A model generated the notes under the pieces. It searched no databases. It worked only from the letters and a program-made list of their open reading frames with translations, and was not told the origin of the DNA. The position numbers were made by a program, and so were the translations under genes. Shown piece by piece: positions 1 through 64,000 of a stretch of DNA of 64,000 nucleotides (positions are counted from its first letter, which is position 1; each line of letters starts with the position of its first letter). The stretch is from the NCBI GenBank assembly GCA_938036625.1, contig CALHQH010000046.1, forward strand, positions 11,034-75,033, given 5' to 3'. The DNA comes from an uncultured Candidatus Saccharibacteria bacterium. Lineage in GTDB: Bacteria; Patescibacteriota; Saccharimonadia; Saccharimonadales; Saccharimonadaceae.

Positions 1-732
1 GGTTGGGACGCCCGCGTTGAGCTTAAAGTCACTCATAGCAGCAGGCTTATCTTGAGCCTTCTCGTCCTTACTACGCTTGGTCTTTTTACTGGTGTCTGGT
101 GCTTGGCTATCAGCGGCGCGGCGGGCCACTGCCACATTGGCGGCATCGTCTGCCTCAGCCTGGCTACGCACCATGTTTTGTAGGCCACGCCACAGTGCCA
201 TGGGCGAGACACGCAAGACGAAGAGTAGCGTCAAGCCGATCAACAATACATACACAAAGACCCCCACTGGCCGGTCGACCAGTGCCAGCATAGCACGATT
301 GAGTAAGTCACCCATGACACCGCCTGTCGCAGCCGAGCCTCGCCGCAGTAGGCCAAATAGCCCCGCAAACCACAACACCATCAGCACCGCTGCAAGCTTC
401 AGCGCCACTGGTAAGCGGTTGTTCTCCGCCCGAAAGATCGCCACCGCCACATACACCGCCACTACTGGGACAACATACACCGCATAGCCAATAATATGCA
501 GCATTGTCGCATCAAGCCACTTGAGAATTGGCCCACCCGAGCCAAACCACGACACCACCAGCAATACCGAAAATGCCAGCAGTAGCACCGCCGACACCTG
601 CACCCAAAACCCCGCTGGCAACGTATGCTGCGGCGCGGCCTGCTTGGCTTTGCTCTTGCTCGGGCTGCGCCGACGAGCAGCGCTTGAGCGAGTAGACGAA
701 CGAGTGCGAGTGGTTTTTCTTTTTGTAGCCAT
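1..732 (-). CDS. ftsK: DNA translocase FtsK/SpoIIIE, N-terminal membrane part; gene runs off the left edge
   Basis: Not in the ORF track because there is no stop inside the window. My minus-strand translation from ATG 732..730 gives MATKRKTTRTRSS.. followed by four hydrophobic helices (FWVQVSAVLLLAFSVLLVVSWF, LHIIGYAVYVVPVVAVYVAVAIF, LKLAAVLMVLWFAGLFGLL, VFVYVLLIGLTLLFVL). GGVMGDLLNRAML lies between helices 3 and 4, and a charged linker follows. This layout is FtsK_4TM-like. Confidence 0.6.
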   Translation of the reverse strand, partial: MATKRKTTRTRSSTRSSAARRRSPSKSKAKQAAPQHTLPAGFWVQVSAVLLLAFSVLLVVSWFGSGGPILKWLDATMLHIIGYAVYVVPVVAVYVAVAIFRAENNRLPVALKLAAVLMVLWFAGLFGLLRRGSAATGGVMGDLLNRAMLALVDRPVGVFVYVLLIGLTLLFVLRVSPMALWRGLQNMVRSQAEADDAANVAVARRAADSQAPDTSKKTKRSKDEKAQDKPAAMSDFKLNAGVPT

Positions 733-1048
733 ATCCTTTTTATTGTACTCTGTTTATGCTTGGTTTGATAGCGTATATTGTAGCATAATTTACTACATTA
801 GGCAATCGGTGTGGGATTGTGGGCACAGTCTTTGTTTTCTCAGCGTTAGCTTCATCGTCTCATCGCCTTCTCAGATAGAGTATGAGGGCAGATTGTCATA
901 ATCTTTGCGTCCAACATCAAGCGGTCAACATTTAGGAAGTAGAGACTCTTACAGTGTTCCTGAGGAGGGATGAGCAAGAATACAAAGCGTGAAACTCAAA
1001 AAATAGCTATTTTGTCCATTCTATGTCACAATAGAGCAAGGAGGTCGT

Positions 1049-1210
1049 ATGCAGCAGATGGTATGGAATATAGTAACGATGATTGCGCCCTTTGCGGTGA
1101 TTGCCTTTGTCTTGGTGGTGCTGGCCGAATATTTGCGCGTGCAGCAGCGCATCAAACACCTGGAGGAGATGGTGCACAAGCTGCAGCAGCGAATTAAGTC
1201 GGATACGTAG
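1049..1210 (+). CDS. small single-pass membrane protein (53 aa), not in the ORF track
   Basis: GGAGG lies 7 nt before ATG 1049. Translation is MQQMVWNIVTMIAPFAVIAFVLVVLAEYLRVQQRIKHLEEMVHKLQQRIKSDT, ending at TAG 1208..1210. A terminator hairpin follows directly. Confidence 0.5.
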   Translation: MQQMVWNIVTMIAPFAVIAFVLVVLAEYLRVQQRIKHLEEMVHKLQQRIKSDT

Positions 1211-1223
1211 CCACAGGTTGCAC

Positions 1224-1255
1224 AAAAAAGCCAGCTATATAGCGCTGGCTTTTTC
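1224..1255. terminator. bidirectional rho-independent terminator between the small ORF (+) and rnj (-)
   Basis: Stem GCCAGC (1230-1235) pairs with GCTGGC (1244-1249). An A-run lies upstream and a T-run downstream. Confidence 0.6.
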
Positions 1256-1278
1256 ATTTTTGATATTGTGGACGACCC

Positions 1279-3624
1279 CTAGTAGCTTCGGCGCTCCGAG
1301 CGATCCTTTGGCATGGCTACCTCAGTGTCGGGCTCTTGCCGCGGTGGGAACTTTTTGCGCGGCAGGCCGGCAAAGGCGTCGTTGCTCGGCTGCTTGCTGC
1401 GGGCGGTCGGGCGATTATTGGCTGGGCGGCGCTTGCGCGTATTAGCTGGGCGAGTTGGCGCTTTCTCCTCTGTCGTGGCAGGCAATGCACCAGCTGTTTT
1501 GCGGGCGGCAATGGCGGCTGCTTTGGCGGCGGCACCACCCTTGGCGATGCGCGGTGGCGTGTGTGGCTGAGCTGGCGCAACGAGGCTCTGGCGCGAGCGC
1601 CCAGCTGGGACTTCGCGCCCCACACGAGTCGTGCGACTCGGTGCCTTTTGTGGTGCACCGACTTCGTTAATCACTGGAATGATGATGGGCATGCGGCGTG
1701 TCTGGTCGTAGAGCACGCGGGCAATGTCATCTTTGATTTCCTTCTTTACGACATCAAGGTCATACGAGCCCACCATGCTGCGCGCTGCTTTTTGCTTGAG
1801 GTAGGCGCGGATCATCCCCATCAGTTCTTCGTTATCGCGCAGGTAGATAAAGCCCCGGCTGATGATATCTGGACTGGTGAGGAGGCGGCCCGTTCCACGC
1901 TGGACGGTGAGCACCACAACGAACATCCCCTCCAGGCTCATGTGGATGCGATCCTTCAGCACGACATCGCTCACGACTGCACCAGCGTCGTCATACATTG
2001 TGCCGCCCGAGTGCGGAATGCGCCCAATCTTGTGTGCACCATCGGTCGTAAACTCCACAATATCCCCCGGATCGCAGACAAAGATATGACTGCGTGGGAT
2101 ACCACACTCCTTCTCGGCCAGGCGAGCATTGTGCACTAACATGTGGAATTCGCCGTGGTTGGGCAAGTAGTATGTGGGCTTGACGGCACTAATGAGTCGC
2201 ACGTGGTCATCATAATAACCATGGCCAGACAGGTGGAGCGGCCCCACACCGGTCAGGTGTGTCTTGCCGTTTTGCACCACATCGCCACCTTCGCGCATCA
2301 GGCCATCCACGGTGCGTACGACGTACTTCTCGTTGCCTGGGATGGGGTTGGAGCTAAAGACCACCACATCACTCCCCTTGATCTTGACGAACTTATGCGC
2401 CCCCGTTGCCATGCGGTTAAGGACTGCACTAAATTCTCCCTGGCTACCCGTACAGACGATGGTAATCTTGTGGTCGGGCAACTTAACGAGGTCTTCCATC
2501 TTGACCACCGTATCTTTGGGGATTTTGATAGCACCAGTGCGCAGTGCTACCTCCAGATTCTGGATCATACTAAAGCCAGCAAAGGCCACCTTGCGCCCAT
2601 GCTTCTCTGCTTCCTCGAGGATGAGCTGAATGCGGTGCAGCTGGCTAGAGAAACTACTGATGATGATGCGGCTCTTGGCCCACTTGTCCATCACCTCACC
2701 CATGCTGTGCTGGATGTCGTGCTCACCGTGGGTGTGAGTGCCAGCGCTCTCGCAGTTGGTCGATTCGTTCATCATGAGGAGGAAGCCCTCGGTGTGTGAG
2801 ATATCTTGCAAACGCTCGAAGTCGAACTTGCGGCCATCCACCGGGTTTTCCTCAATACGCCAGTCACCGCTACTGAGAATGTTCCCTACTGGCGTACGCA
2901 CCACTACTGCAGCCGAATCAGGAATGGAGTGATTCACCCGCACCAGCTCCACACTAAAGGAGTCGCACAGCTGGACGATCTCATGCTCCTCAGGCTTGAG
3001 CTCATGATACTCTGGCTCGTAGCTGCCATCGGTCTCGGCCATAGTGCGCTGCAGCATACCCAATGTAAAGGCTGTGCCATAGACTGGCGCAGGCAGCTTG
3101 GGGATGATATGCCGAAAGGCACCGATATGGTCGAGGTGCCCGTGGGTAAAGATATGTGCTCGAATCTTGTGCTTATTCTCCTCCAGCCACTGCGTATCGG
3201 GGATGATGTAGTTGATGCCTGGGTAGTCGCTACCTGGGAAGAGGAAGCCCATGTCGATGATGATGATATCGTTGTCGTACTCAATGGCTGTCATGTTCTT
3301 GCCAATACCCATCTCGCCCACCCCACCAATCGGGATGACCTTGAGCGTTGGGCGCGGCGCACGAGGCCGCTTGGGCTGCATATTGAGAGTAAACTGCTCG
3401 CCACCATAGCCATTGTAGACCGACTTATTGACCGGCACATTAATGACGTGCTGCGAGGCCTGGGCATTGACCCCCTCGCTGGTGCGGCGCTGCGCCCGAA
3501 AGACCTCGCCTTTGCGCGTGGTGGTGGCGCTGAGCACCGTGTTGGTTGTCGCTGGTTGTTTACTTGCGTGTGGACGCTTCTTGGCGTCATCTGCCTGGGG
3601 TGTGGCCACTCGTCGTTGACCCAT
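1279..3624 (-). CDS. rnj: ribonuclease J (beta-CASP metallo-beta-lactamase) with long basic, Pro/Ala-rich N- and C-terminal extensions
   Basis: Core runs LKVIPIGGVGEMGIGKNMTAIEY..IIIDMG..THGHLDHIG. AAGGAG RBS before ATG 3624. Confidence 0.9.
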   Translation of the reverse strand: MGQRRVATPQADDAKKRPHASKQPATTNTVLSATTTRKGEVFRAQRRTSEGVNAQASQHVINVPVNKSVYNGYGGEQFTLNMQPKRPRAPRPTLKVIPIGGVGEMGIGKNMTAIEYDNDIIIIDMGFLFPGSDYPGINYIIPDTQWLEENKHKIRAHIFTHGHLDHIGAFRHIIPKLPAPVYGTAFTLGMLQRTMAETDGSYEPEYHELKPEEHEIVQLCDSFSVELVRVNHSIPDSAAVVVRTPVGNILSSGDWRIEENPVDGRKFDFERLQDISHTEGFLLMMNESTNCESAGTHTHGEHDIQHSMGEVMDKWAKSRIIISSFSSQLHRIQLILEEAEKHGRKVAFAGFSMIQNLEVALRTGAIKIPKDTVVKMEDLVKLPDHKITIVCTGSQGEFSAVLNRMATGAHKFVKIKGSDVVVFSSNPIPGNEKYVVRTVDGLMREGGDVVQNGKTHLTGVGPLHLSGHGYYDDHVRLISAVKPTYYLPNHGEFHMLVHNARLAEKECGIPRSHIFVCDPGDIVEFTTDGAHKIGRIPHSGGTMYDDAGAVVSDVVLKDRIHMSLEGMFVVVLTVQRGTGRLLTSPDIISRGFIYLRDNEELMGMIRAYLKQKAARSMVGSYDLDVVKKEIKDDIARVLYDQTRRMPIIIPVINEVGAPQKAPSRTTRVGREVPAGRSRQSLVAPAQPHTPPRIAKGGAAAKAAAIAARKTAGALPATTEEKAPTRPANTRKRRPANNRPTARSKQPSNDAFAGLPRKKFPPRQEPDTEVAMPKDRSERRSY

Positions 3625-3700
3625 TGTATCTCACTCCTTCTAATACATTATTCTGGTTCTACTAATAAGAGACAGGCTAAGAGCCTCAATAAGTGATTGT

Positions 3701-3730
3701 ATTATAGCAGATGATGGTGAGGTGTGTCAA
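3701..3730 (-). promoter_or_regulatory. sigma-70 type promoter of rnj (TTGACA-N18-TATAAT)
   Basis: Read on the minus strand: TTGACA at 3730..3725 and TATAAT at 3706..3701, about 75 nt upstream of the ATG. Confidence 0.5.
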
Positions 3731-3752
3731 AGCCACCTCTCGCGAGGTGGCT
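3731..3752 (-). terminator. hairpin downstream of the 3786..4700 gene
   Basis: AGCCACCTC pairs with GAGGTGGCT (9-bp stem). The U-tract on the minus strand is weak. Confidence 0.4.
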
Positions 3753-3785
3753 TTTGCTTCGTGTCGCAACGAATTGATAGTGTAT

Positions 3786-4700
3786 CTATGCACACCAAAA
3801 TCGCAGCATATCGCTCAAATTTTCGCCTGTTCCCGCTTGGGAGGCTGGCTGCCATGATGCGCCATCACTTGGGCTGCTGCCATCAGGGTTCTCTGCGCTA
3901 GCCGATGCTTCTTCGACGGCAAACGTTGGTGCGCCATTCTCATCAGTGGTTCGCGTCATCCGTGTGTATGGCTTCTCATTTGGGTCAGTATTGCCACTTG
4001 GACGGAAGCTGCTTGCCGCCGCAACTTCTGTGGCAGGGTTGCTTGTGATCTGTAGCAGCTCTACCGTCGTCAGCTCGCCAACTGGCTGAGCAGCCCCTGG
4101 CTCTTGTGATGTCTCCAGTGTCATCTCCTCTCGGGTGGTTGTCTTGCCAGTGGTTGTGTCTTTTTGTTTGTGTGCCACCGTCGTTACAACGACGTTTTGC
4201 CCATCATGGCTGACGGTAGTTCGCTTCGCTGTAATAATCTCCTTAATACCCCTACTCTTATCAGTCTGGTACACTGCAAGAGAGTCACCCATATAACGAT
4301 CTGTCTTCGTCTTGCCCTGCAGCTCGGTATAGCGCGTCGTAATGCCATGCAAAACTTCCCTGTCGACCTTCTTTACATCAATCTCACCATCAGGAGTTGT
4401 AAATTCTACCTCACGACCCGATTGCCCAAATGGCTCAGCCGTTGCGGCTGTTTCGCTATGAGTTGGGGCGTCTGCGTGGTTGCTGCAATATGCCGCACCA
4501 TTTATACCAATAAGTAGGACAGCAAGAGCCGCTGCTTTTTGTCCAAACGAAAACCGTAATATATCTATCTTATCAGTATCATCAGTAGCACTCTCATTAC
4601 TTAACGTAATGCGCGAGTTTGTCTCACTCAAAATTGGTTTTCGTACAAAGCTCCCTTCCATACTGCTTGTTCCCTGCCGGGGTTTCTTCATTATCATCAC
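3786..4700 (-). CDS. hypothetical secreted or membrane-anchored protein
   Basis: 304-aa ORF with an N-terminal hydrophobic segment (AAALAVLLIGINGAAYC). Thr-rich, lower GC3 than neighbours. No motif recognised. Confidence 0.55.
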   Translation of the reverse strand: MMIMKKPRQGTSSMEGSFVRKPILSETNSRITLSNESATDDTDKIDILRFSFGQKAAALAVLLIGINGAAYCSNHADAPTHSETAATAEPFGQSGREVEFTTPDGEIDVKKVDREVLHGITTRYTELQGKTKTDRYMGDSLAVYQTDKSRGIKEIITAKRTTVSHDGQNVVVTTVAHKQKDTTTGKTTTREEMTLETSQEPGAAQPVGELTTVELLQITSNPATEVAAASSFRPSGNTDPNEKPYTRMTRTTDENGAPTFAVEEASASAENPDGSSPSDGASWQPASQAGTGENLSDMLRFWCA

Positions 4701-4858
4701 CTCCTGCTTTATTTTACTAATTACCTATTTTACCGCTATAGTACTTGGTATTTGCTATATATGTCAAATATGTTCTATTCGGGTCCCAAAGCTAGCAGGC
4801 AAAAAGCCGACTACCCCACAATAGCCGGCTCTGTGCTATGCCTCGCGGCACATTAATT

Positions 4859-6967
4859 TTAGTCTCCATCCACCGTCGTATGAGCAAACTGCCGCGTGCC
4901 ACGCCAGGCCAAGAAGCCGATGAGAAGCGCGTTTGCCACTAGCGCAAAGCCAGCCAAGATGAGCATGTGCTGCGTATAGAGCGCGCTATCTACCCCACCC
5001 GAGATCGCATGACGATAGGCAATGATGGAATGCGTCATGGGTAGCCAGGGGTTGATGGCTTGGAAGAAACCAGAGGCTGTTTGGATAGGGAATATTCCCT
5101 CGCTGGCGGCTAGTTGGAGCACCATGATGATCATTACCACCAGCCGGCCAGGGTTATCAAGCACCATCACTACCAGCGTAATGAGCGACATAAAGGCAAG
5201 CGAGGCAAGGTAGCTTGTGGCAGCAAATAGCCACGGATGGTCGGGCTGCAAGCCCACCACATAGACTAGTACTAGCATCATAATCGTTGCTTGCACCAGT
5301 GCAGCCAGCCCCAAGACTGACATCTTAGCCAGCCACCAGCGCCAGGCATTTTCTTGGCGCGAGAAGGTCTTGCGCACTGGGTACATCGTCGTCAGAGCCA
5401 ACCCACCAACGAAGAGCGCTAGCGAGAGCATGTATGGTGCCATGGCATAGCCGTAATTTGGCACACTGCCAGTACTGTGCTCGCTACTCGCCACAGGTGC
5501 GGCCATCTGCTGCTGAGCCGCTGGGCTAGTTGGCAGGAGCTTTACCTGAGCAGCACCAGTCTGCAGTTTGTGCGCCAGTGTGCTCGAGCCATCCGCCAGC
5601 TGGTTGCTTGCCTGCACCAGCGTGCTAGAGTGCTGCTGCAAGGTAGCTGCACCCTGAGCCAGTTGCCCACTACCCTGCTGAGCTGTTGCGAGATTGCCCG
5701 CCACCTGTGCTGCACCAGCCTGGAGTCGCTCGCCACCAGCCCGCACCGTATTGTACCCCGCAAAGGCAGTGGTGGCTTGTGGGGCGAATTGCTCCACGCC
5801 AGTGTTGAGCGCCGCCACACCATTCTTGAGTGTTTGCTGCTGAGTAGTAAGTGTTTTGGTAAGAGTATCGAGGTTGGCTAACAAGCTCTGCGTTTGCTCG
5901 GCAATGGCTTTGGTCTGCTGCAGAGCACTCGCTATGGTCTGCAGCTCGGGCAGTGTGATGGTCGTGCTACCGCCAGATGCAGCCGCCTGCGCACTAGTCT
6001 TTTGGAGGATCGCCCCAGCCGACGCGGCGGGTGCTTGCATTGCCTGGAGCGCACCCACCACCCGCTGCGCATCTTGGACGACGGCCGCCTGCTGAGCTGC
6101 CACCGCTGGTGATGGCTGAGCCACTTGGGCGTTGAGTGTATTTATCCCTTGTTTGATCTGCTGCATACCAGCCGTTAGCTGGGCCACTTGGGCCGCCGTT
6201 GGCAGTTGGCCAGTCAGCTGCGCTGTGCCCTGCTGGACCTGCACTGCACCAGCCTGCAATCGCCCTAAGCCCGCTGTCAGCGTCTGCTGCTTGCTCGCCA
6301 GTTGGCTAACACCATTGGTATAGTGAGTAAGACCCGCTTGGAGCTGCGCCGACCCCTGATGCAAGCGCCCAGCACCATCACCAGCCTGCGCCATGCCATT
6401 ACCCACTGCACCAATACCCGCTGCCACCTCTTTGAGGTAGGTTTGGGTCACTTGCTCGGCCACTGTTTCCTTCACTTTTTGCGCGGCTTGGCGGCTAATA
6501 ACTGCACCAATGTAGTTTTTGGCTGGCGTCAGCTGATACGACACCACTGCTTGCTGCGGCTTGTCTTGCCGGAGTGACGCCGCACGCTGTGAGAAATCCT
6601 CTGGCACCGTCACTACTGCGTAGTAATAGCCACGGCGCACGCCATCATCAGCTTGCTGCTTGGAGACGAATTCCCACTTAAGCGCCTTGCTCTTATGCAG
6701 AGACTCGGTCATTGTCCGGCCAATCTGCAGCTCCTTGCCATTGATCTGCGCCCCCTTGTCCTCATTCACAAAGGCAATCGGCAGTCGGTCGGTATGCCCA
6801 TACGGGTCCCACACCGAGCTGAGGAAAAACGCCGCATATATCACCGGCACAAAGGCTATTGCTATTACTGCCACCAACAGCGTCTTACTGTACAGTAAGT
6901 GCTGCCATTCGGCTTGAACCATCACACTACGGCGGCGCCGGATGGCTTGCTTCATCTTCTCACCCAT
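4859..6967 (-). CDS. YhgE/Pip-domain membrane protein (ABC-2-like C-terminal TM bundle, long Q/A-rich coiled central region)
   Basis: N-terminal helix plus SSVWDPYGHTDRLPIAFVNEDKGA. Long AQ/QL repeat region and a C-terminal multi-TM block. An alternative start MKQAIRR lies at 6955. Confidence 0.75.
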   Translation of the reverse strand: MGEKMKQAIRRRRSVMVQAEWQHLLYSKTLLVAVIAIAFVPVIYAAFFLSSVWDPYGHTDRLPIAFVNEDKGAQINGKELQIGRTMTESLHKSKALKWEFVSKQQADDGVRRGYYYAVVTVPEDFSQRAASLRQDKPQQAVVSYQLTPAKNYIGAVISRQAAQKVKETVAEQVTQTYLKEVAAGIGAVGNGMAQAGDGAGRLHQGSAQLQAGLTHYTNGVSQLASKQQTLTAGLGRLQAGAVQVQQGTAQLTGQLPTAAQVAQLTAGMQQIKQGINTLNAQVAQPSPAVAAQQAAVVQDAQRVVGALQAMQAPAASAGAILQKTSAQAAASGGSTTITLPELQTIASALQQTKAIAEQTQSLLANLDTLTKTLTTQQQTLKNGVAALNTGVEQFAPQATTAFAGYNTVRAGGERLQAGAAQVAGNLATAQQGSGQLAQGAATLQQHSSTLVQASNQLADGSSTLAHKLQTGAAQVKLLPTSPAAQQQMAAPVASSEHSTGSVPNYGYAMAPYMLSLALFVGGLALTTMYPVRKTFSRQENAWRWWLAKMSVLGLAALVQATIMMLVLVYVVGLQPDHPWLFAATSYLASLAFMSLITLVVMVLDNPGRLVVMIIMVLQLAASEGIFPIQTASGFFQAINPWLPMTHSIIAYRHAISGGVDSALYTQHMLILAGFALVANALLIGFLAWRGTRQFAHTTVDGD

Positions 6968-7403
6968 TGTTAGCCAACTCCCGAATAATATCTTGCAATG
7001 TTACACCCTGCAGCGTCTCAGCCCAGCGTGCCTGAGCCCGATCGAAGGCACCAAGGATGCTCACCTCACCGCGTTTGATCTTGCTACCATCCGCCTGGCG
7101 AGCAAACATCCGCTCGGCCACTCCTTGGTACTGGACGAAGCTCTCCGTCCCCTCGACTGCCGCCACGATATCCCACAGCGTCAGTTCCGTACTAGCCCGC
7201 GCCAGGCGAAAGCCACCACCCGCACCCCTCACCGAGGTAATCAGCTGGGCTGTTACGAGCTTGCGCGTTACTTTGGTAATATACGTTGGCGACACCCCCA
7301 TTTGCTTTGCCAAGCTCTGATTCGTCACTGGCGATCGCAGGTCTGGATGCGCCAGCAAAATCACAATACAGCAGGCCTGCTCGACTGCTCCTGATAATCT
7401 CAT
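6960..7403 (-). CDS. Rrf2 family transcriptional regulator
   Basis: MRLSGAVEQACCIVILLA..SLAKQMGVSPTYITKVTRKLVTAQLITSVRGAGGGFRLA. Its end overlaps the start of the YhgE/Pip gene. Confidence 0.85.
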   Translation of the reverse strand: MRLSGAVEQACCIVILLAHPDLRSPVTNQSLAKQMGVSPTYITKVTRKLVTAQLITSVRGAGGGFRLARASTELTLWDIVAAVEGTESFVQYQGVAERMFARQADGSKIKRGEVSILGAFDRAQARWAETLQGVTLQDIIRELANNG

Positions 7404-7632
7404 GGTTTTATATGCGAGGTGCTATGCAGCCCACCCTGCGCAGCAGCTCACTCCTCCTTTCTTTGATTGTTGATAATGGATATCTAATATCTAGATTAGC
7501 ATAGATTATCCCCTTCTGCAAGCCTGTCGTCAGAATATGCCCATCTAAAAATCAAGCTACATCTGTAGTCTTGAGCATATATTTTGCTGGGCTGATAGAT
7601 CGCAGCCCAGCATTTTCTTCTTTGCTTTTGTG

Positions 7633-8488
7633 CTACTTTGCACGGCGCGTTAGCGGCTTCGTGCCTTTGTAGAGTAGGTAACGGAACAGCCCCGCCTCAT
7701 ACAGCGTGCTATAGCCATGCGATGCCATCACGGCATTAACGAAGAATGGCGCAAGCTTCGCATCTGGCTGGATCCAGGCAAATGGCCGGGCGAGCGACCG
7801 CAAGCGATGGTATGTTGGCATAACGGCTTCTGTCCAATCGGTCTCGCTTATATTTGCAAAGCCAGCCTGCTGCAGGGCCTGCGATATCTCACCGGGGTTC
7901 TGCTGCCGCACACCAAAGCCACCAGCATGCTGCTCCAAAAAGTCCATCATGCGCTGCTGACGAACCGACATATGGCGAGCATCGACCTCATAATCGGCAA
8001 ACACTACACGCCCACCCGGCTTGAGGATGCGATAAAATTCCTGCATCGTGGCCCGCATATCCTTTGCGTGCGATAGTGTCTCATTCACATACACCACATC
8101 GAAATACTCGTCTGGGAAGTCGGTGTGCGAATAATCGCCCAGTACAAAGCGCGGCGCAGGAGTCATATGCCGCGACAACTTCTCAGATATCCTAACCTCT
8201 CGTGGCGTGATGGTAATACCTATTACCTCACCCCCCCCCATTGGCCTGGACGAGGTATCGCGCCATCACGCCCTGGCCCGAGCCGGCATCGAGCACACGG
8301 TCGGTTGGCTTAAGCTGCAGCTCCTTGGCAAACATCCGCAAGAAGTTCGCCTGAGCTTGCCGCTCATTCTTCGTCTCGCTCGTCCAATAGCCAGCGTGTT
8401 GCGATCGGCCCAGCACCATGTTGTAGCCAGCCCACGAGCCAAACCGCGAATAGTATGCTGCCACACCGTTTGTTGTTTTGTCCATCAT
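7633..8488 (-). pseudogene. class I SAM-dependent methyltransferase split by a frameshift in a G9 run
   Basis: ORF 8228..8488 ends ..RVLDAGSGQGVMARYLVQANGGG-TGA. ORF 7633..8241 continues (GGG)EVIGITITPREV..FDVVYVNETLSH..LKPGGRVVFADYE. One G fewer joins the two in frame. Confidence 0.65.
8231..8239. repeat. C9/G9 homopolymer at the methyltransferase frameshift
   Basis: ccccccccc on the plus strand, flanked by a at 8230 and a at 8240. Confidence 0.95.
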
Positions 8489-8755
8489 ATTCTCCTTGTT
8501 ACTGTACTTATCTTATAGTATAGCGTAGAACCGATGGATATAGCGGATTTGTGGGCCTTTCCCTGGTGTGCCCTCGCTCTAGCTCCCTCCTCCTCTTTGT
8601 TGCCTTTCAAATTCTCTCCACTCACTTTATTTTTCCTACCTCAGATGAGCCTATTTTATAAAAGCATGAGCGATATCACAATTATGACAATGGGGCGATT
8701 TGTAGTATCATATATAAGTATAAGTGTTATACCAATGAGGTGAGGAGGAAACACA

Positions 8756-9406
8756 ATGCCAAAACCAGAAGCAGCTGGCCTGCCATGGCCAACCCAAGCA
8801 GCCCGTAGACAAACCACGCGCCAGTCTGACCCTGCCATCCGCGATAGCAGCGCCTACCGGCAAAAGCCTGCCGACGACACTGAGCGCACCACGTCAGCAA
8901 CCGCGCAGAGTGAGCTCGATACAACCAAGAGCAAGCTTGCCACCCTGCAAAAGGCGCTGCAGCACGTGACCGCCGTCGAGATTGGTGAGGCGCAGCTAGG
9001 CACCAGTGCACGCGACTACATCAGCCATGCGCTGGAGGTATCGCGTGTTTTTTCTGAGCTAGAGCATCGCCGCGTGCCTGTCAATGGCTCGTATAATGGC
9101 CAGCCCTTCCAAGTATTGCCCAGCTCCAGCCTCGAGCTGATCGAGCGCGACCTCGGCCGTGCGAGCTTTGGCCCTTATGGCCCAGCTGGCCTAACCCGCG
9201 TTGGCCCTCAGCCCAAAGAAGAGCTCACACTCGACGACTACGTCGCCGATGCCACTGCTCAAGCCACGGCTGACTACAACACCAAGAAAAAGCAAGCCGA
9301 CGAGCAAGCCAAAGTCGCCACCGAGCTCCAAACCGCCCAAGAGCTCCTCGAGCGCAAAGGCTACGGCGTGACCGCACCAGAGGCCGGCAAGACGAAGGCC
9401 GCCTAA
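8756..9406 (+). CDS. hypothetical protein (216 aa)
   Basis: GAGGAGG RBS 8 nt before ATG 8756. A terminator follows. No motif recognised. Confidence 0.55.
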   Translation: MPKPEAAGLPWPTQAARRQTTRQSDPAIRDSSAYRQKPADDTERTTSATAQSELDTTKSKLATLQKALQHVTAVEIGEAQLGTSARDYISHALEVSRVFSELEHRRVPVNGSYNGQPFQVLPSSSLELIERDLGRASFGPYGPAGLTRVGPQPKEELTLDDYVADATAQATADYNTKKKQADEQAKVATELQTAQELLERKGYGVTAPEAGKTKAA

Positions 9407-9430
9407 CCAGCTCTTGCACATATACACACC

Positions 9431-9464
9431 AAGGTAAGTATTACGACAATGCTTACCTTTTTTC
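9431..9464 (+). terminator. rho-independent terminator
   Basis: AAGGTAAG pairs with CTTACCTT, followed by TTTTCG. Confidence 0.6.
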
Positions 9465-9558
9465 GTTTGCGTGGCAAAGCTTTTACCGCGCCTCTCTTCT
9501 CTTCCTCTACCACTGATTATGAGGCACTATACATCTGAATATATCTTCCGAGTATTCA

Positions 9559-10176
9559 TTATTTGTTCTGCGTCGCCTGCTGCACATACGCCACTGCTCG
9601 GACGAAGTCGTCGATGAGCGTCTGGCGCATGGCACCGTTGTATAGCGCAGCGGCTGGGTGGTAAAGCGGAATGACGACGAACTCTCGCTCGTGCAAGCGC
9701 ACTTTGCGCGGCTGGCCATGGTCGCGGCTAATGCGTAGATCGGGGATGAATCCACCACCACTGTGCCGCCCAAGCGTCAGCACCGCCTTTGGCTGGATAA
9801 TATCGAGCTGCTGCATGAGGTACGGCCAAAAGGCGCGCTTCTCCTCCGGCAGTGGGTCGCGATTATTGGGTGGGCGATATTTAACGATATTGGTAATATA
9901 CACATCGCTGCGCACCAGGCCAGCTGTAGCGAGCATTTCGTCGAGGAACTTCCCCGCCGCCCCCACAAAGGGCTTGCCCTGCAGGTCTTCATTTTTACCG
10001 GGCGCTTCTCCCACAAAGACGATGTCGGCATTGGGATTGCCATCGCCCAGCACCAGCTGCGTGGCCTGGGCAGCCAGCTCGGGGCAGAGCTTGGCAGCGA
10101 TAATCTCCTCAGCAAGGTGCGCTAGCTGAGCGGCTTGGGTTTGGTCTGGCGTGGATGGGTCAAGTGGATGGGTCAT
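9559..10176 (-). CDS. uracil-DNA glycosylase, family 4
   Basis: IVFVGEAPGKNEDLQGKPFVGAAGKFLDEML and YHPAAALYN motifs. Start set at ATG 10176 (MTHPLDP), which is preceded by TATACT-N6. Confidence 0.8.
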   Translation of the reverse strand: MTHPLDPSTPDQTQAAQLAHLAEEIIAAKLCPELAAQATQLVLGDGNPNADIVFVGEAPGKNEDLQGKPFVGAAGKFLDEMLATAGLVRSDVYITNIVKYRPPNNRDPLPEEKRAFWPYLMQQLDIIQPKAVLTLGRHSGGGFIPDLRISRDHGQPRKVRLHEREFVVIPLYHPAAALYNGAMRQTLIDDFVRAVAYVQQATQNK

Positions 10177-10182
10177 ACACCC

Positions 10183-10188
10183 AGTATA
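10183..10188 (-). promoter_or_regulatory. -10 box TATACT, 6 nt upstream of the ATG (leaderless-type start)
   Basis: Minus strand reads TATACT gggtgt ATG. Confidence 0.5.
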
Positions 10189-10318
10189 ACAATCGATGGG
10201 CGGGTGGAGCAAAAAATGATACTCTAGTAGCGCATCACGTATGAAATGTATCAAAAACACCCCCACAAAAGGAGGTGTTTTGCCATGCGAGGAAGCGACG
10301 CGCTGAGAGTGCTGCTCC

Positions 10319-12568
10319 CTACTCCGTTTGGTTTGCCTCTGGGTCGGTGAGCTTGCGCACCATGGGCAATACTAGGTAGATGCCGATGATAGCGGCGAGC
10401 AGCCCCCCACCAACGATGCCGAAGTACAGCGGCGAGAGCGTTGGCTTGAGCGAGGCAGAGAAGGTCGTGATGAAGACGGTACCAACCCACACCCCAATGG
10501 CGCACGAGAGGAGCGAGACGCTCAGCAGCGGTACCAGCGACTCCGTCATGATGAGGCGCTTGAGCTGGCCCAGGCGCATGCCACCGAGGCGCAGCGTGTA
10601 GAGCGAGCGGCGGCGCTCAAACAATCCACCAATCGTCGAGACGATCAAGCTTGCCACTGCGACGAAGAGCGTCACACCCATGCCAGCGTAGGCCATCTCG
10701 GCGAAGTTTTTGATGATCGGGTTGATCTGCGGGTGCTTCTCGAAGTCCCCACTGCGGATGTAGAGGAAGTCCTGCGGAGTCTGGCGGGCATATGTGAGAG
10801 CACGCACCTTCTCCACGTCATCATTATGGGCAACGGTCAGGAGATAATCCTTAGGGCCATTGGTGTTGACTGGCTGCTCAGCAAGTGAGACAGTCTTGAC
10901 GACGGCACCGTTGAAGTCGAGCAAAGCATAGTGATCACCCTGTGCACTGCTGGGGCAGCTGTGCTCGGTGTAGATCGCCAGGTCGCTACAGCGGATGGCA
11001 CGAGTTTGGACGCGGCCATTGTCACCAGCAATAGGATACATTGGGGCAACATTGGTGATGTATGGCTGCTCGCTCAGGATCTTTTGGGTATCGGGCTGCA
11101 AGGTATGATCTTGCGAAGTGATCGCTACAGCGTTGCTGCGCAGCTGCGAGTAGCCGTTGTTGGCCACCGATGAAGCGTTGAGGGCATCAATACCACTCAC
11201 TGCCGAGAGGTAGAAGCTCCCCGCAAAGAGGGCCAGCACTACCCCGCTCACACTGCGGAAGACAGCCTGCGAATGGACGGCAATTCGCTTACCCGCGATC
11301 AATGCCGAGCCACTGCGTGCATAGCGTGCCACGATGCGAGCAATTTTATTCGTCAGCCAGCCACCAGCCAGCACCAGGCCAAACATTACACTAAGGAAGG
11401 CTGCGAAGAGAATGAGGGTCGGTGTAGAGCTCTCACTTGCTCGCTCAGCCATCCAGTCGTGCCCAGGCTTCGACGCCATCCAGCCAAAGATACTAAGGCC
11501 AAATGCCAGGGGGATGACGCGCCACACCCGCAGCTTCTTTGCCTTTTCGGCTGAGCGCGAGACGCCCAGTGGCGAGAGCTGCGCCTTGCGCATCCGGCGC
11601 CAGTTGACATACGTCGTCAGGCCAAGGGTCACGCCAACAATGACGACATACTGGTACCACTGCAGCGCGAGATCAGCTGGCCAGAAACGCATGTCGCCAT
11701 AGGAGAAACCATAAAGCGAGCTCTGTGTGAGTGTGAATACAACGAGACCCAGCACCACACCAGCCAGCGAGGCCAGCAGCGACTCGAGCAGCAGCACACG
11801 GGCCACTTGCCCCTTGGTCGCGCCCACTAAGCGCAGGGCGGCGTAGCGCTTCTCGCGCTGTGCCCCACCCAGCTGTGTAGCAACAGCAACGAAGGTGACG
11901 ATTGGGAAGAGCAAGATCGATCCGCCCACAACCAGCATCATCAGCGAGAATGGGTCGAAGGCGACGCTCTGCGCTGTGCCATTGACATCGGTAATGTAGA
12001 CGTCTGTGTAGGAGTTGGGCTGCCCATTTTTCTTAGCATATTGGTTGCTCTTCTCAACCTCCTCCGCACTCACACCCTTGACCAAGTACAGGTCATCGGG
12101 GCTAGCAGAGTACTCGTCTGGCAGTGTGCCAAGGTTGGTGGTGAGGCCAGCAAAGCGCTCGAGAATCTTGTCCTCCGGGTGCTTGGCGATCGCCGCTGCT
12201 AAGCCCTTGGAGAGGTAGTATTCGCCTGCCTTTGGTGTGTCTATCTTGGCAAATTTGGCGGACTTCTCAGTGCCCTGCAGCGAGATGACGCTAATCGTCT
12301 TGCCTCGCCACTCATCTTTGTTGCCCCGCTCGATGCCACCAGCTTTGAGTGGCGCTTGGCCAGTCGCTTGTGGCTTTTGGGGTGTACGCTGAGCCTGTGT
12401 AATGGTATTCGAGATAATCGTTCGGTTTTGGCGGCCCACCAAGCCATTGAGCCCAGCGGCCATATAGCACAGCATGACGATGCCAAGCGAGATAGCTGCT
12501 GCCGTCAGGCCCAGGCGCATCATTGATTGCCGGCCCGATTTTTTTAGTAATAACCAACTGATGCTCAT
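10319..12568 (-). CDS. ABC transporter permease, FtsX/MacB-like with two FtsX TM modules
   Basis: 749 aa, two 4-TM blocks separated by large extracytoplasmic regions. ATG 12568 lies 1 nt after the stop of the ATPase gene. Confidence 0.8.
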   Translation of the reverse strand: MSISWLLLKKSGRQSMMRLGLTAAAISLGIVMLCYMAAGLNGLVGRQNRTIISNTITQAQRTPQKPQATGQAPLKAGGIERGNKDEWRGKTISVISLQGTEKSAKFAKIDTPKAGEYYLSKGLAAAIAKHPEDKILERFAGLTTNLGTLPDEYSASPDDLYLVKGVSAEEVEKSNQYAKKNGQPNSYTDVYITDVNGTAQSVAFDPFSLMMLVVGGSILLFPIVTFVAVATQLGGAQREKRYAALRLVGATKGQVARVLLLESLLASLAGVVLGLVVFTLTQSSLYGFSYGDMRFWPADLALQWYQYVVIVGVTLGLTTYVNWRRMRKAQLSPLGVSRSAEKAKKLRVWRVIPLAFGLSIFGWMASKPGHDWMAERASESSTPTLILFAAFLSVMFGLVLAGGWLTNKIARIVARYARSGSALIAGKRIAVHSQAVFRSVSGVVLALFAGSFYLSAVSGIDALNASSVANNGYSQLRSNAVAITSQDHTLQPDTQKILSEQPYITNVAPMYPIAGDNGRVQTRAIRCSDLAIYTEHSCPSSAQGDHYALLDFNGAVVKTVSLAEQPVNTNGPKDYLLTVAHNDDVEKVRALTYARQTPQDFLYIRSGDFEKHPQINPIIKNFAEMAYAGMGVTLFVAVASLIVSTIGGLFERRRSLYTLRLGGMRLGQLKRLIMTESLVPLLSVSLLSCAIGVWVGTVFITTFSASLKPTLSPLYFGIVGGGLLAAIIGIYLVLPMVRKLTDPEANQTE

Positions 12569-12569
12569 A

Positions 12570-13250
12570 CTACATCCCTCCCGAGATCTGCCCATCGCGC
12601 ACGATGATCTCACGGTCGGCATAGGCAGCAATAGTTGGCTCGTGGGTCACCATAATCACGGTGGTACCGTATTGCTTGGCAGTGGCGATAAATAACTCCA
12701 TCACACGCTGCGAGTTGAGGCTGTCGAGTGAGCCGGTTGGCTCATCAGCAAAGAGCACCTTCGGCTTGATGACCATTGCCCGGGCAATTGCCACCCGCTG
12801 CATCTGCCCACCAGAGAGTTCACCCAGCATGTTACCTGCCTTATTGCCTAGCTCCACATTGTCCAGCCAGCGTTGGGCTGCTTTGTACGCTACGGCACGC
12901 TTCTCGCCATTGAGCAGCAGTGGAAGTGCCACATTATCCAGGGCGGTGAGCTCTGGCACGAGCTGCCCAAACTGGAAGACAAAGCCAAAGGCTGTGCGCC
13001 TGAGGACGCTCCGCTGATCGTCATTGAGCTTGTCGATCCGCTTACCTGCGCAGTGAATCTCGCCACTGTCGACAGGGGTAATCGCCGCTAAACTATGGAG
13101 CAATGTACTCTTACCCGAGCCGCTTGGCCCCATAATAGCTAGCACTTCGCCCGGCATTACATCCAGCGACACGCCGCGCAATGCTTCCGTCTGGCCGAAG
13201 GATTTCTTCAGGTTGCGGGCGCTAATGATTGGTTGGTTGGTTGGTCTCAT
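12570..13250 (-). CDS. ABC transporter ATP-binding protein (MacB/LolD-like)
   Basis: Walker A GPSGSGKST, signature LSGGQMQRVAIARA, Walker B VLFADEPTGSLD. Confidence 0.9.
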   Translation of the reverse strand: MRPTNQPIISARNLKKSFGQTEALRGVSLDVMPGEVLAIMGPSGSGKSTLLHSLAAITPVDSGEIHCAGKRIDKLNDDQRSVLRRTAFGFVFQFGQLVPELTALDNVALPLLLNGEKRAVAYKAAQRWLDNVELGNKAGNMLGELSGGQMQRVAIARAMVIKPKVLFADEPTGSLDSLNSQRVMELFIATAKQYGTTVIMVTHEPTIAAYADREIIVRDGQISGGM

Positions 13251-13773
13251 TGGTCAGTTCCTCCTTGAGTTTGGTTAAGCGCGACGTCGTTAGCTCAATC
13301 CAGCGCAGGTCTGCCTCCAGATGGTACAGTGCGTGGTCGATGAGTAGCGTGTCGGCTAGGTTACTTTCGCGGCGGCGGCTTGTGAGGCTGCGCATCCGCT
13401 GGATGTGGGCTTGCCGCTGGTTGTCTAGGTAGGGCGCGGCATCACCTTCGCGCAGGATTGCCAGCACGGTCTTGACGTACATATTGGCCTGCGACTGATG
13501 CGATGGCACCTCAGGCGCCTCCAGCCAAGCCTGCAGGTCTTGCTTGCCCTGCTCAGTAATAGCGTAGCGTACCCGGTCTGGCCCACCAGACTCACTGGTG
13601 TCGGCAACCTCTTCCACTTTGTTGTCGCGTTTTAAGCGCCCCAACGTCGAGTAGACTTGCCCTGGCAAAATTGGCTTATCTTTGCCAAAGAAACCATCGT
13701 ACTGCTTCTTCAGCTCGTAGCCATAGTTTGGCGTATTCGCCAACAATCCGAGTAATGTATATTGAACGTTCAT
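13222..13773 (-). CDS. PadR family transcriptional regulator
   Basis: YTLLGLLANTPNYGYELKKQY..PGQVYSTLGRLKRDNKVE. First gene of the PadR-ATPase-permease operon. Confidence 0.85.
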   Translation of the reverse strand: MNVQYTLLGLLANTPNYGYELKKQYDGFFGKDKPILPGQVYSTLGRLKRDNKVEEVADTSESGGPDRVRYAITEQGKQDLQAWLEAPEVPSHQSQANMYVKTVLAILREGDAAPYLDNQRQAHIQRMRSLTSRRRESNLADTLLIDHALYHLEADLRWIELTTSRLTKLKEELTNETNQPTNH

Positions 13774-13815
13774 ATCTCCACTATACACCGAGTGACTAGC
13801 GAGTGCAAGCCTTAT

Positions 13816-13832
13816 TATACACTTAGTGTATA
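13816..13832. promoter_or_regulatory. perfect 7-3-7 palindrome TATACAC-TTA-GTGTATA overlapping the -10 (TATAAT) of the PadR operon; candidate PadR operator
   Basis: Seen directly. An extra GTGTATA half-site lies next to the start codon. Confidence 0.45.
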
Positions 13833-14147
13833 GTTTGGATAAGTTCTTGAGAGACGCAGTGGGTAATGTGAGCGTCTACCTCTGTTATTCCGTCCACTCT
13901 CTGTCTTTCTTGGTAGCCCAGTTTGGTGTCTTGCCCTGGTGCTGCCCTGCACTTTTATCAATATAAACCTCACTTACTACTGGCAAATACTACACCAGCG
14001 CACAGCCAGGCTTATTTGCCGACAAGTGACGCACTAGCTAGGCTATTTGGGTATAATAGTTGGTAATCGTGCACAAGCTTGGTTCGTCGTTGCCATTTAC
14101 TGCCTATAGCAACCTAACACTAGTCAAGAAACAGACATAGGCACAAC

Positions 14148-14178
14148 AAAAAACACCCCAGCATTATCTGGGGTGTTT
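14148..14178 (-). terminator. rho-independent terminator of the 14221..15279 gene
   Basis: CACCCCA pairs with TGGGGTG, followed by TTTTTTG on the minus strand. Confidence 0.7.
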
Positions 14179-14220
14179 GCACACGATACGTCGAGAGACG
14201 ATCTATCTCATGGCCAATGA

Positions 14221-15279
14221 TTAGTCGCCAAGGGTATCCATCTTGCCCTTGGTGCGCAAGATATCGCGCAGTTCGCGGACAGATTCTTTGCTCGATGACT
14301 GTGCATCTTTGAGCTTGTCGTAGAGCGACTTCGTCAAAGATGTGCTTGGGATCTCGGGGCGCTTTGGTGAGCCACCGCTGCTATCACGGTTCTTGTAGTA
14401 GTTGACGAGCGCTACGTAGTAGGCGCGCATCTCTTTGCGGTACTTAATCTGCTCGTTGGCATAGTCGCGCACGCTGGCGTATTGTGAGTCTTTCATCTTA
14501 TTGAGGGCGTTAAGGCAAGATTTTTGCTGCTCATCATACTTCTGGCCAGCTTCATCACCAGATGCGCTGCTGAGTGGCGAGCTGTAGCTCGTGCGGCACG
14601 AACTGCTGTATTCTTTGTAGGCAGTAGCGACAGCGCCCGATTCTTTGAGTAGCGGCTTAACTTTTTCGTAATCATCCTTGTACTTTTCGAAGGCCTTCTT
14701 TACCTCGCTATCGCGCATCGCAGCAGTCTTGCCGAGCTTGTCGAAGTGGTCATCCGCCTTGCGCACCACCTCGTTGATTGACGTTTCTGGGTCTGACCTG
14801 TCTATATTAAGGCTGGTTGAGTCGAAGCTATTCATCATAGCGTATGCCTTGCGGTAATCCTCGGTGCTTGGTCCCGAGAAAAGCATGACACATACAATAA
14901 TGATGACAATCAGGACAAATACACCGACGCCACCACCGATCAAACTCCATAGCAAGCCCTTGCTCATGCCCTGCTTGGGTGGCATTGGGCCCATTGGCCG
15001 GCCTGGCTGTGGCTGCATTGGCTGAGGTTGGCCTGGTGCTGGCTGAGCTGGTTGCTGTGAAATGGGTTGAGGTTGAGGCTGGGGCTGAGCTGCAGGGGCT
15101 GGCCCAGCAGCTGGCTGTGGAGCAGCAGGAGTAGGCTGCTCAGTTGGTGCTGGCCCAGCGGCAGCACGCTTGCTGGCCAGAGCGGCCTTCTCTTCCTCAG
15201 TATAAGGTGGGTTATTCATATCAAAGGTTGGGACAGCCTCTGGGGGTTGCTCCTGGGGGGTTGCTGGTTGATTACTCAT
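14221..15279 (-). CDS. membrane protein with P/Q-rich N-terminal tail, one TM helix and a Lys/Tyr-rich extracytoplasmic domain
   Basis: AAGGAG RBS. PQPQPQP repeats, then GLLWSLIGGGVGVFVLIVIIIVCVMLF. Confidence 0.7.
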   Translation of the reverse strand: MSNQPATPQEQPPEAVPTFDMNNPPYTEEEKAALASKRAAAGPAPTEQPTPAAPQPAAGPAPAAQPQPQPQPISQQPAQPAPGQPQPMQPQPGRPMGPMPPKQGMSKGLLWSLIGGGVGVFVLIVIIIVCVMLFSGPSTEDYRKAYAMMNSFDSTSLNIDRSDPETSINEVVRKADDHFDKLGKTAAMRDSEVKKAFEKYKDDYEKVKPLLKESGAVATAYKEYSSSCRTSYSSPLSSASGDEAGQKYDEQQKSCLNALNKMKDSQYASVRDYANEQIKYRKEMRAYYVALVNYYKNRDSSGGSPKRPEIPSTSLTKSLYDKLKDAQSSSKESVRELRDILRTKGKMDTLGD

Positions 15280-15317
15280 GCATCTCCTTGTTAACTTGGC
15301 TATTATTCACCATAACT

Positions 15318-15346
15318 ATTATACCGGAATAGCAGCAATTGGCCAA
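15318..15346 (-). promoter_or_regulatory. sigma-70 type promoter (TTGGCC-N17-TATAAT)
   Basis: Minus-strand read upstream of ATG 15279. Confidence 0.45.
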
Positions 15347-15430
15347 TATATATCTTGCTGTGGCTGCGCGCCCTCCTATCCTTCACATCCACTCATACAG
15401 CACCAAAGAAAGCGGAGGTTGTTACCAGCA

Positions 15431-15461
15431 AAACACCCCACGCATCCTTGCTGGGGTGTTT
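15431..15461 (-). terminator. rho-independent terminator of pnp
   Basis: CACCCCA pairs with TGGGGTG, followed by TTTTGC on the minus strand. Confidence 0.6.
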
Positions 15462-15493
15462 GTCTTCTGTTGCGAGGCTCGTGCTCAGATCTG

Positions 15494-17611
15494 CTACAAT
15501 CCAATCATCGTCAGATTAATCTTGCCGCGCTCGTCAATGCCGGTGATCTTCACCTGCACAGTCTGGCCTTCTTGCACGACATCTGTTACCTTACCAACTC
15601 GGCCTTTAGCGAGCTTCGAGATATGCACCATCCCGTCCACGCCAGGCAGGATGTTCACAAAGGCGCCAAAGTCCTTAATCGTCACTACAGTGCCGGTGTA
15701 GGTGCGGCCAACTTCGGGCTCTTCCACCAGGCTTTTAATCCAGGCCAGCGCCTTCTCGATCGCCTCGCCATTAGGGCTAGCAATGGTAATCAGGCCGTCC
15801 TCTTTAATATCCACCTCGGCGCCCGTTTCGTTAGTAATTTTATTGATGGTTTCACCGCCCTTACCAATGACGGCACCAATTTTATCCGGGTTAATCTTGA
15901 GCTTTTCGATGCGCGGCGCATAGGGGCTGAGTTCTTTACGTGGGCCAGGCAGTACACTCAGCATGTGCTCCAGGATGTGGGCGCGGCCAGCCTTACTCTG
16001 CTCCAGCGCCTGGCGCAGCACCTGCACGGGCAGGCCATGTACCTTCATATCCATCTGCAGGGCGGTGATACCCTTGCTCGTACCCGTCACCTTAAAGTCC
16101 ATGTCGCCGGCAAAGTCCTCGGCGTCGGCAATGTCGCTCAGTACGTAGGGTGTGTCGCCGTCCATCATCAGGCCCATGGCAATACCGCTAACCGGGGCTT
16201 TGATGGGCACGCCAGCATCCATCAAGGCCAAGCAGCTACTACAGGTGGCCGCCATGCTGGTGGAGCCGTTTTGGCTCATGATTTCTGTCACGCTGCGGAT
16301 GGCATAGGGGAACTCTTCTTCGCTCGGTAGCACTGCCGTAAGGGCACGCTCCGCCAGGTAGCCGTGGCCAATCTCACGCCGGCCCGGGCTGCCCAGGCGC
16401 TTGACCTCACCCACCGTGTAGCCGGGGGCGTTGTAGTGGTGCATGTAGCGGCGCTCGCCTTCTGTCACCTCCATGGTATCGACCAGCTGCGCGTAGCTGA
16501 GCGGCGCTAGCGTCACGATATTCATACCCTGCGTCACCCCGCGGGTAAACAGGCTGCTACCGTGGGTGCGTGGCAAAATACCAACTTCACTCGAGAGCGG
16601 GCGGATTTCCGTCAGGGCGCGGCCATCGGGGCGGGTGTGCTCCTCCACAATGCCGCGGCGTACATCGTTGTGTAGTGCCAGGGTAAAGGCTTCGTCGTAC
16701 TCATCACGCACCGCGGCGTATTCCTCGCCGTCAAGGCCGAGCTGCTCGGCCATGGCCTCGTGGAAGGCCCAGCGGATTTCGTTCACAACTTCATTGCGCT
16801 CGGGGTATGGGCGGCGGATCTTCTCGCCCAGTTTGCCATCAACCCATTGGTTGGCGACTGCTTGGATATCTTCGTTTGGCAAGACCAGCTCGTATTCCTG
16901 CGGTGCTGGTGCTACCTTATTCGCGAGCTCGCGCTGCAGCGCGATAGCTGGCTGCATCGCTTGGTGCGCCCAGGCTATGGCATCGACGATAACGTCCTCG
17001 GGCACTTCTTTCGCGCCGGCTTCCACCATGGTAATGCCGCGCTCGATCCCTGCCACCACGAGGTCAAGGTCGGACTGCTCGCGCTCCTCTGGGCTGAGGA
17101 AGGCTTTAAACTCACCATTCACCCGGCCCACGCGCAGGCCCGCCACTGGCCCGTCAAACGGCGTGCCCGTCAGCATCAGGGCGCTGCTGGCAGCAACCAT
17201 CGCCACCATATCGGGGCGGAAGCTTGGGTCCATGCTCAGCACGGTGGCCACCACTTGCACTTCCTGGCGGTAGCCTTTGGGGAATAGGGGGCGGATCGGC
17301 CGGTCGATCAGGCGGCCAATCAGCACCGCTTCGTCGCTCGGGCGGCCCTCGCGCTTAATAAAGCGGCTGCCGCTGATCTTGCCCGAGGCATAGAACTTCT
17401 CTTCGTAGTCGATGCTAAGCGGGAAGTAATCCAGCGTCACCGGGCGGCTGCCCACCTGGGCGGTGCCCAGCACCACCGTATCGCCATAGCGCACCAGCAC
17501 ACTGGCCGTCGAGCGAAAGCCAACGCGGTTGACCTCCAGGGTGAGGGGCCGGCCGCATAGCTCGGTCGTTACAGCAAAGACATCTTTGCCGCTTGGGTTA
17601 ATAATACTCAT
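15494..17611 (-). CDS. pnp: polyribonucleotide nucleotidyltransferase (PNPase)
   Basis: Two RNase PH domains, a KH domain (GKGGETINKI) and an S1 domain (GTVVTIKDFGAFVNI). AAGGAG before ATG 17611 (MSIINPSG). Confidence 0.95.
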   Translation of the reverse strand: MSIINPSGKDVFAVTTELCGRPLTLEVNRVGFRSTASVLVRYGDTVVLGTAQVGSRPVTLDYFPLSIDYEEKFYASGKISGSRFIKREGRPSDEAVLIGRLIDRPIRPLFPKGYRQEVQVVATVLSMDPSFRPDMVAMVAASSALMLTGTPFDGPVAGLRVGRVNGEFKAFLSPEEREQSDLDLVVAGIERGITMVEAGAKEVPEDVIVDAIAWAHQAMQPAIALQRELANKVAPAPQEYELVLPNEDIQAVANQWVDGKLGEKIRRPYPERNEVVNEIRWAFHEAMAEQLGLDGEEYAAVRDEYDEAFTLALHNDVRRGIVEEHTRPDGRALTEIRPLSSEVGILPRTHGSSLFTRGVTQGMNIVTLAPLSYAQLVDTMEVTEGERRYMHHYNAPGYTVGEVKRLGSPGRREIGHGYLAERALTAVLPSEEEFPYAIRSVTEIMSQNGSTSMAATCSSCLALMDAGVPIKAPVSGIAMGLMMDGDTPYVLSDIADAEDFAGDMDFKVTGTSKGITALQMDMKVHGLPVQVLRQALEQSKAGRAHILEHMLSVLPGPRKELSPYAPRIEKLKINPDKIGAVIGKGGETINKITNETGAEVDIKEDGLITIASPNGEAIEKALAWIKSLVEEPEVGRTYTGTVVTIKDFGAFVNILPGVDGMVHISKLAKGRVGKVTDVVQEGQTVQVKITGIDERGKINLTMIGL

Positions 17612-17769
17612 ATAGAGCTCCTTTCTTGCGGCAAGTAACAGGGGTGAACGCTCGCTTTCATCATCTCCATGCAAGCCCTCAACGCTATCACTGCCGCGTT
17701 AATATACTCCCCTTAGTATACCGCATTTTGGGATATACTGGTAGTGCTTCGTATTGGATGACCTCGGGC

Positions 17770-18054
17770 TTACACGCCATCTGGGCTGTCACGGTCAATC
17801 ACCAGGCGCATCGTATTATCACCTTCGTAGGTGGTCTGCGAACCTTTTTTTATGCGGAGAATCTCTTTACTACCCTTGATTGCTGCACTGCCTATAAATC
17901 GTACGTACGTTGCGCTCAGCCATTCGACACCACGTGGCATAACCGTAATTTCTTCGCCACACTCCCCTATGACAGCAAACGAGACACCATTCTCCACTTT
18001 CTGTGGTTGGTCATAGATCATATACTCACTGCGTTGAGAGAGTTGTTTCTCCAA
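17770..18054 (-). CDS. hypothetical small protein
   Basis: 94-aa ORF with a TTG start in the track; an internal ATG gives MIYDQPQ. Low GC. No motif recognised. Confidence 0.4.
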   Translation of the reverse strand: MEKQLSQRSEYMIYDQPQKVENGVSFAVIGECGEEITVMPRGVEWLSATYVRFIGSAAIKGSKEILRIKKGSQTTYEGDNTMRLVIDRDSPDGV

Positions 18055-18320
18055 AACTGCTTTATATTAGCAAGTTATCCCAAGCTCGTCAATCAACCCC
18101 TCACCATAAGTATGCATAGCATAGCCTCATCACCTCTGTCCTTTATCCTTCTTCCCCATTACTCCATTCGGGTGGTGTGCAGCGACTAGTCGTAACAATA
18201 GTCGCCAGCCTTGATACAAAAGACCAGATAATCAGCCAAGGCCTGCGCTCACAACGCCAAGAGAAATAGTGAGAGTATAAAATATGTGAGAATTGGCGGC
18301 ATGTGCGACACACCTGCCGC

Positions 18321-19616
18321 TTATATCATCGTGTTGTCGTACCGGCTGCGGTTCTTCGTTTGGCGGCGCTTGCGGCCGACGAACCACCACCAGGCACCAC
18401 CGCCACCAGCTGCAGCGAGAACTACTGCTACAGCGATAAGGATGATGATCGTCCAGTTGGGCCCTTCCTCTTGCTTGCGCATGGTCGGTTGCTGGCGCTT
18501 TTTGCTTGGCTGCGACTTTTTCTTATCCTTCTTTTCGTCCTTTTTCTTGTCTTTGTCGTCTTTTTTCTTCTCCTCAGGCTTGGGAGCGGGCTTTGGTGCT
18601 GGCGCAGGCGCTGGCGCGGGCTGAGCCGTTACTTTCAGGCCAAAGGTGTCGGCGCAATCAGCCGTGAGCGGCGTGGCTGCACCCACTGGCACATTACCGC
18701 GCTGGATACTCCCCAGACCCGCCAAACCACCCAGCAAGGTAGATGAATCATTATACGGATTGATGTTTGGGTCTGCTTCCTCGGCTGGTGTGGTCGGGCC
18801 ACGATCGGAGGTCGTATACACCCAGCCAGCATTGCGCTCGCGGGCCTTGGCGACCACCTGGGCCTGCTGCTCATTGCTACCCACACTGTGGATGACGTGC
18901 CACATTTTGTAGGCGTTGGCTGGGTTTTTCTCGAAGTTGGTGGCCGTTGGGTGGTTTAGATCGTAGTAGCTATCGCTCAGGTAGCGCGCCGCCGAGGTCT
19001 CGGCATTCAAGAATACATCACCATAGGGCATGACGGATTCACCGAGGAAGCGTGTGCCTGCATTATGGATGACGATGGAACCAGGGTGCTTGACCTTGAC
19101 GTAGTTGTAGAGATTGGCCAGGTAGCAAGTCTTTTGGCCACTACTGTGGTTATCGGCTTCGTCAAAGAAAATCCCCTTCACATTGGGGTAGAGCGCATAC
19201 CAGCGGTCGATTTCTGCCGCCACCTCAGCAATATTGCGGGTCTGGCGGCCATGCTTGACGTAGCCAATGTATTTGACGCCAAGCGAATCGAGCCGCGCCA
19301 GGGCCTTTACATAATCACTACTAACCGCCGTACCTGGGCCGCTCGACGGGTTAACCACCGCAAAGGGCATCTTGCTCGAGACATTAGCCATATCATTCCA
19401 ATACTGATTATTGCCACCCTGCATGGGGTAGCTATAGGCTGGCATCATGATGGACTGCTGCGGCGCCAAAGCACTCACCTGTGGCGCAAGCAACTGACCC
19501 AGCACCGCTACGGTGGCCACAAACATCAGCACAGCCCGCCGTGCCTGCTGCATACTCCACCGCCTCGCCACACCCGTGGACGCCCGTGCTGCGTCTGTCA
19601 CATCCTGCATAGTCAC
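18321..19616 (-). CDS. spherulation-specific family 4 (spherulin-4-like) surface protein with K/D/P-rich linker and C-terminal TM anchor
   Basis: N-terminal signal-like helix. MPAYSYP..YWNDM..FAVVNPSSGPG..YIGYV..GIFFDEA..GWVYTTSD resembles the spherulin-4 family. C-terminus is PAPAPAPAPKPAPKPEEKKKDDKDKKK..WWWFVGRKRRQ. Confidence 0.65.
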   Translation of the reverse strand: MTMQDVTDAARASTGVARRWSMQQARRAVLMFVATVAVLGQLLAPQVSALAPQQSIMMPAYSYPMQGGNNQYWNDMANVSSKMPFAVVNPSSGPGTAVSSDYVKALARLDSLGVKYIGYVKHGRQTRNIAEVAAEIDRWYALYPNVKGIFFDEADNHSSGQKTCYLANLYNYVKVKHPGSIVIHNAGTRFLGESVMPYGDVFLNAETSAARYLSDSYYDLNHPTATNFEKNPANAYKMWHVIHSVGSNEQQAQVVAKARERNAGWVYTTSDRGPTTPAEEADPNINPYNDSSTLLGGLAGLGSIQRGNVPVGAATPLTADCADTFGLKVTAQPAPAPAPAPKPAPKPEEKKKDDKDKKKDEKKDKKKSQPSKKRQQPTMRKQEEGPNWTIIILIAVAVVLAAAGGGGAWWWFVGRKRRQTKNRSRYDNTMI

Positions 19617-19806
19617 TCTCTATGATAGCATCTTTGTGCATAAATGGGTATTATGTTGTGTATGTCACAATGTTTTTGCGGAGGTTTCTCTGTTGTGGTG
19701 TGCGCTGCGTAGTAGCGAGTAGCGATATCACACAGGCAACAAAACACCCAACTTGCGCGGGTATTTTGGTTTGATTGAGACCTATACGAGATGGGTATCG
19801 TCGTTA

Positions 19807-20325
19807 CTATTCCTGAGGTGTCTTAACGACATTCAGCTTGCTAATTCGCTCCATTGCATCGCTCAGACCTTCGCGAGTTGCAGGTAGCCATGTATCAGAT
19901 GCTTGGGCAGCTTCAGGGGTCTGCCCTTCTTTCCATACGATACGGTACACTTTTCCACCTTTTTGGTTGATGAAGTACCGTTCTTCTGTAATCGCTTCGT
20001 CAGTTCCTGTATCAATCTCTTTGATGACAAAACCAAGATTCTCCTGAGTCTTGTGTTCAGGTTCTCGGTCGGCATTATCTCACCACTCAACTCGATAAAC
20101 ACTTGCTGTTGTGCAAATATATCCAGATTCCGGTGACTCAAATTCAACAGATGTATCGCGGCATACTCGATGAAGGTCACGTCGTTGTACAGCGTCCGAA
20201 TGCTGCGCAAAAATGTCTTCGATAAACGCACGAGTCACTTCGCCAAGACTTGCCTCTTTCTCGTGGTCTGCGCCGTCCCGGTTCTCTGCTGTTACTGCTT
20301 GTGGCCCTGATACTTTTTGTTCCAT
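19807..20325 (-). pseudogene. orphan gene interrupted by one in-frame TGA (20080..20082)
   Basis: My translation gives MEQKVSGPQ..SVYRVEW-TGA-DNADREPEHK..GGKVYRIVWKEGQTPEAAQ..KLNVVKTPQE-TAG in a single frame. There is no in-frame ATG/GTG/TTG start after the TGA. AGGAG RBS before ATG 20325. Confidence 0.45.
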
Positions 20326-20416
20326 GTGGTGTCTACTCCTTGCTATGTTTATATGGCGAGGTTGATAATTACCCAATAGTACCCCATCACCATCCCATGT
20401 GTCAAATTTGATTGCA

Positions 20417-21085
20417 TTATAGCAACACCACCCGCTCTCTCGCCCACTCTAGTGCGGCGAGGCTGCGCTGGCGCGCTGCTGTGTGCTCGGGCGAGGGTTG
20501 GTCTCTCCCCCACCACTGGTTCCAGGCCCAATCGATGGGGTTGAGACACTCAAGGTGGTCGGTATGGTGCAGCCTGCCGTTGATAAAGACATCGTTGCGC
20601 TGAGTATAGATATGAGCATAGCCACACCGCTGGAGAGCGCGCAGGCTGGCAACGTTACCCTGCACCACAGCGGATTCGATGCAGTGCAGCCCCAGATTCT
20701 CAAAGGCGTACCACGTACGAGCATGGTGGCTAGCACTGGCAACACCCTTGCCCCAGTAATCTTTATCCACAATGATGATGCCGCTTGTGGCAGTGTGGAC
20801 GTGCATTCTCGTAATATTCACCAGTGATGTACCGCCTATCAGCCGCCGCGCCTCACCATCCTTGGCCCAGATACCCCAGACGATACTTTCTTTATCTGCG
20901 ATTGTTTTGTCATACCACGCTTGCTCGGTCTCGAGCGTCTGCGCCCGGTGCTCGGCAACATACTGCGTGACCGTCCCGCGCGCAAACCCCTCTACAAACG
21001 GCCTCAGCTCATCCCGCGCAAACGGCGCGAGCTCCAGCTCGAGCCCTTGCTTTGTCGTGACTGTCATCATTGGGCCAAATGCCAT
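20417..21085 (-). CDS. GNAT family N-acetyltransferase (RimJ/RimL-like)
   Basis: WGIWAKDG..LIGGTSL..VDKDYWGKGVASAS..ENLGLHCIESAVVQGNVASLRALQRCGY. AAGGAG before ATG 21085. Confidence 0.8.
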   Translation of the reverse strand: MAFGPMMTVTTKQGLELELAPFARDELRPFVEGFARGTVTQYVAEHRAQTLETEQAWYDKTIADKESIVWGIWAKDGEARRLIGGTSLVNITRMHVHTATSGIIIVDKDYWGKGVASASHHARTWYAFENLGLHCIESAVVQGNVASLRALQRCGYAHIYTQRNDVFINGRLHHTDHLECLNPIDWAWNQWWGRDQPSPEHTAARQRSLAALEWARERVVLL

Positions 21086-21171
21086 GGTGTGCTCCTTTCG
21101 TGGTGTTTTTTCTAGTATATCATTGGTGGGAGAATAATACACAAGGCGAAGGGCCACCCTCATCAGATACC

Positions 21172-21870
21172 TTACGGGCGAGAGAATGTGCTCATCACGC
21201 GCTTAACTCCACCACGGACAACGTCAAGCGTCGTAGGCGCGGCATTCTTCTTGGAGCGCTCAATGAGCCTCTTGACAACGTCCATATCCTCTACCTGGGC
21301 ATATTTACCAAGGTCCTTGCTTGGCTTTGTCTGTGTCTGCTGTGTATACCGCACAGCAAGTTCACCTGGGTCAATCATGTACTGCGCCCCACCAAGATCC
21401 ACCTGATGGACGAACTCTTCGTCGCCATAGCCACGGAAGCCAACGCCATTCATAACACACTGGATAGTTACGCCCTTTTCTTTCTGTTGCATTTGCCCAT
21501 TCTGTGTTGTCATATGCTCATACAGCTCTACAAGCACATATGTCGAGCCGTCGAAGACATCATGAGGTTGGAGATTATCCTCGTGCTGTTCGCAATATTG
21601 CTTTCGCACTGCATTTGCCGCCTTAAGCAGCTTAAACATCCGTGACGAATCTGTAGTGTCAGCTATGTCTTCCAAATCGTCAAGCGTCAAGTCGCTATAT
21701 GTCACATATCGTTGCAGGTCTGGATCTTCGCGTAACAAAGGTGCGCCCTCAAGCTGTTGACTAATAAATAAGTCAAAATTAGCCACCGCCTTCTCATACT
21801 CGGTCCGGCCCAGCATAGCTTCGAGAGTAGCAATGCCACCACTACCTGCCTCATGCCCTGCTTCGTACAT
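21172..21870 (-). CDS. hypothetical acidic protein (232 aa)
   Basis: Intact ORF with lower GC3. No motif recognised. Confidence 0.55.
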   Translation of the reverse strand: MYEAGHEAGSGGIATLEAMLGRTEYEKAVANFDLFISQQLEGAPLLREDPDLQRYVTYSDLTLDDLEDIADTTDSSRMFKLLKAANAVRKQYCEQHEDNLQPHDVFDGSTYVLVELYEHMTTQNGQMQQKEKGVTIQCVMNGVGFRGYGDEEFVHQVDLGGAQYMIDPGELAVRYTQQTQTKPSKDLGKYAQVEDMDVVKRLIERSKKNAAPTTLDVVRGGVKRVMSTFSRP

Positions 21871-21968
21871 ACTATAACTCCTTTTTGTTTATGGCATAAT
21901 GTATTGTACGGTACATCTTGATCTCATATTTGTCAAGTGTAGTATATCTGTACTACTACCCCACCACC

Positions 21969-21998
21969 AAAAAACCTCCCCAATAAGTGGGGAGGTTT
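21969..21998 (-). terminator. rho-independent terminator of rpsO
   Basis: CCTCCCC pairs with GGGGAGG, followed by TTTTTTGG on the minus strand. Confidence 0.75.
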
Positions 21999-22016
21999 AT
22001 TTCTCGCGGCGGGCGC

Positions 22017-22283
22017 TTATTTGCGCAGGCCGAGGGTTTCGAGCGTTGCTTTGTAGGCATCAAAGTTCGTCCGCTCAAGGTAGCGGAGCAGCCGCTTACG
22101 CCGGCCGACCATTTGCTTGAGGCCACGACGAGCCATGTTGTCGTGCTTGTTGGACTTAAGGTGTTCGGTCACCTCTTTGATACGAGCCGTCAAGATAGAC
22201 ACCTGCGCCTGTGGGCTGCCGACGTCGTTCTTGCTGACCTGAGTCAAAGCAATCGCTTTCGCTTTGTTATCCTTAGTAATCAT
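22017..22283 (-). CDS. rpsO: 30S ribosomal protein S15
   Basis: ..GSPQAQVSILTARIKEVTEHLKSNKHDNMARRGLKQMVGRRKRLLRYL.. Confidence 0.95.
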   Translation of the reverse strand: MITKDNKAKAIALTQVSKNDVGSPQAQVSILTARIKEVTEHLKSNKHDNMARRGLKQMVGRRKRLLRYLERTNFDAYKATLETLGLRK

Positions 22284-22336
22284 ACTGGTGTATTGTAGCA
22301 GGAGGGCGGCGTGGTGTCAATGTAGACATGTAGACG

Positions 22337-23101
22337 CTAGCGACAAAGCGCCTGGTGTGCCTGATCAATCGAAGCAACCTGCGCGGCAGCATCTTCTCCT
22401 ATATAACCAAGCTGCGAAAGTTTCTGCATAAACTGCTTCTCGTCATCCTCTTTCACCAAGCGCCGTGCATGATTATACGTTTCAAAGAACGCCATCTTCA
22501 CCGCTGGATGCTCCTGAGCAAGTGACCTCAGTTCTTTTCGCGCATCATCTGTCATCGTTAGATGCTTCTTAAATAACGTGCTATACAGTCCTCGGACGAG
22601 CTCAACCTCGGGAAACACCGCTCCAGTACGAAGCAATGCTGGCGTCGTTCCATGGTACACATCTACAAAGCCGATGCTCTCTATATCTTCTTCCGACTCC
22701 AGTGTTGCTACATCGACAGTTGGAGCACGCAAACGAGCACGAAAGTTGTTTGGGTCTTCCGTATTACGCAACCCATGCTGGCGAAGAAATGCCTCCCAAA
22801 ATTCGTCCTCGTCCTTATATGGTGAAGTGCGATCCACTGTACTATCTGCTGCTGGCCACCCCCAGTGTGCATTCACCTCATCTATTGCCACTTCGTCTGC
22901 ACCTGGGCGCTGCTTAGCCTCTGCGAGCGTAAGTGGTTGCATACTACTTACCAGAGGCTCGTGACCCTGTAGCTGCTCGTCGATTGCTGCAGCAATAGCT
23001 CGCAGCTCTTTACCGAGTCGTTCTTGCTCGGCTGCTAGTTGCTCAGGCGTCATACCGCCAATTATTCTTACCGTGTTGGGATTTATCTCGTTATTTGCCA
23101 T
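22337..23101 (-). CDS. hypothetical acidic protein (254 aa)
   Basis: Intact ORF. No motif recognised. Confidence 0.55.
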   Translation of the reverse strand: MANNEINPNTVRIIGGMTPEQLAAEQERLGKELRAIAAAIDEQLQGHEPLVSSMQPLTLAEAKQRPGADEVAIDEVNAHWGWPAADSTVDRTSPYKDEDEFWEAFLRQHGLRNTEDPNNFRARLRAPTVDVATLESEEDIESIGFVDVYHGTTPALLRTGAVFPEVELVRGLYSTLFKKHLTMTDDARKELRSLAQEHPAVKMAFFETYNHARRLVKEDDEKQFMQKLSQLGYIGEDAAAQVASIDQAHQALCR

Positions 23102-23149
23102 ATATCAAGTATGGCAGTAGTAGGACTATGAGTCAAATCGAGGGGTTTG

Positions 23150-23848
23150 TTACCACCCCACCCGCACGTCATACTGCGCCGTCTGCCCCGGCACTAGTAC
23201 TGTGGCACGAGACGGGCTATCGGCGAAGGAGTTGCCACTGTGTGTTGGCTCGACACAGAGGTACGAACCCAGCCCATCCGTCCAAACCGCCCAGCGAGGT
23301 AATTCCTCACTCTGCAGCGTGATGGTGCGCCGGCCCGTGGCAAGCTGGCGCGTGGGCCCATCAACGAAGATCGTATCGGCGAGTGGTGCAAGGTCGGTGA
23401 GCGACTGGCCATCCAGCACGAGCGTGCCATCATATGCAAAATACGGGTGGAAGGCTGGTGCCACGAGGAGCTCCTCCTCGCCAACATTCACCAGTGTGAG
23501 CTGCATTGCAAGCTGGTGCTCCGCCACCGTATACACCAAGCGAGACTCCAGCCCAGCATAAGCACCACCCCCCTGCAGCATGAGCTCCACTCGGTCGCTG
23601 GTGTGCTCCACCACTTGCCACTGGCTCGTCCGGCCAAAGCCATGCTGCGCCAGGCCACTCGCTCCACCGGGGCCGAAGTTGGGCAGGCAAACATGGCAGC
23701 CACCGCGCGTTTTGCGCTCGCCATCAGGGGTGGTGAGCTGCTGCAGTGGGTAGAATACATCCCCATGCTCGTCGGCCAGGCTGGTGATATACGCACCGTC
23801 TGTGGTGATAGTTGCGGTGGTCGTGCCAGTGTGTAGCGTGATGTTCAT
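23150..23848 (-). CDS. aldose 1-epimerase family protein (hexose-6-phosphate mutarotase-like)
   Basis: GGCHVCLPNFGPGG..LAQHGFGRTSQWQV..APAFHPYF..YLCVEP. Confidence 0.7.
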   Translation of the reverse strand: MNITLHTGTTTATITTDGAYITSLADEHGDVFYPLQQLTTPDGERKTRGGCHVCLPNFGPGGASGLAQHGFGRTSQWQVVEHTSDRVELMLQGGGAYAGLESRLVYTVAEHQLAMQLTLVNVGEEELLVAPAFHPYFAYDGTLVLDGQSLTDLAPLADTIFVDGPTRQLATGRRTITLQSEELPRWAVWTDGLGSYLCVEPTHSGNSFADSPSRATVLVPGQTAQYDVRVGW

Positions 23849-23882
23849 CGGTTGCTCCTCGCTTTTTTATTATTGCTTGTGG

Positions 23883-24587
23883 CTAATCAACAATCCCAAA
23901 ATCCTGCAGCTGCTGCGCCTGTGCCACCGGCCAATCAGCAATCGCCGTACGCCGCAGCGCAGCGCAGTACGCCCCCGTGCCAAGCTGCCTGCCAATATCC
24001 ACCGCCAGGCTGCGAATGTACGTACCACTGCTCACCCGCGTGCGAATGACGAGCCGCGGATACTGATACTCCAGCACCTCCAGCGAGTGGATCGTAACGG
24101 TGCGCTCTGGCAACTCCACTTCTTTACCATCACGCGCGAGCTTATAGGCCCGCTGGCCGTTGATCTTAATGGCACTAAAGATCGGTGGCCGCTGGCGAAT
24201 CTGGCCAATGAAGTGCTGCAGCACCTTACCAAGCTGCTGACGTGATGGCGGTGCGATAGGTGCTTTAGTATCTTCTGACAGATAGGGTGTTATCTCCCCT
24301 TCTGGGTCGCCTGTGGTGCTGGTTTGACTCAGGATAATCGTCGCTTCGTACGTCTTGTCGAGCTTGGTGTAGCGCATGGCATTGCGGCACTCCGTGCCCG
24401 TCACCAGCAGCAAAAGGCCCGTCGCAAAGGGGTCGAGCGTACCGCAGTGCCCCACCTTCACCTTCTTGCCAGCCTGCTGGCTCAGCACCCGCCGCACCCG
24501 CGCCACCACCCCAAAGCTCGTCATACCAGCTGGCTTGTCGATGTGGAGAATGCGATCGTATGATGAATCAGATGTTTGGTGTGTCAT
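23883..24587 (-). CDS. truB: tRNA pseudouridine(55) synthase
   Basis: ILHIDKPAGMTSFGVV..VGHCGTLDPFATGLLLLV. Confidence 0.9.
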   Translation of the reverse strand: MTHQTSDSSYDRILHIDKPAGMTSFGVVARVRRVLSQQAGKKVKVGHCGTLDPFATGLLLLVTGTECRNAMRYTKLDKTYEATIILSQTSTTGDPEGEITPYLSEDTKAPIAPPSRQQLGKVLQHFIGQIRQRPPIFSAIKINGQRAYKLARDGKEVELPERTVTIHSLEVLEYQYPRLVIRTRVSSGTYIRSLAVDIGRQLGTGAYCAALRRTAIADWPVAQAQQLQDFGIVD

Positions 24588-24593
24588 GTGGTT

Positions 24594-24599
24594 AGTATA
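24594..24599 (-). promoter_or_regulatory. -10 box TATACT, 6 nt upstream of the truB ATG
   Basis: Minus strand reads TGcTATACT aaccac ATG. Confidence 0.5.
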
Positions 24600-24671
24600 G
24601 CATGACGGAGCAAAAAACCAGCCGTGGTAGCTGGTTCTCTGGGTGTTTTTATATTGCTAGAGTGGTAACCC

Positions 24672-26216
24672 CTACTTCTCCGGTACGTGGAATTGCGATG
24701 GATTGGCTTGGTCTTTCTTGGCCTTGGCCTCAGACTGGAGTGCAGCATCGAGCTGGGCCATGGGGTTGTCGGCATCAGGCCCAGGCAGTGGTGGCACACC
24801 TGGTGGCAATGGTGGCAAGCTGGAGAAATCTGGCATTGGTGGCAGCGGTGGCAAGGCTGGGCCTTCGGCGTCATCAGCTGGCGCGGCACGGTGCTTGGCA
24901 TCGAGATCGGCCAGGGTTTCTTTGCCGGTTGGCGGCGGGAGGATGTCGTCGTTGTGAGCCATTGGCACACGCGGCATGTCATTCACATTGGGGACAGTTG
25001 GCTCATGGTCGAGTGCTGCCGTGGCGGCGTTGAGCGGCGCTTGGCTACCCGGTGTGTCGTCACTGTCGAGGTAGCGCCCACCCTTGTGCGAGAGGATGGT
25101 CTTGTTGCGGCCATTCTCACGCTCGCGGCGCTTGTCATCGGCTGCTTGCTTGGTCGTGGCATTGAGTGTACCACCCAGGCTTGGCTCACTCAGCGGTGTC
25201 TCAATGGGCTGGCGCCATGGCTCAGCGCTGCTGTTGCGCCCCGATGAGCGCCGTGGAGCTGGTGCGGGCTCAGGCTGTGGGTTATTCTTGGCCAGCTGCT
25301 GGGCTAGCTCAGCTTCGTCAGCGTCGGTCTGGCTTAGCTTTTTTTTTCCAGCCTCGGCATTATGCGAGATGACGAGTGATTTATCTTTGTTATTTGCCTG
25401 AGCAGGCTTCTTACTGGCCGGCTTGGCAGGCATTGGGCCTGCAGCCAGCTGCTTGGCCTCGGCGAGCTTGGCCGCAATCAGCTGCTGGTCACCGCCAGCA
25501 CTCATCAGTTGTGCGGCAAGGGTCATAACGCGCGAAGTGGTCTTTTCATTACTAAAGCGCTCGGTGGCCGCTACAATGCCGGTCAAAAAGGCCGTAGCAA
25601 TATGCTTGTCGAGGAGCGGCTGCTCATCATCCGTACTATCAAAGCCCTGAGCAAGGCTTGCCGCCAGCTCACTATAGCTGCTGGCTTGCGGATCCGTCCA
25701 GACGATATTACCCAACGTGCCTGGTGCATCAATATGCAGCGCTGCCACTGGCGACTCACGCAGGATGCGGCCATGCCCTTTGAGCGCTGGGTCGAGGTCG
25801 TCCTCGCTACGCACACCGATCGTCACGACAAACTGCACGTTGTAATCACCCTGGCTAAATTCCAAATCACTCTGGCTAATCGTTGCGCGATACGGCGTAA
25901 TGAAAATCTTAACGAGGTCGCCATCCAGCTTGTAGCGCAAATGGTCGGCCTTTTCCTTATCAAGGGCAATGATGAAATCTCGCAGACTATCCACCGTGCT
26001 CTCAAAGGTACGCTCTGGCTCAAGGAAGCCCACTGCCGTTGGCACATCCCCACTAAAGACGGCTGTGGCGTGCTTGTCGAGCTTGTTGAGCAAAAGCGTC
26101 AACCCCAGTGCTGCACTCAGCTCATCTACCGTGGGGTGGGCGTTGACCGCCACCAAAATATTATTACTCTCACCTAGTTTGTCGATGATTTGTTGCCGCA
26201 CCTTTATCTCGTCCAT
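24672..26216 (-). CDS. DHH/NrnA-like protein with degenerate catalytic motifs and a roughly 250-aa Pro/Ala-rich disordered C-terminal tail
   Basis: The fold-like N-terminal 270 aa contains AVNAHPTVDELSAALGL and FLTGIVAATERFS. Active NrnA-type enzymes carry H..PDGDA.GS and GIVTDTG.F at these positions. Confidence 0.6.
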   Translation of the reverse strand: MDEIKVRQQIIDKLGESNNILVAVNAHPTVDELSAALGLTLLLNKLDKHATAVFSGDVPTAVGFLEPERTFESTVDSLRDFIIALDKEKADHLRYKLDGDLVKIFITPYRATISQSDLEFSQGDYNVQFVVTIGVRSEDDLDPALKGHGRILRESPVAALHIDAPGTLGNIVWTDPQASSYSELAASLAQGFDSTDDEQPLLDKHIATAFLTGIVAATERFSNEKTTSRVMTLAAQLMSAGGDQQLIAAKLAEAKQLAAGPMPAKPASKKPAQANNKDKSLVISHNAEAGKKKLSQTDADEAELAQQLAKNNPQPEPAPAPRRSSGRNSSAEPWRQPIETPLSEPSLGGTLNATTKQAADDKRRERENGRNKTILSHKGGRYLDSDDTPGSQAPLNAATAALDHEPTVPNVNDMPRVPMAHNDDILPPPTGKETLADLDAKHRAAPADDAEGPALPPLPPMPDFSSLPPLPPGVPPLPGPDADNPMAQLDAALQSEAKAKKDQANPSQFHVPEK

Positions 26217-26325
26217 AGCTCCTACTTTTGCCTTACCCAAAACTCCATCTATCCTACCATAAGTAATTTTCTTTCGTCAATGGCAAGTCGCGATTAACAG
26301 AGGTAGGTATGCGAAGTATAGCAAA

Positions 26326-26350
26326 GAAAAACACCTCTCCCTCGAGGTGT
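26326..26350 (-). terminator. rho-independent terminator of rpsT
   Basis: ACACCTC pairs with GAGGTGT, followed by TTTTTC on the minus strand. Confidence 0.65.
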
Positions 26351-26378
26351 TTTGGTGTCTGCTCTTGCTACTTCTGTG

Positions 26379-26633
26379 CTACGCAAGCTTGACGCCGGCA
26401 GCCTTGGCAGCCTTGGCGAGCGATGCCTTGCGGCGGCTCGCAGTGTTTTTCTTGAGCAACCCCTTCTTGACGGCTTTGTCAAGCTCGCTCTGGGCCTGGC
26501 TCAGGGCGGCAGCGCTTGGCTCAGCAGTGAAGGCCTTGGTGCTAGCCTTGATGGCGCGCTTGGTAGCAATGTTGCGCTGGCGGCGAGTGGCCGTTTGCTT
26601 CATGCGTTTGACAGCTGATTTGATGATGGGCAT
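26379..26633 (-). CDS. rpsT: 30S ribosomal protein S20
   Basis: MPIIKSAVKRMKQTATRRQRNIATKRAIK.. Confidence 0.95.
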   Translation of the reverse strand: MPIIKSAVKRMKQTATRRQRNIATKRAIKASTKAFTAEPSAAALSQAQSELDKAVKKGLLKKNTASRRKASLAKAAKAAGVKLA

Positions 26634-26763
26634 TAATTTCCTCTATCGCTTGTTATTATGGGTTAGTACTACAATCAAGCGCTCATTATAAGGCATGGCG
26701 CAGGATTTGTAAAGAGCCGGCCAACCTTAGGGCTACTACCGCTCGCTCTTTTGCGACATAAAT

Positions 26764-27705
26764 CTACCGCCCCGCCACCGCAAACAAAAAACTCTCCACT
26801 GCATCCCATGGCGGCACGCTCGTCGTCTTCATATCGACATCAAGCTGGGCAGCGCGCTGGGTGAGGGTGCGAATATCAGCTGGCGAGACCTGCCGGGTGA
26901 GTGGCTTGGTTTTTTTGACGACATAGGGGTGGAGCGAGAGCTCGCGCGCAATCTCTGCCTCCCCTGCCTCGCCATAGTATGCAATCGCCGCCAGCTGAGC
27001 CCACTGCGCCCAAATAAGCGCTGCGGTTTGGTATGGGTCGTGGCTCAGGCGTAGCTCATCCAGGGCAGCTCGCAAGGCTGGACCTCGGCGCTCTACCGCG
27101 AGGGTTACGACATCAAAGACTGAGAACTCACGGGCTGGTGGCAACACGGTGGCAATTGCATCATCGGTAACAGTGTCGAGCTGAGCCAACGCGTCGATGG
27201 CGTGCGCCAGCTGCAGTTGGTCGATCGTCCCACCATATCCCTTTTCGTCCGGCACCAGAGCGCGCTCTACCATGCTGCGCAGCTGCGCTGAGCTCAGCGA
27301 CACGCCGCGTCTATTAGCTAGCTGGCGCAGCCACCGCTCGGCGGCAGGGCGCTGGCGGTCGGTCAGTGGGTCTGCAGCGATAATAGTCGCGGCTTTGTGC
27401 AGTGCTTTGTACGTTTTGGTGCGCTTATCGACCCCTGGCTCTACCAGCACAAGCGTCGTCTCGTCAGGAATATCATGTACCCACTGACCAAGCTGCCCCC
27501 AAAGATCTGGGCGCTCAGACAGGCGTCGCAGCACAATGAGCCGCTGCGCCGCAAAGAGCGACACACCGCGCACCAACTCAGCCAAACCCGCGGCATCAAG
27601 CTGCTGAGTATCGATGTGTTCTGCTGGCACTGGCGCGTGCTGAGTGATCTTCGCCAGCTCTTGCTCTGCTACGTAGCTATTCTTCCCCACAATGAGATAA
27701 AGCAT
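26764..27705 (-). CDS. holA: DNA polymerase III subunit delta
   Basis: 313 aa starting MLYLIVGKNSYVAEQEL. Position next to rpsT is typical. The family is divergent, so the call rests on size, N-terminal motif and context. Confidence 0.7.
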   Translation of the reverse strand: MLYLIVGKNSYVAEQELAKITQHAPVPAEHIDTQQLDAAGLAELVRGVSLFAAQRLIVLRRLSERPDLWGQLGQWVHDIPDETTLVLVEPGVDKRTKTYKALHKAATIIAADPLTDRQRPAAERWLRQLANRRGVSLSSAQLRSMVERALVPDEKGYGGTIDQLQLAHAIDALAQLDTVTDDAIATVLPPAREFSVFDVVTLAVERRGPALRAALDELRLSHDPYQTAALIWAQWAQLAAIAYYGEAGEAEIARELSLHPYVVKKTKPLTRQVSPADIRTLTQRAAQLDVDMKTTSVPPWDAVESFLFAVAGR

Positions 27706-27708
27706 CGG

Positions 27709-28590
27709 CTACTCCCCCACTTTCACCTGGCACACTGGGCAAATGTGCGTCCCGCGGCCTGCCACGCGAATCTTCATAATCGCTACGTCGGGGTGGCGCG
27801 GGCAGGGCTGCCCCTCACGCCGAAACACCTGCGCAAAGGCTAGGTAGCTCCCCTTCTTACCTTCAGCATCGACGTAATTGCGGTCGGTGCTGCCACCCTT
27901 ATCAATACTGAGCTGCAGCACCTGCCGAATATAGGCAAAGAGCGCGGCAAGCTGCTCATCATCCACCATACGCACCCGCGTGGCGGGGTGGAGCTGCGTC
28001 ATCCATAGCGATTCATCGGCATAGATATTGCCCACGCCAGCGATGGTGGTTTGGTCGAGGATGGCCGCCTTGATGGTCGTACCATTGCGCCGACGAATGC
28101 GCGCGATGAATTGCGCCGCCGTAGTATGCGGGTTAAGCGGCTCGGGCCCGACTTTTTGCATAAAGGGCAGCTGCCCTACCTCTGGTGTGGGGTAGAGCTT
28201 CATCCAGCCAAATTTGCGCAGGTCATTAAAGTACAAATGCGCGCCATCCGCAAAGGTCAGCGCTACCCGCGTTAAGCGGTCAGGTAGTTCGTGGAGAAAG
28301 CTATCGTTTGGGTGGCCACCACCCCAGCGCTCCTCACCAACGAAGAGCAGTTGGCCCGTCATCTTGAGGTGCACCACCAGCGTGTAGTTGGTGCTCAGGC
28401 GAATCAGCAATACCTTAGCGCGGCGCTCCACCGCCGTGATCGTTGCACCATGGAGAAAGTGCGCCACTGCCGTAGGGTCGTTAGGAAAACTCTTGGGCGA
28501 GTCGTACACCGTACTTGCCACAACCTGCTTCCCCACCACCAAGCGAGCTAAGCTCGCACGAATCGTCTCAACTTCGGGGAGCTCAGGCAT
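27709..28590 (-). CDS. mutM: formamidopyrimidine-DNA glycosylase (Fpg/MutM)
   Basis: Starts MPELPEVETIR. C-terminal zinc finger CPRHPD..C..CPVCQ. The ATG at 28590 overlaps the stop of the upstream gene. Confidence 0.85.
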   Translation of the reverse strand: MPELPEVETIRASLARLVVGKQVVASTVYDSPKSFPNDPTAVAHFLHGATITAVERRAKVLLIRLSTNYTLVVHLKMTGQLLFVGEERWGGGHPNDSFLHELPDRLTRVALTFADGAHLYFNDLRKFGWMKLYPTPEVGQLPFMQKVGPEPLNPHTTAAQFIARIRRRNGTTIKAAILDQTTIAGVGNIYADESLWMTQLHPATRVRMVDDEQLAALFAYIRQVLQLSIDKGGSTDRNYVDAEGKKGSYLAFAQVFRREGQPCPRHPDVAIMKIRVAGRGTHICPVCQVKVGE

Positions 28591-29119
28591 GAAAACACTC
28601 CATCGCCCAGACGATAGCCACAAAAAGCGAAAAATAAACCGCCTGCCCCACCAGCATAATATAGCGATGCCACGGCTTGGCAAAGAAGTAGCAGCCAAGA
28701 ACAATAGCCTGGCACACCAGAGCGCCACTCGTCACCACCCGCACCACCGGATGAGTATTACTCAGCAGGACAAGCACCTCAATGATCGTTATAACCGGTA
28801 TACAGCCCCAGGCTGCAATGTTATGGACCAAGGTGCGCCGCTGGCTCACGCCAAATGGCACTAATCCCATCACACAAAAATTAAAGCTCACAATAAGAAG
28901 GAGTAACTGCACCGCTCGTGGCAATACCGACTGCACAGCCCACAGCGCAAGGCTCAGGCCAGTCAGTGGCAAGAGGATCTTACCCGCAATCACCGTCCTC
29001 GTCCGCTGCTCAATATGCATACTGAGCGTCTTGCCAAGCTGCGGCGGCACCATCCATAGTGTGTAGACAAGCAGCACAAGCAAACAACCGGCCATTATCC
29101 CAAGCCACACGGGTGTCAT
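28583..29119 (-). CDS. polytopic membrane protein (178 aa), function unknown
   Basis: 5-6 hydrophobic helices. Overlaps at both ends suggest translational coupling. Confidence 0.6.
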   Translation of the reverse strand: MTPVWLGIMAGCLLVLLVYTLWMVPPQLGKTLSMHIEQRTRTVIAGKILLPLTGLSLALWAVQSVLPRAVQLLLLIVSFNFCVMGLVPFGVSQRRTLVHNIAAWGCIPVITIIEVLVLLSNTHPVVRVVTSGALVCQAIVLGCYFFAKPWHRYIMLVGQAVYFSLFVAIVWAMECFHA

Positions 29120-29694
29120 TGCTCCTCCAGTAGCTCCTCAAGCTCGGCCATTGTGCGGCGATTGGCTGTGTGGAGGATGGCGCGCATGCCAGCGGCTTCA
29201 GCCCCAGAGCAGTTGTCCAGCCGGTCGTCGATCATTACACACTGGCCAGGCAGCACGCCGAGCCGATCTGCCGCCAGCTCGAAGGCTTCGCGGCTTGGCT
29301 TGGCAACGTGCTCGGCATACGAGAGCACCACGGCATCAAAGAGCTCGCGCAGCTCATCAGGAGTAAACAGTCGCTCGATTGTATCGCTCCCCACATTGCT
29401 CAGCAACCCCACCTTGATGGCTGGGTAACGCTGGCGCAGCGCGTGGATCATAGCGATCAGCTCGCTATTGCGCACATGCGCCTGCTCAAGCAACGCCGCT
29501 ATCTGGGCTGGCGTCTGCTCCGAGAGCCGCGCCACCTCTGTGATAAACTCCTGCCGCGAGATATAGCCATAGTCCGACTGCTTGTTAATATCCTCTAGCT
29601 CGGCCCGGCGATCCGGCGGGCACTGCGCCATCAGCACCTCGATGCTCCCACCATAGAGCACCCCAAAACAATCAAAAATTACTGCACGAATCAT
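29116..29694 (-). CDS. HAD-superfamily hydrolase
   Basis: MIRAVIFDCFGVLY (DxD-type motif I), LLSN, and IDDRLDN near the C-terminus. TATAAT lies 7 nt upstream of the ATG. Confidence 0.8.
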   Translation of the reverse strand: MIRAVIFDCFGVLYGGSIEVLMAQCPPDRRAELEDINKQSDYGYISRQEFITEVARLSEQTPAQIAALLEQAHVRNSELIAMIHALRQRYPAIKVGLLSNVGSDTIERLFTPDELRELFDAVVLSYAEHVAKPSREAFELAADRLGVLPGQCVMIDDRLDNCSGAEAAGMRAILHTANRRTMAELEELLEEQ

Positions 29695-29929
29695 ACGCTC
29701 GATTATATCATTGGCAATAGAGTGTGGCTAGCATGAGCTCTTCTTCCCTATCACTGTGCCCGATTGAGTATGAAATCAGATTGTCATAATCTCTTTTTAG
29801 CCTAGCACACAAGGCCGACATACAAGCCCGACCTGTATAGTATTCCACTCGATGGAAATATAAAGAAGACACAGTGTAAGATTACCAAGACTCTACTCGT
29901 ACCCTAGACATCAGCCACGCAGCGCCTTT

Positions 29930-30535
29930 TTATTGCGTCTTATCAAACATCGGTGCAAAGCCAGGGATCTGGTTGGCAAAGAGTGCATGAATCTTAGGTA
30001 CATCGGCCTTCATCGAGCCGGGCGAACCTTGGCAGCTCGACGTCCAGATGCGCGTCTTCGTCACGCCGCTGTCCATCGTCTCAAAGGTGTAGAGCCGCCC
30101 AGCAGTGGCACACACTCCACGCACGTCGTCATCATCCACCGTGCGCGTGTCTTGGATCTGCGCCTTGCTGAGGGCATACACGAGCTGCTCATAGGCCTGC
30201 TGGTTGTTCTCAAACTCCTTGCGGTCGAGCTGCTTGTCTAAGTAGCCCTGATACACCGTATACGTCCGCTTATTGGGCGAAATCTCGATCTGGTACGAGC
30301 GGAAGGTCTCATCTGCCACAATTGGCCCACGCACCGTCCAGCGGACACTGTTGGTCGCGTTGTGCGCCACCACTTGGTCGTAGAAGCTCTCGGTCGATTG
30401 CCGTGTATTGGTGTTGTTCGTCTCCTGGCGAGTTGCCACCATACGGATGACCGACGCCACCGCTGCCACCACCAACGAAATCACCAAGATAGTGACAATA
30501 ATCGGAAAAACTTTTGGCCGCTCGCCTTTATACAT
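29930..30535 (-). CDS. N-terminally anchored extracytoplasmic protein, function unknown
   Basis: MYKGERPKVFPIIVTILVISLVVAAVASVI, then a soluble domain containing 2 Cys. Confidence 0.55.
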   Translation of the reverse strand: MYKGERPKVFPIIVTILVISLVVAAVASVIRMVATRQETNNTNTRQSTESFYDQVVAHNATNSVRWTVRGPIVADETFRSYQIEISPNKRTYTVYQGYLDKQLDRKEFENNQQAYEQLVYALSKAQIQDTRTVDDDDVRGVCATAGRLYTFETMDSGVTKTRIWTSSCQGSPGSMKADVPKIHALFANQIPGFAPMFDKTQ

Positions 30536-30733
30536 GGAAATACAGTACCACAAACCCCAAGAAAACTCAACACTTCTGACAGTAATCTAAGCTATAAGAC
30601 ACTTGCCAAGCTACTCCACAGCAAAATACGACTCATTATTCACACCTCGGGTGCTTGGTTCGCTCAAGAGCTATACAACTAGCAATAGCCTATCTCCACG
30701 GCTTCCTCGGATACTCAGCACCGACGCTGCAAG

Positions 30734-31960
30734 CTAGGGCCAGCTAACACGCTGTTCACTACTACCAAGGAGTGTATTGGTCATCTTCGTATTCTTTTGG
30801 AATGGCGTATGTGCGGGTTTCTTGGCAAAGGAACGACGAGACGTCGTCTCAACAAATACATTTGAGTGGTTTTGCGGGGGGTTCTCAGGAGATGGCGCTG
30901 CAGCGAGCTTTTGCTCTTGCATCTGCTGCATCAACTGCATAGCAGGCTCCGACTGCTCAAGACGGCGACCCAGCTCCGCAAGGTTCTTATTCGTCTCGCT
31001 CTCAATATTGCGATCAGAGAAAAAGCTCCCATAGCCGCTGACAAAACGTGCGAGTGATGGGTCAGCTGCTGCAAGCGCATCATATGAAATATCACCATTC
31101 TTGATGCACAGCAAGAACTCCTCTGCTGCAACAGCTCGCACTGCTTCATGCGCTTTGTCGGTATTGAGAATATCGCCATGTGTCTCAGTATTCACTTGGT
31201 CTTTGCCCATCACGTACTCACCAGTGTCACCCACGCCAGCTTCCAGCACTTCTGTAGTAACGCGGGTTTTTATGCGCTGTTTGACGTCACCATCATGCAT
31301 ATCAAGATGCTCGTCAATGCCAAGCTTTTCAAACTGCTGCTGCACCTTGGTCTCGGTCGTGCCTACTTGATTGTAGAATTTCCCTTTCTGGTTGACATGG
31401 ATCGAGTCGCCCAGGCCATCGATCACATCAAGCGCCGCAAGCCGCGAGTCACCCTCCCCAGCCAAACGATCGGCTGTCGATGCATCAAGCTGATTATACA
31501 CCTTGCGTGCACTCGTCCGGCGGCCATTTAGCAAGTGATCTCCCTCGTCCTTAGGAGTAAGTGGCTCATATTGCTCATCCGGCAAAACACTATCCTTCTC
31601 TGCCTCATCAGGTTCGTCAGTCTTACTCACATCCCCGTAGAAGCGATTTATTGCCATCTCATCAGGATTCTCTCGCTTATGGACTTGGGGAGTGCTATAC
31701 AGCGCACCCACCTGCGCGGCAAGGTTATCCATCCGCGGGTCGCTATTCTTTGGCGTGATGGCGTTATCTGTTTTGTCGAAGGTAGTGCTGCTGAGCGCGC
31801 TGTTGCCGCCAAGGCCGGCGTAGAGACTATTAACGGCAGCTTCATTTTCGGCTTGTTGCTGCATGGCTGTTTTGTCATATCCTTTGCGGCGCGGCTTCAT
31901 CTCGAGCGTCGCTCGCTGATCTGGGCTCAAATCTCTACCGTTTGGTGGCATTAAGGTCAT
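30734..31960 (-). CDS. hypothetical acidic protein (408 aa)
   Basis: Intact ORF. No TM helix, no motif recognised. Confidence 0.55.
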   Translation of the reverse strand: MTLMPPNGRDLSPDQRATLEMKPRRKGYDKTAMQQQAENEAAVNSLYAGLGGNSALSSTTFDKTDNAITPKNSDPRMDNLAAQVGALYSTPQVHKRENPDEMAINRFYGDVSKTDEPDEAEKDSVLPDEQYEPLTPKDEGDHLLNGRRTSARKVYNQLDASTADRLAGEGDSRLAALDVIDGLGDSIHVNQKGKFYNQVGTTETKVQQQFEKLGIDEHLDMHDGDVKQRIKTRVTTEVLEAGVGDTGEYVMGKDQVNTETHGDILNTDKAHEAVRAVAAEEFLLCIKNGDISYDALAAADPSLARFVSGYGSFFSDRNIESETNKNLAELGRRLEQSEPAMQLMQQMQEQKLAAAPSPENPPQNHSNVFVETTSRRSFAKKPAHTPFQKNTKMTNTLLGSSEQRVSWP

Positions 31961-32106
31961 AAGGGGTATCTCCGTGAGTGTATTGTTATTCGTTTGTTAC
32001 ACAATAGAACCTCCCGCAAGAAAAGTCAAGCCAGCATAGCCTAGCGCTTTTTATACCGAGCCACTGTGCGCATACAGAGCGGGAGAGTAGATGTGTAGTC
32101 CGTCCG

Positions 32107-32907
32107 CTAGGCCGCGCGGACAAGTGTGTCTTTGTCATCATGGCGAGCAGGATCATGCTGAGTTTTACTCGCACCCGCTTGGGCAGCATCTTTACTACCC
32201 CACTCATTCAAATACACTGTTGGTTCGCTGTTTGCTGCGTGAGGGCTGAGTATTTTGCCCGTTACAATTCGTGATTCATCACCGTAGCAATCGATATGAT
32301 ACACTGCCTCACCACCCTGCTCTGCCTCTGTAGTCACGACGATACGTGCATCGGCCGCTGCGGGCAAGATGCCCATTTCAGCCAGCTTCTCATGTGTCTC
32401 TGTCGTATATTGGTATGCATTGATCACTCGCACCTCATACGGCTCACCACCCACATCACAGCAGACCACTCGCCAATCGGCCAGATCCATCGAGCCAAAC
32501 CGAGAGTGGTCAATTGCAACCATATCCCCCTGTGGACTATGCAAAAAGCCAAAAGTCGGCACTGTTTTTTGCTCTAGCTTTTGCAGCGCAGCGCAGGTCT
32601 CTTCCACAGACAGGTTTTGTGCATAAATCTCAGCCCGTCTTGCTTCTCGCAAGAGATGCTCAACCTTTGCCTCCTGCTGCGCGCGCCGCTCCATCTCCGC
32701 CTCAGTCAGGGGCTGCAGCTCACCACTCGCCTGGGCCGCTTCGATGATAGCACTGCGCATAGCGTCGTAGCTAGTGGGAAGTTGCTCGGGGGTGTAGTGG
32801 TCTACGCTATCAACGTACTCCGGTAGCTCATTTGGGTTAGGCAGCTCAACGCCAGCCCGCTCTTCACCATTAGAAAATGATGGATATACTGCTTTGCCTT
32901 GTGCCAT
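32107..32907 (-). CDS. hypothetical acidic protein (266 aa)
   Basis: ATG 32907 is preceded by AGAGG. TAGACA-N17-TATAAT lies upstream on the minus strand. Confidence 0.55.
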   Translation of the reverse strand: MAQGKAVYPSFSNGEERAGVELPNPNELPEYVDSVDHYTPEQLPTSYDAMRSAIIEAAQASGELQPLTEAEMERRAQQEAKVEHLLREARRAEIYAQNLSVEETCAALQKLEQKTVPTFGFLHSPQGDMVAIDHSRFGSMDLADWRVVCCDVGGEPYEVRVINAYQYTTETHEKLAEMGILPAAADARIVVTTEAEQGGEAVYHIDCYGDESRIVTGKILSPHAANSEPTVYLNEWGSKDAAQAGASKTQHDPARHDDKDTLVRAA

Positions 32908-33001
32908 GCCCAACCTCTATTCTGCTTTGCTTGTGATGGCCCAGATTATACACCACTCTCGATACTTTGTCTATAGTCTGACCTCTGTTCGGTCGGTGTT
33001 C

Positions 33002-35569
33002 TTAGACTGCTCCCCAATTATCACCCATCGAAACGTCGACCTTGAGCTTAACGCCAAGCTGCGGGTAGATATTTTCCATCGTCTCGCGTAGGATGTGGCT
33101 CACCTGCTCGGCATGGGCGCGCGGGCACTCGACCATAATACTATCGTGGATCTGCACCACCTGCCAACCGATCGGCTGGCCATCGCCATCGGCCAGCTGC
33201 TCTCCAGCCAGGGCCAGCTTGTCTTCCACCGCTAGCATGGCAAGCTTCATGAGGTCGGCCTCGGTGCCTTGGATGGGCATATTGGCAGCAGCGCGCTCGG
33301 CAGCACTGCGCACCGCAAAGTTGCGCGATGCAACATCCGGCGTCCAGCGGCGGCGACCAAACAGCGTCTGGACAAAGCCCGCATCATGCGCTTGCTGGAT
33401 AGTCTGCGCCATATAGGCCTTGAGCTTAGGCCGAAGGCGGTAGTATTCATCGATGAAGTGCTGCGCCTCGGCATAACTCATCTGCGCGGCAGCGGCCAGG
33501 CCATGCTGGCTCATCCCATAGAGCACCCCAAAATTCACCACCTTGGCTCGGCGGCGCTGCTCCTTCGTCACGACATCGAGTGGTACCCCATACACCTGGG
33601 CGGCCGTGTTCGCGTGGATATCGATATCGGTATTAAAATCGCGAATCATCGCCTCCTCCCCCGACAGCACCGCCGCCAGGCGCAGCTCAAACTGCGAATA
33701 GTCGGCATTGACAAATACATTACCCGGCGCTGGCACAAAGGCATCGCGAACGTGCCGCCCCAGCTCGCTGCGAATCGGGATGTTTTGCAAATTTGGGTCG
33801 GTACTACTGAGCCGGCCCGTCGCCACCACATCTTGGTTGAAAGTAGTGTGGATATAGCCTGCGTCGTCGGTTAGCTGCGGCAGCGCTTCGACATACGTGT
33901 TTTGCAGCTTCGTCAGCTCGCGGTAGCGCTCCACTAGCCCAATAATCGGGTGATGCGGCCGGAGCTTATCCAGCTCCTTCTGGCCAGTCGAGTAACCCGT
34001 CTTGCCCTTCTTAATGCCCGCTGTTGGCAGCTGAAGCTTGACAAAGAGTGCCTCGGCTAGCTGGGCCGGGCTGCCAATATTAAGCTCATACCCCACCATG
34101 CCATAAATCTGCTGCTGCAGCTCGGCGATCTCGCTACTCAAGGTGCGCTGCATCGCCGCAAGCGTGCGGCTATCAAGCCGGATACCGCGCCACTCCATCC
34201 GCGCCAGCACAGGGATGAGCGGAAAGTCCATCGTCCGAGCCACCCGGGCAAGCTCGGGCAGCGCATCGAGTGCCTGAGCTTGCTCATCGTACACTGCCCA
34301 CAGCGCACTAATAGCAAGGCGTGGGTCATCAAGCGACTCCAGCCCCGCAAGATGAGCCAGCGCCCGCGACGTGCGCAGGGGATTAAGCAAAAACGACCCC
34401 TGGGCAGTATCGTGCTTCACGACTGGCAGCTGCCGCACGCCACGAGCCAGTAAGTGGCGTAATAATTCCTTAGTGCGGTGCCCAACGATCGGCACATGCG
34501 GGATAACGTCAATCGCATCACGCCAGTTCAGGCGGGCTGCCTTACCTCGCTCGTGGCTCACCCAGACGCCGCCCTCGACTGGCCAGACCAGCAGCTCTTT
34601 GGCCATCAGGAAGAGCGCCTTAGCCTGGTGAGCAGGCAGCTCGGTGGCATGCTGCACCACTGGTACATCGGGCGGCTGGGTGCTCTCTGCCGCCTGCATC
34701 TGTGGCGGGAGTTGGCGCAGCAAACTACGAAACTCCAGCCGCTGCAACATCGCCCGCACCGCCGCTGGGTCGCAGTTATCCATTGCCATCGCTGCTCGGT
34801 CAAGCGTCACCGGTGCATCGGTATATAGCCGGGCCAGCTCGCGGCTCATATAGGCCGAATCTTTGCCCTGCTCCAGCTTGCGCCGCAGCGTATCCTTGAC
34901 CTGCCAGAGGTTGTCGTAGAGGTTGTCAAGCGTGTCGAATTGCTGCAGCAGTTTAACCGCCGTCTTCTCTCCCACGCCTGGCACGCCCGGGATATTATCC
35001 GACGCATCGCCCTTGAGGCTCTTGAAGTCGAGGAACTGGCCAATCCGAATGCCATAGCGCTGCTCGAAGGCGGGGATGTCGAATTTATCGATGTTGGTCA
35101 AGCCTTTCTTCAGGGCGTAGAGGTAGGTATTTTGGTCGAGTATTTGCAAGGCATCAAGGTCGCTCGTGATGAGATACGTCTCAATATCCCCCTCCTGCTC
35201 AGCCTGGGCATCGAGCGTCGCCATAATATCGTCCGCCTCATAATCATCAAACTCATACAGCGGCCAGCCAAACGCCTGCAAAAGCTCGTGGAGTAGTGGT
35301 ATCTGGGCGTAAAAATCTGGCGGAGCCGGCTTGCGACCAGCCTTGTATTGGTCGTAGATGGCAAGACGCCGGCGGATGTTTGTCTTGGGTTTATCCCACG
35401 CCACGCACACGTAGTCTGGCTGGAGGCGCTTGATCAGCTCCAGGCTCAGCGCCGCAAAGCCATACACCCCACCGGTTGGTGTGCCATCAGCCGTCGAGAG
35501 GTTGGGCATGGCATAGTACCCACGGTAGAACACACTTTTGCCATCGATAATCACTAGGCGCTTCATCAT
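33002..35569 (-). CDS. polA: DNA polymerase I (5'-3' exonuclease domain plus Klenow-like polymerase)
   Basis: MMKRLVIIDGKSVFYRGYYA.., ..DNIPGVPGVGEKTA.., ..RRRAKVVNFGVLYGMS.., ..QIHDSIMVE. Confidence 0.95.
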   Translation of the reverse strand: MMKRLVIIDGKSVFYRGYYAMPNLSTADGTPTGGVYGFAALSLELIKRLQPDYVCVAWDKPKTNIRRRLAIYDQYKAGRKPAPPDFYAQIPLLHELLQAFGWPLYEFDDYEADDIMATLDAQAEQEGDIETYLITSDLDALQILDQNTYLYALKKGLTNIDKFDIPAFEQRYGIRIGQFLDFKSLKGDASDNIPGVPGVGEKTAVKLLQQFDTLDNLYDNLWQVKDTLRRKLEQGKDSAYMSRELARLYTDAPVTLDRAAMAMDNCDPAAVRAMLQRLEFRSLLRQLPPQMQAAESTQPPDVPVVQHATELPAHQAKALFLMAKELLVWPVEGGVWVSHERGKAARLNWRDAIDVIPHVPIVGHRTKELLRHLLARGVRQLPVVKHDTAQGSFLLNPLRTSRALAHLAGLESLDDPRLAISALWAVYDEQAQALDALPELARVARTMDFPLIPVLARMEWRGIRLDSRTLAAMQRTLSSEIAELQQQIYGMVGYELNIGSPAQLAEALFVKLQLPTAGIKKGKTGYSTGQKELDKLRPHHPIIGLVERYRELTKLQNTYVEALPQLTDDAGYIHTTFNQDVVATGRLSSTDPNLQNIPIRSELGRHVRDAFVPAPGNVFVNADYSQFELRLAAVLSGEEAMIRDFNTDIDIHANTAAQVYGVPLDVVTKEQRRRAKVVNFGVLYGMSQHGLAAAAQMSYAEAQHFIDEYYRLRPKLKAYMAQTIQQAHDAGFVQTLFGRRRWTPDVASRNFAVRSAAERAAANMPIQGTEADLMKLAMLAVEDKLALAGEQLADGDGQPIGWQVVQIHDSIMVECPRAHAEQVSHILRETMENIYPQLGVKLKVDVSMGDNWGAV

Positions 35570-35575
35570 AGTTCT

Positions 35576-35581
35576 AGTATA
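35576..35581 (-). promoter_or_regulatory. -10 box TATACT, 6 nt upstream of the polA ATG
   Basis: Minus strand reads TGcTATACT agaact ATGATG. Confidence 0.5.
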
Positions 35582-35642
35582 GCATTGGTGCGGTGCGGAA
35601 ACATCCTCGCGCGGCACCTCTACCCTGCTCCCTGCCCTCCAG

Positions 35643-36899
35643 TTATAGCGTAGGTTGAGCGCGCTGGCGCCGGCGACGCCACCACCATACCAGCCAGCCA
35701 GCTAGTGCGATAAGCAGTAAGCATAGGCTCAGCAGCAGTGCCGGCACAAAGTTGCTCATCAGCTCAGCCAGTGGACCCTGCGCAGCAAACGCACCCTTTT
35801 TCTTCTTCACCGTCATCCGTTTGGTGCCCGGCTTTTTATCTTTCTTGTCGTCCTTTTTCTCTGGTGGAGTAGCCGGTGGTTTTTCGCCAGTGGTTGGAGT
35901 ACCGCTTTGGTATATCTTGACATAGTCGATAAGGAAGGTTTGGTTGGCAAACTTCTTCGATGAGTCGGGCGGGTGTTCCTCACTCTTCCACTCCACATAA
36001 TCGTTGAGAATGACATACCACGTATCGTCAAAGACCTGCTTGAATTGATTCGCATCCATGCCCATTTTTGCTGGTTTTTCTGCCGGAACTCGAGTGGTTG
36101 GATGACTTTTCTCATCGCCCGCTCGATAGTTATACACCAGCACCGGCTGGTTATCAACAAAGAATCTGACCGTCTCACCATCGTATTCCGTCGCCCAGAC
36201 ATGCCAGTTGTTCGCCAATGTCACTGGGGATGGTATGAGGTTCTCTCGGCTATGCCCTAACCCCTTCGTCTTCCATATCTGCGATGATGGGCTGTGGTAG
36301 CAGCGAATATGCGTCGTCGACCATGTGTAGGTCGGTGTCCATGAATACCACTCTAGCATGTCGAGCTCACCATAGGGGTCATTCGCTTGCTTGTTGTTGC
36401 TACAGTTGGCAAGCGTCACACTATTGCGCAGCCAAATAGCTGGGCGCGTCCCATTCTCGCCATTCCAATTAATCTTCGCTCGTACCTCCACACGGAATGG
36501 TTTATGCCCATCGAGCACCCGACCCGACTCTACTCGCCCACTCTGGTAGCGTGTCATCTTGCCAGACGGGCACGGCTCTTGGCTGGCGTTGCTATCGCCC
36601 AGTGGCTCAGCCACACTCGACACACAGTGACGCCGGGTCGTAATCTGCAAAGCGCCATTAGTCACTGCAACATTGTTGGCGCTATATGCCAAATGCTCCT
36701 TGCCATAATTATCTTTATTTTGCTGAAGAACCTTCCAATTCGATAGTGACGTCGTAAACTCCTCGTTATACACCATCTGCCACTGCTGCGCCTGGGCAGC
36801 CCCACCAAACATCACCGACAGAGCACCCGCAACAAGGACACCCACTACTCCATACACCAGCCCACCTTGTCGCTGCACTCCTATCTCCTCAGTCTGCAC
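35643..36899 (-). CDS. glycoside hydrolase family 16 (beta-glucanase-like) surface enzyme with K/D/P-rich linker and C-terminal TM anchor
   Basis: Signal-like N-terminus. RPAIWLRN and the catalytic-type motif GELDMLEW (E-x-D-x-x-E). C-terminus is PPEKKDDKKDKKPG..LLLIALAGWLVWWWRRRRQR. Confidence 0.7.
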   Translation of the reverse strand: MQTEEIGVQRQGGLVYGVVGVLVAGALSVMFGGAAQAQQWQMVYNEEFTTSLSNWKVLQQNKDNYGKEHLAYSANNVAVTNGALQITTRRHCVSSVAEPLGDSNASQEPCPSGKMTRYQSGRVESGRVLDGHKPFRVEVRAKINWNGENGTRPAIWLRNSVTLANCSNNKQANDPYGELDMLEWYSWTPTYTWSTTHIRCYHSPSSQIWKTKGLGHSRENLIPSPVTLANNWHVWATEYDGETVRFFVDNQPVLVYNYRAGDEKSHPTTRVPAEKPAKMGMDANQFKQVFDDTWYVILNDYVEWKSEEHPPDSSKKFANQTFLIDYVKIYQSGTPTTGEKPPATPPEKKDDKKDKKPGTKRMTVKKKKGAFAAQGPLAELMSNFVPALLLSLCLLLIALAGWLVWWWRRRRQRAQPTL

Positions 36900-37048
36900 T
36901 ATCCGCGCTTATATACGTTATTATATAAGTGTACACGTTTTGTCGGATTTTTCAATTGTTATAGCATGAGCGGTGTCTTGCAGGATAAAACACGGCGTTG
37001 CGTCGCAAGGCACACCACACCCACATCGCCGCACCTCTACCACTCAAT

Positions 37049-37086
37049 AGCACCCCTTGCTACGTGCTAAGAGGGGTGCTATTTTG
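37049..37086. terminator. 9-bp stem hairpin between the WhiB-like gene and the GH16 gene
   Basis: AGCACCCCT pairs with AGGGGTGCT. The T-run is on the plus strand only, so the direction of function is uncertain. Confidence 0.35.
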
Positions 37087-37130
37087 CTATAAAACGTATT
37101 GTTTGTGCGAGTGTATAGGTTGGTGTTTTA

Positions 37131-37577
37131 TCACAGACCGTCTGAGATTTGGGCTTTTTTGACTTGCCCTGCCCACCGACGCGCTGCTTCGCGCTGTCTC
37201 TTCGTTGTGCCACCAACAATCAAACTATCATCATCCTGCTCGCCCCTCATCGTGCGACCTAACTGACTTGCTAGACACTCATACTGCACCGAGCACATAC
37301 TACACACCTGCTTTGCAAACTGTGCTCGCCGAGCGATATCGGCCTTCCGAGAATACTCTGGTTTGTTTGCATCAGGGCTGGGAACATCGAGGTCAAAGTA
37401 AAATGGGCCTTTTGAGCCACACGCCGCTAAGGCAATCCACTCCGACATATCTGGTACTTTCTTTCCCCGGAGCAGCTGCTCTGCAACATATCGCGCAGGG
37501 CTTACACCATCGCTCTTCATTCGTTCTCGCATTGCCTGTGTGGCAGGTGTTGGCTTTCTTGGTTGTTCGCGTTTCAT
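37131..37577 (-). CDS. WhiB-like (Wbl) Fe-S transcription factor-like protein
   Basis: EWIALAAC..FYFD..AKQVCSMCSVQYEC..LIVGGTTKRQRE. This gives four Cys in the C-Xn-C-X2-C-X5-C arrangement plus a G[VI]WGG-like turn. Confidence 0.6.
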   Translation of the reverse strand: MKREQPRKPTPATQAMRERMKSDGVSPARYVAEQLLRGKKVPDMSEWIALAACGSKGPFYFDLDVPSPDANKPEYSRKADIARRAQFAKQVCSMCSVQYECLASQLGRTMRGEQDDDSLIVGGTTKRQREAARRWAGQVKKAQISDGL

Positions 37578-37693
37578 AGATGTTTACTCTTTTGCTATAA
37601 AAATAACGTTAGCTTCTGCATTATTCCACACGCCTGTTATTTTGCCAAGCATAAGCAGAGTAGTGCGCTGCTTATCACCCTACCCCCCATTGC

Positions 37694-38410
37694 TCAGCGC
37701 CGCCGGACGTGCCGCCGCTTGGGTTTGGGTGCGCCCCACTGTTGGCGGTCGGCCTTGGCTGTACCACCCCGTATATTGCCAGTAGGAATGATACGCTGGT
37801 ACCCCCGCAGCGCAAAGAGCAAGCACTCGGCCGCTACTGGGCACTCAGCACAGTCTTCGCGCCGCTCGGGCTCTAGCCGCTGCCCTGTCTCAGCATCGAT
37901 ACACAGTGCCAAGCGAGCAAAAGCCTGCGGCGTGGGAATGTGCCCAATATGCCGCCGCTCGGCCATACACTGCTCTGCCCAGGCAATGCGTGCCCGAGGC
38001 GTGTCATTAGCATGAACAGCGTGGTGCATAGCACCCGTGAGCATCGTGGACTGGCTCGGAAGGTCCACCGGTACGGATTCGTCCGTTAGTTGCTCCCGCT
38101 GCTTCGCTGTGAGGCCAGCACAGATCCCCGACACTCCTTCTCTCACCGCATATGCCGCACACACATCAATCACCGCACAACCAATGCAGCGCCGCAGCGC
38201 CAGTGCCGTGTCTTCTGGCTTGCCACTAAAATATTCTTCACTTGTGGCCGGGCTGCAGGCAGCATCGCGCATCCATTGCGGTGGGAGTGCCGCTCCCCTT
38301 TGCTGCCGCACGCGTATCCGCAAATAGAAGATACGCAACGCAAGGTCAGTTGGTGCGTAGCGTGGGAGTCGCTCTGGTCGTGATGGCTGTGCAGCTGGCT
38401 GCTCTTCCAT
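37694..38410 (-). CDS. protein with two tandem WhiB-like domains
   Basis: Domain 1: WMRDAAC..RRCIGCAVIDVC..GICAGLTAKQRE. Domain 2: LALC..EDCAECPVAAEC..GNIRGGTAKADR. Start moved to ATG 38410 (AAGGA RBS) because the ORF-track start overlaps the divergent gene and its promoter. Confidence 0.6.
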   Translation of the reverse strand: MEEQPAAQPSRPERLPRYAPTDLALRIFYLRIRVRQQRGAALPPQWMRDAACSPATSEEYFSGKPEDTALALRRCIGCAVIDVCAAYAVREGVSGICAGLTAKQREQLTDESVPVDLPSQSTMLTGAMHHAVHANDTPRARIAWAEQCMAERRHIGHIPTPQAFARLALCIDAETGQRLEPERREDCAECPVAAECLLFALRGYQRIIPTGNIRGGTAKADRQQWGAPKPKRRHVRRR

Positions 38411-38464
38411 ACTATCCTTATTGTACCATTCCCCGCGCCGCCAACCATAAGCGTCATCATCTGC

Positions 38465-38470
38465 TATACT
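38465..38470 (+). promoter_or_regulatory. -10 box TATACT, 6 nt upstream of ATG 38477
   Basis: Plus strand reads TATACT agaaac ATG. Confidence 0.5.
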
Positions 38471-38476
38471 AGAAAC

Positions 38477-39052
38477 ATGAATCATCCATCTCACCCGACG
38501 ACAATCCTTGCCTTCGTTGGCCTCTCAGGCGCAGGCAAGAGCGAGGCAGTCAACCACGTGGCACGCCTTGGCATCCCCAAGGTCTACGCTGGTGGCATCC
38601 TCTACGACGAAATGCGCCGCCGCGGCATCGCCATCACCCCGCAGTCGCAAGCCGAATTTCGCAAAGCCTGGCGCGAAGAGGCTGGCAAAGACATCATCAT
38701 CCGCACTGCTGCCGAGCAAATGCAGCGCCTCGCCGCCGCCGGGCAGCGCCACATCCTCTTTGACGGGCTCTACTCCTGGACGGAGTACAAGTATCTCACC
38801 CACCACTTCCCGGGTGAGCTCGTTGTGGCGGCCATCGTCGCACCCAAACAGCTCCGTCACCGCCGCCTTGCCCAGCGACCCGAGCGGCCCTTTACCGCGC
38901 AGGAAGCAATCGCCCGCGACTGGTCGGAAATTGAAGATATTGAAAAAGGTGGCCCCATCGCCATTGCCGATCACTTCATCTCCAACAGCCACGACCTCAC
39001 CGAACTCCACCAGCAAGTCGACGCCCTCTGCCGCGAGATTGGTTGGATGTAA
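38477..39052 (+). CDS. P-loop nucleotide/nucleoside kinase-like protein (dephospho-CoA kinase / dNMP kinase fold)
   Basis: Walker A ILAFVGLSGAGKSE. Size is 191 aa. Substrate specificity cannot be read from the sequence. Confidence 0.6.
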   Translation: MNHPSHPTTILAFVGLSGAGKSEAVNHVARLGIPKVYAGGILYDEMRRRGIAITPQSQAEFRKAWREEAGKDIIIRTAAEQMQRLAAAGQRHILFDGLYSWTEYKYLTHHFPGELVVAAIVAPKQLRHRRLAQRPERPFTAQEAIARDWSEIEDIEKGGPIAIADHFISNSHDLTELHQQVDALCREIGWM

Positions 39053-39181
39053 AATACCCCGGTGGGGTATATAAATCATCAGATAATTGACACAATACCC
39101 TTCCTCTGCTATAATTCTCCCACAAATCACGTGTGTGTAAGGCAAATGCACACTACGATAATAGCCTAATACGAGGAGTAT

Positions 39182-39649
39182 ATGAACAACCAGCCAACGC
39201 CCCAGCAGCCTGCCACACCGCAGCCAGCACCACAACCACAACCAGCCGTGCAGCCACAACCGGTGGCCCAACCACAGCCGCAGCCGCAACAGACATATCA
39301 ATATCAACAACCCTACCAGCAGCCAGTTGCGCCAGTGCCACAGCCAGCTATTCAGCCACAGCCAACACCATATGCCTATCCTCCCGTTCATTATGACAAT
39401 CCTGGTGAGACGCTCGGTGTCATTGGATGCGTCTTGAACTTCTTTGGCATCTCTATCGGTGGTATTCTCCTTGGCATTATTTCGCGCAATAAGTCTAAGG
39501 AAGCCGGTATGTCTACAACGTGGGGTAACGTTAGTCTGGGCTGGGGCATCTTTGGGTCAGTCTGCTGGTGTCTTATCTGGCTTTTCTGGATACTTGTGTT
39601 TGTTGGTGTATTGTCCAAGCCATCTTGGTGGTACTATTATTACTACTAA
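39182..39649 (+). CDS. small membrane protein with P/Q-rich N-terminus and two C-terminal TM helices
   Basis: GAGGAG RBS. QPQP repeats, then GVIGCVLNFFGISIGGILLGII and GIFGSVCWCLIWLFWILVFVGV. Confidence 0.65.
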   Translation: MNNQPTPQQPATPQPAPQPQPAVQPQPVAQPQPQPQQTYQYQQPYQQPVAPVPQPAIQPQPTPYAYPPVHYDNPGETLGVIGCVLNFFGISIGGILLGIISRNKSKEAGMSTTWGNVSLGWGIFGSVCWCLIWLFWILVFVGVLSKPSWWYYYYY

Positions 39650-39666
39650 GCCACTTGCTTCGATAT

Positions 39667-39698
39667 AAAAATACCCAGCATACTACTGGGTATTTTTA
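39667..39698 (+). terminator. rho-independent terminator
   Basis: ATACCCAG pairs with CTGGGTAT, followed by TTTTATG. Confidence 0.65.
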
Positions 39699-39900
39699 TG
39701 TAAAGTATTTTGGGAGTACCTTCTGCATTTTTAGAGCTTTCGTATTCACCCCTCTACAATCATGATCTCTATTTCTCGGTAGCGATAGTAGGAGTGGGTA
39801 TTCGAGAGGTTTGTGCCCTCACAGCAAAGTAAATAGCCATTATTATACAGAAGCTTCACCAAAAAACCATACAGTAACGACTTTTGCAAGCAATTTATCC

Positions 39901-39930
39901 AAAAAATCGACATACATACTGTATGCCGAT
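39901..39930 (-). terminator. rho-independent terminator of rpoD
   Basis: CGGCATACA pairs with TGTATGTCG (one mismatch), followed by TTTTTTGG on the minus strand. Confidence 0.55.
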
Positions 39931-39951
39931 TATTCTCGTGTACTACCCCCC

Positions 39952-40977
39952 CTACTGCTGCAAATACTCGTACAGCTTCTTGGCGTCCTTGTGCTTGCGC
40001 AGCTTGGCGAGGGCCTTGGCCTCAATCTGGCGGATGCGCTCGCGCGTCACGGCAAACTCCTGCCCAACTTCCTCCAGTGTATGGCTCTTGCCATTCTCCA
40101 GGCCAAAGCGCATTTTGATAATCTTCTGTTCGCGATCACTCAAGGTCGAGAGGATGTCTTGCACCTGCTCCTTGAGAAGCTGGTTGGAGGCCGATTCTTC
40201 AGGGCTGACCGTATCTTCGTCCTCAATAAAGTCCCCGAGCACCGACTCCTCCGAGTCGTCGCCATCGCGCCCCACACCAGCATCCAGGCTGCTAATGTCT
40301 TGCTTGATCTTCATCACATATTCGACCTTATCCGGCTCCATATCGAGCTCTTTGGCAAGCTCGGTAATGGTTGGCTCGCGGTTGAGGTCTTGCGTGAGGC
40401 GGCGCTGGGTGCGCAGCAGCTTGTTGATCGTCTCCACCATGTGGACGGGGATGCGAATGGTGCGCGCTTGGTCGGCAATCGCACGGGTAATCGCCTGGCG
40501 AATCCACCAGGTGGCATAGGTACTAAACTTAAAGCCCTTGTCTGGGTCGAACTTCTCCACCGCCCGCAGCAGCCCGGTGTGCCCTTCTTGGATAAGATCA
40601 AGAAAATCAAGGCCACGACCACTATACCGCTTGGCAATGCTTACCACCAGGCGCATATTAGCCTCGGCCATTTTGTCTTTGGCACGCTTATCGCCCTGTT
40701 TAATCCGGTAGGCTAAGTCTACCTCTTCGTCAGCACTCAGCAGCGGGATCTTGCCGATCTCGCGCAGGTGCAGCCGCACCGAGTCGTCGCTAATATCATC
40801 AAAGTATTGATTGCTGTTGAGAATCTCCTCCGGCGTGTCTTCTTCCTCAAGTGCCGCGAGGTCGGGCTCCATATCGTCGACGGCTGGATCCATCATCGGT
40901 GGCTGGGCATCGGGTGGCGCTGCCTGAGCTGTGGTTGCTGGTTTTTTTTGCTTGGTATCCTTATCGTCGGTTGCCAC
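39952..40977 (-). CDS. rpoD: RNA polymerase sigma factor, primary sigma-70 type (compact, 341 aa)
   Basis: Region 2 [24 protein letters not shown], region 3, and region 4 [27 protein letters not shown] start with an AAGGAG RBS. Confidence 0.9.
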
Positions 40978-42709
40978 GCGCTATCTCCTTGATTAATTGG
41001 TTCAGTTGCTGGCGCAAAGCGGCGGCGGCAGTCGTATCGCCGCTCTCTTCTGCTTGGCGCAGTTGGGTGGTGAGATGATGTTTGTGTTGCTGCTTGTGTT
41101 CGGTTTCGATTTGCCGCAAAAGCCTGGCGGTCTCGTAGTAGCGATCGGTCTCGCTCCACGCACCATACCGAGCGTCGGCACGTACCCGCACCATTGTAAT
41201 ATACTCGTCAAAATTTTGCAATGCTGGCGGCGTGGTAGTGAGAGGCTGTGAGTGGTGCGCTGCATAGTACTGAGCCAAAGCCTGGCGCGCCTCCCCCGCA
41301 AAGAGCTGTGGGTCAATCCGCCCAAATAATTCTTGGCTTGGCCCATCGAGCATCGCCAGTGCAAGCACGTCGTCTTGTACGAGGTAGCGATTGCGTGGCG
41401 CGGCCGCTGCCGCCTTGACGGCCTTGCGGATGGGTGCGGACGGTGCGGTTTGCTGCGCTTTGGCCTGCACAGCCTGCACACTCGAACCCACTGCCTGAGC
41501 AATCTGCCGCTGGTAGTGCTCGCGCTCCACCGGGTCGCCCAAACGATTAACAAGTGCCAGCCCAACCGTCGTAAACTGCCGCTTACCCGCTGCCGTGGTA
41601 AGATCGAGCTGCTGCCGATACTGCGCCAGGAGCCAATCCACTGCTGGCTGGGCCGCTGCAATCGCCTGCTGCCAGGCCGCTACCCCCTGCTGCTGAATAA
41701 GTTCATCAGGGTCTTTTACCCCTGCCGGCAGCGACACGACCTTCAGTTCCACTCCTGCTTGGGCGGCCAAACCAATCGCTCGCTCTGTGGCGGCCTGCCC
41801 GGCTTTATCACCATCAAAACTCAGGCGGATATCGCCCGCCAGCCGCTTGAGCGCCCGAATATGCTGCTCCGTCATGGCAGTGCCCGCCGTCGCCACTACT
41901 GCTGCTTCGCCCGCCTGATGGCTGCTTATCACATCCATATTACCCTCGACAATCACGGCATAGTCTTGGGCCCGAATCGCCTGCTTTGCCTGCATCAAGC
42001 CAAAGACGTGCCGGCCTTTATCATAGAGCAATGTTTGGGGTGTGTTGAGGTATTTTGGTGCATTGGGCACATCAGCAATCAAGCGCGCCGTAAAGCCAAT
42101 CACCTGCCCACCCGCATCCATTAATGGCACCATCATCCGCCCACGAAAGAGATCGCCATCGTAGCGGTTCACCAAGCCCGCCTCGCGCAGCTCTGCCAGC
42201 GAGAAGCCTTTTTTCTTAAGATACGTTACCAGAGCCTGACCATCACGGGGGGCATAGCCAATCTGAAACTGCTGGACAATCGCCTTGCTGAGCCGCCGCG
42301 TCCGAAACACATACGCCAGCGCATCCTGGCTCCGCACCAAGCAATGCTGATAAAAATTCGCCGCCAGCCGGTGCGTCTCAAGCAGCCGCTGCTTGCGCCG
42401 CACCAGGTCGCGATTACCCTTCTGCTCATAGAGTGAGAGATCCACCCCCGCCTTGCGCGCGAGTAACTCCAGCGCCTGCCGAAAATCCAACCCCTCTACC
42501 TCCATAATGAAGCTAAAGACATCGCCGCCCCGCCCGCTACTAAAATCATGCCAAATATTCTTCTCGGGGCTCACAAAAAAACTCGGTGTCCGCTCACTCG
42601 TAAAGGGGCTCAGGCCTTTGTAGCTCCGCCCCGCCCGCTTGAGCTGCACATACTCGCCCACCACATCCTCTATATTCAAGCGTGCCCGCACCTCTTCTTT
42701 GGCATCCAT
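40961..42709 (-). CDS. dnaG: DNA primase
   Basis: The Cys ligands of a Zn ribbon are not obvious. [36 protein letters not shown], and a TOPRIM block [18 protein letters not shown]. Confidence 0.9.
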
Positions 42710-42715
42710 AGGTAT

Positions 42716-42721
42716 AGTATA
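42716..42721 (-). promoter_or_regulatory. -10 box TATACT, 6 nt upstream of the dnaG ATG
   Basis: Minus strand reads TATACT atacct ATG. Confidence 0.5.
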
Positions 42722-42920
42722 GCGCATATGGTGTGAGCCAATCGAAGTGTGCCTGTCCTCTTTTATTTTCTCACCCTCTCGCCAAGCTTGCTGCATCCAC
42801 ACTATCCTGTTTTTTGTCAGCGAGTAGTTACATTACATATGCTTAACAGCCAGGACGAGTAACGTAAGGCAATGGAGAAATATACTTACCTCTCGCCCAA
42901 AACATACGGTATTTTAGTAT

Positions 42921-42963
42921 AGTATATAGGGGTATAGAGTATATAGGGTAGAGGGGTATATAC
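42921..42963 (+). repeat. three direct repeats (A)GTATATA(G/C) spaced exactly 17 bp apart
   Basis: agtatatagggg at 42921, agtatataggg at 42938, ggtatatac at 42955. Confidence 0.7.
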
Positions 42964-43050
42964 TATTTATACTTCATCCATCTGACCTCTGTTAGAGATT
43001 ATGCTCTTTACCTCTGTTAGTGGTTGTGTTTAAATGGTATTATAGTAACT

Positions 43051-44217
43051 ATGAATCCACAGCAACCATACACTCCCCAACCGAATGGTTCGGCACCGCA
43101 GCCCGAGCAACAGCCCCCGCAGCCCAATGCGCCGGCTGCTGCTCCGTATGTCCCCTATTATGCTACCCAAGCGGCGTCACACGGTGCGCAGGATTATGGC
43201 TATGGTGCATATAATCCGGCAACGCAAAGCCAGCCAACCCAGCCACCGTATCAAGAGCAGCCCACTCCTTCATCACCACAACCTCAGGCTGCTCCCTACC
43301 AGCCGTATCAGCCACCACACGACCAAACAGCCAGCCAACCAGCCGCGAGCTATGGCACAGGCCAGTCATACCACTACGCACCGCAGCCCGAGCAGCAGCC
43401 AGCCGCAGCGGCTCACTCAACCAACCCACAAACCACCGCAGACACGCCGCATGGCTACGCCAATGCTGATGCCTACCCAGGCGCCAACCAACCCACTGCG
43501 CAGCCCTACCAGCCACAAGCAGGCGGCTACACTGGCCAGGCGTATGCCAACCCACAGCAGCCACTCGGCGCCACTGCCATGGCTGCTACCGGCGCAGAAG
43601 ACCTTGGTGCAGCAAGCGAACCAGACACCTCCTTCCCAGTAGACTACCTCAACGAGATTGCACCCAAGCAACAGCCAGTGCAGATGAACCGCTTTGCGGT
43701 GTTTGGGCTGATCGGCGGTGTGCTTTTGCTTGCCTTCGCCATTGTCATGATGATGGTCAACAGCCAGCCCAACTACACCAAGCAAGCCCAAAGCACGCTA
43801 GCCCGCATCGAGACCTTGCAAGCGGCCACCAAGGAGCAGCAGTCACGCCTGACAGAAAATGAGCTCTCAAGTATGAACACCACACTCACCACCTCGCTCG
43901 GTAGTATGGGGACAGAGCTCAAGTCGTCGCTCAAGGATGCGAAGATCAAGACCGAGCTAGTCGGCGACGCCAAAAAGACCGAAAAAGCCTACTCCGATAA
44001 GCTCTCCAAAACACTCGAAGACGCTTATCTCACTGGCTCGCTCGACCGCGTCTACGCACGCGAAATGAGCTACCAGCTGTCCATCCTCAAGAGCTACCTC
44101 CAGAAGCTCAAAACCGCCAGCGGCAACCGTAAAGCCATTGCCGACTACGTTGCCACCAATAGCAAGACGCTCGACGCCGCCACCAAGTCATTCAGCAACT
44201 TTACCTCAACGAAGTAA
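43051..44217 (+). CDS. membrane protein with long P/Q/Y-rich N-terminus, one TM helix and a helical extracytoplasmic domain
   Basis: ATG 43051 has no SD; TATTAT lies 7 nt upstream. TM helix is FAVFGLIGGVLLLAFAIVMMMV. Confidence 0.7.
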   Translation: MNPQQPYTPQPNGSAPQPEQQPPQPNAPAAAPYVPYYATQAASHGAQDYGYGAYNPATQSQPTQPPYQEQPTPSSPQPQAAPYQPYQPPHDQTASQPAASYGTGQSYHYAPQPEQQPAAAAHSTNPQTTADTPHGYANADAYPGANQPTAQPYQPQAGGYTGQAYANPQQPLGATAMAATGAEDLGAASEPDTSFPVDYLNEIAPKQQPVQMNRFAVFGLIGGVLLLAFAIVMMMVNSQPNYTKQAQSTLARIETLQAATKEQQSRLTENELSSMNTTLTTSLGSMGTELKSSLKDAKIKTELVGDAKKTEKAYSDKLSKTLEDAYLTGSLDRVYAREMSYQLSILKSYLQKLKTASGNRKAIADYVATNSKTLDAATKSFSNFTSTK

Positions 44218-44242
44218 CGAGAGTACTTCTACCCTATCGACA

Positions 44243-44268
44243 AAGCTCGCCTCTCTGGCGGGCTTTTG
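44243..44268 (+). terminator. rho-independent terminator
   Basis: AAGCTCGCC pairs with GGCGGGCTT, followed by TTGCTG. Confidence 0.55.
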
Positions 44269-44536
44269 CTGTATTAGGTATTCTGTTTGTATATAACTTT
44301 ACGGAGCGGTTTTTTCTCCGCAGGGCACTGGATGATGCTGGTGTTTTATATGTGCCGATTGTCACGTTTCTCTAGCCGCTCTTCTTTGGGCTATTATAAA
44401 TTTAAATACGAGAAGCCCCGCAGCGCTAATTCTCTTCTGTTATTCTATTTGGTAGGGTGTATTTTAGGTATCAGAAGGTCGAAGTTTGGGAGTAGCCAGT
44501 AGCCGCATCTTACAGTGTTTTATCGAAACGTACGCC

Positions 44537-44878
44537 CTACTCCGTCACTAGCCGGTAGCTGAGCCGCGCCAGGTCGATCACTTCATCATCGCTCAACTGG
44601 CCGCTGCAAATAACGGTGATCCAATGTTTTTTGTTGAGGTGGTAACCTGGCTGGACCGACTCATAGCGTTCGCGCAAAGTGCGGGCAAGCTGCGGGTCGC
44701 ACTTGAGGCTCACCCTTAGTGGCTGCGACCCTTCGGCAATAAGCGCAAACATCTTCTCCTGCTGGCCAGGCACGTCCTTGTGCCCTACCTTGTACACCGC
44801 GATACCTTCCCCAAAGGGATAGTCGAGCCATGCCCCGGGCAGGCTGAGCAAAAATTCTTCGAGCTGCTTGTGTGTCAT
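44537..44878 (-). CDS. MmcQ/YjbR family protein
   Basis: LPGAWLDYPFGEG..VYKVG..KMFALI..LKCDP..PGYHLNKKHWITV. Confidence 0.75.
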   Translation of the reverse strand: MTHKQLEEFLLSLPGAWLDYPFGEGIAVYKVGHKDVPGQQEKMFALIAEGSQPLRVSLKCDPQLARTLRERYESVQPGYHLNKKHWITVICSGQLSDDEVIDLARLSYRLVTE

Positions 44879-44890
44879 AGCACTATAATA

Positions 44891-45754
44891 CTACACCCAC
44901 TTGTGCCGCACAAAATACCCCACCATCGCCAGTGGTATGAGGACAATCAGGCCAATCATCAGCCAAAAGGCAATGTCGCTACGAAATGGCAACTGCACGA
45001 AATTCATCCCGCCCAGGCCCGTCAAGAACGAGACTGGCATAAAGACAGTGGCAACCAAGGTGAGGCGCTTCATCACATCGTTCATGCGGTTGGAGACGAC
45101 CGAGAGATACATATCGAGCGCGCTGGTGAGGAGGTCGCGCATCGTATCGATGAGCTCGTGGACACGCCAGGCGTAGTCGTAACTATCGCGCACATACACG
45201 GCGCATTTTTTATCAAACAAGGCATAGCGGCCGTTACTGAGACCATTGAGCACATTCATCAAAGGGAGCACCACCTTTCGCAGATCAGCTAACTGACGCT
45301 TGTACACGAAGAGTTGCTGGAGCTGCCGATTGTCTGGGGTGCGGATCATCGTATCTTCCAGCTGGTCAGTCACATCGTCGATATGGTTGAGCAGCGGCAT
45401 AAATTGCTCAATAGAAAACTGCGCAATAGTAGCCAGAATAAGCGATGGCGTTGTATGACTGGGTCGCAGCGCGGTAATGCGCTGAACGAGCTCATCGTCC
45501 AGCTTGCCCTGGTGTAGCGTAATAATCTCGGTTTTACTGAGCAAAATAGTAATGGTATGGTACTTCACATTGTGCCGGCTTACGTATGGTATATCCAGCG
45601 TGAGCAGCAGCCACGCCTCCCCTTCTATCGCCTGTGGCAGCCAGCGATGCTCGCGCACCATGCGGGCTTGCAGCTCGGGCAGGTGGAGCTCATTTATCAA
45701 TGCTCGCCGCTGCTCGGCTGTGTCAATCGTGATATCGCGCCACAGCTCGGGCAT
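44891..45754 (-). CDS. corA: CorA-type magnesium/cobalt transporter
   Basis: C-terminal FMPVSFLTGLGGMNF (GMN motif) plus two TM helices. Confidence 0.85.
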   Translation of the reverse strand: MPELWRDITIDTAEQRRALINELHLPELQARMVREHRWLPQAIEGEAWLLLTLDIPYVSRHNVKYHTITILLSKTEIITLHQGKLDDELVQRITALRPSHTTPSLILATIAQFSIEQFMPLLNHIDDVTDQLEDTMIRTPDNRQLQQLFVYKRQLADLRKVVLPLMNVLNGLSNGRYALFDKKCAVYVRDSYDYAWRVHELIDTMRDLLTSALDMYLSVVSNRMNDVMKRLTLVATVFMPVSFLTGLGGMNFVQLPFRSDIAFWLMIGLIVLIPLAMVGYFVRHKWV

Positions 45755-46305
45755 TACACGGCGACCTTTTGCAAATAATAGCGCAGCTCCATAATACTAC
45801 CGCGGATATCCTCCAGCGCGCGGTGGTCTTCTGGCTTGGCAAATTTCTTGCCGTATTTGCCCTCCATCACCACCTTCCAGGCGCTCACATCGAGCATGCG
45901 GTAATGCAAACGCTGCGCCAGCTGCGGCCACCAGTGGTCGATAAAGCGGCGATCTTGGTGGATGGAGTTCCCCGCCAGCAATATCCGCCCCTCGCCAGCA
46001 CACTGCTCATCGCAAAACGCCAGCAGCTCTTGCTCGACCTCTGCCAGCGGCTTGCCCTGGGCATTCTGCTCCTCCAGCCCACGCCGCGCTGCCGGGTGCT
46101 GATCCCAAAAGCTGGCGTTGCCATCGAGGAGGCGCTTAAGCTTAGCTGCATCATGGTGCACCACCCCTTCGTACGTTGCAATCTCGGCAAAGGTCCAGTC
46201 CGTCACAATCGCCGCCACCTCTAGTATTTCATCTGTAGTAGGGTCCAGCCCCGTCATCTCTAGGTCTACCCACAAAATCCGTTTTGGTTTGAAGCTTGGT
46301 TTCAT
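45754..46305 (-). CDS. orn: oligoribonuclease (DEDDh exonuclease)
   Basis: ILWVDLEMTGLDPTTDEILEVAAIVTD..GNSIHQDRRFI..HYRMLDVS. Confidence 0.85.
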   Translation of the reverse strand: MKPSFKPKRILWVDLEMTGLDPTTDEILEVAAIVTDWTFAEIATYEGVVHHDAAKLKRLLDGNASFWDQHPAARRGLEEQNAQGKPLAEVEQELLAFCDEQCAGEGRILLAGNSIHQDRRFIDHWWPQLAQRLHYRMLDVSAWKVVMEGKYGKKFAKPEDHRALEDIRGSIMELRYYLQKVAV

Positions 46306-46311
46306 GCTTCT

Positions 46312-46317
46312 AGTATA
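46312..46317 (-). promoter_or_regulatory. -10 box TATACT, 6 nt upstream of the orn ATG
   Basis: Minus strand reads TATACT agaagc ATG. Confidence 0.5.
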
Positions 46318-46560
46318 CTACATGTCCACCGCATAGCGCTCATCCTTAGCTGTTACCGTTATAAGCATAAGCTTTACTGGTATGCAAATTGGTGTACTAC
46401 TTTTTTGTTCAGGTGTTTTTGCTTCCCTTCCCGCCTGCTTATTCTAAGATCTAATTATGAGGTAAATCGTCTTCCCTACCTCTGTTATTTCCGAATGGTT
46501 CACTATTATGTTCAAGCTGATTAGGTGCTTGAGTAGTGCGCAAATTTATTATTCACCATA

Positions 46561-46588
46561 GAAAAACCACACCGCGGTGGGTGTGGTT
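46561..46588 (-). terminator. rho-independent terminator of mscL
   Basis: AACCACAC pairs with GTGTGGTT, followed by TTTTTC on the minus strand. Confidence 0.65.
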
Positions 46589-46613
46589 GATCGCTCTGAG
46601 GCTTCCCGCCTGC

Positions 46614-47063
46614 TTAGTCTTTTTTCTTGTCCAAGCGGTCGAGCTTGAGAAAGTGGATGATCAGGTAGATGACAAACGCTGTGGCGACCAAGGTGATCAG
46701 CGAGCTTACGAAGGCTCCCCACGCGAAGTCGGCGCTGCGCCCAGCAATCTCAATATGCGTGCTGGCAGCCTCGAGGCCCTTCTGCGACCCCACGATAAAC
46801 TGCACCACCGGGCTAATAAAGCCTTGGACTAATTTTTTGACCGTGTCGCCGGCGGCGGTACCAATCGCCAAACCAACAGCCAGGCCCACCACGCCCTGCT
46901 CACGGATGAAGTCGGCAAAACCGCCGAGGTGGCTGTTCTTCATCTTCTGCTCCATCGCTTGGGCGGCAGCTGCAGCCTCTTGGGCAGCCTTGCGTGGGGT
47001 GCGGCGCGCAGCAGGCTTCTTTGCAGCAGCTGCTTTGGTTTTGGTTGTTGTTCGTTCTGCCAT
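46614..47063 (-). CDS. mscL: large-conductance mechanosensitive channel
   Basis: GFADFIREQGVVGLAVGLAIGTAAGDTVKKLVQGFISPV. AAGGAG RBS. Confidence 0.9.
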   Translation of the reverse strand: MAERTTTKTKAAAAKKPAARRTPRKAAQEAAAAAQAMEQKMKNSHLGGFADFIREQGVVGLAVGLAIGTAAGDTVKKLVQGFISPVVQFIVGSQKGLEAASTHIEIAGRSADFAWGAFVSSLITLVATAFVIYLIIHFLKLDRLDKKKD

Positions 47064-47161
47064 AGGTTCTCCTTATTAACCATTGTTTATTCAAATTATA
47101 GCATATTCTGCATTAATTGCTAGCGGTCTTGTGTTGGTGGTGTTCTATGGTCGTTATTTCA

Positions 47162-48235
47162 TTATTGCTTCATTCGCTTAGCTTGTTCGCGTGCTTTGTT
47201 GACCTTATTGCGCTGTAGATTTTTAAAGCCGCGCGATAAGTGTTGCGATGGAGTCGCGATATTATCTGCATTATCATCAAAGATAACAAATGGGTGTTCG
47301 TACGTCTGTATCGCTTGCTCGATAAGCTCGGCATTACCCGAGGCAGTCGCTACTTTGCGCAGTGTATCGCCAAGGAAAAAGCGATTAACTGTCGTGTCTC
47401 CTGGCGAAAGGCTCGCATGGACAGCCTGCGCTAATTCAATTGCTTGCTCACCCATACCCTGGGCAATAAGCTTTTTGCACAGCTGGTTGGCCTCTTTCAG
47501 GTTGTTGCGTCGATCGACATCTGGGTAGATGCCTGGTAGCAGGCTCAAACTTTCGTATGCAGTGCCAAATTCGTCATGACGATTATGGATAATTGCATCA
47601 TAATGAACACGCAACAGCTCACGCCCAGGGATAGATGGCAGTGTGATAAGTTGTAGCAAACTGTTTCGCGTGTCACCATCACGATACTGCTGGCTGTTAA
47701 CATCAGCAAAATTGAGCCATGGGCGAGATGAAACAAAAGCATCACGATTGATTGACGGTGGGAGATTCTTCACTAGTTCGCTTGTCTGTAGCCAATTCAC
47801 TGCGCGAAGCTCGCCACTCATCAACTGATCTTGCGGGTCTTTTCCGCTTATCGCCTCTGTTGTTTCTTTGCATAGCTCCTTCGTGGGTACATCAAGCAAA
47901 AATGAGCGCTGACTCGGCCGGTCAAACAACATAATTACGGCATGCTGATTAGCGTATCCAATATAATGCTCTAACCCCTTAATCTGATCGAGGCACTCCG
48001 ATGCCACAATAGTATAGCCATAACAATTGGCTGTCTCACGCTCGGCAATACTTTCAGCAGTTAGAAGTGGCGTGCCATCAGTGGTCGGTGCAAATTCAAG
48101 CGTCTGGCGCACTAAACTCCCTACCAAAATTGCCGCCTCAATAGCGTCATCAAAGGTCGGCGGCGACTGCTCGTAGGCTGTGCCAATAATCAATAATCTT
48201 GAGCTGCTTTGAGTCAAGCAAACGCTCGCGGCCAA
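47162..48235 (-). CDS. hypothetical protein (357 aa), possible Cys-His-Asp peptidase/transglutaminase-like core
   Basis: Intact low-GC3 ORF. NCYGYT, then QHAVIMLFD, then LLDV. The spacing is reminiscent of a papain/transglutaminase triad, but this is weak. Confidence 0.5.
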   Translation of the reverse strand: MAASVCLTQSSSRLLIIGTAYEQSPPTFDDAIEAAILVGSLVRQTLEFAPTTDGTPLLTAESIAERETANCYGYTIVASECLDQIKGLEHYIGYANQHAVIMLFDRPSQRSFLLDVPTKELCKETTEAISGKDPQDQLMSGELRAVNWLQTSELVKNLPPSINRDAFVSSRPWLNFADVNSQQYRDGDTRNSLLQLITLPSIPGRELLRVHYDAIIHNRHDEFGTAYESLSLLPGIYPDVDRRNNLKEANQLCKKLIAQGMGEQAIELAQAVHASLSPGDTTVNRFFLGDTLRKVATASGNAELIEQAIQTYEHPFVIFDDNADNIATPSQHLSRGFKNLQRNKVNKAREQAKRMKQ

Positions 48236-48337
48236 TCTCGATATTACCCGCCGCTATACTCTTTCTTGGCGTCATAAGCTCTGCTGCCAGTGGCTCGTGC
48301 AGGGCGGATGGGCTGGTGTGTGGCGTACGCTCACCCA

Positions 48338-50005
48338 CTACAACCGCTCCGGCGCTTCGATACCGAGCAGAGCAAGGCCAGCAGCCAGGGTGTCGCGGTA
48401 GCGCTGCACCAGGGCGAGGCGCTCGGCCTGGCGCGGGCTGCCAACGACACGGTTTTTCTCGTAGAAGCGGTTAAATTCTTGGGCAAGCTCATAGAGGTAG
48501 TGGCAGATGCCATGCACAAGATACTCGCGGGCAGCCTTCTCGACAACCTCTGAGTATTCGCTCAGCTTGCGCAGGAGGAGGCGCTCGTCATCAGTGCAAT
48601 CGGTTGGCTCGGCAGGCTCGGCACTCGCCTTGGCCAGGATGCTGCAGGCCCGAGCATGAGCGTATTGAATGTAGGGGCCAGAGTTACCCTGCAGGCTCAC
48701 CGTCTCGTCCATATCAAAGGCGATATCGTTGCCCATACGATACTTCGCAAAGGCGTATTTGATCGCCCCAAGTGCTACATGACGCTGCACCACCGGGTCT
48801 GTAGTGAGGTTTGCCACACGCTCTTGGACGATGGTGAGTACGTCGGCCGCTCGTGCCACATTGCCCAGGCGCGAACTCATCTTGCTACCATCGCCAAAGC
48901 GCACCGTACCATTGGTCAGGTGGGTCATCCGCCCAGCTAGCTCAGGCCGGAAGAGCTCTGCCGCAGCATACACCACGCGCATATACTCCTTTTGGTCGTT
49001 GCCAGTAATAAGAATCCGGTGGTCGAAGTGGTAGTCTGCTACTTCTTTCCAGATAACGCCAATATCCTTTGTCTCATACGTCGGCAAGCCGTTTGATGTG
49101 ACGAAGACGCGGGTGTGCAGATGCTTCGCGGGATCACCGACGAAGACCACTGCCCCCTCAGAACGCTGCAAATTCCCTCGCTCCAGCTGCTCGTGCACCA
49201 CGGCCAGGCCAATCGGTGCAGTGCTACTCTCGGGGATATAGTCAAGATGATCAACCTGAATCATCGTATAGAAGGCATCGAAGTAATCCAAGCTCCACTG
49301 GCGCGTCGTCCAATAGATCTGAGCGAGCGGCGTATTGTGCTCATCATGCTCGTGGTAGCTGTAGACGAGCTTGTTAAACTCAATAATCTCCTGCTTCGCC
49401 GTCTCGTTCTCTTCGTACGCCTTAGCACCGATCACATAAGCCTGGCTAATCCACCGCGCCCGAGCAAAGACATCGCTCTCTACCTCTGTTAATTTCTCTG
49501 GCAGCTCGCCGCCCAGCGTGTGGCGCATCCCCCACAAACACTTAGCAACGTGCAGGCCGACATCGCCACCAAAGCTGGCTCGGTCTACCGACGCGCCGAC
49601 CGACTCGATGATCCGCGCCAATATATCGCCATACACCGTCTGGTACAAGTGGCCAGTGTGCAGCTCCTTAAAGGCGTTGGGGCAGCTATATTCCAGCGTG
49701 TAGCGCATGCCGCCGCCATAGATCTGCTGCGGTGCGGTATTGGCCGCCTGCCACAGCGCTGCGTCGCTCAGGCGGAGATTAATAAAGCCCGGGCCAGCCA
49801 CGCTCACGTCAGAAAACTGGCCAGTCTGGCGCAGCACCGCTGCCACCTCCTCGGCAATCTCGCGCGGCTTCTTGCCCAGTGGCTTGGCAAGCTTGAGGGC
49901 AACGTTGGTCGCAAAATCACCAAATTTCGGCTCCGGCCGCGTTAATTCCACCGGCGGTGTTTGTTGATAAAGAGTATATACTGCATCACGAATCGTCTGT
50001 TCCAT
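48338..50005 (-). CDS. argS: arginine--tRNA ligase
   Basis: SCPNAFKELHTGHL (HIGH-type motif), MSSRLG (KMSKS-type motif), and an anticodon-binding C-terminus. Start is MEQTIRD. Confidence 0.95.
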   Translation of the reverse strand: MEQTIRDAVYTLYQQTPPVELTRPEPKFGDFATNVALKLAKPLGKKPREIAEEVAAVLRQTGQFSDVSVAGPGFINLRLSDAALWQAANTAPQQIYGGGMRYTLEYSCPNAFKELHTGHLYQTVYGDILARIIESVGASVDRASFGGDVGLHVAKCLWGMRHTLGGELPEKLTEVESDVFARARWISQAYVIGAKAYEENETAKQEIIEFNKLVYSYHEHDEHNTPLAQIYWTTRQWSLDYFDAFYTMIQVDHLDYIPESSTAPIGLAVVHEQLERGNLQRSEGAVVFVGDPAKHLHTRVFVTSNGLPTYETKDIGVIWKEVADYHFDHRILITGNDQKEYMRVVYAAAELFRPELAGRMTHLTNGTVRFGDGSKMSSRLGNVARAADVLTIVQERVANLTTDPVVQRHVALGAIKYAFAKYRMGNDIAFDMDETVSLQGNSGPYIQYAHARACSILAKASAEPAEPTDCTDDERLLLRKLSEYSEVVEKAAREYLVHGICHYLYELAQEFNRFYEKNRVVGSPRQAERLALVQRYRDTLAAGLALLGIEAPERL

Positions 50006-50011
50006 GATTAT

Positions 50012-50017
50012 AGTATA
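50012..50017 (-). promoter_or_regulatory. -10 box TATACT, 6 nt upstream of the argS ATG
   Basis: Minus strand reads TATACT ataatc ATG. Confidence 0.5.
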
Positions 50018-50056
50018 CAACAGATGCGGCGCAAAAATAACGAGGCAGCAAGAAGA

Positions 50057-51670
50057 CTACGCCTTGCCCTTGGCTCGCTTCTGCCGCTTGAGTGCCGCTT
50101 GCACTAGGCCAGCAAAGAGCGGGTGAGCCCGGAATGGCCGCGAGGTAAACTCTGGATGAGCCTGGGTCGCAACAAAGTAGTCGCAGGTCGGTGCCTCGAC
50201 GAACTCGACCAGCCTGCCATCGGGTGACGTACCCGACACCACAATCCCGCCCGCATTAATGGCAGCGAGATGCGCTTGATTCACCTCATAGCGGTGGCGA
50301 TGACGCTCCACGACCTCTGTTGTGCCATATGTTTTGGCAGTGCGTGAGCCAGCCTGCAGCACCGCCGGGTAGTTGCCTAGGCGCATCGTCCCACCAGTCG
50401 ATTGCTTGCCCTGCTGGTCAGGCATAAGGTAGATGACGGCATCATCCGGCGCGGCACCACACTCCGCACTACCAGCCTGGGCCAAGCCACCACGGCGGGC
50501 AGCGGCAATCACCGCCACCTGCATTCCCAGGCAGATGCCAAGATATGGTACATTGTGCTGCAAGCAGTAACTGGCCGCCGCAATCTTCCCTTCTACCCCG
50601 CGCTTGCCAAAGCCACCGGGCACTACCACCGCATCCACAGCGCTGAGCGCTGCGTCGGTCACTGTCTCGGCATTGATCCATTGGATCGTCACCTCGCTGC
50701 GGTGCGCCCAGGCCGCTGCTTTGAGCGCCTCAGTGATAGAGAGATAGGTATCGGCATTATCAACATATTTCGCCACGAGGCCAATCGTCAGTCGCTGGCG
50801 ATAGGTCTGGCTATCGTGCCGGACAAGCTGCTGCCAACGCGTCATATCTGGCGCTGTATCATTACCGGTAAAGCTCGCCAGCACCGGGCCCAATTCGCGC
50901 GCTACCATCAGAGGTACTTTATAGACCGTATCGACATTTGGCATCATAATGATCCCCTCTGGCCGCACCCCACTGGCAATGGCAATCTTATCCGCCACAC
51001 CACGCGGCGGGGCGATGCTACCCTCGGTGCGGACTGCCACGACATCGGGCATGATGCCAAAGCCACGCAGGTCGGCCATGGCATTCTGGGCTGGCTTGGT
51101 CTTGTACTCCTGGCTGGTCGCAAGAAACGGCACATACACCACATGGACGAAGAGGCAATGCTCGCGCCCCACCTCTAATGAGAATTCGCGGATCGCCTCA
51201 ACGAAGCTGAGCCCCTCATAATCTCCCACCGTGCCACCAATCTCCACAATATGCACTTGCCCCGCCGCCGCCTGGTGGATGGCTCGCTTGATCGCTTGAG
51301 TAAGGTGCGGCACCAGCTGCACCGTCTGGCCACCAAACCTCCCGGCCCGCTCATCGGCGATCAAATCACGCAGCAGCCGCCCCGCCAGTGTAGCATTGCG
51401 CTGGGTAAGCTCGAGGTCTAAAAAGCGCTCGTAGTGGCCAAGGTCGAGATCGGTCTCCGCTCCATCTTTAGTAACGAAGCACTCACCATGCTCCTTGGGG
51501 TTAAGCAGCCCAGCATCAACGTTGAGGTACGGGTCGCACTTTTGCACCGAGACAGATAAGCCCTTAGCCTGCAACACCGCGCCAATACTGGCCGCCGTGA
51601 TGCCCTTACCCACCCCAGAGAGTACCCCACCGGTGACAAAAATAAACTTTGGTTGGTGTGTCTGTGTCAT
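50057..51670 (-). CDS. pyrG: CTP synthase
   Basis: KFIFVTGGVLSGVGKGITAAS.., with glutaminase motifs GICLGMQ and HRHRYEVN. GAGGGAG RBS. Confidence 0.95.
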   Translation of the reverse strand: MTQTHQPKFIFVTGGVLSGVGKGITAASIGAVLQAKGLSVSVQKCDPYLNVDAGLLNPKEHGECFVTKDGAETDLDLGHYERFLDLELTQRNATLAGRLLRDLIADERAGRFGGQTVQLVPHLTQAIKRAIHQAAAGQVHIVEIGGTVGDYEGLSFVEAIREFSLEVGREHCLFVHVVYVPFLATSQEYKTKPAQNAMADLRGFGIMPDVVAVRTEGSIAPPRGVADKIAIASGVRPEGIIMMPNVDTVYKVPLMVARELGPVLASFTGNDTAPDMTRWQQLVRHDSQTYRQRLTIGLVAKYVDNADTYLSITEALKAAAWAHRSEVTIQWINAETVTDAALSAVDAVVVPGGFGKRGVEGKIAAASYCLQHNVPYLGICLGMQVAVIAAARRGGLAQAGSAECGAAPDDAVIYLMPDQQGKQSTGGTMRLGNYPAVLQAGSRTAKTYGTTEVVERHRHRYEVNQAHLAAINAGGIVVSGTSPDGRLVEFVEAPTCDYFVATQAHPEFTSRPFRAHPLFAGLVQAALKRQKRAKGKA

Positions 51671-51724
51671 ACAATCTCCCTCTCGCGTTCTATTGTAGCA
51701 TGTATCCATAAGCAGTATACCAGC

Positions 51725-51747
51725 AAAAAACCAGCCTGGTAGCTGGC
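51725..51747 (-). terminator. short GC hairpin plus U6 after the 76-aa ORF
   Basis: CCAGC pairs with GCTGG, followed by TTTTTTGC on the minus strand. Confidence 0.5.
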
Positions 51748-51773
51748 TTCTGCTGGTTATTGATACGCGCCAC

Positions 51774-52004
51774 CTATTGGCAGCCCTCGCACATGGTTAG
51801 CTCCGCTGGATCTGGCATAATAACAGGAGTGCCACTCGCCGCTGCTTGGTCGATGGCAACCTGCTGAGCAGCCAGCAGTGCCTGCTCGATAGCGTCAAGC
51901 TTTTCCTCCAGCGTCATGTCGTCCGTCAGCTGAGGCTTGCTAGTCTGCGCCTGCGTGGTTGCTGGATCGGTTGTTGGTGATGTCGTTTGTGTCGTCTGCG
52001 TCAT
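51774..52004 (-). CDS. 76-aa protein with T/Q-rich N-terminus, one predicted helix and a C-terminal ..LTMCEGCQ
   Basis: Codon usage resembles core genes (CTG, GAG, CAG). It has its own terminator. No clear SD. Confidence 0.5.
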   Translation of the reverse strand: MTQTTQTTSPTTDPATTQAQTSKPQLTDDMTLEEKLDAIEQALLAAQQVAIDQAAASGTPVIMPDPAELTMCEGCQ

Positions 52005-52045
52005 ATATTATTCGCTACCCGTTTTTTAGTTATAGTGTCTATTGT

Positions 52046-52061
52046 ACGCTATATATAGCGT
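52046..52061. promoter_or_regulatory. perfect palindrome ACGCTATATATAGCGT (NrdR-box-like)
   Basis: Seen directly, 42 nt upstream of ATG 52004 and 2 nt after the stop of the upstream gene. Confidence 0.4.
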
Positions 52062-52062
52062 T

Positions 52063-52458
52063 TTATGCAAGGTAATGCACCCAATTTTCTGTTGTGGAAT
52101 TATCATCCAGCTGGCCAATCGGTGCAACATACCACTGCGGCTGGGCACACTGCGGGCGGAAGCTCCCCAGCTTAGCCGTATATACCTCGGTGATGGCCGC
52201 GACTTCGTCCTCGCGGGCTTCGCGCACCGTGGTGTGGAGATAGACAGCCTGCTTCGCGTCATTCCACACCACAAACTCTGCCCGCCCAGTGCGAAAGGCA
52301 TTGTGCGAGTGGCGCGCCTCACGATCAGACAGCCAGGCAATCATATCCCCCACCCGGACAAAGTGCAGTGGCGTCACCAGCGGCGTGCGGTCGCGATTCA
52401 CCGTAGCCAGCGCACCAACTGGGACTGTATCGAGGATGTTTTGCGTCAGGGTATTCAT
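52063..52458 (-). CDS. pyridoxamine 5'-phosphate oxidase-like FMN-binding split-barrel protein
   Basis: VPVGALATVNRDRTPLVTPLHFV..AEFVVWND. 131 aa, general PNPOx-like pattern. Confidence 0.7.
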   Translation of the reverse strand: MNTLTQNILDTVPVGALATVNRDRTPLVTPLHFVRVGDMIAWLSDREARHSHNAFRTGRAEFVVWNDAKQAVYLHTTVREAREDEVAAITEVYTAKLGSFRPQCAQPQWYVAPIGQLDDNSTTENWVHYLA

Positions 52459-52516
52459 GATGGCTATATTCCTTTCGTATCTAATTTGCGAATATTATTT
52501 ATTGCATCAGCGGGCC

Positions 52517-52632
52517 GCTCTCGCTCCATTGCCAGACAAGAAAATATCTGGAGGCCAGCTACTTAGCAAGCGGAAGATTGCTGTAGTATTAATCTGGCCG
52601 GAACATTTTCGGTCTGGTGATGGAGCGAGAGC
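52517..52632 (+). repeat. structured repeat copy A (about 116 nt extended hairpin), just downstream of nrdB
   Basis: Outer stem GCTCTCGCTCCAT.GCCAGAC pairs with GTCTGG..ATGGAGCGAGAGC. Inner stems are GAAAAT/ATTTTC, GGCCAG/CTGGCC and AGCAA/TTGCT, the last with loop GCGGAAGA. Confidence 0.7.
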
Positions 52633-52681
52633 TCTTGTAAGGCCAGTAGAATTAAGACTTTTCTGTTCTTGCCAATATCTG

Positions 52682-53659
52682 CTACTTCGTCGTATTCACC
52701 TCATAACTCGTATTGGTACTCTCGAAGAAGTTCACCAGCTCCAGCGTGTCGTTGGCGGCGGCCATCCACTTGGCTGGGTTGGTGACGTTGTACTCTGGCT
52801 CAAAGCCCAGCTCTTCCAGCCGCCGGTCGGTCATGTACATCACATATTGGTTGACGTAGTCGGCGTTGAGGCCCAGGATACCACGCGGCAGCATGTCTTT
52901 GTTATACGCCTTTTCGAGCTCAACGGCTTCCAGGATCAGGCTGCGGATTTCGTCGGCAAATTCCTCGGTTTGTAGATCTGGGTTTTCGTGCAGAATCGTC
53001 AGTAGCAGGTTAATGCCAAACTCCAGGTGTAGATTTTCATCCTTCGTCACCCAGTCGAGCAGCGTGCCGACGTTGCGCAGCAGATTGCGCCGGCGGAAGC
53101 TCATCCCCACCATAAAGCCACTGTAGAACCAGATCCCCTCTAGCACGATATTATACGCCACCAGGTTGCGCACAAAATCCTTCTTGCCCTCCAGCGTCGT
53201 CACATCCGGGCGCTCCTCCATCATGCGCGTAACGTATTTGGTCTGGAAGGCAGCTTTATCGGCCAGGGATTTTTTGCCCCAGCCGGCGGCATAAATTTCC
53301 TCACGGTCAAACGGGAAGGTCTCGATAATATACTCGAACGTCATAAAGTGATTGGCCTCTTCCCACATCTGCTTCGAAAGATACAGGTGGCACTCGGCGG
53401 CATTAACACAGGGGTAAATACCAAAAGCCAGCGATTTATTAATCAGCAGCTCGTTGGGATTAAGGTAGCTAATCACCGTCTTCAGGGCATGCTTTTCGTC
53501 CTCGCTCAATTTCTCAAAATCGGCCAAATCCTGGCTTAGCTGCACCTCATTGGGGAACCACGTGTTAGCCACCGCTTGGTTGTATAAGCGGTACGCCCAG
53601 TCATAGCGCACCGGCTTGAGCTGCAAGCCATCGCGTACGCCTGATCCTAGAATGCCCAT
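52682..53659 (-). CDS. nrdB: ribonucleotide reductase small subunit, class Ic-like (Phe at the radical-Tyr position)
   Basis: Metal ligand pattern is E70, E101-x-x-H104, LEGIWF and KDENLH. Residue H104+4 is F108. AAGGAGG RBS. Confidence 0.85.
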   Translation of the reverse strand: MGILGSGVRDGLQLKPVRYDWAYRLYNQAVANTWFPNEVQLSQDLADFEKLSEDEKHALKTVISYLNPNELLINKSLAFGIYPCVNAAECHLYLSKQMWEEANHFMTFEYIIETFPFDREEIYAAGWGKKSLADKAAFQTKYVTRMMEERPDVTTLEGKKDFVRNLVAYNIVLEGIWFYSGFMVGMSFRRRNLLRNVGTLLDWVTKDENLHLEFGINLLLTILHENPDLQTEEFADEIRSLILEAVELEKAYNKDMLPRGILGLNADYVNQYVMYMTDRRLEELGFEPEYNVTNPAKWMAAANDTLELVNFFESTNTSYEVNTTK

Positions 53660-53784
53660 TATTACCTCCTTGTTGTATTACTTAATAATTTCGTATCTAA
53701 TAATTTTTACCAGTCGTATTCTACTCGTCATATCCCCCGACACGTTCTCCATCTTCTGGACTAGCCTCTGGATACTAGATAATC

Positions 53785-54147
53785 CTACGATTCTGGATCA
53801 ATCGATGGCGTCTCGTCAGATATTTGACCATCCTGCTCTTCAGCACTCGCATCAGTGCCAAAAATATCGAGCTCCGGCTGGGTCCACCCTTGAGGCTTAT
53901 CGGGGTGGTATATATTCCCCATACCTCGGCTATCCCACGACGGGTCACTTGCCGTTACGTCGCCAGGCACAGCGTGGACATCGCTGTCTTTGTGCGTGCT
54001 ATTCACCCCCTCCAGTGCTGCAGCGCCAACACCACGGCTCACACTCAAGGTGGCCAATTCGGCTCGCTCTGAGAGCGGCAACTTAGCAAAGTCTATCATG
54101 TCTTGCTCACCCCTCATCCCTGCTACTGAGGTTTTTTCTTCGTACAT
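53785..54147 (-). CDS. acidic 120-aa ORF between nrdA and nrdB, in frame with nrdA
   Basis: The junction on the minus strand reads nrdA ..GAG GAG TAG ATT ATG. The AGGAGGAG at the end of nrdA could serve as an RBS. First codon positions are G-rich. No Cys, no motif recognised. Confidence 0.5.
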   Translation of the reverse strand: MYEEKTSVAGMRGEQDMIDFAKLPLSERAELATLSVSRGVGAAALEGVNSTHKDSDVHAVPGDVTASDPSWDSRGMGNIYHPDKPQGWTQPELDIFGTDASAEEQDGQISDETPSIDPES

Positions 54148-54150
54148 AAT

Positions 54151-56583
54151 CTACTCCTCCTTCCCTTCCTCTTGTTTCTTGCGTGTGCGGTAGAAGCCAC
54201 CAAAGCCCACGCGCTTCGCATCTTGGTGGAGTTTTTGCTCGGTTTTGTTAGCGCGAATGGAGACCTGCTCGGACTGGTGGCGTGGCTTCACGTGCAAATA
54301 ATACGTCGTTTTCAGGCCGCGACGCCAGGCTTCACTGTAGATCGTAATATACTCCTCGATATTACGCGATTCTAAATACATATTGCGGCTAATCGCTTGA
54401 TCGACCCACTTCTGAGCGCGGGCCGCCACCTCGATGAAGGCGTAGGGGCTCAGCTGAAAGCTCGTCTTATACACATCGCGCACCGCCTGAGGGATCTGCT
54501 CCATGTGCTGGATGTCGCCTTGGTTAGTAAGCAGCTCATCCTTGAGCTCCTCCCACAAGCCGAGGGCTTTGAGCTTGCGCACCAGGTTAGCATTAACCTC
54601 GAGGAATTTGCCATTGAGCGTGCTCCGGCTAAAGATCTGGCTAAATTGCGGGTCGATCCCTGGAGTGGTGCCCGTCACGTGCGAGATATTGGCGGTAGGC
54701 GCGATGGCCATCAGCGTGGCATTGCGCATGCCGCGTTGCACCTTGGAGCGGAGCGCCTCCCAGTCGAGGCGGCGAGTCGTGTTAATTGCTACTACTTCAC
54801 CCCGCTGCGCGCCAAGCCGGTCGATCGTGTCGATAGGCAATTCCCCCTTGCTCCAGCCACTGCCAGCAAAGTTAGGATAGCTACCGCGCGTCACTGCCAG
54901 CTCGGCCGACTCATCGATGGCATAGTAGCTAATAAACTCCGCCAATTGGTCAACCAGCTCATACGCCGCCTCAGATTCGTAGCTCAGCTCGAGCTTCTCT
55001 AGCACATCAGCCAGGCCCATAAAGCCCAGGCCAATCGCCCGGTTTTGCAGATTGCTATTCATCGCTTCAGGGATGGGTGTTGTGGTAATGTCTACAAGGT
55101 TATCAAGCTGGCGCGTGGCCGAGCGCGTGGCCTGCTCGAGCCGTGGCCAATCCCACGTCTTGGTCGCGTCATCCAGGAAAGCGCTGAGGTTAATACTCAC
55201 CAGATTACACACCGCAATATTGTGCTCATCTTGCGGCAAGGTGATCTCTGTACAGAGGTTGCTGAGGTGAATAGTACCAGTGTTATTGTTAAGCGCCCGG
55301 AGATTGATGGCGTCCTTCCAGGTGAGCCATGGGTGGCCGGTCGCCTGCAAACTACTCAGAATTCTGTGGAATTGCTGGCGCGCAGGTAGCTTGTCATAAG
55401 CGCGTAGCTTACCCGCTTCGGCCTGGGTGATGTAATACGCATACCGCTTAGCGAAAGCCGCACCATACAGCTCGCTCAAGTCACTCACCTCAGCTGGGTC
55501 AAAGAGATACCAGTCTTCATCAGCCTGCACCCGGCGCATAAATTCATCGCTAATAAACACCGCCGTGTCGAGGTAGCGTGTCCGCAAATACGGGTCGCCG
55601 GAGTTTGAGCGTAGGTCGATGAATTCTCTAAAATCGATGTGCCAGTTCTCCATATACACCGCTGCCGCACCCATCTTTTTGCCTTTGCGCGACACCGCAA
55701 ACAGTGCCGTGTCGACCATCTTCATAAAGGGGATTGGCCCGGTACTTGTTGTATTAGTTGTCTTGACGGGGCTACCCGCCGCCCGCAGCTTCGTAAAACT
55801 GACACCGATACCGCCTGTCCCTTTAGCAATCCACATTGTATCGCGCACACTCTTGGCAATCGACTCCATATCATCCTGCACTTCCATGACGAAGCAGTTG
55901 CTCAGCTGCGGGAACAACCCACCAGCATTGACGCGAGTGCTACCGCCCGGGCTGTATTCGAGATTAGCCATGTGCTGGTAAAACTCAATGGCTGCCTCGG
56001 TGGGGTGCTCCTCGTTGTAACTCAGTCCCATGGCAATGCGCATGGTGGTAAACTGCGGCACTTCGAGCGGCTCACCGTTTTGCTTGCGCAGGGCGTAGCG
56101 ATTGCGGTTGGTCACCACGCCAAGATATTTACTCAGTCTGTCTTTACTCGGGTCAAGTGCAGCAGCCAGGTGCTCGAGGTCGAAGATTGTCTCATCTTGC
56201 ATGCGCGGGTCGAGCAAACCGTCGGCCACCGCCTGGCGAATATAACGCGGGAAGGCCTCCCTATGACGCTGGCGCAGCTCTTCATCAGTGGTATATACGC
56301 CCAGCAAATCGCGGTAGATCGTGCCCAGCAGCAGGCGCGCCGCAATCGTATCGTAGTCTGGGTCATCCTTGATGTTCTGCACCACCGTCTGGATGAGCGT
56401 CTCTTCCAGCTGCTTGGTCGTCATCCCATCAAAGAGCGTCAGCTGTAGCTCGCGAGCGATCTGCACAATCTTCTGTAACGGATCGGCCAGCCCCTGGCTT
56501 GCCGCCAACAACGTGGCATTTATCTTGGTTGTGTCGAATGGCTCGGTCGTGCCATCGCGCTTGGTAATATGAATTGTCATCAT
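54151..56583 (-). CDS. nrdA: ribonucleotide reductase catalytic subunit, class I, with N-terminal ATP-cone
   Basis: ATP-cone ITKRDGTTEPFDTTKI. Active-site motifs LSNCFVME, NLCTEITLP, AVCNLVSINL and TTYYLH. SD AAGGAG..GGAGGG before ATGATG at 56583. Confidence 0.95.
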   Translation of the reverse strand: MMTIHITKRDGTTEPFDTTKINATLLAASQGLADPLQKIVQIARELQLTLFDGMTTKQLEETLIQTVVQNIKDDPDYDTIAARLLLGTIYRDLLGVYTTDEELRQRHREAFPRYIRQAVADGLLDPRMQDETIFDLEHLAAALDPSKDRLSKYLGVVTNRNRYALRKQNGEPLEVPQFTTMRIAMGLSYNEEHPTEAAIEFYQHMANLEYSPGGSTRVNAGGLFPQLSNCFVMEVQDDMESIAKSVRDTMWIAKGTGGIGVSFTKLRAAGSPVKTTNTTSTGPIPFMKMVDTALFAVSRKGKKMGAAAVYMENWHIDFREFIDLRSNSGDPYLRTRYLDTAVFISDEFMRRVQADEDWYLFDPAEVSDLSELYGAAFAKRYAYYITQAEAGKLRAYDKLPARQQFHRILSSLQATGHPWLTWKDAINLRALNNNTGTIHLSNLCTEITLPQDEHNIAVCNLVSINLSAFLDDATKTWDWPRLEQATRSATRQLDNLVDITTTPIPEAMNSNLQNRAIGLGFMGLADVLEKLELSYESEAAYELVDQLAEFISYYAIDESAELAVTRGSYPNFAGSGWSKGELPIDTIDRLGAQRGEVVAINTTRRLDWEALRSKVQRGMRNATLMAIAPTANISHVTGTTPGIDPQFSQIFSRSTLNGKFLEVNANLVRKLKALGLWEELKDELLTNQGDIQHMEQIPQAVRDVYKTSFQLSPYAFIEVAARAQKWVDQAISRNMYLESRNIEEYITIYSEAWRRGLKTTYYLHVKPRHQSEQVSIRANKTEQKLHQDAKRVGFGGFYRTRKKQEEGKEE

Positions 56584-56684
56584 CCCTCCCCTTGGGCTCC
56601 TTACTATACGGTGCACAAAACCAGCCACCAGGGCACGCCTGGAGCCAAGCTGTATTGTTTGTCTCTCCCGTGTTTATGTGTGCT

Positions 56685-56740
56685 CGCTATATATGTAGCG
56701 TCTATCCCCTACTATAGACGCCAGATGTGGTGCTTGGCAA
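56685..56740 (-). promoter_or_regulatory. candidate nrdA promoter (TTGCCA-N18-TATAGT) overlapped by two dyads
   Basis: On the minus strand, -35 is at 56740..56735 and -10 at 56716..56711. The dyads are GCGTCTAT-N8-ATAGACGC (56698-56721) and CGCTATATAT-G-TAGCG (56685-56700). Confidence 0.45.
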
Positions 56741-56814
56741 GGGGTTTTGTGAAAACTACAACCGATTTTGCGAGCGACCTCTGTGGGTGCTGGTGGCACA
56801 CCATGGCCTTGGGT

Positions 56815-56887
56815 AAAAAATATCTGGAGGCCAGCGTTAGTGCAAGCGGGTAGAGTTCTATTGCACTATCCGTGCCAGAATATTATA
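56815..56887 (+). repeat. structured repeat copy C (truncated; lacks the outer stem)
   Basis: AAAATATCTGGAGGCCAGC..GCAAGCGG is shared with copy A. The apical stem is AGTGCAA/TTGCACT. Confidence 0.6.
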
Positions 56888-56906
56888 TAAAGCAACAGCT
56901 ATGCCA

Positions 56907-57007
56907 CTCTATCACCAGACCGAAAATGTTCCGGCCAGATTATACTATAGTGATTTTCCGCTCGCTGAGTGGCTGGCCTCCAAATATTTTCTTGTCTGGT
57001 GATAGAG
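56907..57007 (-). repeat. structured repeat copy B (about 101 nt), inverted relative to copy A
   Basis: The reverse complement aligns with copy A at roughly 85% identity. Perfect 14-bp outer stem CTCTATCACCAGAC/GTCTGGTGATAGAG. Confidence 0.7.
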
Positions 57008-57090
57008 CAGCTTGGTGTATAGTAAGTAATTTTGATAATGGCTTACCGCCACTAGTGCAAACTATCTCTCGCACTACTCCAATGGAGTGT

Positions 57091-57111
57091 AAAAACCGGT
57101 CGCAATGACCG
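57091..57111 (-). terminator. terminator of the 57233..58702 gene
   Basis: CGGTC pairs with GACCG, followed by GTTTTTAC on the minus strand. Confidence 0.45.
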
Positions 57112-57232
57112 ATTTTCAGCCCAGCGCAAGAGGTCGATCCCTGGAAGATATCGACCATTATAGCGATCTATCGAAGGGAGTGTGGGGAGGGTGAGCGTGA
57201 GATACAGCGCATTAACTAACGAGTGTACATCA

Positions 57233-58702
57233 CTAAGAGCGCCCATTACGCTCAGACACCTCCCGACACTCCTGCCGGAGCCGCTCGAGAGGGGCATAAT
57301 CATCATGGTACGGCGGCTGGCTAGCGAAGGGAGCTGGCTGGTGAGCGGTGCCACCACCGTACGTCGCCACGACATTAGTATATTCCCAGCCATCTGCCCG
57401 CTCGTAGCGGAAGCTCCCCTGCCCCAATAGAGCAGCATACGGCGCATCCTGAGCAGCAAACAGTGGCTGGCAGGCTGGCTGGCGGCTGGCAATCATATTA
57501 ACCACCACACGGGCGTGCGGGCGAAGATGCCGCTTGAGTGCGGTAGCATACTCTTGTGTTGCCAGCGAGGTGGGTACATCGCCATCGTTATAGACATCAA
57601 CGAGGACGATATCGTACTGCTCGGTGCTGCGCTCGAGGAAGACGCGCGCATCTTGGAAGATCGGCCGCACATTGGCTGGGTCGCGATAATAAAAATACTG
57701 GCGAGCAATCGGCAAGAGCCCTGGATCAATCTCTACTACATCGATCTGACTCTGCGGATAGCGCTGGGCAAGGAGGCGCGGCACCGTGAAGGTCCCACCA
57801 CCCAGCACCAAAATGCGCTGGCGCTGCGGGGCTTGCTCCACCGCCTGCATCATCTGACGCGTGTACCAAAATGGCAGCTGCTGCGGCTGCCCGACTACCA
57901 CACCAGACTGCACGCCGGCCGGGCCACTGGCAATCCCGCGGATAATCGCACCATCCTGCCGATGCCATTGCTGGAGTGTGTAGTGCGCCGCCGCGGTATC
58001 GATCGTCTGCGCAGCCTGGGCTCGCACCACTGGTGCCACGCGATAGCCCAGCGCCAAGCCCACACACAGCACACTCACCACCACGCGCCACTGCCAACGC
58101 TGGCCTGGCACCACCAGCCAGCTGGCTAGCACGAGCAGGCTAATAAGCACCACCAACACGTCGTGAATCCCCAGCCAACCAAACAGGAAAAACCCCGCCG
58201 CAAAGGTGCCAACGATCCCACCAATCGAATTCACCGCACTCAGCGACGCCACCGACCGCCCCGTTCGCGCTAGCGTCTCTGTCTGCCGCTCCACCAGGTA
58301 GGGACTCACTGCTCCCAGCACCAGGCTGGTTGGTGCAAAGAGCAGGCTTGCCGCCACCGTAGCCTGCAGACGAATATCGATCGGCAATTGCGCCACCCAC
58401 CGCAGTATATCGTGGTATTGGCACAGCATTGTTAGTACCAGCAGTGCCGCACCAAGCAGCAGCCAGGCCACATCGCCATCGCGCGAGCGTGCATCGGCCA
58501 ACACGCCGCCCAGCCAGTATCCCAGGCTCATCGCTGCAATAATGACACCAATAATGCTCGCCCACACATAGGTCGACGCCCCCACCACTGGCGACATCAC
58601 CCGCGCTGCCACCAGCTCAAACACCATCACACAAAACCCCGCCACAAACGCAATCACCAAACGTCGATACGGTAGCGGCATTATCAGTCGTTTCAGTTTC
58701 AT
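57233..58702 (-). CDS. fused polytopic membrane domain plus spermidine synthase-like methyltransferase-fold domain
   Basis: About 7 N-terminal TM helices, then ILVLGGGTFTVPR..VVEIDPGL..DIVLVDVYNDGDVP. Confidence 0.7.
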   Translation of the reverse strand: MKLKRLIMPLPYRRLVIAFVAGFCVMVFELVAARVMSPVVGASTYVWASIIGVIIAAMSLGYWLGGVLADARSRDGDVAWLLLGAALLVLTMLCQYHDILRWVAQLPIDIRLQATVAASLLFAPTSLVLGAVSPYLVERQTETLARTGRSVASLSAVNSIGGIVGTFAAGFFLFGWLGIHDVLVVLISLLVLASWLVVPGQRWQWRVVVSVLCVGLALGYRVAPVVRAQAAQTIDTAAAHYTLQQWHRQDGAIIRGIASGPAGVQSGVVVGQPQQLPFWYTRQMMQAVEQAPQRQRILVLGGGTFTVPRLLAQRYPQSQIDVVEIDPGLLPIARQYFYYRDPANVRPIFQDARVFLERSTEQYDIVLVDVYNDGDVPTSLATQEYATALKRHLRPHARVVVNMIASRQPACQPLFAAQDAPYAALLGQGSFRYERADGWEYTNVVATYGGGTAHQPAPFASQPPYHDDYAPLERLRQECREVSERNGRS

Positions 58703-58758
58703 AGGAGTATTGTAGCATGGCTGGCAAGCTATGTTTTTTGGATATTATATCGCTGCTC

Positions 58759-58786
58759 TTTACATCGTACCTCGATATGATATGAT
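58759..58786 (+). promoter_or_regulatory. promoter TTTACA-N16-TATGAT, with the -10 lying 6 nt before ATG 58793
   Basis: Seen directly. No SD. Confidence 0.5.
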
Positions 58787-58792
58787 ATTGTT

Positions 58793-59536
58793 ATGGAAGC
58801 AACAGATTCTATCATCACCGTCAGCCATTTTTCGATGAAATTTGGCAAGACCAGCGTCATCGACGACCTCAGCTTTGAGGTGAAACGCGGCGAGACGTTT
58901 GGGTTTTTGGGGAGCAACGGCTCGGGCAAGACCACCACGATCCGCTCACTCCTCGGCATTTATCAACCAACTGGTGGCAAGCTACTCATCGATGGCACAC
59001 CATACTCTGTCTCGGGCGACGTCAAGCTTGGCTACCTGCCAGAGGAGCGCGGCCTCTACAAGAAGGAGAGCGTCATCGACACGATGATCTACTTTGGCCA
59101 GCTTAAGGGTCTGGGCCGCAGCGAAGCACGTAGCAAGTCGCTCGCCTTCCTCGAGCGGGTTGGCCTGGCCAACAAAGCCAAGACCCGCCTGGACAAGCTC
59201 AGTGGTGGCCAGCAGCAAAAGGTTCAGCTCGGCATCACCATTATCAACGACCCAGAACTCATCATTCTCGACGAGCCCACCAAAGGTTTCGACCCGGTCA
59301 ACCGGCGCTTACTGATGGAGATCATTGAGGAGCACCAAGCCAAGGGAGCCACAGTGGTGATGATCACCCACCAGATGGACGAAGTCGAGCGCCTATGCGA
59401 CCGCGTTCTCTTGCTCAAAGATGGCGTGGCTCATGCCTATGGCACAATAGACGAGGTGCGCACGCAGTTTGGCGGCAAGTCGCTCGACGATATCTTCATC
59501 CAGGTCTATAGCCAGCCCAGCAAGGAGGACAACTAA
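58793..59536 (+). CDS. ABC transporter ATP-binding protein (ABC-2 / NatA-like)
   Basis: Walker A GSNGSGKTT, signature LSGGQQQKVQL, Walker B LIILDEPTKGFD. Confidence 0.9.
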   Translation: MEATDSIITVSHFSMKFGKTSVIDDLSFEVKRGETFGFLGSNGSGKTTTIRSLLGIYQPTGGKLLIDGTPYSVSGDVKLGYLPEERGLYKKESVIDTMIYFGQLKGLGRSEARSKSLAFLERVGLANKAKTRLDKLSGGQQQKVQLGITIINDPELIILDEPTKGFDPVNRRLLMEIIEEHQAKGATVVMITHQMDEVERLCDRVLLLKDGVAHAYGTIDEVRTQFGGKSLDDIFIQVYSQPSKEDN

Positions 59537-59537
59537 T

Positions 59538-60752
59538 ATGCATAACCTATCTACCGTCATCCGCTTCGAGATCACCCGTTCGCTCAAGAAGAAGTCGTTT
59601 TGGCTTGCGGCGATCAGCTTCCCGCTGGTGTTTGCCGTGCTCTTTGGCGTCATCTTCCTCTCTAATAAAGCCTCGGCCGATGCTGCCAAGAACCTCGAGA
59701 AGCAATCCTTTAGCTTTGCTGTGACGGATGAGTCGAAGCTCGTTAAGCCAGAGCTGCTTGCCGCTACCAAAGCCCAGCCCGTCGCTGCCACGGACAAAGA
59801 CGCCACCATCAAGCGGGTCCAAGAAGGCAAGCTCGACGCCTACATCTACTACCCCAAAGACATCGCCAAAGAACGGGTGGAAGTCTACGGCAAAGACGTT
59901 GGGCTCTTCGACAACGGCCGTTACAGTGGTATTGCCACCAGCCTGCTCTCGAACTCTGTCCAATCAGAGGTCAGCCCAGCAGTGCGCATGGTCATCCAAG
60001 ACAAAATTAACACCAAGAATACCGTCTACAAAAACGGCAAAGAATACAACGCCATCAACGAGATGATCCTACCCGGGCTCTTCTTGGTGTTGTTCTACTT
60101 CCTCATTAGCTTCTTTGGCAACCAAATGCTCACCAGCACAACAGAGGAAAAAGAAAACCGCGTCATCGAGATGATCCTCACCACGGTACACGCTCGCACG
60201 CTCATCATCGGGAAGATTATTTCGCTCATCGTCCTGGCGTTTATTCAGGGGTTGCTCGTTATTTTGCCAGTACTCATTGCCTATCTTTTCTTCAAAGATC
60301 AGCTACAGCTGCCTGATGTCGACCTCTCGCACATTGCGGTTGATCCCGTACGGATTGGCATTGGCTTCCTTGCCTTTAGCGCAAGCTTCCTTTTCTTCAC
60401 CGGTATGCTGGTGGCCATTGGCGCCGCTGTGCCCACTGCCAAGGAGGCCGGTAGCTTCTTTGCCACCATCATGATCCTGCTCTTTGCGCCGCTCTATGCC
60501 GCCGCTATGCTCGTCTCCACGCCAGACGCGCTGCCAAGCAAGATCATCACCTATTTCCCACTCACCTCACCCATCCCACTCATGCTGCGTAATGCGATTG
60601 GTAACCTCAGTGCGACAGACGCCGCCATCAGCATTAGCATCTTGACCGTCTGTGCCGCCATCGCCATCATGATGGGCGTGCGCCTCTTCCGCTTTGGTGC
60701 ACTCGAGTACAGCCGCAAGCTCAGCCTGCGCGAGATCTTTACCCGCAAGTAG
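59538..60752 (+). CDS. ABC-2 type transporter permease (NatB-like)
   Basis: ATG lies 1 nt after the ATPase stop. N-terminal TM helix, large loop, and a C-terminal 5-TM bundle. Confidence 0.8.
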   Translation: MHNLSTVIRFEITRSLKKKSFWLAAISFPLVFAVLFGVIFLSNKASADAAKNLEKQSFSFAVTDESKLVKPELLAATKAQPVAATDKDATIKRVQEGKLDAYIYYPKDIAKERVEVYGKDVGLFDNGRYSGIATSLLSNSVQSEVSPAVRMVIQDKINTKNTVYKNGKEYNAINEMILPGLFLVLFYFLISFFGNQMLTSTTEEKENRVIEMILTTVHARTLIIGKIISLIVLAFIQGLLVILPVLIAYLFFKDQLQLPDVDLSHIAVDPVRIGIGFLAFSASFLFFTGMLVAIGAAVPTAKEAGSFFATIMILLFAPLYAAAMLVSTPDALPSKIITYFPLTSPIPLMLRNAIGNLSATDAAISISILTVCAAIAIMMGVRLFRFGALEYSRKLSLREIFTRK

Positions 60753-60816
60753 CAGCACAGCGTGCTAGTCTATTACAGCAAAAAACTGGCACATTACCTC
60801 TATTTCGTGCCTCATA

Positions 60817-60843
60817 ACCCACCGCTTGGTCGGTGGGTTTTGG
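60817..60843 (+). terminator. rho-independent terminator
   Basis: AACCCACCG pairs with CGGTGGGTT, followed by TTGGGTT. Confidence 0.55.
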
Positions 60844-60860
60844 GTTCAATTTTTACCCCC

Positions 60861-60889
60861 TTGACAAAATCCCACATTCTTTCTACTAT
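60861..60889 (+). promoter_or_regulatory. sigma-70 type promoter TTGACA-N17-TACTAT
   Basis: Seen directly, about 40 nt upstream of ATG 60927. Confidence 0.55.
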
Positions 60890-60926
60890 TAACAGTATCG
60901 ATACACTATACAAGAAAGGTCAAACC

Positions 60927-61334
60927 ATGACGCGAGAACACTTCTCCACTCACGAGGATAAAACCGTATCTAGCGCGGTATTGCGAGCTGCCAAAAAAGG
61001 AGCGGCTGTAGTAGCATTGGTACCGGTCGCCGTATTGGACGTAGCAGGCTGCTCCAGTAACGAGAGCTCGGCACCTACCACTGCTAATAGCGAAGAGTGG
61101 ACACAGGTATGGGATGATGGATTTGGTGTTGAGCTCGATAGTACTGGTAAGCGATGTGATGGCCCAAATCTCCTCTACAGGAGTGGAGGCCGTGGTGGAA
61201 ATATTGCAGTCTCCCCCAACGACCCCCAGTGTACCGGTAAAACGCCAGAGAACATCGCGGGTACTCCGAGCCCAGAGGCCGCTGCCACCGACCTAGCCAC
61301 GGCAATCCCAACACCACTGCCAACGCACGAATAG
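60927..61334 (+). CDS. small lipoprotein (135 aa)
   Basis: Signal helix AAVVALVPVAVLDVAG-C (lipobox VAGC). The mature part is Gly/Pro-rich with 3 Cys. Confidence 0.6.
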   Translation: MTREHFSTHEDKTVSSAVLRAAKKGAAVVALVPVAVLDVAGCSSNESSAPTTANSEEWTQVWDDGFGVELDSTGKRCDGPNLLYRSGGRGGNIAVSPNDPQCTGKTPENIAGTPSPEAAATDLATAIPTPLPTHE

Positions 61335-61357
61335 CCTCGTTAGGTTACCACAAGCCA

Positions 61358-61388
61358 AACACTCCGCATATTCTGCGGAGTGTTTTGT
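61358..61388. terminator. bidirectional terminator
   Basis: AACACTCCGCA pairs with TGCGGAGTGTT (11-bp stem), followed by TTGTG. Confidence 0.65.
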
Positions 61389-61393
61389 GTATT

Positions 61394-64000
61394 CTACCCC
61401 TGTGGCCGCTCTGCATACCGCTCATACACAGCACGGTTGGCAGCATTGGTGTTGCGGCGGAGCTCTGGAGTATTGAGAATGCGGTAGGCGTCGTGGCGAA
61501 GGGCTTGGTGACGCTCAGCATAGGCTTGATCGAAAGTCGGCTCGATGGCAGCCCGCTTCTCGGGCGAGAGGGTGCGAAGATACGAGTCTTTGATCTGCTG
61601 GTAGTCGGGCAAGTCGGGGATACTATAGATCAGCTCTAGTGCGCCATCATTTGCCCCTGCGAAGTTCTCTGCCTTGAGCCGCCCCTCAAAGACTTGGCGT
61701 AGCGAGTGCATCTTCTCGGCAGCTGCACCGTTGTATTCGCCGCGCAAGATTGCATCGTACGTCGCGTCATTCACAAATGGCACCGCACCCGCCACCCCAG
61801 AGGCCACCGCCTCAGCCGAGACAGTCGCGCGAGCATCGTAGTTGTACCCTTGACGCACCTGCACCGTGCCATCGTCTGCCACGTATTCGATCTCGCGGCC
61901 GGTCTCGCGGATGATCTCGCGCTTTTGGCCAGCCGAGCCGGCGCGGAATTGGTGCTCGATAGCCGCCTCCTTGACGTACTCATTATCTGCTCGGAACGTG
62001 TGCTGGTTGCCACTGGCATCGGTGAGGGTGATAGCAGTGTCGCCAGTGGCGGCCATAGCTTGCCATTGGCTGCTATTGAGCTTAAAGTGGCGCATCAGCT
62101 GGTCTTCGGCCGCAACATGCTCACCAAACTCCTTGCGCAGCCGCGCCGTCTGGCCGGCTACCATCAGGTTCTTGTGCCCTACCCCTGTGGCGTAGTCTTG
62201 CAGCGTCTGGCCATCGACCATCCGGCGGCGCAGGGCAATGCCATCACCATCGCGCAACACCACACCATCGGCATTGGCCACTGCTCCATCGGCGAGGAGC
62301 TCACGGTCGATCTTCGCCCGCACTTCGCGCTGGGCCATCGCACTGCGGATTTCCGTTAGCGCACCCACTTCGGCTGCTGCATAAGCGCGCCGCCCCAGGC
62401 CATGGCTCAGGCCAGCCGGCGTCTCTCCGCCAAGCTTCAGCTCATCGTAGAGTGCATCCAGCTTATGGGCAGCATTCTTGGCTTCATCAGAGGTGAGCTG
62501 GGTATTGAGCGCTCGCTGCTTGAGCTCATCATCATGCAAGAGGCGTGCGTTCCAGGCTCGGTCGCGCCGCGCTGCTCCCTCCTTGCCGCGCAAGTCGGTG
62601 TAGCGGTTATATTCATCATTGCTCCGCCCCACCGCCGATAAGTCGGCCATTGTTTCAAAGCGCTTGGTGTAAGCATCGGTTCGCTGCTGAATAGCGCGCT
62701 TTTTCAGGGCCCGCCGCCGCGCTGCATTGCCCAGCCAGTTGCGCTGCGCATCGCCAGCAAGCACGCGTGATTTGCGCAGGTCTGCCCGCTGCTGCGCCCA
62801 AGTCCGCGTCCGGTCAACGATGCCGCGCCGCGGATCATTCATAATCGCGCCCAGCCGCCCTAGCAGTGAGCCACTCATCCGCACCACAAAGGGCGTCAGC
62901 ACCAGCGGCACCACCTGCACCGCCAGGCCAAGGATGATGAGGTTGAGGTTGTTCGCATCCTTGCCATTGGTCAGGATAGCCACTCCTGCCAGGCGCGATC
63001 CACCAAACAATATCGACATGAGCGGAAACATCAGCATCATCGTCATAAAGAGATCCTTCCACTTATCAAAATACTTCTCTGTACTGGGCAGCACATGCAA
63101 TAAGAAAGCAAAGGGCGAGATGATAACAAGAATCGTGATGAGCGCCTGACGCGCCGCAATAATCACCGCAGCGATGATAACCGCCAGCAGCACACCGACC
63201 AGCAGCGGGATAGCCATCGCCAGCGCCCCATCCGTCGCACCCACCAGTGCACTCACCCCCACCACTGCACCCACTGCACCAGCGCTACCTGTCAGCAGAG
63301 CACTCATGACATTAGGCCACGTGATTTTATTGAGCGTGTTATAATCTGCCCCATTAACCGTCGAGGCAATATTGACAAACAGCTGCTGCAGCTGAAAACC
63401 CAGTATGTTCGAAATATCAATCGCTGCCGCACATAGCCAAAACGACATATTAACGACGATAATCGACACGACAAGGCGCGGAAACATCTTCTTGATGCCA
63501 TAATTGCTAATACCAACACTGGTAACTTGCGAATAAATTACGATAAGCGAGACGACGATAAAGGCGATATTGGCCAAGTCGCGCATGATCGCCCAAAAGC
63601 GAAAGAGTGTGCCATCACTACCAGATTGGAGTGGCTGCACCGCCAAGTACTGCGCCACTTGCTGGTAAAGCTGGTCGGTGATCCACGCCATGAAGTTACT
63701 CACTGGGCAGACAATCCAGCCAATGCTTCCCAGCGCTGTGCCACTACAACTGGTCGTGGCACCATCATCTTTATCTGCTTGCTCGGCGGGTTTGTCTTGG
63801 GGTTGGTTGTTGTTATTTGCTGCTTGGCCGTTATTTCCACCATTTTGGCCGTTGGCGTTGTTCTGATTGTTACCAGCGTTTTGCCCGGCTTGACCACCGT
63901 TATTTTGGTTATTTTGGTTATTTTGGTTGTTCTGGCCGCCGTTATTTTGCGGCGCAGCCTCCTGCTGCCCCGAGACAGAGATAGCGATGGCATTATCCAT
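61394..64000 (-). CDS. VirB6/TrbL-like polytopic membrane protein with N/Q/G-rich N-terminus and a roughly 480-aa soluble C-terminal domain; may extend past the right edge
   Basis: At least 6 TM helices, including ..ITILVIISPFAFLLHVLPSTEKYFDKWKDLFMTMMLMFPL.., which resembles the TrbL/VirB6 core. ATG at 64000 is the last codon in the window. Confidence 0.55.
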   Translation of the reverse strand: MDNAIAISVSGQQEAAPQNNGGQNNQNNQNNQNNGGQAGQNAGNNQNNANGQNGGNNGQAANNNNQPQDKPAEQADKDDGATTSCSGTALGSIGWIVCPVSNFMAWITDQLYQQVAQYLAVQPLQSGSDGTLFRFWAIMRDLANIAFIVVSLIVIYSQVTSVGISNYGIKKMFPRLVVSIIVVNMSFWLCAAAIDISNILGFQLQQLFVNIASTVNGADYNTLNKITWPNVMSALLTGSAGAVGAVVGVSALVGATDGALAMAIPLLVGVLLAVIIAAVIIAARQALITILVIISPFAFLLHVLPSTEKYFDKWKDLFMTMMLMFPLMSILFGGSRLAGVAILTNGKDANNLNLIILGLAVQVVPLVLTPFVVRMSGSLLGRLGAIMNDPRRGIVDRTRTWAQQRADLRKSRVLAGDAQRNWLGNAARRRALKKRAIQQRTDAYTKRFETMADLSAVGRSNDEYNRYTDLRGKEGAARRDRAWNARLLHDDELKQRALNTQLTSDEAKNAAHKLDALYDELKLGGETPAGLSHGLGRRAYAAAEVGALTEIRSAMAQREVRAKIDRELLADGAVANADGVVLRDGDGIALRRRMVDGQTLQDYATGVGHKNLMVAGQTARLRKEFGEHVAAEDQLMRHFKLNSSQWQAMAATGDTAITLTDASGNQHTFRADNEYVKEAAIEHQFRAGSAGQKREIIRETGREIEYVADDGTVQVRQGYNYDARATVSAEAVASGVAGAVPFVNDATYDAILRGEYNGAAAEKMHSLRQVFEGRLKAENFAGANDGALELIYSIPDLPDYQQIKDSYLRTLSPEKRAAIEPTFDQAYAERHQALRHDAYRILNTPELRRNTNAANRAVYERYAERPQG
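63899..63934. repeat. 9-bp tandem repeat gttattttg x3 plus one degenerate unit, encoding (QNN)n
   Basis: Seen directly. In frame within the VirB6-like gene. Confidence 0.85.

Follow-up and report, generated by a model that had tools for sequence, protein, structure and literature searches.

In 2026, the WhiB-like (Wbl) family was still described as confined to Actinobacteria and their phages (PMC13013590). The same work defines an aromatic patch over four positions (AP1-4) by the presence of at least two aromatics, at least one of them at AP2-3, and about 3 of the 995 Wbl proteins that it surveyed have no patch so defined. Phage Wbl proteins bind the sigma-A of the host through this patch, and the Wbl proteins that were tested require the His-Pro pair of sigma-A (H516-P517 in M. 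tuberculosis) for binding (PMC13013590). Here, we analyse two neighbouring genes of this family, one with a single Wbl domain (geneA) and one with two (geneB, domains 1 and 2), that are part of a stretch of 64,000 nucleotides (hereafter, the window).

The actinobacterial WhiB1/WhiB2 type (M. tuberculosis WhiB1, PDB 6ONO; S. venezuelae WhiB, PDB 8DY7) shares with the proteins studied here the Pfam family, the logic of the four-Cys spacing, and a Gly-containing turn followed by T-x3-R. Domain 1 and geneA further share with it the W-x5-C start and two aromatics at Cys1+8/+9. The differences lie in the lineage, which is Saccharibacterial here, in the Trp of the turn, which is replaced in all three domains, in the X38 insertion of geneA, in the two domains per chain of geneB, and in the cognate sigma factor, which has K-H instead of H-P. 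The actinophage WhiB-like proteins (Gordonia phage Asapag gp65 and Propionibacterium phage G4 gp48; PHROG 472) are likewise found outside actinobacterial chromosomes. They are similarly divergent, fast-evolving and transfer-prone, and they match domain 1 with similar strength (33-38% identity). Unlike them, the genes studied here are chromosomal, with conserved housekeeping synteny, and are not part of a prophage. Finally, the HTH-Wbl fusion P0030 (HTH_31 and Whib) also combines a Wbl domain with an extra nucleic-acid-binding element, and WhiB7 is a Wbl protein with a C-terminal AT-hook; the basic tail after domain 2 of geneB recalls such DNA-contact tails. In contrast to both, the module added in geneB is a second Wbl domain.

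Two Wbl genes in a Saccharibacterial chromosome

The window derives from the chromosome of a Saccharibacterium (Patescibacteria/Minisyncoccota), and the lineage of the source genome is not Actinomycetota. Hence, of the two possibilities raised when the DNA was read from its sequence alone, an actinobacterium or a non-actinobacterial episymbiont, the second holds. The titles of the 37 related loci name either Candidatus Saccharibacteria or Ca. Nanosynbacter (phylum Minisyncoccota), so the restriction of the Wbl family to Actinobacteria and actinophages, which describes the family and sets no structural requirement, does not hold for them. Oral metagenome bins are the source of most metagenome-assembled genomes (MAGs) with the locus, which points to the human mouth as habitat. 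The few cultivated Saccharibacteria are epibionts on Actinobacteria.

Both Wbl genes sit among housekeeping genes: a nucleotide-kinase-like gene flanks them on one side, with rpoD-dnaG just beyond it and about 1.5 kb away, and a GH16/polA block on the other. This order (kinase / geneB / geneA / GH16 / polA) recurs in 37 assemblies, which stem from many studies and have the locus on contigs of 0.1-1.0 Mb. The P-loop kinase gene reported earlier as divergent from the Wbl genes is indeed there: it encodes an AAA_17 protein (38477-39052) and is separated from geneB by 66 bp. No secretion or defence genes adjoin the two Wbl genes, and no Rfam family was found in the window.

The sequence-only reading had described two neighbouring Wbl genes, one of them with tandem domains, and had proposed a search with Pfam Whib (PF02467, gathering score 23.6 bits), which should give one plus two domains. 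The search confirmed this: geneA matches in one stretch (29.4 bits) and geneB in two (51.6 bits). A six-frame scan of the whole window located the Wbl Cys pattern in real open reading frames (ORFs) at these three places only. The Cys and turn motifs quoted by that reading were found as written in geneA and in both domains of geneB. All three domains have the C-Xn-C-X2-C-X5-C pattern, with a first spacing of X38 in geneA, X22 in domain 1 and X16 in domain 2. All three can be aligned over the G[V/I]WGG turn, which is still recognisable but has lost its Trp (C97 in domain 1, R214 in domain 2, V128 in geneA). The PHROGs matches of the two proteins are WhiB families and two families of unknown function, and their PDB sequence matches are WhiB and WhiB4 only.

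The first gene, geneA (37131..37577, minus strand, 148 aa), is a single-domain Wbl protein, matched by Pfam and by WhiB PHROGs, and represents the allele that we call type I. Its cysteines are spaced C53-X38-C92-X2-C95-X5-C101, its turn reads LIVGG, with V128 in place of Trp, and it ends in a basic tail. Its aromatics include W47 and the triplet F59-Y60-F61. An insertion of about 20 residues between Cys1 and Cys2 accounts for its length.

The second gene, geneB (37694..38410, minus strand), encodes a protein of 238 aa with 10 Cys, a pI of 9.1 and two Pfam-supported domains, whereas Wbl proteins are usually single-domain proteins of about 80-130 aa. The two divergent Wbl domains are genuinely fused in frame, with a conserved linker of 50 residues between them. 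We set its start at the ATG at 38410, which has AAGGA just 5' of it and from which all relatives align; a GTG start at 38494 was rejected, since the longer ORF would overlap the kinase gene. The ORF is intact in 38 out of 38 Saccharibacteria genomes (37 assemblies and the window), with 78-99% identity, and 37 GTDB species representatives have the fusion gene. None of the eight Wbl Cys varies among the 38 genomes. The dN/dS of the whole gene is 0.19, and both domains are kept by purifying selection across these genomes. A full-length AlphaFold2 model, made from a family alignment of 21 sequences, was unusable (mean pLDDT 37, pTM 0.26).

Domain 1 (38087..38275, minus strand; residues 46-108), identified with Pfam and hhalign, is a clear member of the family. 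The N-terminal half of geneB alone scores 37.3 bits against PF02467 over the full profile (1-65), the hhalign probability against the Wbl profile is 99.8%, and the domain aligns end to end with S. venezuelae WhiB (8dy7_H). Its cysteines (Cys52/75/78/84) are spaced C52-X22-C75-X2-C78-X5-C84, its turn is GICAG, with C97 replacing Trp, its C-terminal side is acidic, and its dN/dS is 0.13.

Domain 2 (37736..37921, minus strand; residues 164-225; Cys170/187/190/196), identified with Pfam, hhalign and MAFFT, is more divergent. Its cysteines are spaced C170-X16-C187-X2-C190-X5-C196 and its turn is NIRGG, with R214 in place of Trp. The C-terminal half of geneB alone matches PF02467 with 23.3 bits (E 9.6e-5), marginally under the cut-off, over profile positions 22-63 of 65, and the domain scores 23.5 bits against our own Wbl HMM. 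These HMM searches align only its C-terminal two thirds. Profile-profile comparison with 147 diverse Wbl proteins gives an hhalign probability of 96.8% (E 2e-10) and brings the four Cys into register, Cys170 being paired with the first Wbl Cys, and in a MAFFT alignment of the domain with 49 Wbl proteins the four Cys columns are invariant. Both methods align the W-x5-C motif of Wbl proteins with F164 and Cys170. In BLASTP, single Wbl proteins are 34-40% identical to the domain across 68-73 residues, and the PHROGs matches are three WhiB families and otherwise one family without known function at most. The second Cys cluster is thus Wbl, as had been claimed from the Wbl signature, and no zinc-ribbon family, the alternative named at the time, matches it. 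With a dN/dS of 0.098, the lowest of any part of geneB, domain 2 is under purifying selection as strong as that on domain 1.

The His-rich linker (37922..38080, minus strand; residues 111-163, MHHAVHANDTP.ARIAWAEQCMAERRHIGH) is conserved, with a dN/dS of 0.11 and numerous invariant columns. It has no family match in Pfam and no Wbl similarity (hhalign probability 0.6%). After domain 2 comes a basic C-terminal tail, KPKRRHVRRR (37697..37735, minus strand; QQWGAPKPKRRHVRRR), read from the sequence, which evolves fast (dN/dS 0.77) yet remains basic among relatives.

A recombining hypervariable island

The two Wbl genes and their intergenic DNA (36963..38449) form a recombining hypervariable island of about 1.5 kb between nearly identical housekeeping genes. 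Mean pairwise nucleotide identity across 36 loci is 0.82-0.88 for geneB, 0.60-0.73 for the geneA slot and 0.92-0.97 for both flanks, and the trough falls exactly on the two Wbl genes. At the protein level, the flanks are 97-100% identical across loci and RpoD 100%, against 78-99% for geneB. The dN of geneB exceeds that of kinase, polA and GH16, the protein-coding genes of the flanks, about 5-12-fold, and that of rpoD more than 100-fold.

The geneA slot holds three very different classes of Wbl alleles: 12 type I, 18 type II and 8 type III. The type III allele, present in other genomes, has the canonical turn GIWGG. Cysteines are invariant within each class, and within-allele dN/dS ranges from 0.22 (type I) to 0.45. 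The classes are scattered over the geneB tree, i.e. they are shuffled independently of the fusion gene; for instance, the window (type I) and the locus L001 (type III) have geneB sequences that are 99% identical. That the island recombines, is hypervariable and comes with three alternative Wbl alleles is the most unusual property of the two genes.

Relatives and origin of the family

When 1.84 billion protein representatives were searched exhaustively, no protein outside the family matched domain 2, and the search seeded with the geneB protein gave no double-Wbl architecture elsewhere. Of its long matches, those that were examined (P0030, P0075, P0157, P0160 and P0140) include none with two Whib domains. 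The open literature had nothing relevant on tandem or double WhiB domains, or on WhiB in Saccharibacteria, TM7 or CPR. Within this scope, the earlier remark that such a fusion is undescribed stands. A recent internal duplication was considered as its source and rejected: domain 2 matches domain 1 with an hhalign E of 0.01, and the five Saccharibacterial types of Wbl domain are 25-44% identical.

The nearest Wbl relatives outside the family are 37-43% identical. No close viral relative was found in IMG/VR or among GenBank phages, and we rejected a recent phage origin: IMG/VR provides one weak locus (29% identity), and GenBank phages match domain 1 only, at 33-38%. An index search seeded with the type III allele recovered its own narrow family only, and no actinobacterial donor. 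The GC3 of the two Wbl genes (0.48-0.60) is below that of kinase, polA, rpoD and dnaG (0.64-0.73) and far from actinobacterial values; that of GH16 is 0.59, and only geneA falls below it. A transfer from an actinobacterial host, as had been proposed, or from a phage is plausible, but no result points to a recent date, given the 37-43% identity of the relatives, the lack of a close phage relative, and a GC3 that is lower than in the flanks, not higher. These genomes probably acquired their Wbl family from Actinobacteria or actinophages in the distant past. A Wbl family resident in the core chromosome of Saccharibacteria would then be a tangible example of regulatory genes passing between the partners of an episymbiosis.

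Proposed function and alternative explanations

The reading that we consider probable is that of a Saccharibacterial Wbl island in which geneB is a two-cluster Fe-S regulator and which diversifies by recombination. Judging from their sequences, both proteins likely act in Fe-S-dependent transcription regulation. Each Wbl domain is predicted to ligate one [4Fe-4S] cluster, and therefore geneB would carry two. Like other Wbl proteins, both would be monomeric, cluster-dependent transcription factors sensitive to O2/NO, expected to bind the primary sigma factor at its region 4 and to touch DNA with the basic tail. In characterised Wbl proteins, the basic tail that follows the turn is the part in contact with DNA.

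We mapped the aromatic-patch positions by hhalign, PDB-sequence and MAFFT alignments. Domain 1 has aromatics at three of the four positions (W46, Y60 and F61) and geneA at two (W47 and F61, with Y60 adjacent), so both carry a patch as defined by AP1-4. Domain 2 does not: it has F164 at position 1, and L179, E180 and R214 at positions 2-4. Since the patch is in domain 1 and the basic tail comes after domain 2, the tasks of geneB may be split, with domain 1 as the sigma anchor and domain 2 as a second module for redox sensing and DNA contact. The sigma factor of the window differs at the docking site. RpoD has K328-H329 where the H-P of sigma-A stands (PDB sigma factors read KLRHPSRS); the pair aligns without gaps to the H-P of those sigma-A chains whose alignments were inspected, and the residue ranges for M. 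tuberculosis 5uh5_F (469-527) indicate the same register. Canonical docking on the cell's own sigma factor is thus uncertain. The family would now be diversifying quickly in Saccharibacteria, and homologous recombination via the conserved flanks may swap the three allele classes in and out of the geneA slot. The high dN of geneB and the within-allele dN/dS of geneA are unusual for a core regulator, and we count them against this reading, together with the missing turn Trp of all three domains, the Pfam score of domain 2 alone and the altered sigma factor.

The loss of the patch in domain 2 could also mean that the domain is a degenerate Wbl remnant with neither cluster nor sigma binding left, and that geneB works as a one-cluster Wbl protein with a long structural or DNA-binding tail. 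Such losses are rare in the family (about 3/995), the domain alone is under the Pfam cut-off, and its similarity to domain 1 is weak. We nevertheless regard this as rather unlikely, because its four Cys are invariant in the 38 genomes, its dN/dS is the lowest in geneB, the X16 spacing is inside the Wbl range, and loss of the sigma patch need not imply loss of the cluster.

Instead of a housekeeping regulator that serves the cell's own sigma factor, the island could be a module for interactions in epibiotic life, which targets the sigma-A of the host, as the WhiB proteins of actinophages do, or serves as a decoy or antagonist of WhiB-carrying phages that attack the epibiont as well. If so, geneB would have two clusters and use one domain for docking and the other for sensing, the allele shuffling would reflect host or phage specificity, and an arms race would explain the hypervariability. 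The sharp divergence peak and the maintenance and shuffling of three alleles among species fit such a role, as does the sigma factor: the H-P pair missing from the docking site of the cell's own protein is present in actinobacterial host sigma-A, to which Wbl binding was His516-dependent in the tested cases and which phage Wbl proteins bind (PMC13013590). Moreover, TM7x is bound, and infected to a limited degree, by a prophage of Schaalia, its host (PMC13578794). Against this, both proteins lack a signal peptide or a hydrophobic N-terminus, PADLOC gives no defence-system match for either gene, neither secretion nor defence genes adjoin them, and dN/dS is below 1 in all parts of geneB and all geneA allele classes. 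On balance, we find this explanation improbable.

That the second Cys cluster belongs to another small Cys-rich family (e.g. zinc ribbons or Fe-S loops of the EndoIII type), with a coincidental Cys spacing, is very hard to sustain. The C-terminal half of geneB does match Pfam EndIII_4Fe-2S weakly (E 0.26, 12 bits), and the HMM alignments span only Cys2-Cys4 and the turn. However, the match to Wbl continues after the Cys through the turn and the helix (I-x-GGT-x3-R), F164 and Cys170 fall on the Wbl start motif in both hhalign and MAFFT, the significant Pfam and PHROGs matches are WhiB-type save for the one PHROGs family without function, and single Wbl proteins are 34-40% identical in BLASTP. 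The 13 best PDB matches of a Foldseek search with an AlphaFold2 model of domain 2 (built from an alignment of 49 diverse Wbl proteins; pLDDT 71) are also all Wbl structures; they are weak (best E 0.024, TM 0.44), and we take them as compatible with a Wbl fold and nothing beyond, because the alignment biases the model towards that fold. Contamination of the MAGs by actinobacterial or phage DNA, or a fusion created by assembly or frameshift errors, is effectively refuted: some public gene calls of the family (P0014 and P0025) are frameshifted at one end, and two type I geneA copies (L005 and L007) have frameshifts, but the gene order from kinase (with dnaG-rpoD beyond) to GH16-polA is kept across the 37 assemblies, close actinobacterial or phage relatives are lacking, and the GC3 is far from actinobacterial values.

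If both sites are loaded, as the two-cluster regulator reading predicts, geneB would be a two-cluster Wbl protein; it also offers a natural experiment in which the sigma-docking patch is separated from the cluster-binding core of the Wbl domain. The divergence peak, the three interchangeable alleles and the altered docking residues of the sigma factor together raise a testable question on binding and diversification, which can be addressed experimentally because some Saccharibacteria are now genetically tractable (PMC10633639).

The noncoding DNA of the locus has a few candidate signals. The divergent intergenic region of 66 bp between geneB and the kinase gene (38411..38476), read from the sequence, shows on the geneB side the AAGGA Shine-Dalgarno and a TGgTACAAT element, and on the kinase side TATACT 6 nt before the kinase ATG; a consensus scan of this region gave no full sigma-70 consensus. 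A promoter-like site lies 5' of geneA (37620..37648, minus strand; TTGGCA-17-AATAAT with TG), defined only by its 10/12 match to the consensus. About 50 nt 3' of the geneA stop, a stable hairpin (37030..37130, minus strand) has a minimum free energy of -33.8 kcal/mol (z -4.84) that is equalled by none of 200 shuffles, and is possibly a terminator without a U tract.

The Wbl genes and their chromosomal setting

The WhiB-like (Wbl) genes noted by the sequence-only reading, among them a tandem fusion, were confirmed, and its interpretation was supported and extended: the Wbl family is resident in Saccharibacteria. The two genes lie head to tail on the reverse strand. GeneA (37131-37577) is an ORF of 148 aa with a cysteine set C53-X38-C92-X2-C95-X5-C101, and geneB (37694-38410), of 238 aa, has two such sets, C52-X22-C75-X2-C78-X5-C84 and C170-X16-C187-X2-C190-X5-C196. 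A six-frame scan of the 64-kb window found the Wbl cysteine pattern inside real ORFs only at these three places. We placed the start of geneB at the ATG at 38410 because it is preceded by AAGGA and all relatives align from its methionine, even those called with a longer form; a GTG at 38494 was rejected, as it would overlap the divergent kinase gene. Two public gene calls related to geneB (P0014 and P0025) carry a frameshift at one end, N- or C-terminal, and run into the intergenic region, and their ends fail to align with the geneB family.

An index search with geneB returned 25 proteins (54-95% identity), one of which is named [quoted passage not shown]. Among 185,579 species-representative genomes scanned, 37 have geneB. 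All 37 are titled Candidatus Saccharibacteria, one of them Ca. Nanosynbacter sp., a genus of the phylum Minisyncoccota, not Actinomycetota, which bears out the earlier suggestion of a non-actinobacterial genome. Many of them seem to be oral metagenome bins, with contigs of up to 1.0 Mb. The surroundings of the Wbl genes are core chromosome: dnaG (40961-42802), rpoD (39952-40977, reverse strand), an AAA_17 nucleotide-kinase-like gene (38477-39052, forward strand, divergent from geneB), the two Wbl genes, a GH16-like protein of 418 aa (35643-36899, reverse strand), and polA. The same order recurs in GCA_013333645.2 and in the related loci that we fetched, which excludes contamination or mis-assembly as the source of the Wbl genes.

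PADLOC gives the kinase gene a partial match to an anti-phage dCTPase model, within the kinase-like section of that model (positions 211-329 of 630, E 1.8e-7); NCBIfam adds a weak match to anti-phage dCTP deaminase. The GH16-like protein is probably a surface glycan hydrolase; it has hydrophobic segments at each end and a Lys/Asp/Pro-rich stretch ahead of its C-terminal anchor. Between the kinase gene and rpoD, a small protein (39182-39649, forward strand) has a long Pro/Gln-rich N-terminal half and hydrophobic C-terminal segments, and Pfam gives it no match.

The second Wbl domain of geneB

The Pfam Whib profile (PF02467, cut-off 23.6 bits) bears out the expectation of one plus two Wbl domains, matching geneA at 29.4 bits and geneB, in two stretches, at 51.6 bits. 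When the halves of geneB are scanned one by one, the N-terminal half matches the full profile (37.3 bits) and the C-terminal half matches positions 22-63 just under the cut-off (23.3 bits, E 9.6e-5). Because this score is marginal, the C-terminal domain (domain 2) was put to five further tests. Against our own profile of 147 diverse Wbl proteins it scores 23.5 bits, its CAECPVAAECLLFAL...IRGGTAKADR pairing with CagCpVreeClayAl...GiwGGltereR. An hhalign comparison of the domain 2 family with the Wbl alignment gives a probability of 96.8% (E 2e-10, 60 columns) and sets QAFARLALC on the Wbl motif p.W..dAAC, so that all four cysteines are in register. The four cysteine columns are also invariant when geneB residues 157-238 are aligned by MAFFT to 49 Wbl proteins. 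Within PHROGs, two WhiB families and one family with unknown function are the only matches of the C-terminal half by itself, and by BLASTP domain 2 is 34-40% identical to single Wbl proteins over 68-73 residues. The earlier assignment of the second cysteine cluster to the Wbl family thus holds, the sole rival match being an EndoIII Fe-S loop (E 0.26). The 13 best PDB matches of an AlphaFold model of domain 2 (pLDDT 71) are Wbl structures, all weak, and since the model rests on a Wbl alignment we count this as compatibility only; the full-length geneB model failed (pLDDT 37). From these comparisons of sequences and profiles, we conclude that geneB encodes two Wbl domains.

Domain 2 is not decaying, because geneB is intact in 38 of 38 genomes, the Wbl cysteines are invariant, and the domain has a dN/dS of 0.098 (Nei-Gojobori, 38 genomes). 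The corresponding values are 0.44 for the N-terminal 45 residues, 0.13 for the N-terminal domain (domain 1), 0.11 for the linker, and 0.77 for the basic tail. Invariance extends to all eight Wbl cysteines and C97. The His-rich linker (residues 111-163, 37922-38080, reverse strand; MHHAVHANDTP.ARIAWAEQCMAERRHIGH) bears C148, kept in 37 of the 38 genomes. It is constrained like the domains, yet matched no family, and may serve in packing or as one more metal site.

The rarity of the fusion was assessed with an exhaustive phmmer search of 1.84 billion cluster representatives, which, being seeded with geneB, reaches proteins that resemble geneB rather than every architecture with PF02467 twice. 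Below 1e-10 there are three matches, namely the geneB family itself, a fragment, and one gene call with a frameshift. The remaining 201 are confined to geneB residues ~40-115, i.e., domain 1, and none of them matches domain 2. Six of the matches (five long and one in two stretches) were checked with Pfam and have a single Whib domain each, one of the long ones being an HTH-Whib fusion. Our literature search found no relevant report of tandem or double WhiB domains, and nothing relevant on WhiB in Saccharibacteria, TM7 or CPR; in a 2026 study, Wbl proteins are still said to occur only in Actinobacteria and actinophages (PMC13013590).

A hypervariable recombining island

The island formed by geneB and the geneA slot is recombining and hypervariable, with three alternative single-domain alleles. 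Across 37 loci, identity to the window protein is 97-100% for the kinase, 97-99% for PolA and 90-100% for the GH16-like protein, the first conserved gene past the island; RpoD is at 99.7-100%. The range is 78-99% for geneB; geneA is at 85-95% in some loci and at ~42% in others, and in the rest tblastn does not detect it. Averaged over pairs of loci, nucleotide identity is 0.92-0.97 in the flanks, drops to 0.82-0.88 exactly across geneB and to 0.60-0.73 in the geneA slot, and is back to 0.93 at the GH16 promoter. The slot holds one of three Wbl genes: type I, the form in the window (12 genomes); type II (18 genomes), of 143 aa with C-X27-C spacing and a DVVGG turn, which resembles type I over the first ~30 residues only; and type III (8 genomes), with the canonical GIWGG turn. 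These types are scattered across the geneB tree, and near-identical geneB genes come with different types: the window (type I) and L001 (type III) have geneB genes that are 99% identical, and L015, L016, L017 and L021 share one geneB and have types III, II, II and III, respectively. Such a distribution indicates that geneA alleles are exchanged by recombination via the conserved flanks.

Within each geneA class the four cysteines are invariant and dN/dS is 0.22-0.45, compared with 0.002-0.09 in the flank genes. The dN of the flanks is ~5-12 times below that of geneB, and that of rpoD >100 times below. GC3 is 0.48 and 0.60 in the Wbl genes versus 0.64-0.73 in kinase, polA, rpoD and dnaG, and 0.59 in the GH16 gene, level with geneB. 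Mutual identity among the five Wbl domain types is only 25-44%. Two type I copies of geneA are frameshifted (L005:6831-7264 and L007:6833-7280), whereas geneB is intact in all 38 genomes, so geneA appears dispensable in some lineages.

Sigma docking, origin and expression

We infer the function of Wbl proteins in Saccharibacteria from homology. Wbl proteins are monomeric [4Fe-4S] proteins whose aromatic patch (in WhiB1, AP1 W3, AP2-3 F17/F18, AP4 W60) docks on the primary sigma factor at region 4 and encloses His516-Pro517 of sigma-A; 98.7% of 995 surveyed Wbl proteins retain two or more patch residues, including one at AP2-3 (PMC13013590). Assigned by alignment, the patch reads W46, Y60, F61 and C97 (AP1 to AP4) in domain 1 of geneB, W47, F61 (Y60 adjacent), D62 and V128 in geneA, and F164, L179, E180 and R214 in domain 2. 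An acidic segment, LTDES, follows domain 1, and KPKRRHVRRR follows domain 2. The fusion has its predicted sigma-docking patch and its basic tail in different domains. Both domains would hold clusters, domain 1 would anchor the protein on sigma, and domain 2 would be a second redox-sensitive module with a DNA-contacting tail.

The motif KLRHPSRS of sigma region 4.2 is near-universal, and it is changed in the RpoD of the window (39952-40977, reverse strand). The C-terminus of this protein aligns gap-free to ...KLRHPSRSKKLRDYL of the sigma-A chains with printed alignments, and the residue ranges given for chain 5uh5_F of M. tuberculosis (469-527) place K328-H329 of the window RpoD on H516-P517. 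The organism's own sigma thus has a changed docking pair, Lys-His where Wbl docking uses His-Pro. RpoD is nearly invariant, being identical in 31 of the 34 loci that have it and one residue off in three. The Wbl proteins may dock on the own sigma in a remodelled way, in keeping with their lost AP4 Trp, or their partner may be another protein. This binding partner is the key question for the Saccharibacterial Wbl proteins.

For the origin of the genes, the natural hypothesis is a transfer out of Actinobacteria or actinophages, since outside Saccharibacteria Wbl genes are known only there, and the known hosts belong there too. A prophage of Schaalia can bind TM7x, which it infects to a limited extent (PMC13578794), and such contact could in principle be a transfer route. 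The proposed transfer from an actinobacterial host stands as that hypothesis, but the databases searched hold no close donor: the best match outside the geneB family is at 37% identity, one such match is from Egibacteraceae, and phage matches (33-38%) cover domain 1 only. The transfer would then be old, or divergence fast afterwards.

Expression signals are weak evidence here. A promoter-like site with TG (10/12 match) lies upstream of geneA (37648-37620, reverse strand). The 66-bp region between geneB and the kinase gene has TGgTACAAT on the geneB strand and TATACT 6 nt ahead of the kinase ATG, which suggests that the kinase mRNA may be leaderless or nearly so. A very stable hairpin 3' of geneA (37030-37130, reverse strand; stem UAGCACCCCUCU/AGGGGUGCUA, -33.8 kcal/mol, z -4.84) lacks a U tract and sits where the island varies among allele types.

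Follow-up and report, generated by a model that had tools for sequence, protein, structure and literature searches.

In yeast Rnr1 the R1 tail acts in trans between protomers, still tethered to the partner protomer. A class I R1 can also be functional as two polypeptides, as in the 'genes-in-pieces' NrdA of Aeromonas phage Aeh1, which a homing endonuclease has split within its catalytic body. Entry of a tethered-tail CxxC into the active site has been described for class Ib RNR (PMC11903788). Of the two halves of the class I RNR cycle, re-reduction is the harder to study, the tail being a disordered part of a large protein. The closest described separation of a redox module comes from the split class II RNR of P. 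aeruginosa, in which NrdJb acts by thiol-disulfide exchange, binds NrdJa (apparent Kd 260 nM), is required in vivo, and can be partly bypassed by DTT (PMC4520616). NrdJb itself is folded, and IscU-like and zinc-finger domains have been predicted in it (10.1101/2022.04.23.489257). Gene fusion has also joined redoxins to subunits of RNR, Grx::NrdB among them, as found in Facklamia ignava (PMC6187632). In a phylogeny of the RNR family, Cys-free C-termini are discussed for class II only (10.1101/2022.04.23.489257), and in the literature that we searched, with subscription journals incompletely covered, there was no description of a split class I RNR tail.

Here we describe an RNR locus in a window of 64,000 nucleotides (the whole stretch of DNA that was analysed, from an uncultured Saccharibacteria bacterium). 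The enzyme belongs to class I, NrdA having an NrdB partner; the catalytic chain has no tail Cys, and a neighbouring gene supplies a Cys pair. We propose that this gene, a 76-aa ORF, is the distal C-terminal tail of NrdA turned into a separate polypeptide, an evolutionary statement to which we give a probability of about 0.95. That the small protein serves as a non-covalent third subunit of the class I enzyme, re-reducing NrdA in trans, is a functional statement that we regard as likely.

The locus resembles NrdJa/NrdJb in that the catalytic subunit is without redox Cys, an adjacent gene carries the Cys piece, and the two are one chain in relatives. It differs in that NrdJa/NrdJb form a class II (AdoCbl) enzyme whereas that of Saccharibacteria is class I, in that the small protein is a helix plus tail peptide of 57–79 aa with neither a zinc finger nor an IscU-like fold, and in that the small gene has moved away from nrdA in some Saccharibacteria lineages. 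The known kind is therefore a split RNR with a separate redox subunit; what would be new is its appearance in class I and its reduction to a tail peptide. As with the yeast Rnr1 tail, the tail would not need to sit on the chain whose active site is reduced; unlike the Aeh1 split, that in Saccharibacteria would be a tail-only fission. NrdH, glutaredoxin and thioredoxin likewise pass electrons to RNR as small CxxC proteins, in some cases from genes within nrd operons, but they have a thioredoxin fold, which the small protein does not, and they reduce the tail, whereas the small protein would be the tail. The Grx::NrdB fusions share with this locus the mobility of electron-delivery modules among RNR subunits in evolution, although there a fusion adds a redoxin and here a fission would remove the tail of NrdA.

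The locus and its NrdA with a cysteine-free tail

On the minus strand of the window the gene order is nrdA, nrdB, a PNPOx-family gene, the small ORF, pyrG and argS (Table 1), and the small ORF lies on the same strand as nrdB, downstream of it with one gene between, as the preliminary description had placed it. Rfam gave no match anywhere in the window. The preliminary description had also claimed that NrdA keeps its active-site elements and has no tail Cys, and both can be read directly from the protein: LSNCFVME, NLCTEITLP, AVCNLVSINL and TTYY are all present, and there is not one Cys among the 48 residues past YY. The match of NCBIfam model NF005101 ends at model position 793 of 822 (1–793), with the tail part unmatched. 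The best solved relative of NrdA is that of P. aeruginosa (5im3, E = 9e-192), on which basis we assign it to the NrdAz-like portion of the class I enzymes (for background see 10.1101/2022.04.23.489257). Among PDB entries NrdB matches C. trachomatis R2 (1syy) best, and a Phe of NrdB aligns with F127 of that protein at the radical-Tyr position (EEANHFMTF vs EEAVHTHTF). NrdB is thus predicted to be class Ic-like: Phe takes the place of the class Ia radical Tyr, and the first metal ligand is Glu.

The loss of tail Cys extends well beyond the window. Two sets of loci were assembled. One was chosen by the small ORF, from a scan of one genome per species that gave 284 loci, the best 79 of which were taken, all of them Saccharibacteria/Patescibacteria MAGs; the other comprised 80 metagenome loci picked on NrdA similarity alone, 79 of which include the 3' end. 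The survey of related NrdA proposed in the preliminary description gave a uniform answer: tails were Cys-free in 74/74 readable NrdA from the best 79 of the 284 small-ORF loci, in 120/120 NrdA clusters at an identity of at least 73%, and in 79/79 of the NrdA-chosen loci with a 3' end. Judged from these sequences, a tail-less NrdA is clade-wide in Saccharibacteria, and with no tail Cys the ordinary re-reduction route would be missing. Within the 64-kb window, tblastn with approximate E. coli queries gave no match to NrdR, TrxA, TrxB, NrdH or GrxA.

The small ORF ends in ...PDPAELTMCEGCQ*, and the MCEGCQ-stop that is read there bears out the CxxC at the extreme C-terminus that had been noted for it; the protein has two Cys only. 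In an AlphaFold2 model (46 homologues) residues 1–29 are disordered, a helix at residues 32–57 (pLDDT ~80) is the sole confident part, and the C-terminus is floppy, its last 19 residues having a pLDDT of ~53. This is the same shape, a T/Q-rich disordered N-terminus followed by one helix, that the preliminary description had given. The model contains neither a redoxin nor a metal-binding fold, and no Pfam or NCBIfam model matches the small protein. One weak PHROGs match, to phrog_14482 (E = 3.8e-4, residues 19–43), which reaches from the last part of the T/Q-rich region into the first part of the helix, was disregarded.

Table 1. Features of the RNR locus, with positions counted in the window
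Feature	Position	Strand	Details
Promoter-like site near nrdA	56711-56740		from a sequence scan
Palindrome CGCTACATATATAGCG upstream of nrdA	56685..56700	.	related to the palindrome before the small ORF
nrdA	54151..56583	-	catalytic subunit: ATP-cone, all-alpha and barrel domains
Retained proximal NrdA tail, residues 761-810 (YYLHVKPRHQSEQ...GFGGF...KK-rich)	54154..54303	-	no Cys; same proximal elements in fused relatives, upstream of linker and Cys tail
GFGGF motif (GFGF in relatives) near the new NrdA C-terminus	54193..54207	-	kept in all split-clade NrdA tails
Spacer between nrdA and nrdB			490 bp
nrdB	52682..53659	-	radical-generating subunit, predicted class Ic-like
PNPOx-family (FMN-binding split-barrel) gene	52063..52458	-	Pfam PF01243
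Perfect 16-bp palindrome ACGCTATATATAGCGT, then TACAAT	52046..52061	.	candidate promoter/operator region for the small ORF; resembles an NrdR box
Small ORF, 76 aa + stop	51774..52004	-	detached distal NrdA C-terminal tail (proposed identity)
Small protein, residues 1-29	51918..52004	-	T/Q-rich disordered N-terminal extension, sub-clade-specific (AF2 and family lengths)
Small protein, residues 30-57	51834..51917	-	amphipathic helix (MTLEEKLxAIxxA...), presumed docking/oligomerisation element (AF2 and conservation)
Small protein, residues 65-76, DPAELTMCEGCQ	51777..51812	-	putative redox CxxC at the extreme C-terminus, homologous to R1 tails; D65, P66, C72, C75, Q76
Hairpin + U6 directly past the small-ORF stop	51720..51756	-	likely intrinsic terminator; -24.3 kcal/mol, z = -3.3

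Linkage of the small gene to nrdA and selection on it

A first homology search returned 101 small proteins, every one from Saccharibacteria, and a profile search at E <= 10 returned 2500 candidates, the best 120 of which are all Saccharimonadales 'hypothetical proteins' of 57–59 aa. Most members have this size, the range being 57–79 aa. Two blocks are essentially invariant, DDMTLEEKLxAI(xxA) and DPA(E/D)LTMCEGCQ-stop (DPAELTMCEGCQ-stop), with M30–L36, A38, I39 and A42 invariant in the family. Among the 100 sequences from the first search that were taken as the family, 98 end in CEGCQ and one in CVGCQ, and one is without the motif; further variants found in the family are CDGCQ, CESCQ, CDSCQ and CDGCE. 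The motif blocks stay unchanged across lineages whose NrdA proteins are only 67–100% identical, while up to 6 synonymous codons are used per invariant position, and single-base codon differences are synonymous in 13132 cases vs 3208 non-synonymous. This pattern indicates that the small ORF is a real gene under strong purifying selection.

Linkage was examined from both sides. Starting from the small ORF, it adjoins nrdA/nrdB in 79/79 loci (the best 79 of 284), in three layouts: (a) nrdA-nrdB-PNPOx-small, as in the window; (b) nrdA-nrdB-small; and (c) nrdA-small-nrdB. The PNPOx-family gene between nrdB and the small ORF belongs to layout (a) only and is missing from (b) and (c). Starting from NrdA, the small ORF is found in 61/61 loci that extend 2.5 kb or more downstream and in 77/79 overall, both exceptions having no more than 172 nt downstream; it stands directly after nrdA in 73 of these loci, and is again linked in 3/3 further NrdA-chosen contigs. 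It is a separate cistron, not continuous with the R1 chain, in all 79 + 77 loci. The co-occurrence and synteny anticipated in the preliminary description therefore hold in both directions (79/79 and 61/61), and the pattern that it had named as contrary, a tail-less NrdA with no such ORF or the converse, was not seen among the loci examined.

In layout (c) the small ORF begins immediately past the nrdA stop, and in a locus outside this family (L081, see below) the ORF even overlaps that stop (ATGA), an arrangement that could suggest a decaying remnant of nrdA, an assembly or frameshift artefact, or an ORF joined to NrdA by recoding. The details of layout (c) speak otherwise. The nrdA stop is followed by ~15–25 nt containing AGGGGGA, a Shine-Dalgarno sequence, and then by ATG AAC GC..., so that the small ORF has its own ribosome-binding signal and ATG; its frame relative to nrdA is the same in some loci and different in others, which points to two cistrons and no frameshift. 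Moreover, the split recurs in hundreds of independent assemblies, synonymous changes far exceed non-synonymous ones, and in the window the ORF lies two genes away from nrdA with its own promoter region and terminator. On the strength of the independent assemblies, the separate start signals and the purifying selection we rejected the recoding or artefact explanation, which we consider effectively refuted, and we treat the small ORF as a gene in its own right.

The preliminary description had called the palindrome before it akin to the one at the nrdA promoter, and the two boxes, ACGCTATATATAGCGT and CGCTACATATATAGCG, are indeed related, with central AT runs of unequal length; one match at <=3 mismatches is not significant alone, as it was reached by 38/100 shuffles. 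The box upstream of the small ORF is kept in other genera with layouts (a) and (b), followed by TACAAT or TATAAT. The palindromes may be putative binding sites for NrdR; at the nrd palindromes no second palindromic box in phase was identified, and tblastn with an approximate E. coli query found no nrdR gene in the 64-kb window. The terminator that had been ascribed to the small ORF corresponds to the hairpin and U6 run of Table 1 (z = -3.3), which a consensus terminator scan did not flag on the minus strand.

Relation of the small protein to fused R1 tails

To place the small protein we turned to NrdA relatives that carry a complete tail on the same chain. A search with NrdA covered 1.84 billion representatives, and we read how the 150 best of them end. 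A CxxC lies no more than 2 residues from the end in 130/150 of these, the commonest ending being CExCQ-stop (81/150), typically ...ACSIDNPDCEACQ. The fused protein P0222 (57% identity, 916 aa) continues through YYLHMKPRHTAEQ...GFG...GFG into a P/V/A-rich linker of ~90 residues and ends in VCPIDPAERAQCDSCQ (given also as ...CPIDPAERAQCDSCQ). P0223 (52% identity, 984 aa) follows the same plan and ends in ACPTDPAERALCESCQ (given also as ...CPTDPAERALCESCQ), while the end of P0305 reads ...LTAEQKQDIEREMRL...GACPIDPFEKVMCTSCQ. The GFGF-type motif that stands near the new C-terminus of the split-clade NrdA is thus also present in the fused P0222, P0223 and P0305. The clade NrdA corresponds to the fused protein up to GFGF, and the small protein to the remainder.

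The pattern P.DP.E...C..CQ is common to the small proteins and to the fused P0222, P0223 and P0305, and D65, P66, C72, C75 and Q76 are invariant in a comparison of split ORFs with fused NrdA tails. Two of the split ORFs (L158 and L159) end in ACPVDPAERALCEGCQ, almost identical to the tail of P0223. The fused tails of the clade have three Cys (C-x5-7-C-x-x-C), of which most small proteins keep the last two. An hhalign comparison of the small-protein family with the last 57 residues of P0305 gave E = 4.5e-6 over 46 columns, the helix included. With HMMER, the small-protein profile gave weak matches among the 150 NrdA representatives, the best of them (E = 6.7e-4) falling on the P0223 C-terminus. 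A profile of the 16 C-terminal residues gave no significant match among these representatives; since HMMER handles such short motifs poorly, we relied on motif and position statistics together with hhalign. Taken together, these comparisons argue that the C-terminus of the small protein is homologous to genuine R1 tails.

Compared with a canonical class I R1 tail of the NrdAz-like kind, the small protein therefore shares the C[DE]xCQ-stop, with P.DP.E upstream as in its nearest relatives; the motif likewise stands at the extreme C-terminus of a flexible segment, and the chemistry is presumed to be that of PMC11903788. It differs in being unattached to R1, in usually having lost the first of the three Cys, and in having an N-terminal helix, which is found in only some fused tails (P0305). 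It does not belong to the thioredoxin fold, being a single helix with a CxxC at the extreme C-terminus and matching nothing in Pfam or NCBIfam.

A different use for the Cys pair was also considered, namely that the small protein is a metal-handling peptide that helps the class Ic-like NrdB to assemble its Mn/Fe cofactor. MxCxxC is a metallochaperone motif, and M-C-x-x-C is similar to it. The partner NrdB is class Ic-like and TMCEGC loosely resembles heavy-metal-binding motifs, but the AF2 model has one helix plus disorder rather than a ferredoxin-like HMA fold, and the Pfam search was empty. The fused relative L080 argues in the same direction, as its NrdB is likewise class Ic-like and no separate small ORF was called between or after its nrd genes. 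Presence of the small ORF is anticorrelated with Cys in the NrdA tail, and both the position and the sequence of the motif fit R1 tails. We therefore consider a metal-handling role very unlikely, and retain the identification of the small protein as a detached R1 tail.

Proposed origin, mechanism and free tails elsewhere

The claim of the preliminary description that the redox tail has been split off as a separate small protein is supported by the clade-wide Cys loss, by the linkage in both directions and by the tail homology. The ancestor would have been a NrdAz-like class I large subunit with a covalent tail, in which the barrel was followed by YYLH.KPRH.(S/A)EQ, GFGF, a long low-complexity linker, possibly a helix, and CP.DPAE..C.xCQ-stop. 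A cut inside the linker would have left NrdA with the proximal part through GFGF and without any tail Cys, and the distal part would have come to be translated by itself, from its own start codon and ribosome-binding site. In the fused relative L080 nrdB comes directly after nrdA, so that layout (c) is the order expected right after fission; it is likely to represent what an in-place split would leave. In most environmental Saccharimonadales the small ORF still lies between nrdA and nrdB. In the oral/mammalian sub-clade to which the window belongs it lies downstream of nrdB, to where it would have been relocated, with its own palindrome-bearing promoter and terminator. From parsimony rather than from a tree, we infer that layouts (a) and (b) are later relocations that gained the palindrome promoter. 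NrdA has kept the Cys pair that every turnover oxidises, without the usual internal shuttle; the small gene, which is co-inherited with nrdA and probably co-regulated with it, supplies precisely this missing sequence.

In the mechanism that we propose, each turnover would oxidise the active-site pair of NrdA (one Cys in LSNCF, the other in AVCNL). The small protein would then dock on NrdA, probably by way of the amphipathic helix MTLEEKLxAIxxA, which might also dimerise and so match the NrdA dimer. Its flexible end, DPAELTMCEGCQ, would enter the active site, where the CxxC would reduce the disulfide, and the oxidised peptide would be recharged by a thioredoxin-type reductant while docked or free. 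The role of the small protein would parallel that of NrdJb in the split class II RNR. If this is correct, recombinant NrdA/NrdB from these Saccharibacteria, a class Ic-like enzyme, would probably appear to lack activity with physiological reductants if the small protein were left out. A tail peptide of 57–76 aa that is naturally separate would also lend itself to titration, labelling, cross-linking and Cys variants with the catalytic subunit left untouched. A function would thereby be assigned to a large family of Saccharibacteria 'hypothetical' small proteins, which includes cultivated, genetically tractable strains in which the syntenic gene has been left unannotated.

One such strain is Southlakia epibionticum ML1, in which the gene order is SEML1_0033 (nrdA), SEML1_0032 (nrdB), SEML1_0031 (PNPOx), SEML1_0030 and SEML1_0029 (CTP synthase), SEML1_0030 being a 195-nt hypothetical gene without annotation even by structure-based searches (PMC10633639). 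By synteny and size only, we equate SEML1_0030 with the small ORF. Normalised Tn-seq reads between T0 and T2 fell from 5792 to 2183 for nrdA, from 1318 to 771 for nrdB and from 682 to 117 for SEML1_0030, the last on only 8–12 insertions, and showed no loss for the PNPOx gene (1009 to 1490) (PMC10633639 Table S1). The read loss of SEML1_0030 would fit a phenotype that the small gene has in common with RNR. The co-culture calls were non-essential for every gene listed here, those of RNR among them (PMC10633639).

That RNR is dispensable in co-culture makes modulation of the enzyme conceivable. The small protein might be derived from the tail and yet now be a regulator, which would occupy the active site or the tail-docking site and gate RNR or sense redox state in the manner of yeast Sml1, with NrdA re-reduced directly by another reductant. 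Against this, there is hardly any variation in the Cys pair or its surroundings, which have exactly the form seen in fused tails, and NrdA throughout the clade is without other tail Cys, so that the ordinary route of re-reduction would otherwise be missing. The co-regulation and 1:1 linkage suit a subunit better than an inhibitor. We regard a purely regulatory role as unlikely and favour the small protein as the re-reducing third subunit, although a point in favour of regulation comes from the phage ORFs described below.

Parallel cases of a detached tail are found at other loci. Seven of the 150 best NrdA representatives are without tail Cys. In L081 (62% identity to the NrdA of the window) the ORF that overlaps the nrdA stop is of 39 aa and ends in VPIDPMESLMCDSCQ, and in L083, which has an intein-containing NrdA and a phage-like context, a 42-aa ORF ends in KACSIDNPDCEACQ. 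The L081 case may stand for a second, separate fission. In L082 and L084 a glutaredoxin lies immediately past the tail-less nrdA and itself ends in ...YETCASCEG or ...YEVCENCQ; such a glutaredoxin with an R1-like tail has the redoxin and tail roles merged. No tail-bearing ORF was recognised beside nrdA in L085, nor in L086, where the downstream gene was left untranslated. Together with the tail-only ORFs, these Grx-tail fusions suggest that the RNR tail has been split off and fused anew repeatedly in evolution.

Viral contigs were scanned for DNA that encodes DCEACQ-stop, which gave 30 stretches; about half of these are short ORFs of 27–137 aa with complete R1-type tails. There are no class I nrd genes within the few-kb flanks of these ORFs, near which terminase-like genes are found. 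Stand-alone tails of this kind, in phage contigs that have no class I RNR gene close by, suggest that free tails may act on the enzyme of another, and to that extent they favour a regulator; they might, on one reading, connect to the RNR of the host or take it over. It is a tentative and rather doubtful generalisation that free R1-tail peptides are widespread, unrecognised diffusible electron shuttles or modulators of RNR, present as an obligatory third subunit in Saccharibacteria, fused to Grx in other bacteria and phages, and as tail-only ORFs in many phages. The viral tail ORFs also share an acidic-aromatic motif, which on that reading would serve for docking, [DE][DE][FWM]x[LV], for example EDWELD or EEDFLVG.

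The NrdA C-terminus and the NrdB type

Every split-clade NrdA, that is, the saccharibacterial NrdA without tail cysteines, has the conserved motif GFGF/GFGGF, with basic residues after it, at its new C-terminus. Fused NrdA relatives, in which body and tail form a single chain, have this motif in their tails too, in some cases more than once. The motif could serve as the partner of the acidic helix of the small protein, the 76-aa product proposed as the detached redox tail. In each of the four NrdB proteins examined, Phe occupies the position of the radical Tyr; since these proteins come from loci with either fused or split NrdA, the class Ic-like chemistry is not linked to tail fission.

Coordinates of the features discussed
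Feature	Location	Strand	Remark
GFGGF motif	window 54193-54207		NrdA residues 793-797
NrdB proteins examined	window 52682-53659	-	
	L080:7009-8028; L081:1622-2611; L082:5915-6919		
PNPOx-family gene	window 52063-52458	-	between nrdB and small ORF
AT-centred palindrome	window 52046-52061		small-ORF promoter
AT-centred palindrome	window 56685-56700		nrdA promoter
nrdA-nrdB spacer	window 53660-54150		490 bp
Spacer ORF	window 53785-54147	-	120 aa
Tail-only mini-ORF	L081:1380-1499		39 aa
Tail-only mini-ORF	L083:8595-8723		42 aa
Tailed glutaredoxins	L082:5387-5686; L084:2938-3231		
Clamp-R1 protein	L086:4001-7903		1300 aa
Viral DCEACQ-stop, examples	L099:10761-10781; L103:2210-2230; L114:1313-1333		IMG/VR contigs

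Surroundings of the small ORF

The PNPOx-family (FMN-binding split-barrel) gene occupies the same position in many diverged Saccharibacteria, with 31-98% identity across loci, and has a weak NCBIfam match to F420/PPOX-class oxidoreductases. It could encode an RNR-linked flavoprotein for cofactor assembly or electron supply, or it could be an insertion unrelated to RNR; in Southlakia Tn-seq, mutants of the gene were not depleted. The palindromes at the small-ORF and nrdA promoters are related, and the former, kept across genera immediately 5' of a -10-like hexamer, looks like a putative NrdR-type operator. No nrdR gene was found in the 64-kb window. The spacer ORF, which had no Pfam match, is probably not a conserved gene, because the short ORFs in the nrdA-nrdB gap of other loci (80 aa in L087, 36 aa in L089) are unrelated.

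Tail segments at other loci

Tail-only mini-ORFs lie directly 3' of two other tail-less nrdA genes. One ends in VPIDPMESLMCDSCQ and accompanies an NrdA 62% identical to that of the window (L081); the other ends in KACSIDNPDCEACQ and accompanies an intein-containing NrdA in a phage-like context (L083). These are probably independent fissions. At two further loci the gene directly 3' of a tail-less NrdA encodes a glutaredoxin with its own R1-like C-terminal tail (...EDDFELVGAGGQVYETCASCEG-stop in L082, ...DDDFLAGAQTSDKYEVCENCQ-stop in L084), where the tail appears to have moved from NrdA onto the redoxin.

Of 30 viral stretches that encode DCEACQ-stop (L090-L119), about half are short ORFs, 27-137 aa long, that carry a complete R1-type tail preceded by an acidic-aromatic motif, [DE][DE][FW]x[LV]. 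No class I nrdA or nrdB was found in the flanks of the viral tail ORFs, and their neighbours resemble terminase or portal genes. A composite protein (L086) joins DNA polymerase III beta-clamp domains to an ATP-cone and an R1 body with zero tail cysteines; its gene belongs to a replication module that resembles those of phages, with Thy1, SNF2 helicase and SSB.

Follow-up and report, generated by a model that had tools for sequence, protein, structure and literature searches.

Palindromic repeats around the nrd genes of a Candidatus Saccharibacteria chromosome probably belong to a small, clade-specific interspersed family

The ERIC/IRU elements of Enterobacteria are imperfect palindromes of approximately 127 bp, and the Correia elements (NEMIS/CREE) of Neisseria carry conserved 26-bp terminal inverted repeats with a TA target duplication. 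REPs are units of 20-40 nt with a conserved 5' tetranucleotide, occurring in hundreds of copies and associated with RAYT genes; REP/BIME can stabilize upstream mRNA or attenuate transcription regardless of orientation. The attC sites are imperfect palindromes of 55-140 bp with conserved outer R''/R' boxes (RYYYAAC / GTTRRRY) and a variable center. Here we compare with these systems a family of repeats found around the nrd genes, and elsewhere, in Saccharibacteria.

The window analyzed is a stretch of 64,000 nucleotides (64 kb) of a Candidatus Saccharibacteria (TM7) chromosome in which three related repeats, A, B, and C, bracket the segment nrdB-orf120-nrdA (Table 1). The nrd genes sit on the minus strand, a correction to the preliminary description, so that A lies between nrdB and the PNPOx-like gene and B and C lie upstream of the promoter-like site. 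It is the block between C and nrdA, and not B or C, that is the putative conserved control region of nrdA. A phage or plasmid origin of the region was dropped, since 5.5 kb of it had no megablast match among phages or plasmids.

Table 1. Genes, control sequences, and repeat copies at the nrd locus (window positions)
Feature	Position	Strand	Remarks
PNPOx-like gene	52063-52458		Next gene after nrdB, same transcription unit
nrdB-PNPOx intergenic spacer	52459..52681	-	223 nt; carries A
Copy A	52514..52635	+	Full element; covariance model (CM) match 119.8 bits; model orientation on +, antisense to nrd operon
Copy A, P1 arms	52517-52537 / 52612-52632	+	
Copy A, 5' core	52538-52559	+	
Copy A, variable apical stem-loop	52560-52593	+	
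Copy A, 3' core	52594-52611	+	
Segment nrdB-orf120-nrdA	52682..56628	-	Bracketed by A and B/C
nrdB	52682-53659	-	ORF; Pfam Ribonuc_red_sm
orf120	53785-54147	-	ORF
nrdA	54151 to ~56583 (longest ORF to 56628)	-	Pfam Ribonuc_red_lgC/lgN, ATP-cone; probable ATG start
Near-invariant block upstream of nrdA	56590..56790	-	Alignment of relatives; promoter scan
Promoter-like site TTGCCA-18-TATAGT	56740-56711	-	Inside near-invariant block
Copy C	56814..56886	+	Decayed element; CM match 32.9 bits over model positions 30-93
Copy C, 5' core	56814-56835	+	Retained
Copy C, apical stem	56836-56869	+	Retained
Copy C, 3' core	56870-56886	+	Degenerate; 3' P1 arm gone
Copy B	56897..57017	-	Full element; CM match 120.5 bits; model orientation on -, towards nrdA
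Copy B, P1 arms	56994-57011 / 56903-56920	-	
Copy B, 5' core	56972-56993	-	
Copy B, apical	56939-56971	-	
Copy B, 3' core	56921-56938	-	

Repeat search, blastn, and the CM agree that the three copies are homologous, as had been described. Repeat search paired A and B as inverted arms (52523-52589/56942-57008 at 84%, 52590-52625/56907-56942 at 97%) and A and C as a direct repeat (52541-52573/56817-56849), and blastn aligned A with B at 90% over 90 nt. A 19-mer of the core occurs three times in the window against 0.04 expected, and a 24-mer twice against 0.00 expected. With filters off, the CM recovered A, B, and C as the only copies in the 64 kb (next best score, 13 bits), which upholds the earlier statement that the window holds no others. 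The 31-nt run identical between A and B can be read directly, as can the double change from CUCCAU/AUGGAG to CUCUAU/AUAGAG, the change from UG (forming wobbles) to CA, and the AGUGCAA/UUGCACU apical stem of C. A and B each fold into one long hairpin with z about -9 (A, z -9.0); the fold energy of A is -64.4 kcal/mol on the plus strand and -58.8 on the minus strand, and that of B is -48.9 and -44.3, respectively. C (nhmmer E 2.8e-5) has no significant fold; an intact counterpart with its own P1 outer stem occupies the same site in the related locus L030 (6233-6354, 94 bits).

The element is an intergenic, imperfect palindrome of approximately 120 bp. In every copy a near-invariant, asymmetric core of approximately 75 nt lies within an outer stem, P1, of 17-28 bp; the core comprises, in order, AAGAAAATATCTGGAGGCCAGC, a variable apical stem-loop with a GCGG loop, and CTGGCCGGAACATTTTCG. 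P1 differs in sequence at each locus, yet is always self-complementary, and at least 12 P1 sequence classes surround the one core. Over their outer 10-18 bp, arms from the at least 12 locus classes have no relation to one another, and the terminal repeats are not conserved; only the inner part of the arms, at most 10 bp, is common to members of a subfamily. The copies are mosaic, neighboring paralogues having apical segments and a 2-nt core variant in common. A consensus scan found neither a sigma-70-like promoter nor an intrinsic terminator in or beside A, B, or C, and two promoter candidates read by eye (TTGCTA-17-TATTTT on the reverse strand and a TATAAT-like hexamer 5' of CTGGCCGG) were dropped as not conserved across classes. 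A parS-like site was rejected from the sequence, which has no adjacent palindromic half-sites, and a small ORF or type I toxin-antitoxin was rejected for want of a conserved start codon or an ORF that survives inversion.

The long hairpin with pairing kept through compensatory changes, first described from the copies in the window, stands, and with approximately 180 further copies the case is very strong for the outer stem. P1 is 96.4% paired, whereas shuffles reach 77% and slid partners give 33-45%; two-sided changes are found in 19 of 19 pairs, and the covariation score of 0.562 (0.191 in shuffles) was reached by none of 500 shuffles. P2 and P3 are invariant and thus uninformative on covariation; one-sided changes in them among 28 representatives are all to U.G. 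Covariation of this kind is also expected of a DNA palindrome and is not RNA-specific. The preliminary description had further argued for an RNA fold from G.U compatibility on one strand. Family-wide, the distinct states of P1 number only 47 G.U against 31 A.C (25 against 13 in class consensuses), a weak bias on the model strand; because of this weakness, and because orientation relative to transcription is not conserved and both strands fold, that argument is unsupported.

Only a single clade of Candidatus Saccharibacteria carries the family. The core 19-mer was found at 70 Saccharibacteria loci in a genome-collection scan and at 64 loci in a metagenome scan, where the CM recognized 104 and approximately 75 copies, respectively. 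These approximately 180 copies in 134 related loci are non-coding and dispersed over at least five spacers, with at least 6-10 detectable copies per genome of approximately 1 Mb. They occupy three gene neighborhoods in related genomes (nrd, a type IV pilin/PilD cluster, and a recombinase/NDK spacer); they are found at the same loci in most genomes and fall into three clusters within approximately 95 kb. Most copies flank non-nrd genes, and the non-RNR neighbors comprise bPH, SurA-like, pilin, the prepilin peptidase PilD, an XerC/D-like tyrosine recombinase, NDK, and HxlR. A known RNA family was rejected: Rfam 15 has no match in the window at gathering thresholds, and a permissive search returned only noise (best sub-threshold score 18.7 bits against a cut-off of 60.2). 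No similarity was found in phages, plasmids, E. coli genomes, or viral contigs; viral carriers were rejected, five 17-mer matches in IMG/VR being chance matches without a CM match and the 5'-core 20-mer giving 0. In the literature that could be searched, no interspersed repeat family is on record for Saccharibacteria or other CPR bacteria.

A is present at its site, in the same orientation, in 61 related loci. B is present in 14 of 40 distinct SpmSyn-nrdA spacers and missing from 26 (65%), including its absence from L001-L006; C varies among relatives from intact to remnant; and 16 of 40 distinct nrdA-upstream spacers (40%) have no copy at all. The A/B bracket is found in other genomes too (e.g., L008, L014, and L031). 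Outgroup Saccharibacteria have the same gene order with a nrdB-PNPOx spacer of 10-19 nt and no element, and their Int-NDK (119 nt) and pilin-PilD (111 nt) spacers stand in the same synteny; the CM, with filters off, found no element in 137 kb of outgroup sequence. Spacers with the element are 160-440 nt longer than those of the nearest outgroups, and the nrdB-PNPOx spacer is, by this comparison, a clade-specific expansion of the 10-19 nt outgroup spacer. The recombinase that adjoins one copy is also found in outgroups lacking the element. Copies are polymorphic for presence and absence; elements have been gained, lost, and have decayed among close relatives, and segments have been exchanged between neighboring copies.

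The core has also been repeatedly inverted between its P1 arms. Since CM-fitted alignments lean towards structure, orientation was called from the asymmetric core and not from P1. At three loci the core is inverted relative to the same flanks in different genomes: between bPH and o140 (13 vs 7), between pilin and PilD (6 vs 5), and between Int and NDK (5 vs 3); L078 and L015 differ by a clean core inversion between collinear flanks and arms. The nrdB-PNPOx spacer carries either A (antisense) or, in some genomes, A2 (sense), and B points towards nrdA and C away from it. A itself is flipped in 0 of 61 observations, and a pattern specific for the flipped junction gave 0 matches in metagenomes that do contain the organism. 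The suggestion that the A/B pair inverts the 4.3-kb nrd segment was not borne out, the segment being collinear in all 61 loci. Flanks of the closest pairs with opposite orientations are 94-98% identical (at most 97.7%), and the few pairs with flanks at least 99% identical are all in the same orientation. Rapid phase variation is disfavored by the absence of opposite orientations among these few near-identical flanks, and the flips look like rare evolutionary events.

Among described systems, ERIC/IRU elements share with this family their size, imperfect palindrome, conserved central part, and intergenic, often co-transcribed sites, as well as occurrence in either orientation, variable presence between relatives, and the lack of a known transposase or target-site duplication. 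The family differs from them in its locus-specific outer stem, much lower copy number, clustering, and documented core inversion, and blastn (word size 11, E ≤0.01) found no match in 5,426 E. coli genomes (28 Gb). As in Correia elements and other bacterial MITEs, hairpin repeats of approximately 100-150 bp lie beside genes and are often co-transcribed, with insertion/deletion polymorphism between strains and subtypes defined by internal differences; unlike Correia elements, the copies differ in their termini at every locus and show no duplication. A comparison of 14-nt flanks, covering nine of 13 representatives, found no target-site duplication (longest common words, 2-4 nt), and no autonomous partner insertion sequence with the same ends was seen in approximately 1.2 Mb of related loci. 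REP/BIME (REPIN) resemble the family as intergenic palindromes and in the orientation-independent action that A may have, but the unit size, conserved 5' tetranucleotide, hundreds of copies, and RAYT link of REPs were not seen in the examined loci.

Invertons (fimS and the invertible promoters of Bacteroides) and the flip/flop termini of parvoviruses likewise have a short segment, bounded by inverted repeats, in two orientations, which holds here for the bPH-o140, pilin-PilD, and Int-NDK copies and not for A or B. In contrast to invertons, the two orientations were observed here between genomes, the segment has no promoter, and no recombinase site common to the copies is evident, each locus having its own inverted repeats. 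Similarity to attC extends to imperfect palindromes that bracket genes, structure conserved in part over sequence, and a tyrosine recombinase adjoining one copy, but here the center is conserved and the outer arms vary, and the genes between copies belong to the syntenic core and are not cassettes. An integron attC was rejected for its wrong architecture, the outer arms being locus-specific and without R''/R' boxes.

We consider it probable, at roughly 0.6, that A, B, and C belong to a small, clade-specific family of palindromic interspersed repeats (ERIC/Correia/MITE-like) whose presence around nrd is incidental. Spread and upkeep would depend on processes to which long palindromes are prone as DNA: copies would recombine or undergo gene conversion with each other, new ones would arise by some insertion mechanism, and arm-to-arm recombination or template switching could both flip the core and make "compensatory" changes. 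When co-transcribed, A in either orientation would separate nrdB from the downstream PNPOx-pyrG-argS genes by a hairpin of -59 to -64 kcal/mol, and by analogy with REP/ERIC it could be an orientation-independent RNA hairpin (a 3'-exonuclease barrier, RNase III site, or partial transcription block) rather than a sequence-specific RNR riboregulator. Of the roles listed in the preliminary description, the MITE/Correia-like element is the closest, and an element tied to RNR is disfavored by copies that flank non-nrd genes and by outgroup nrd operons without the element. The preliminary description had named, as grounds against its own reading, many copies at other loci with target-site duplications (a plain MITE); the many copies were found, the duplications were not.

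The 5' core, which played no part in ascertainment, has a pi of 0.014 among 36 A-type haplotypes, compared with 0.10-0.12 in adjacent spacers, 0.19 in the apical region, and 0.20 at third codon positions. Such low diversity is unlike that of a decaying selfish relic and suggests that the core is probably recognized by something. So strongly constrained a core counts against a mobile repeat, as do the lack of target-site duplication, the locus-specific termini, the lack of an identified transposase partner, and the model strand's modestly larger number of G.U than A.C states. Low copy number, shared loci, and clustering are more like retained elements than active transposition, and a mobile repeat leaves unexplained how new copies acquire a complementary, locus-specific outer stem.

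The main idea of the preliminary description, a cis-regulatory or processing RNA dedicated to nrdA-orf120-nrdB, drew on the three copies that bracket the operon here, and the recurrence of the A/B bracket would suit it. It is nevertheless contradicted by distribution and appears exceedingly unlikely: most copies lie elsewhere, B or all copies are frequently missing upstream of nrdA, A is replaced by the opposite A2 in some genomes, outgroups have none, the nrdA control region that does stay invariant is found between C and nrdA, and position and orientation relative to the gene are not fixed, being mixed at three other loci. A structured small RNA family (or single-stranded-DNA structure) in the model orientation, with the core as an internal loop and P1 as just a closing helix, need not be tied to nrd. 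Conserved unpaired nucleotides in the core together with covariation in the closing stem are what a structured RNA classically shows, and the G.U excess in P1, the one-sided changes to U.G in P2/P3, and a score of approximately 120 bits on the model strand against approximately 28 on the reverse strand point the same way. We nonetheless think it improbable, given that no promoter or terminator consensus accompanies A, B, or C, that the core changes direction with respect to any promoter outside it, that one spacer can hold either an antisense A or a sense A2, that A.C mismatches are common (31 states) and both strands fold almost equally well, that sister clades and Rfam offer no counterpart, and that template switching within a palindrome can yield covariation without selection on RNA.

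Freedom of orientation would suit a protein-recognized DNA element, with GAAAAT..GGCCAG and CTGGCC..ATTTTC as inverted half-sites of an operator or architectural site that would serve genes of nucleotide acquisition and type IV pili (nrdAB, the pyrG operon, NDK, pilin, and PilD); orientation would be irrelevant, and the outer stems would arise secondarily from palindrome dynamics. Constraint on the core resembles that on non-synonymous sites, the clustered copies are always intergenic and often in divergent promoter regions (bPH-o140 and Int-NDK), and the flanking genes may be read as a theme of nucleotide salvage and DNA uptake. This, too, we judge unlikely: many nrdA-upstream spacers do without a copy, B and C have been free to decay, outgroups manage the same operons with no element, half-sites approximately 55 bp apart are unusual for an operator, no candidate binding protein was identified, and P1 complementarity is maintained yet unneeded for double-stranded DNA binding. 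Were orientation itself the signal, the element would be an inverton-like switch in which the core controls flanking genes (the pilin operon vs o140, the recombinase vs NDK). Precise inversion between inverted repeats at three loci fits, as do two divergent gene pairs, one adjoining a tyrosine recombinase, and pilus genes are typical targets of phase variation. The identity of flanks in opposite orientations (94-98%, with agreement at 99% and above), the unflipped A, the missing flipped junction, the core without a promoter consensus (the TATAAT of NDK lies outside the element), and the lack of an evident common recombinase site, the adjacent recombinase being present in element-free outgroups, make this very unlikely. 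A reading in which a domesticated, protein-recognized module (RNA, single-stranded DNA, or cruciform) uses core inversion as a slow heritable switch is improbable; if true, the clade would have a unique module with an asymmetric core under host-level purifying selection, and the switch would act on genes (pilin, PilD, NDK, nrdAB, and the pyrG operon) that serve type IV pili and nucleotide supply, two functions at the heart of how Saccharibacteria live as epibionts.

If A, B, and C are, as we prefer, members of an interspersed repeat family, then compact CPR genomes of approximately 1 Mb with very short spacers can still be colonized by palindromic repeats that lengthen the spacers of operons compact in other respects. 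A conserved center with locus-specific complementary stems and repeated core inversion is an uncommon architecture, and it would offer a natural system in which to study whether long palindromes evolve through gene conversion, template switching, or recombination between arms. The family also warns that covariation in palindromic repeats is no proof of a functional RNA. The copies may serve as strain-variable markers around essential genes, and a search for a binding protein or transcript in cultivable TM7 co-cultures has a concrete target in the constrained core.

The three hairpin repeats A, B, and C lie exactly where the preliminary description had placed them around nrdA-orf120-nrdB, as confirmed by repeat and covariance-model searches of the window, which is part of a bacterial chromosome with a G+C content of about 55%; that observation is correct and statistically solid. 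Copies A and B each form one long hairpin (z of about -9 on both strands), with B folding less stably on the originally favoured strand than on its complement; C, a decayed remnant, has no significant fold. There is no fourth copy in the 64-kb window, the model's next best match scoring 13 bits, and the remaining 59 kb are free of copies.

Features of the window and of related loci (L-numbers)
Feature	Position	Strand	Remark
argS, pyrG, 76-aa ORF		minus	in window
PNPOx-like gene	52063-52458	minus	
nrdB-PNPOx spacer	52459-52681		allele with A
Copy A	52514-52635	plus	119.8 bits
nrdB	52682-53659	minus	
orf120	53785-54147	minus	between nrdA and nrdB
nrdA	54151 to ~56583	minus	
Near-invariant block upstream of nrdA	~56590-56790	minus	200 nt
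Promoter-like site	56740-56711		TTGCCA-18-TATAGT
Copy C	56819-56884	plus	32.9 bits
Copy B	56897-57017	minus	120.5 bits
Spermidine-synthase-like gene (SpmSyn)	57233-58702	minus	
nrdB-PNPOx spacer, L020	2428-2659		compared with L030, L054
Diverged copy, L022	3405-3491		
Diverged copy, L050	542-628		
Diverged copy, L069	4600-4686		
Diverged copy, L080	3339-3423		
Restriction-modification/Abi_C cluster, L157	2645-6272		outgroup strain

The element is an imperfect palindrome of about 120 bp in which a conserved asymmetric core lies inside a locus-specific outer stem (P1). The 5' part of the core, AAGAAAATATCTGGAGGCCAGC, is common to all copies and is followed by a variable apical stem-loop, which has GCGG in its loop and a CTCTrT motif, and then by the 3' part, (A/T)TCTGGCCGGAACATTTTCG. 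Within every copy the P1 arms (17-28 bp) are complementary, but their sequences show no relationship across at least 12 locus classes. In an alignment of 28 representative copies, 96.4% of P1/P2/P3 cells are paired; shuffling the columns lowers this to 77%, and sliding the partners to 33-45%. Every one of the 19 P1 pairs has changed on both sides, and P2 (GAAAAU/AUUUUC plus UCU/GGA) and P3 (GGCCAG/CUGGCC) are invariant except for a few changes to U.G. Because P1 pairing is kept across these representatives, the compensatory differences first seen between A and B are real and represent a few instances of a family-wide pattern that is very strong. Nucleotide diversity among 36 A-type haplotypes is 0.20 at third codon positions, 0.19 in the apical region, 0.10-0.12 in spacers, about 0.05 in the P1 arms, and 0.014 in the 5' core, which was not used in finding the loci. 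The core sequence probably has a recognition partner, whether an enzyme that mobilises or recombines the element, a protein of the host, or an RNA.

In the assembly collection, 861 blocks list the nrdB protein. When 185,579 species-representative genomes were scanned with the 19-mer GGCCGGAACATTTTCGGTC, 77 loci matched: 70 belong to MAGs of Candidatus Saccharibacteria (TM7), whose genomes measure about 1 Mb, and seven are chance matches in other phyla, without the element; a metagenome scan with the same 19-mer added 64 loci. The model found 104 copies in the genome-collection loci and about 75 in the metagenome loci, both lower bounds, since only neighbourhoods of exact 19-mer matches were sampled. 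Phages, plasmids, E. coli genomes, and viral contigs yielded no similar sequence, and a literature search no description of such repeats in Saccharibacteria.

Only part of the copies sit at nrd. Others lie between the bPH-SurA-pilin operon and a divergent 140-aa gene, o140 (site II), between pilin and prepilin peptidase, PilD (site P, with a degenerate neighbour copy), between a XerC/D-like recombinase, Int, and NDK (site III), near an HxlR regulator (site IV), and upstream of SpmSyn (site V). On multi-locus contigs the layout by contig offsets is A, 80-90 kb, II/P, 6-10 kb, III/IV. All detected copies fall into three clusters (nrd; type IV pilin/PilD; recombinase/NDK/HxlR) spanning only about 95 kb of the roughly 1-Mb genomes, as read on CAMIHP010000001.1, CAUQYS010000003.1, CAUQNE010000001.1, CAUUJX010000001.1, and CAJPUN010000001.1; the clustering may be genuine, or it may arise because only exact 19-mer neighbourhoods were sampled. 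Upstream of prepilin peptidase, at a distance of about 200 nt from P, lies a further copy type that has diverged strongly (core AAGAAAATTTGCGAAGGCCAG..CTGGCCGGATAGTATG, covering model positions 2-86) and may be an ancient family member in decay.

Outgroup Saccharibacteria, at 60-66% identity in PNPOx and SurA, have retained these gene orders with much shorter spacers (10-19 versus about 220 nt for nrdB-PNPOx, 119 versus 280 nt for Int-NDK, and 111 versus 548 nt for pilin-PilD), and their loci gave no model match in 137 kb with filters off. This comparison indicates that the elements are clade-specific insertions into once-compact operons. The acidic, low-complexity orf120, called as 95, 102, or 120 aa depending on strain and without a Pfam or NCBIfam match, looks like another such insertion into the nrd operon, as outgroups lack it and have an nrdA-nrdB gap of 2-17 nt. 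One outgroup strain (L157) carries a DpnII-type restriction-modification cluster and an Abi_C gene directly upstream of nrdA, an insert not present in its relative L156.

Of the 40 distinct SpmSyn-nrdA spacers, which measure 326-671 nt, 14 contain B, 10 a C-type copy alone (3 intact, 7 partial), and 16 no copy at all; the truly invariant part is the 200 nt adjoining nrdA, which includes the only good promoter-like site. Within this block, a palindrome, GCGTCTAT..ATAGACGC, overlaps the -10 and a second, CTACATATATAGCG, is present; both look like NrdR boxes by eye, and an NrdR-type zinc-ribbon gene is found at outgroup locus L160. In the nrdB-PNPOx spacer, A is antisense to the operon in most genomes, and at eight loci A2, with the same core and a different P1, lies in sense orientation. 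These are two unrelated whole-spacer alleles between flanking proteins that are 95-100% identical, which suggests that whole spacers have been swapped by recombination.

Core orientation, scored for each copy relative to the frame of the flanking genes, differs between genomes at the same locus: 13 versus 7 in the genome set and about 6 versus 6 in the metagenome set at bPH/o140, 6 versus 5 and 3 versus 6 at pilin-PilD, and 5 versus 3 and 4 versus 2 at Int/NDK. Between loci L078 and L015, whose flanks are 97.7% identical, flanks and both P1 arms are collinear, and the roughly 75 nt between the arms are mutual reverse complements. At locus II, inner-P1 wobble positions move together with the core, placing the putative exchange point in the perfectly complementary outer P1. 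Orientation tracks relatedness only partly. However, flank identity is no higher than 94-98% in the closest opposite-orientation pairs, whereas pairs that reach 99% or more share orientation. A flipped A occurs in none of 61 loci, and a scan specific for its junctions found no match in metagenomes known to contain the organism. The core flips are recurrent evolutionary inversions rather than demonstrated phase variation. Inversion of the 4.3-kb nrd segment through the A/B pair, once proposed as possible, is seen nowhere: all 61 loci are collinear.

Apical segments are common to neighbouring paralogues and not to A on the same contig. Likewise, a core variant with a 2-nt insertion, ATATTCTAGAAGG replacing ATATCTGGAGG, is common to paralogues II, IIb, and P of one genome (variant loci L032 and L059, both on CALHWD010000018.1, L039, L061, and L080) and does not occur in copy A of the same contig. 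Such sharing is evidence that copies close to each other undergo gene conversion.

The reading favoured in the preliminary description, that of an RNA element linked to RNR, is unsupported: most element loci are unrelated to nrd, 16 of the 40 SpmSyn-nrdA spacers lack any copy, A and A2 have opposite orientations in the nrdB-PNPOx spacer, and the outgroup loci gave no match to the model. That the element acts single-stranded on the model strand, the one giving the high model score, is unlikely. Conserved unpaired core nucleotides within a covarying stem would fit such action, as would a modest excess of G.U over A.C (47:31 among distinct P1 states, 25:13 in class consensuses), but both strands fold, orientation is free relative to transcription, no consensus promoter or terminator lies within the elements, and the proposed Rfam check found no family. 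In quasi-palindromes, intrastrand template switching or conversion from one arm to the other can produce "compensatory" changes and even lengthen the arms, and these palindromes may have gained their compensatory changes and longer arms in this way. Because such changes can also arise at the DNA level, covariation by itself is no proof of an RNA here.

A MITE/Correia-like element comes closest among the original proposals, although the element differs from a classical MITE: no target-site duplications, conserved termini, or transposase were identified for it. Where co-transcribed, it would work at most like REP/ERIC hairpins. We consider it reasonably probable (about 0.6) that the copies belong to a new family of interspersed imperfect palindromes, specific to this clade, in which the centre is conserved, the arms differ from locus to locus, and the core has inverted repeatedly.
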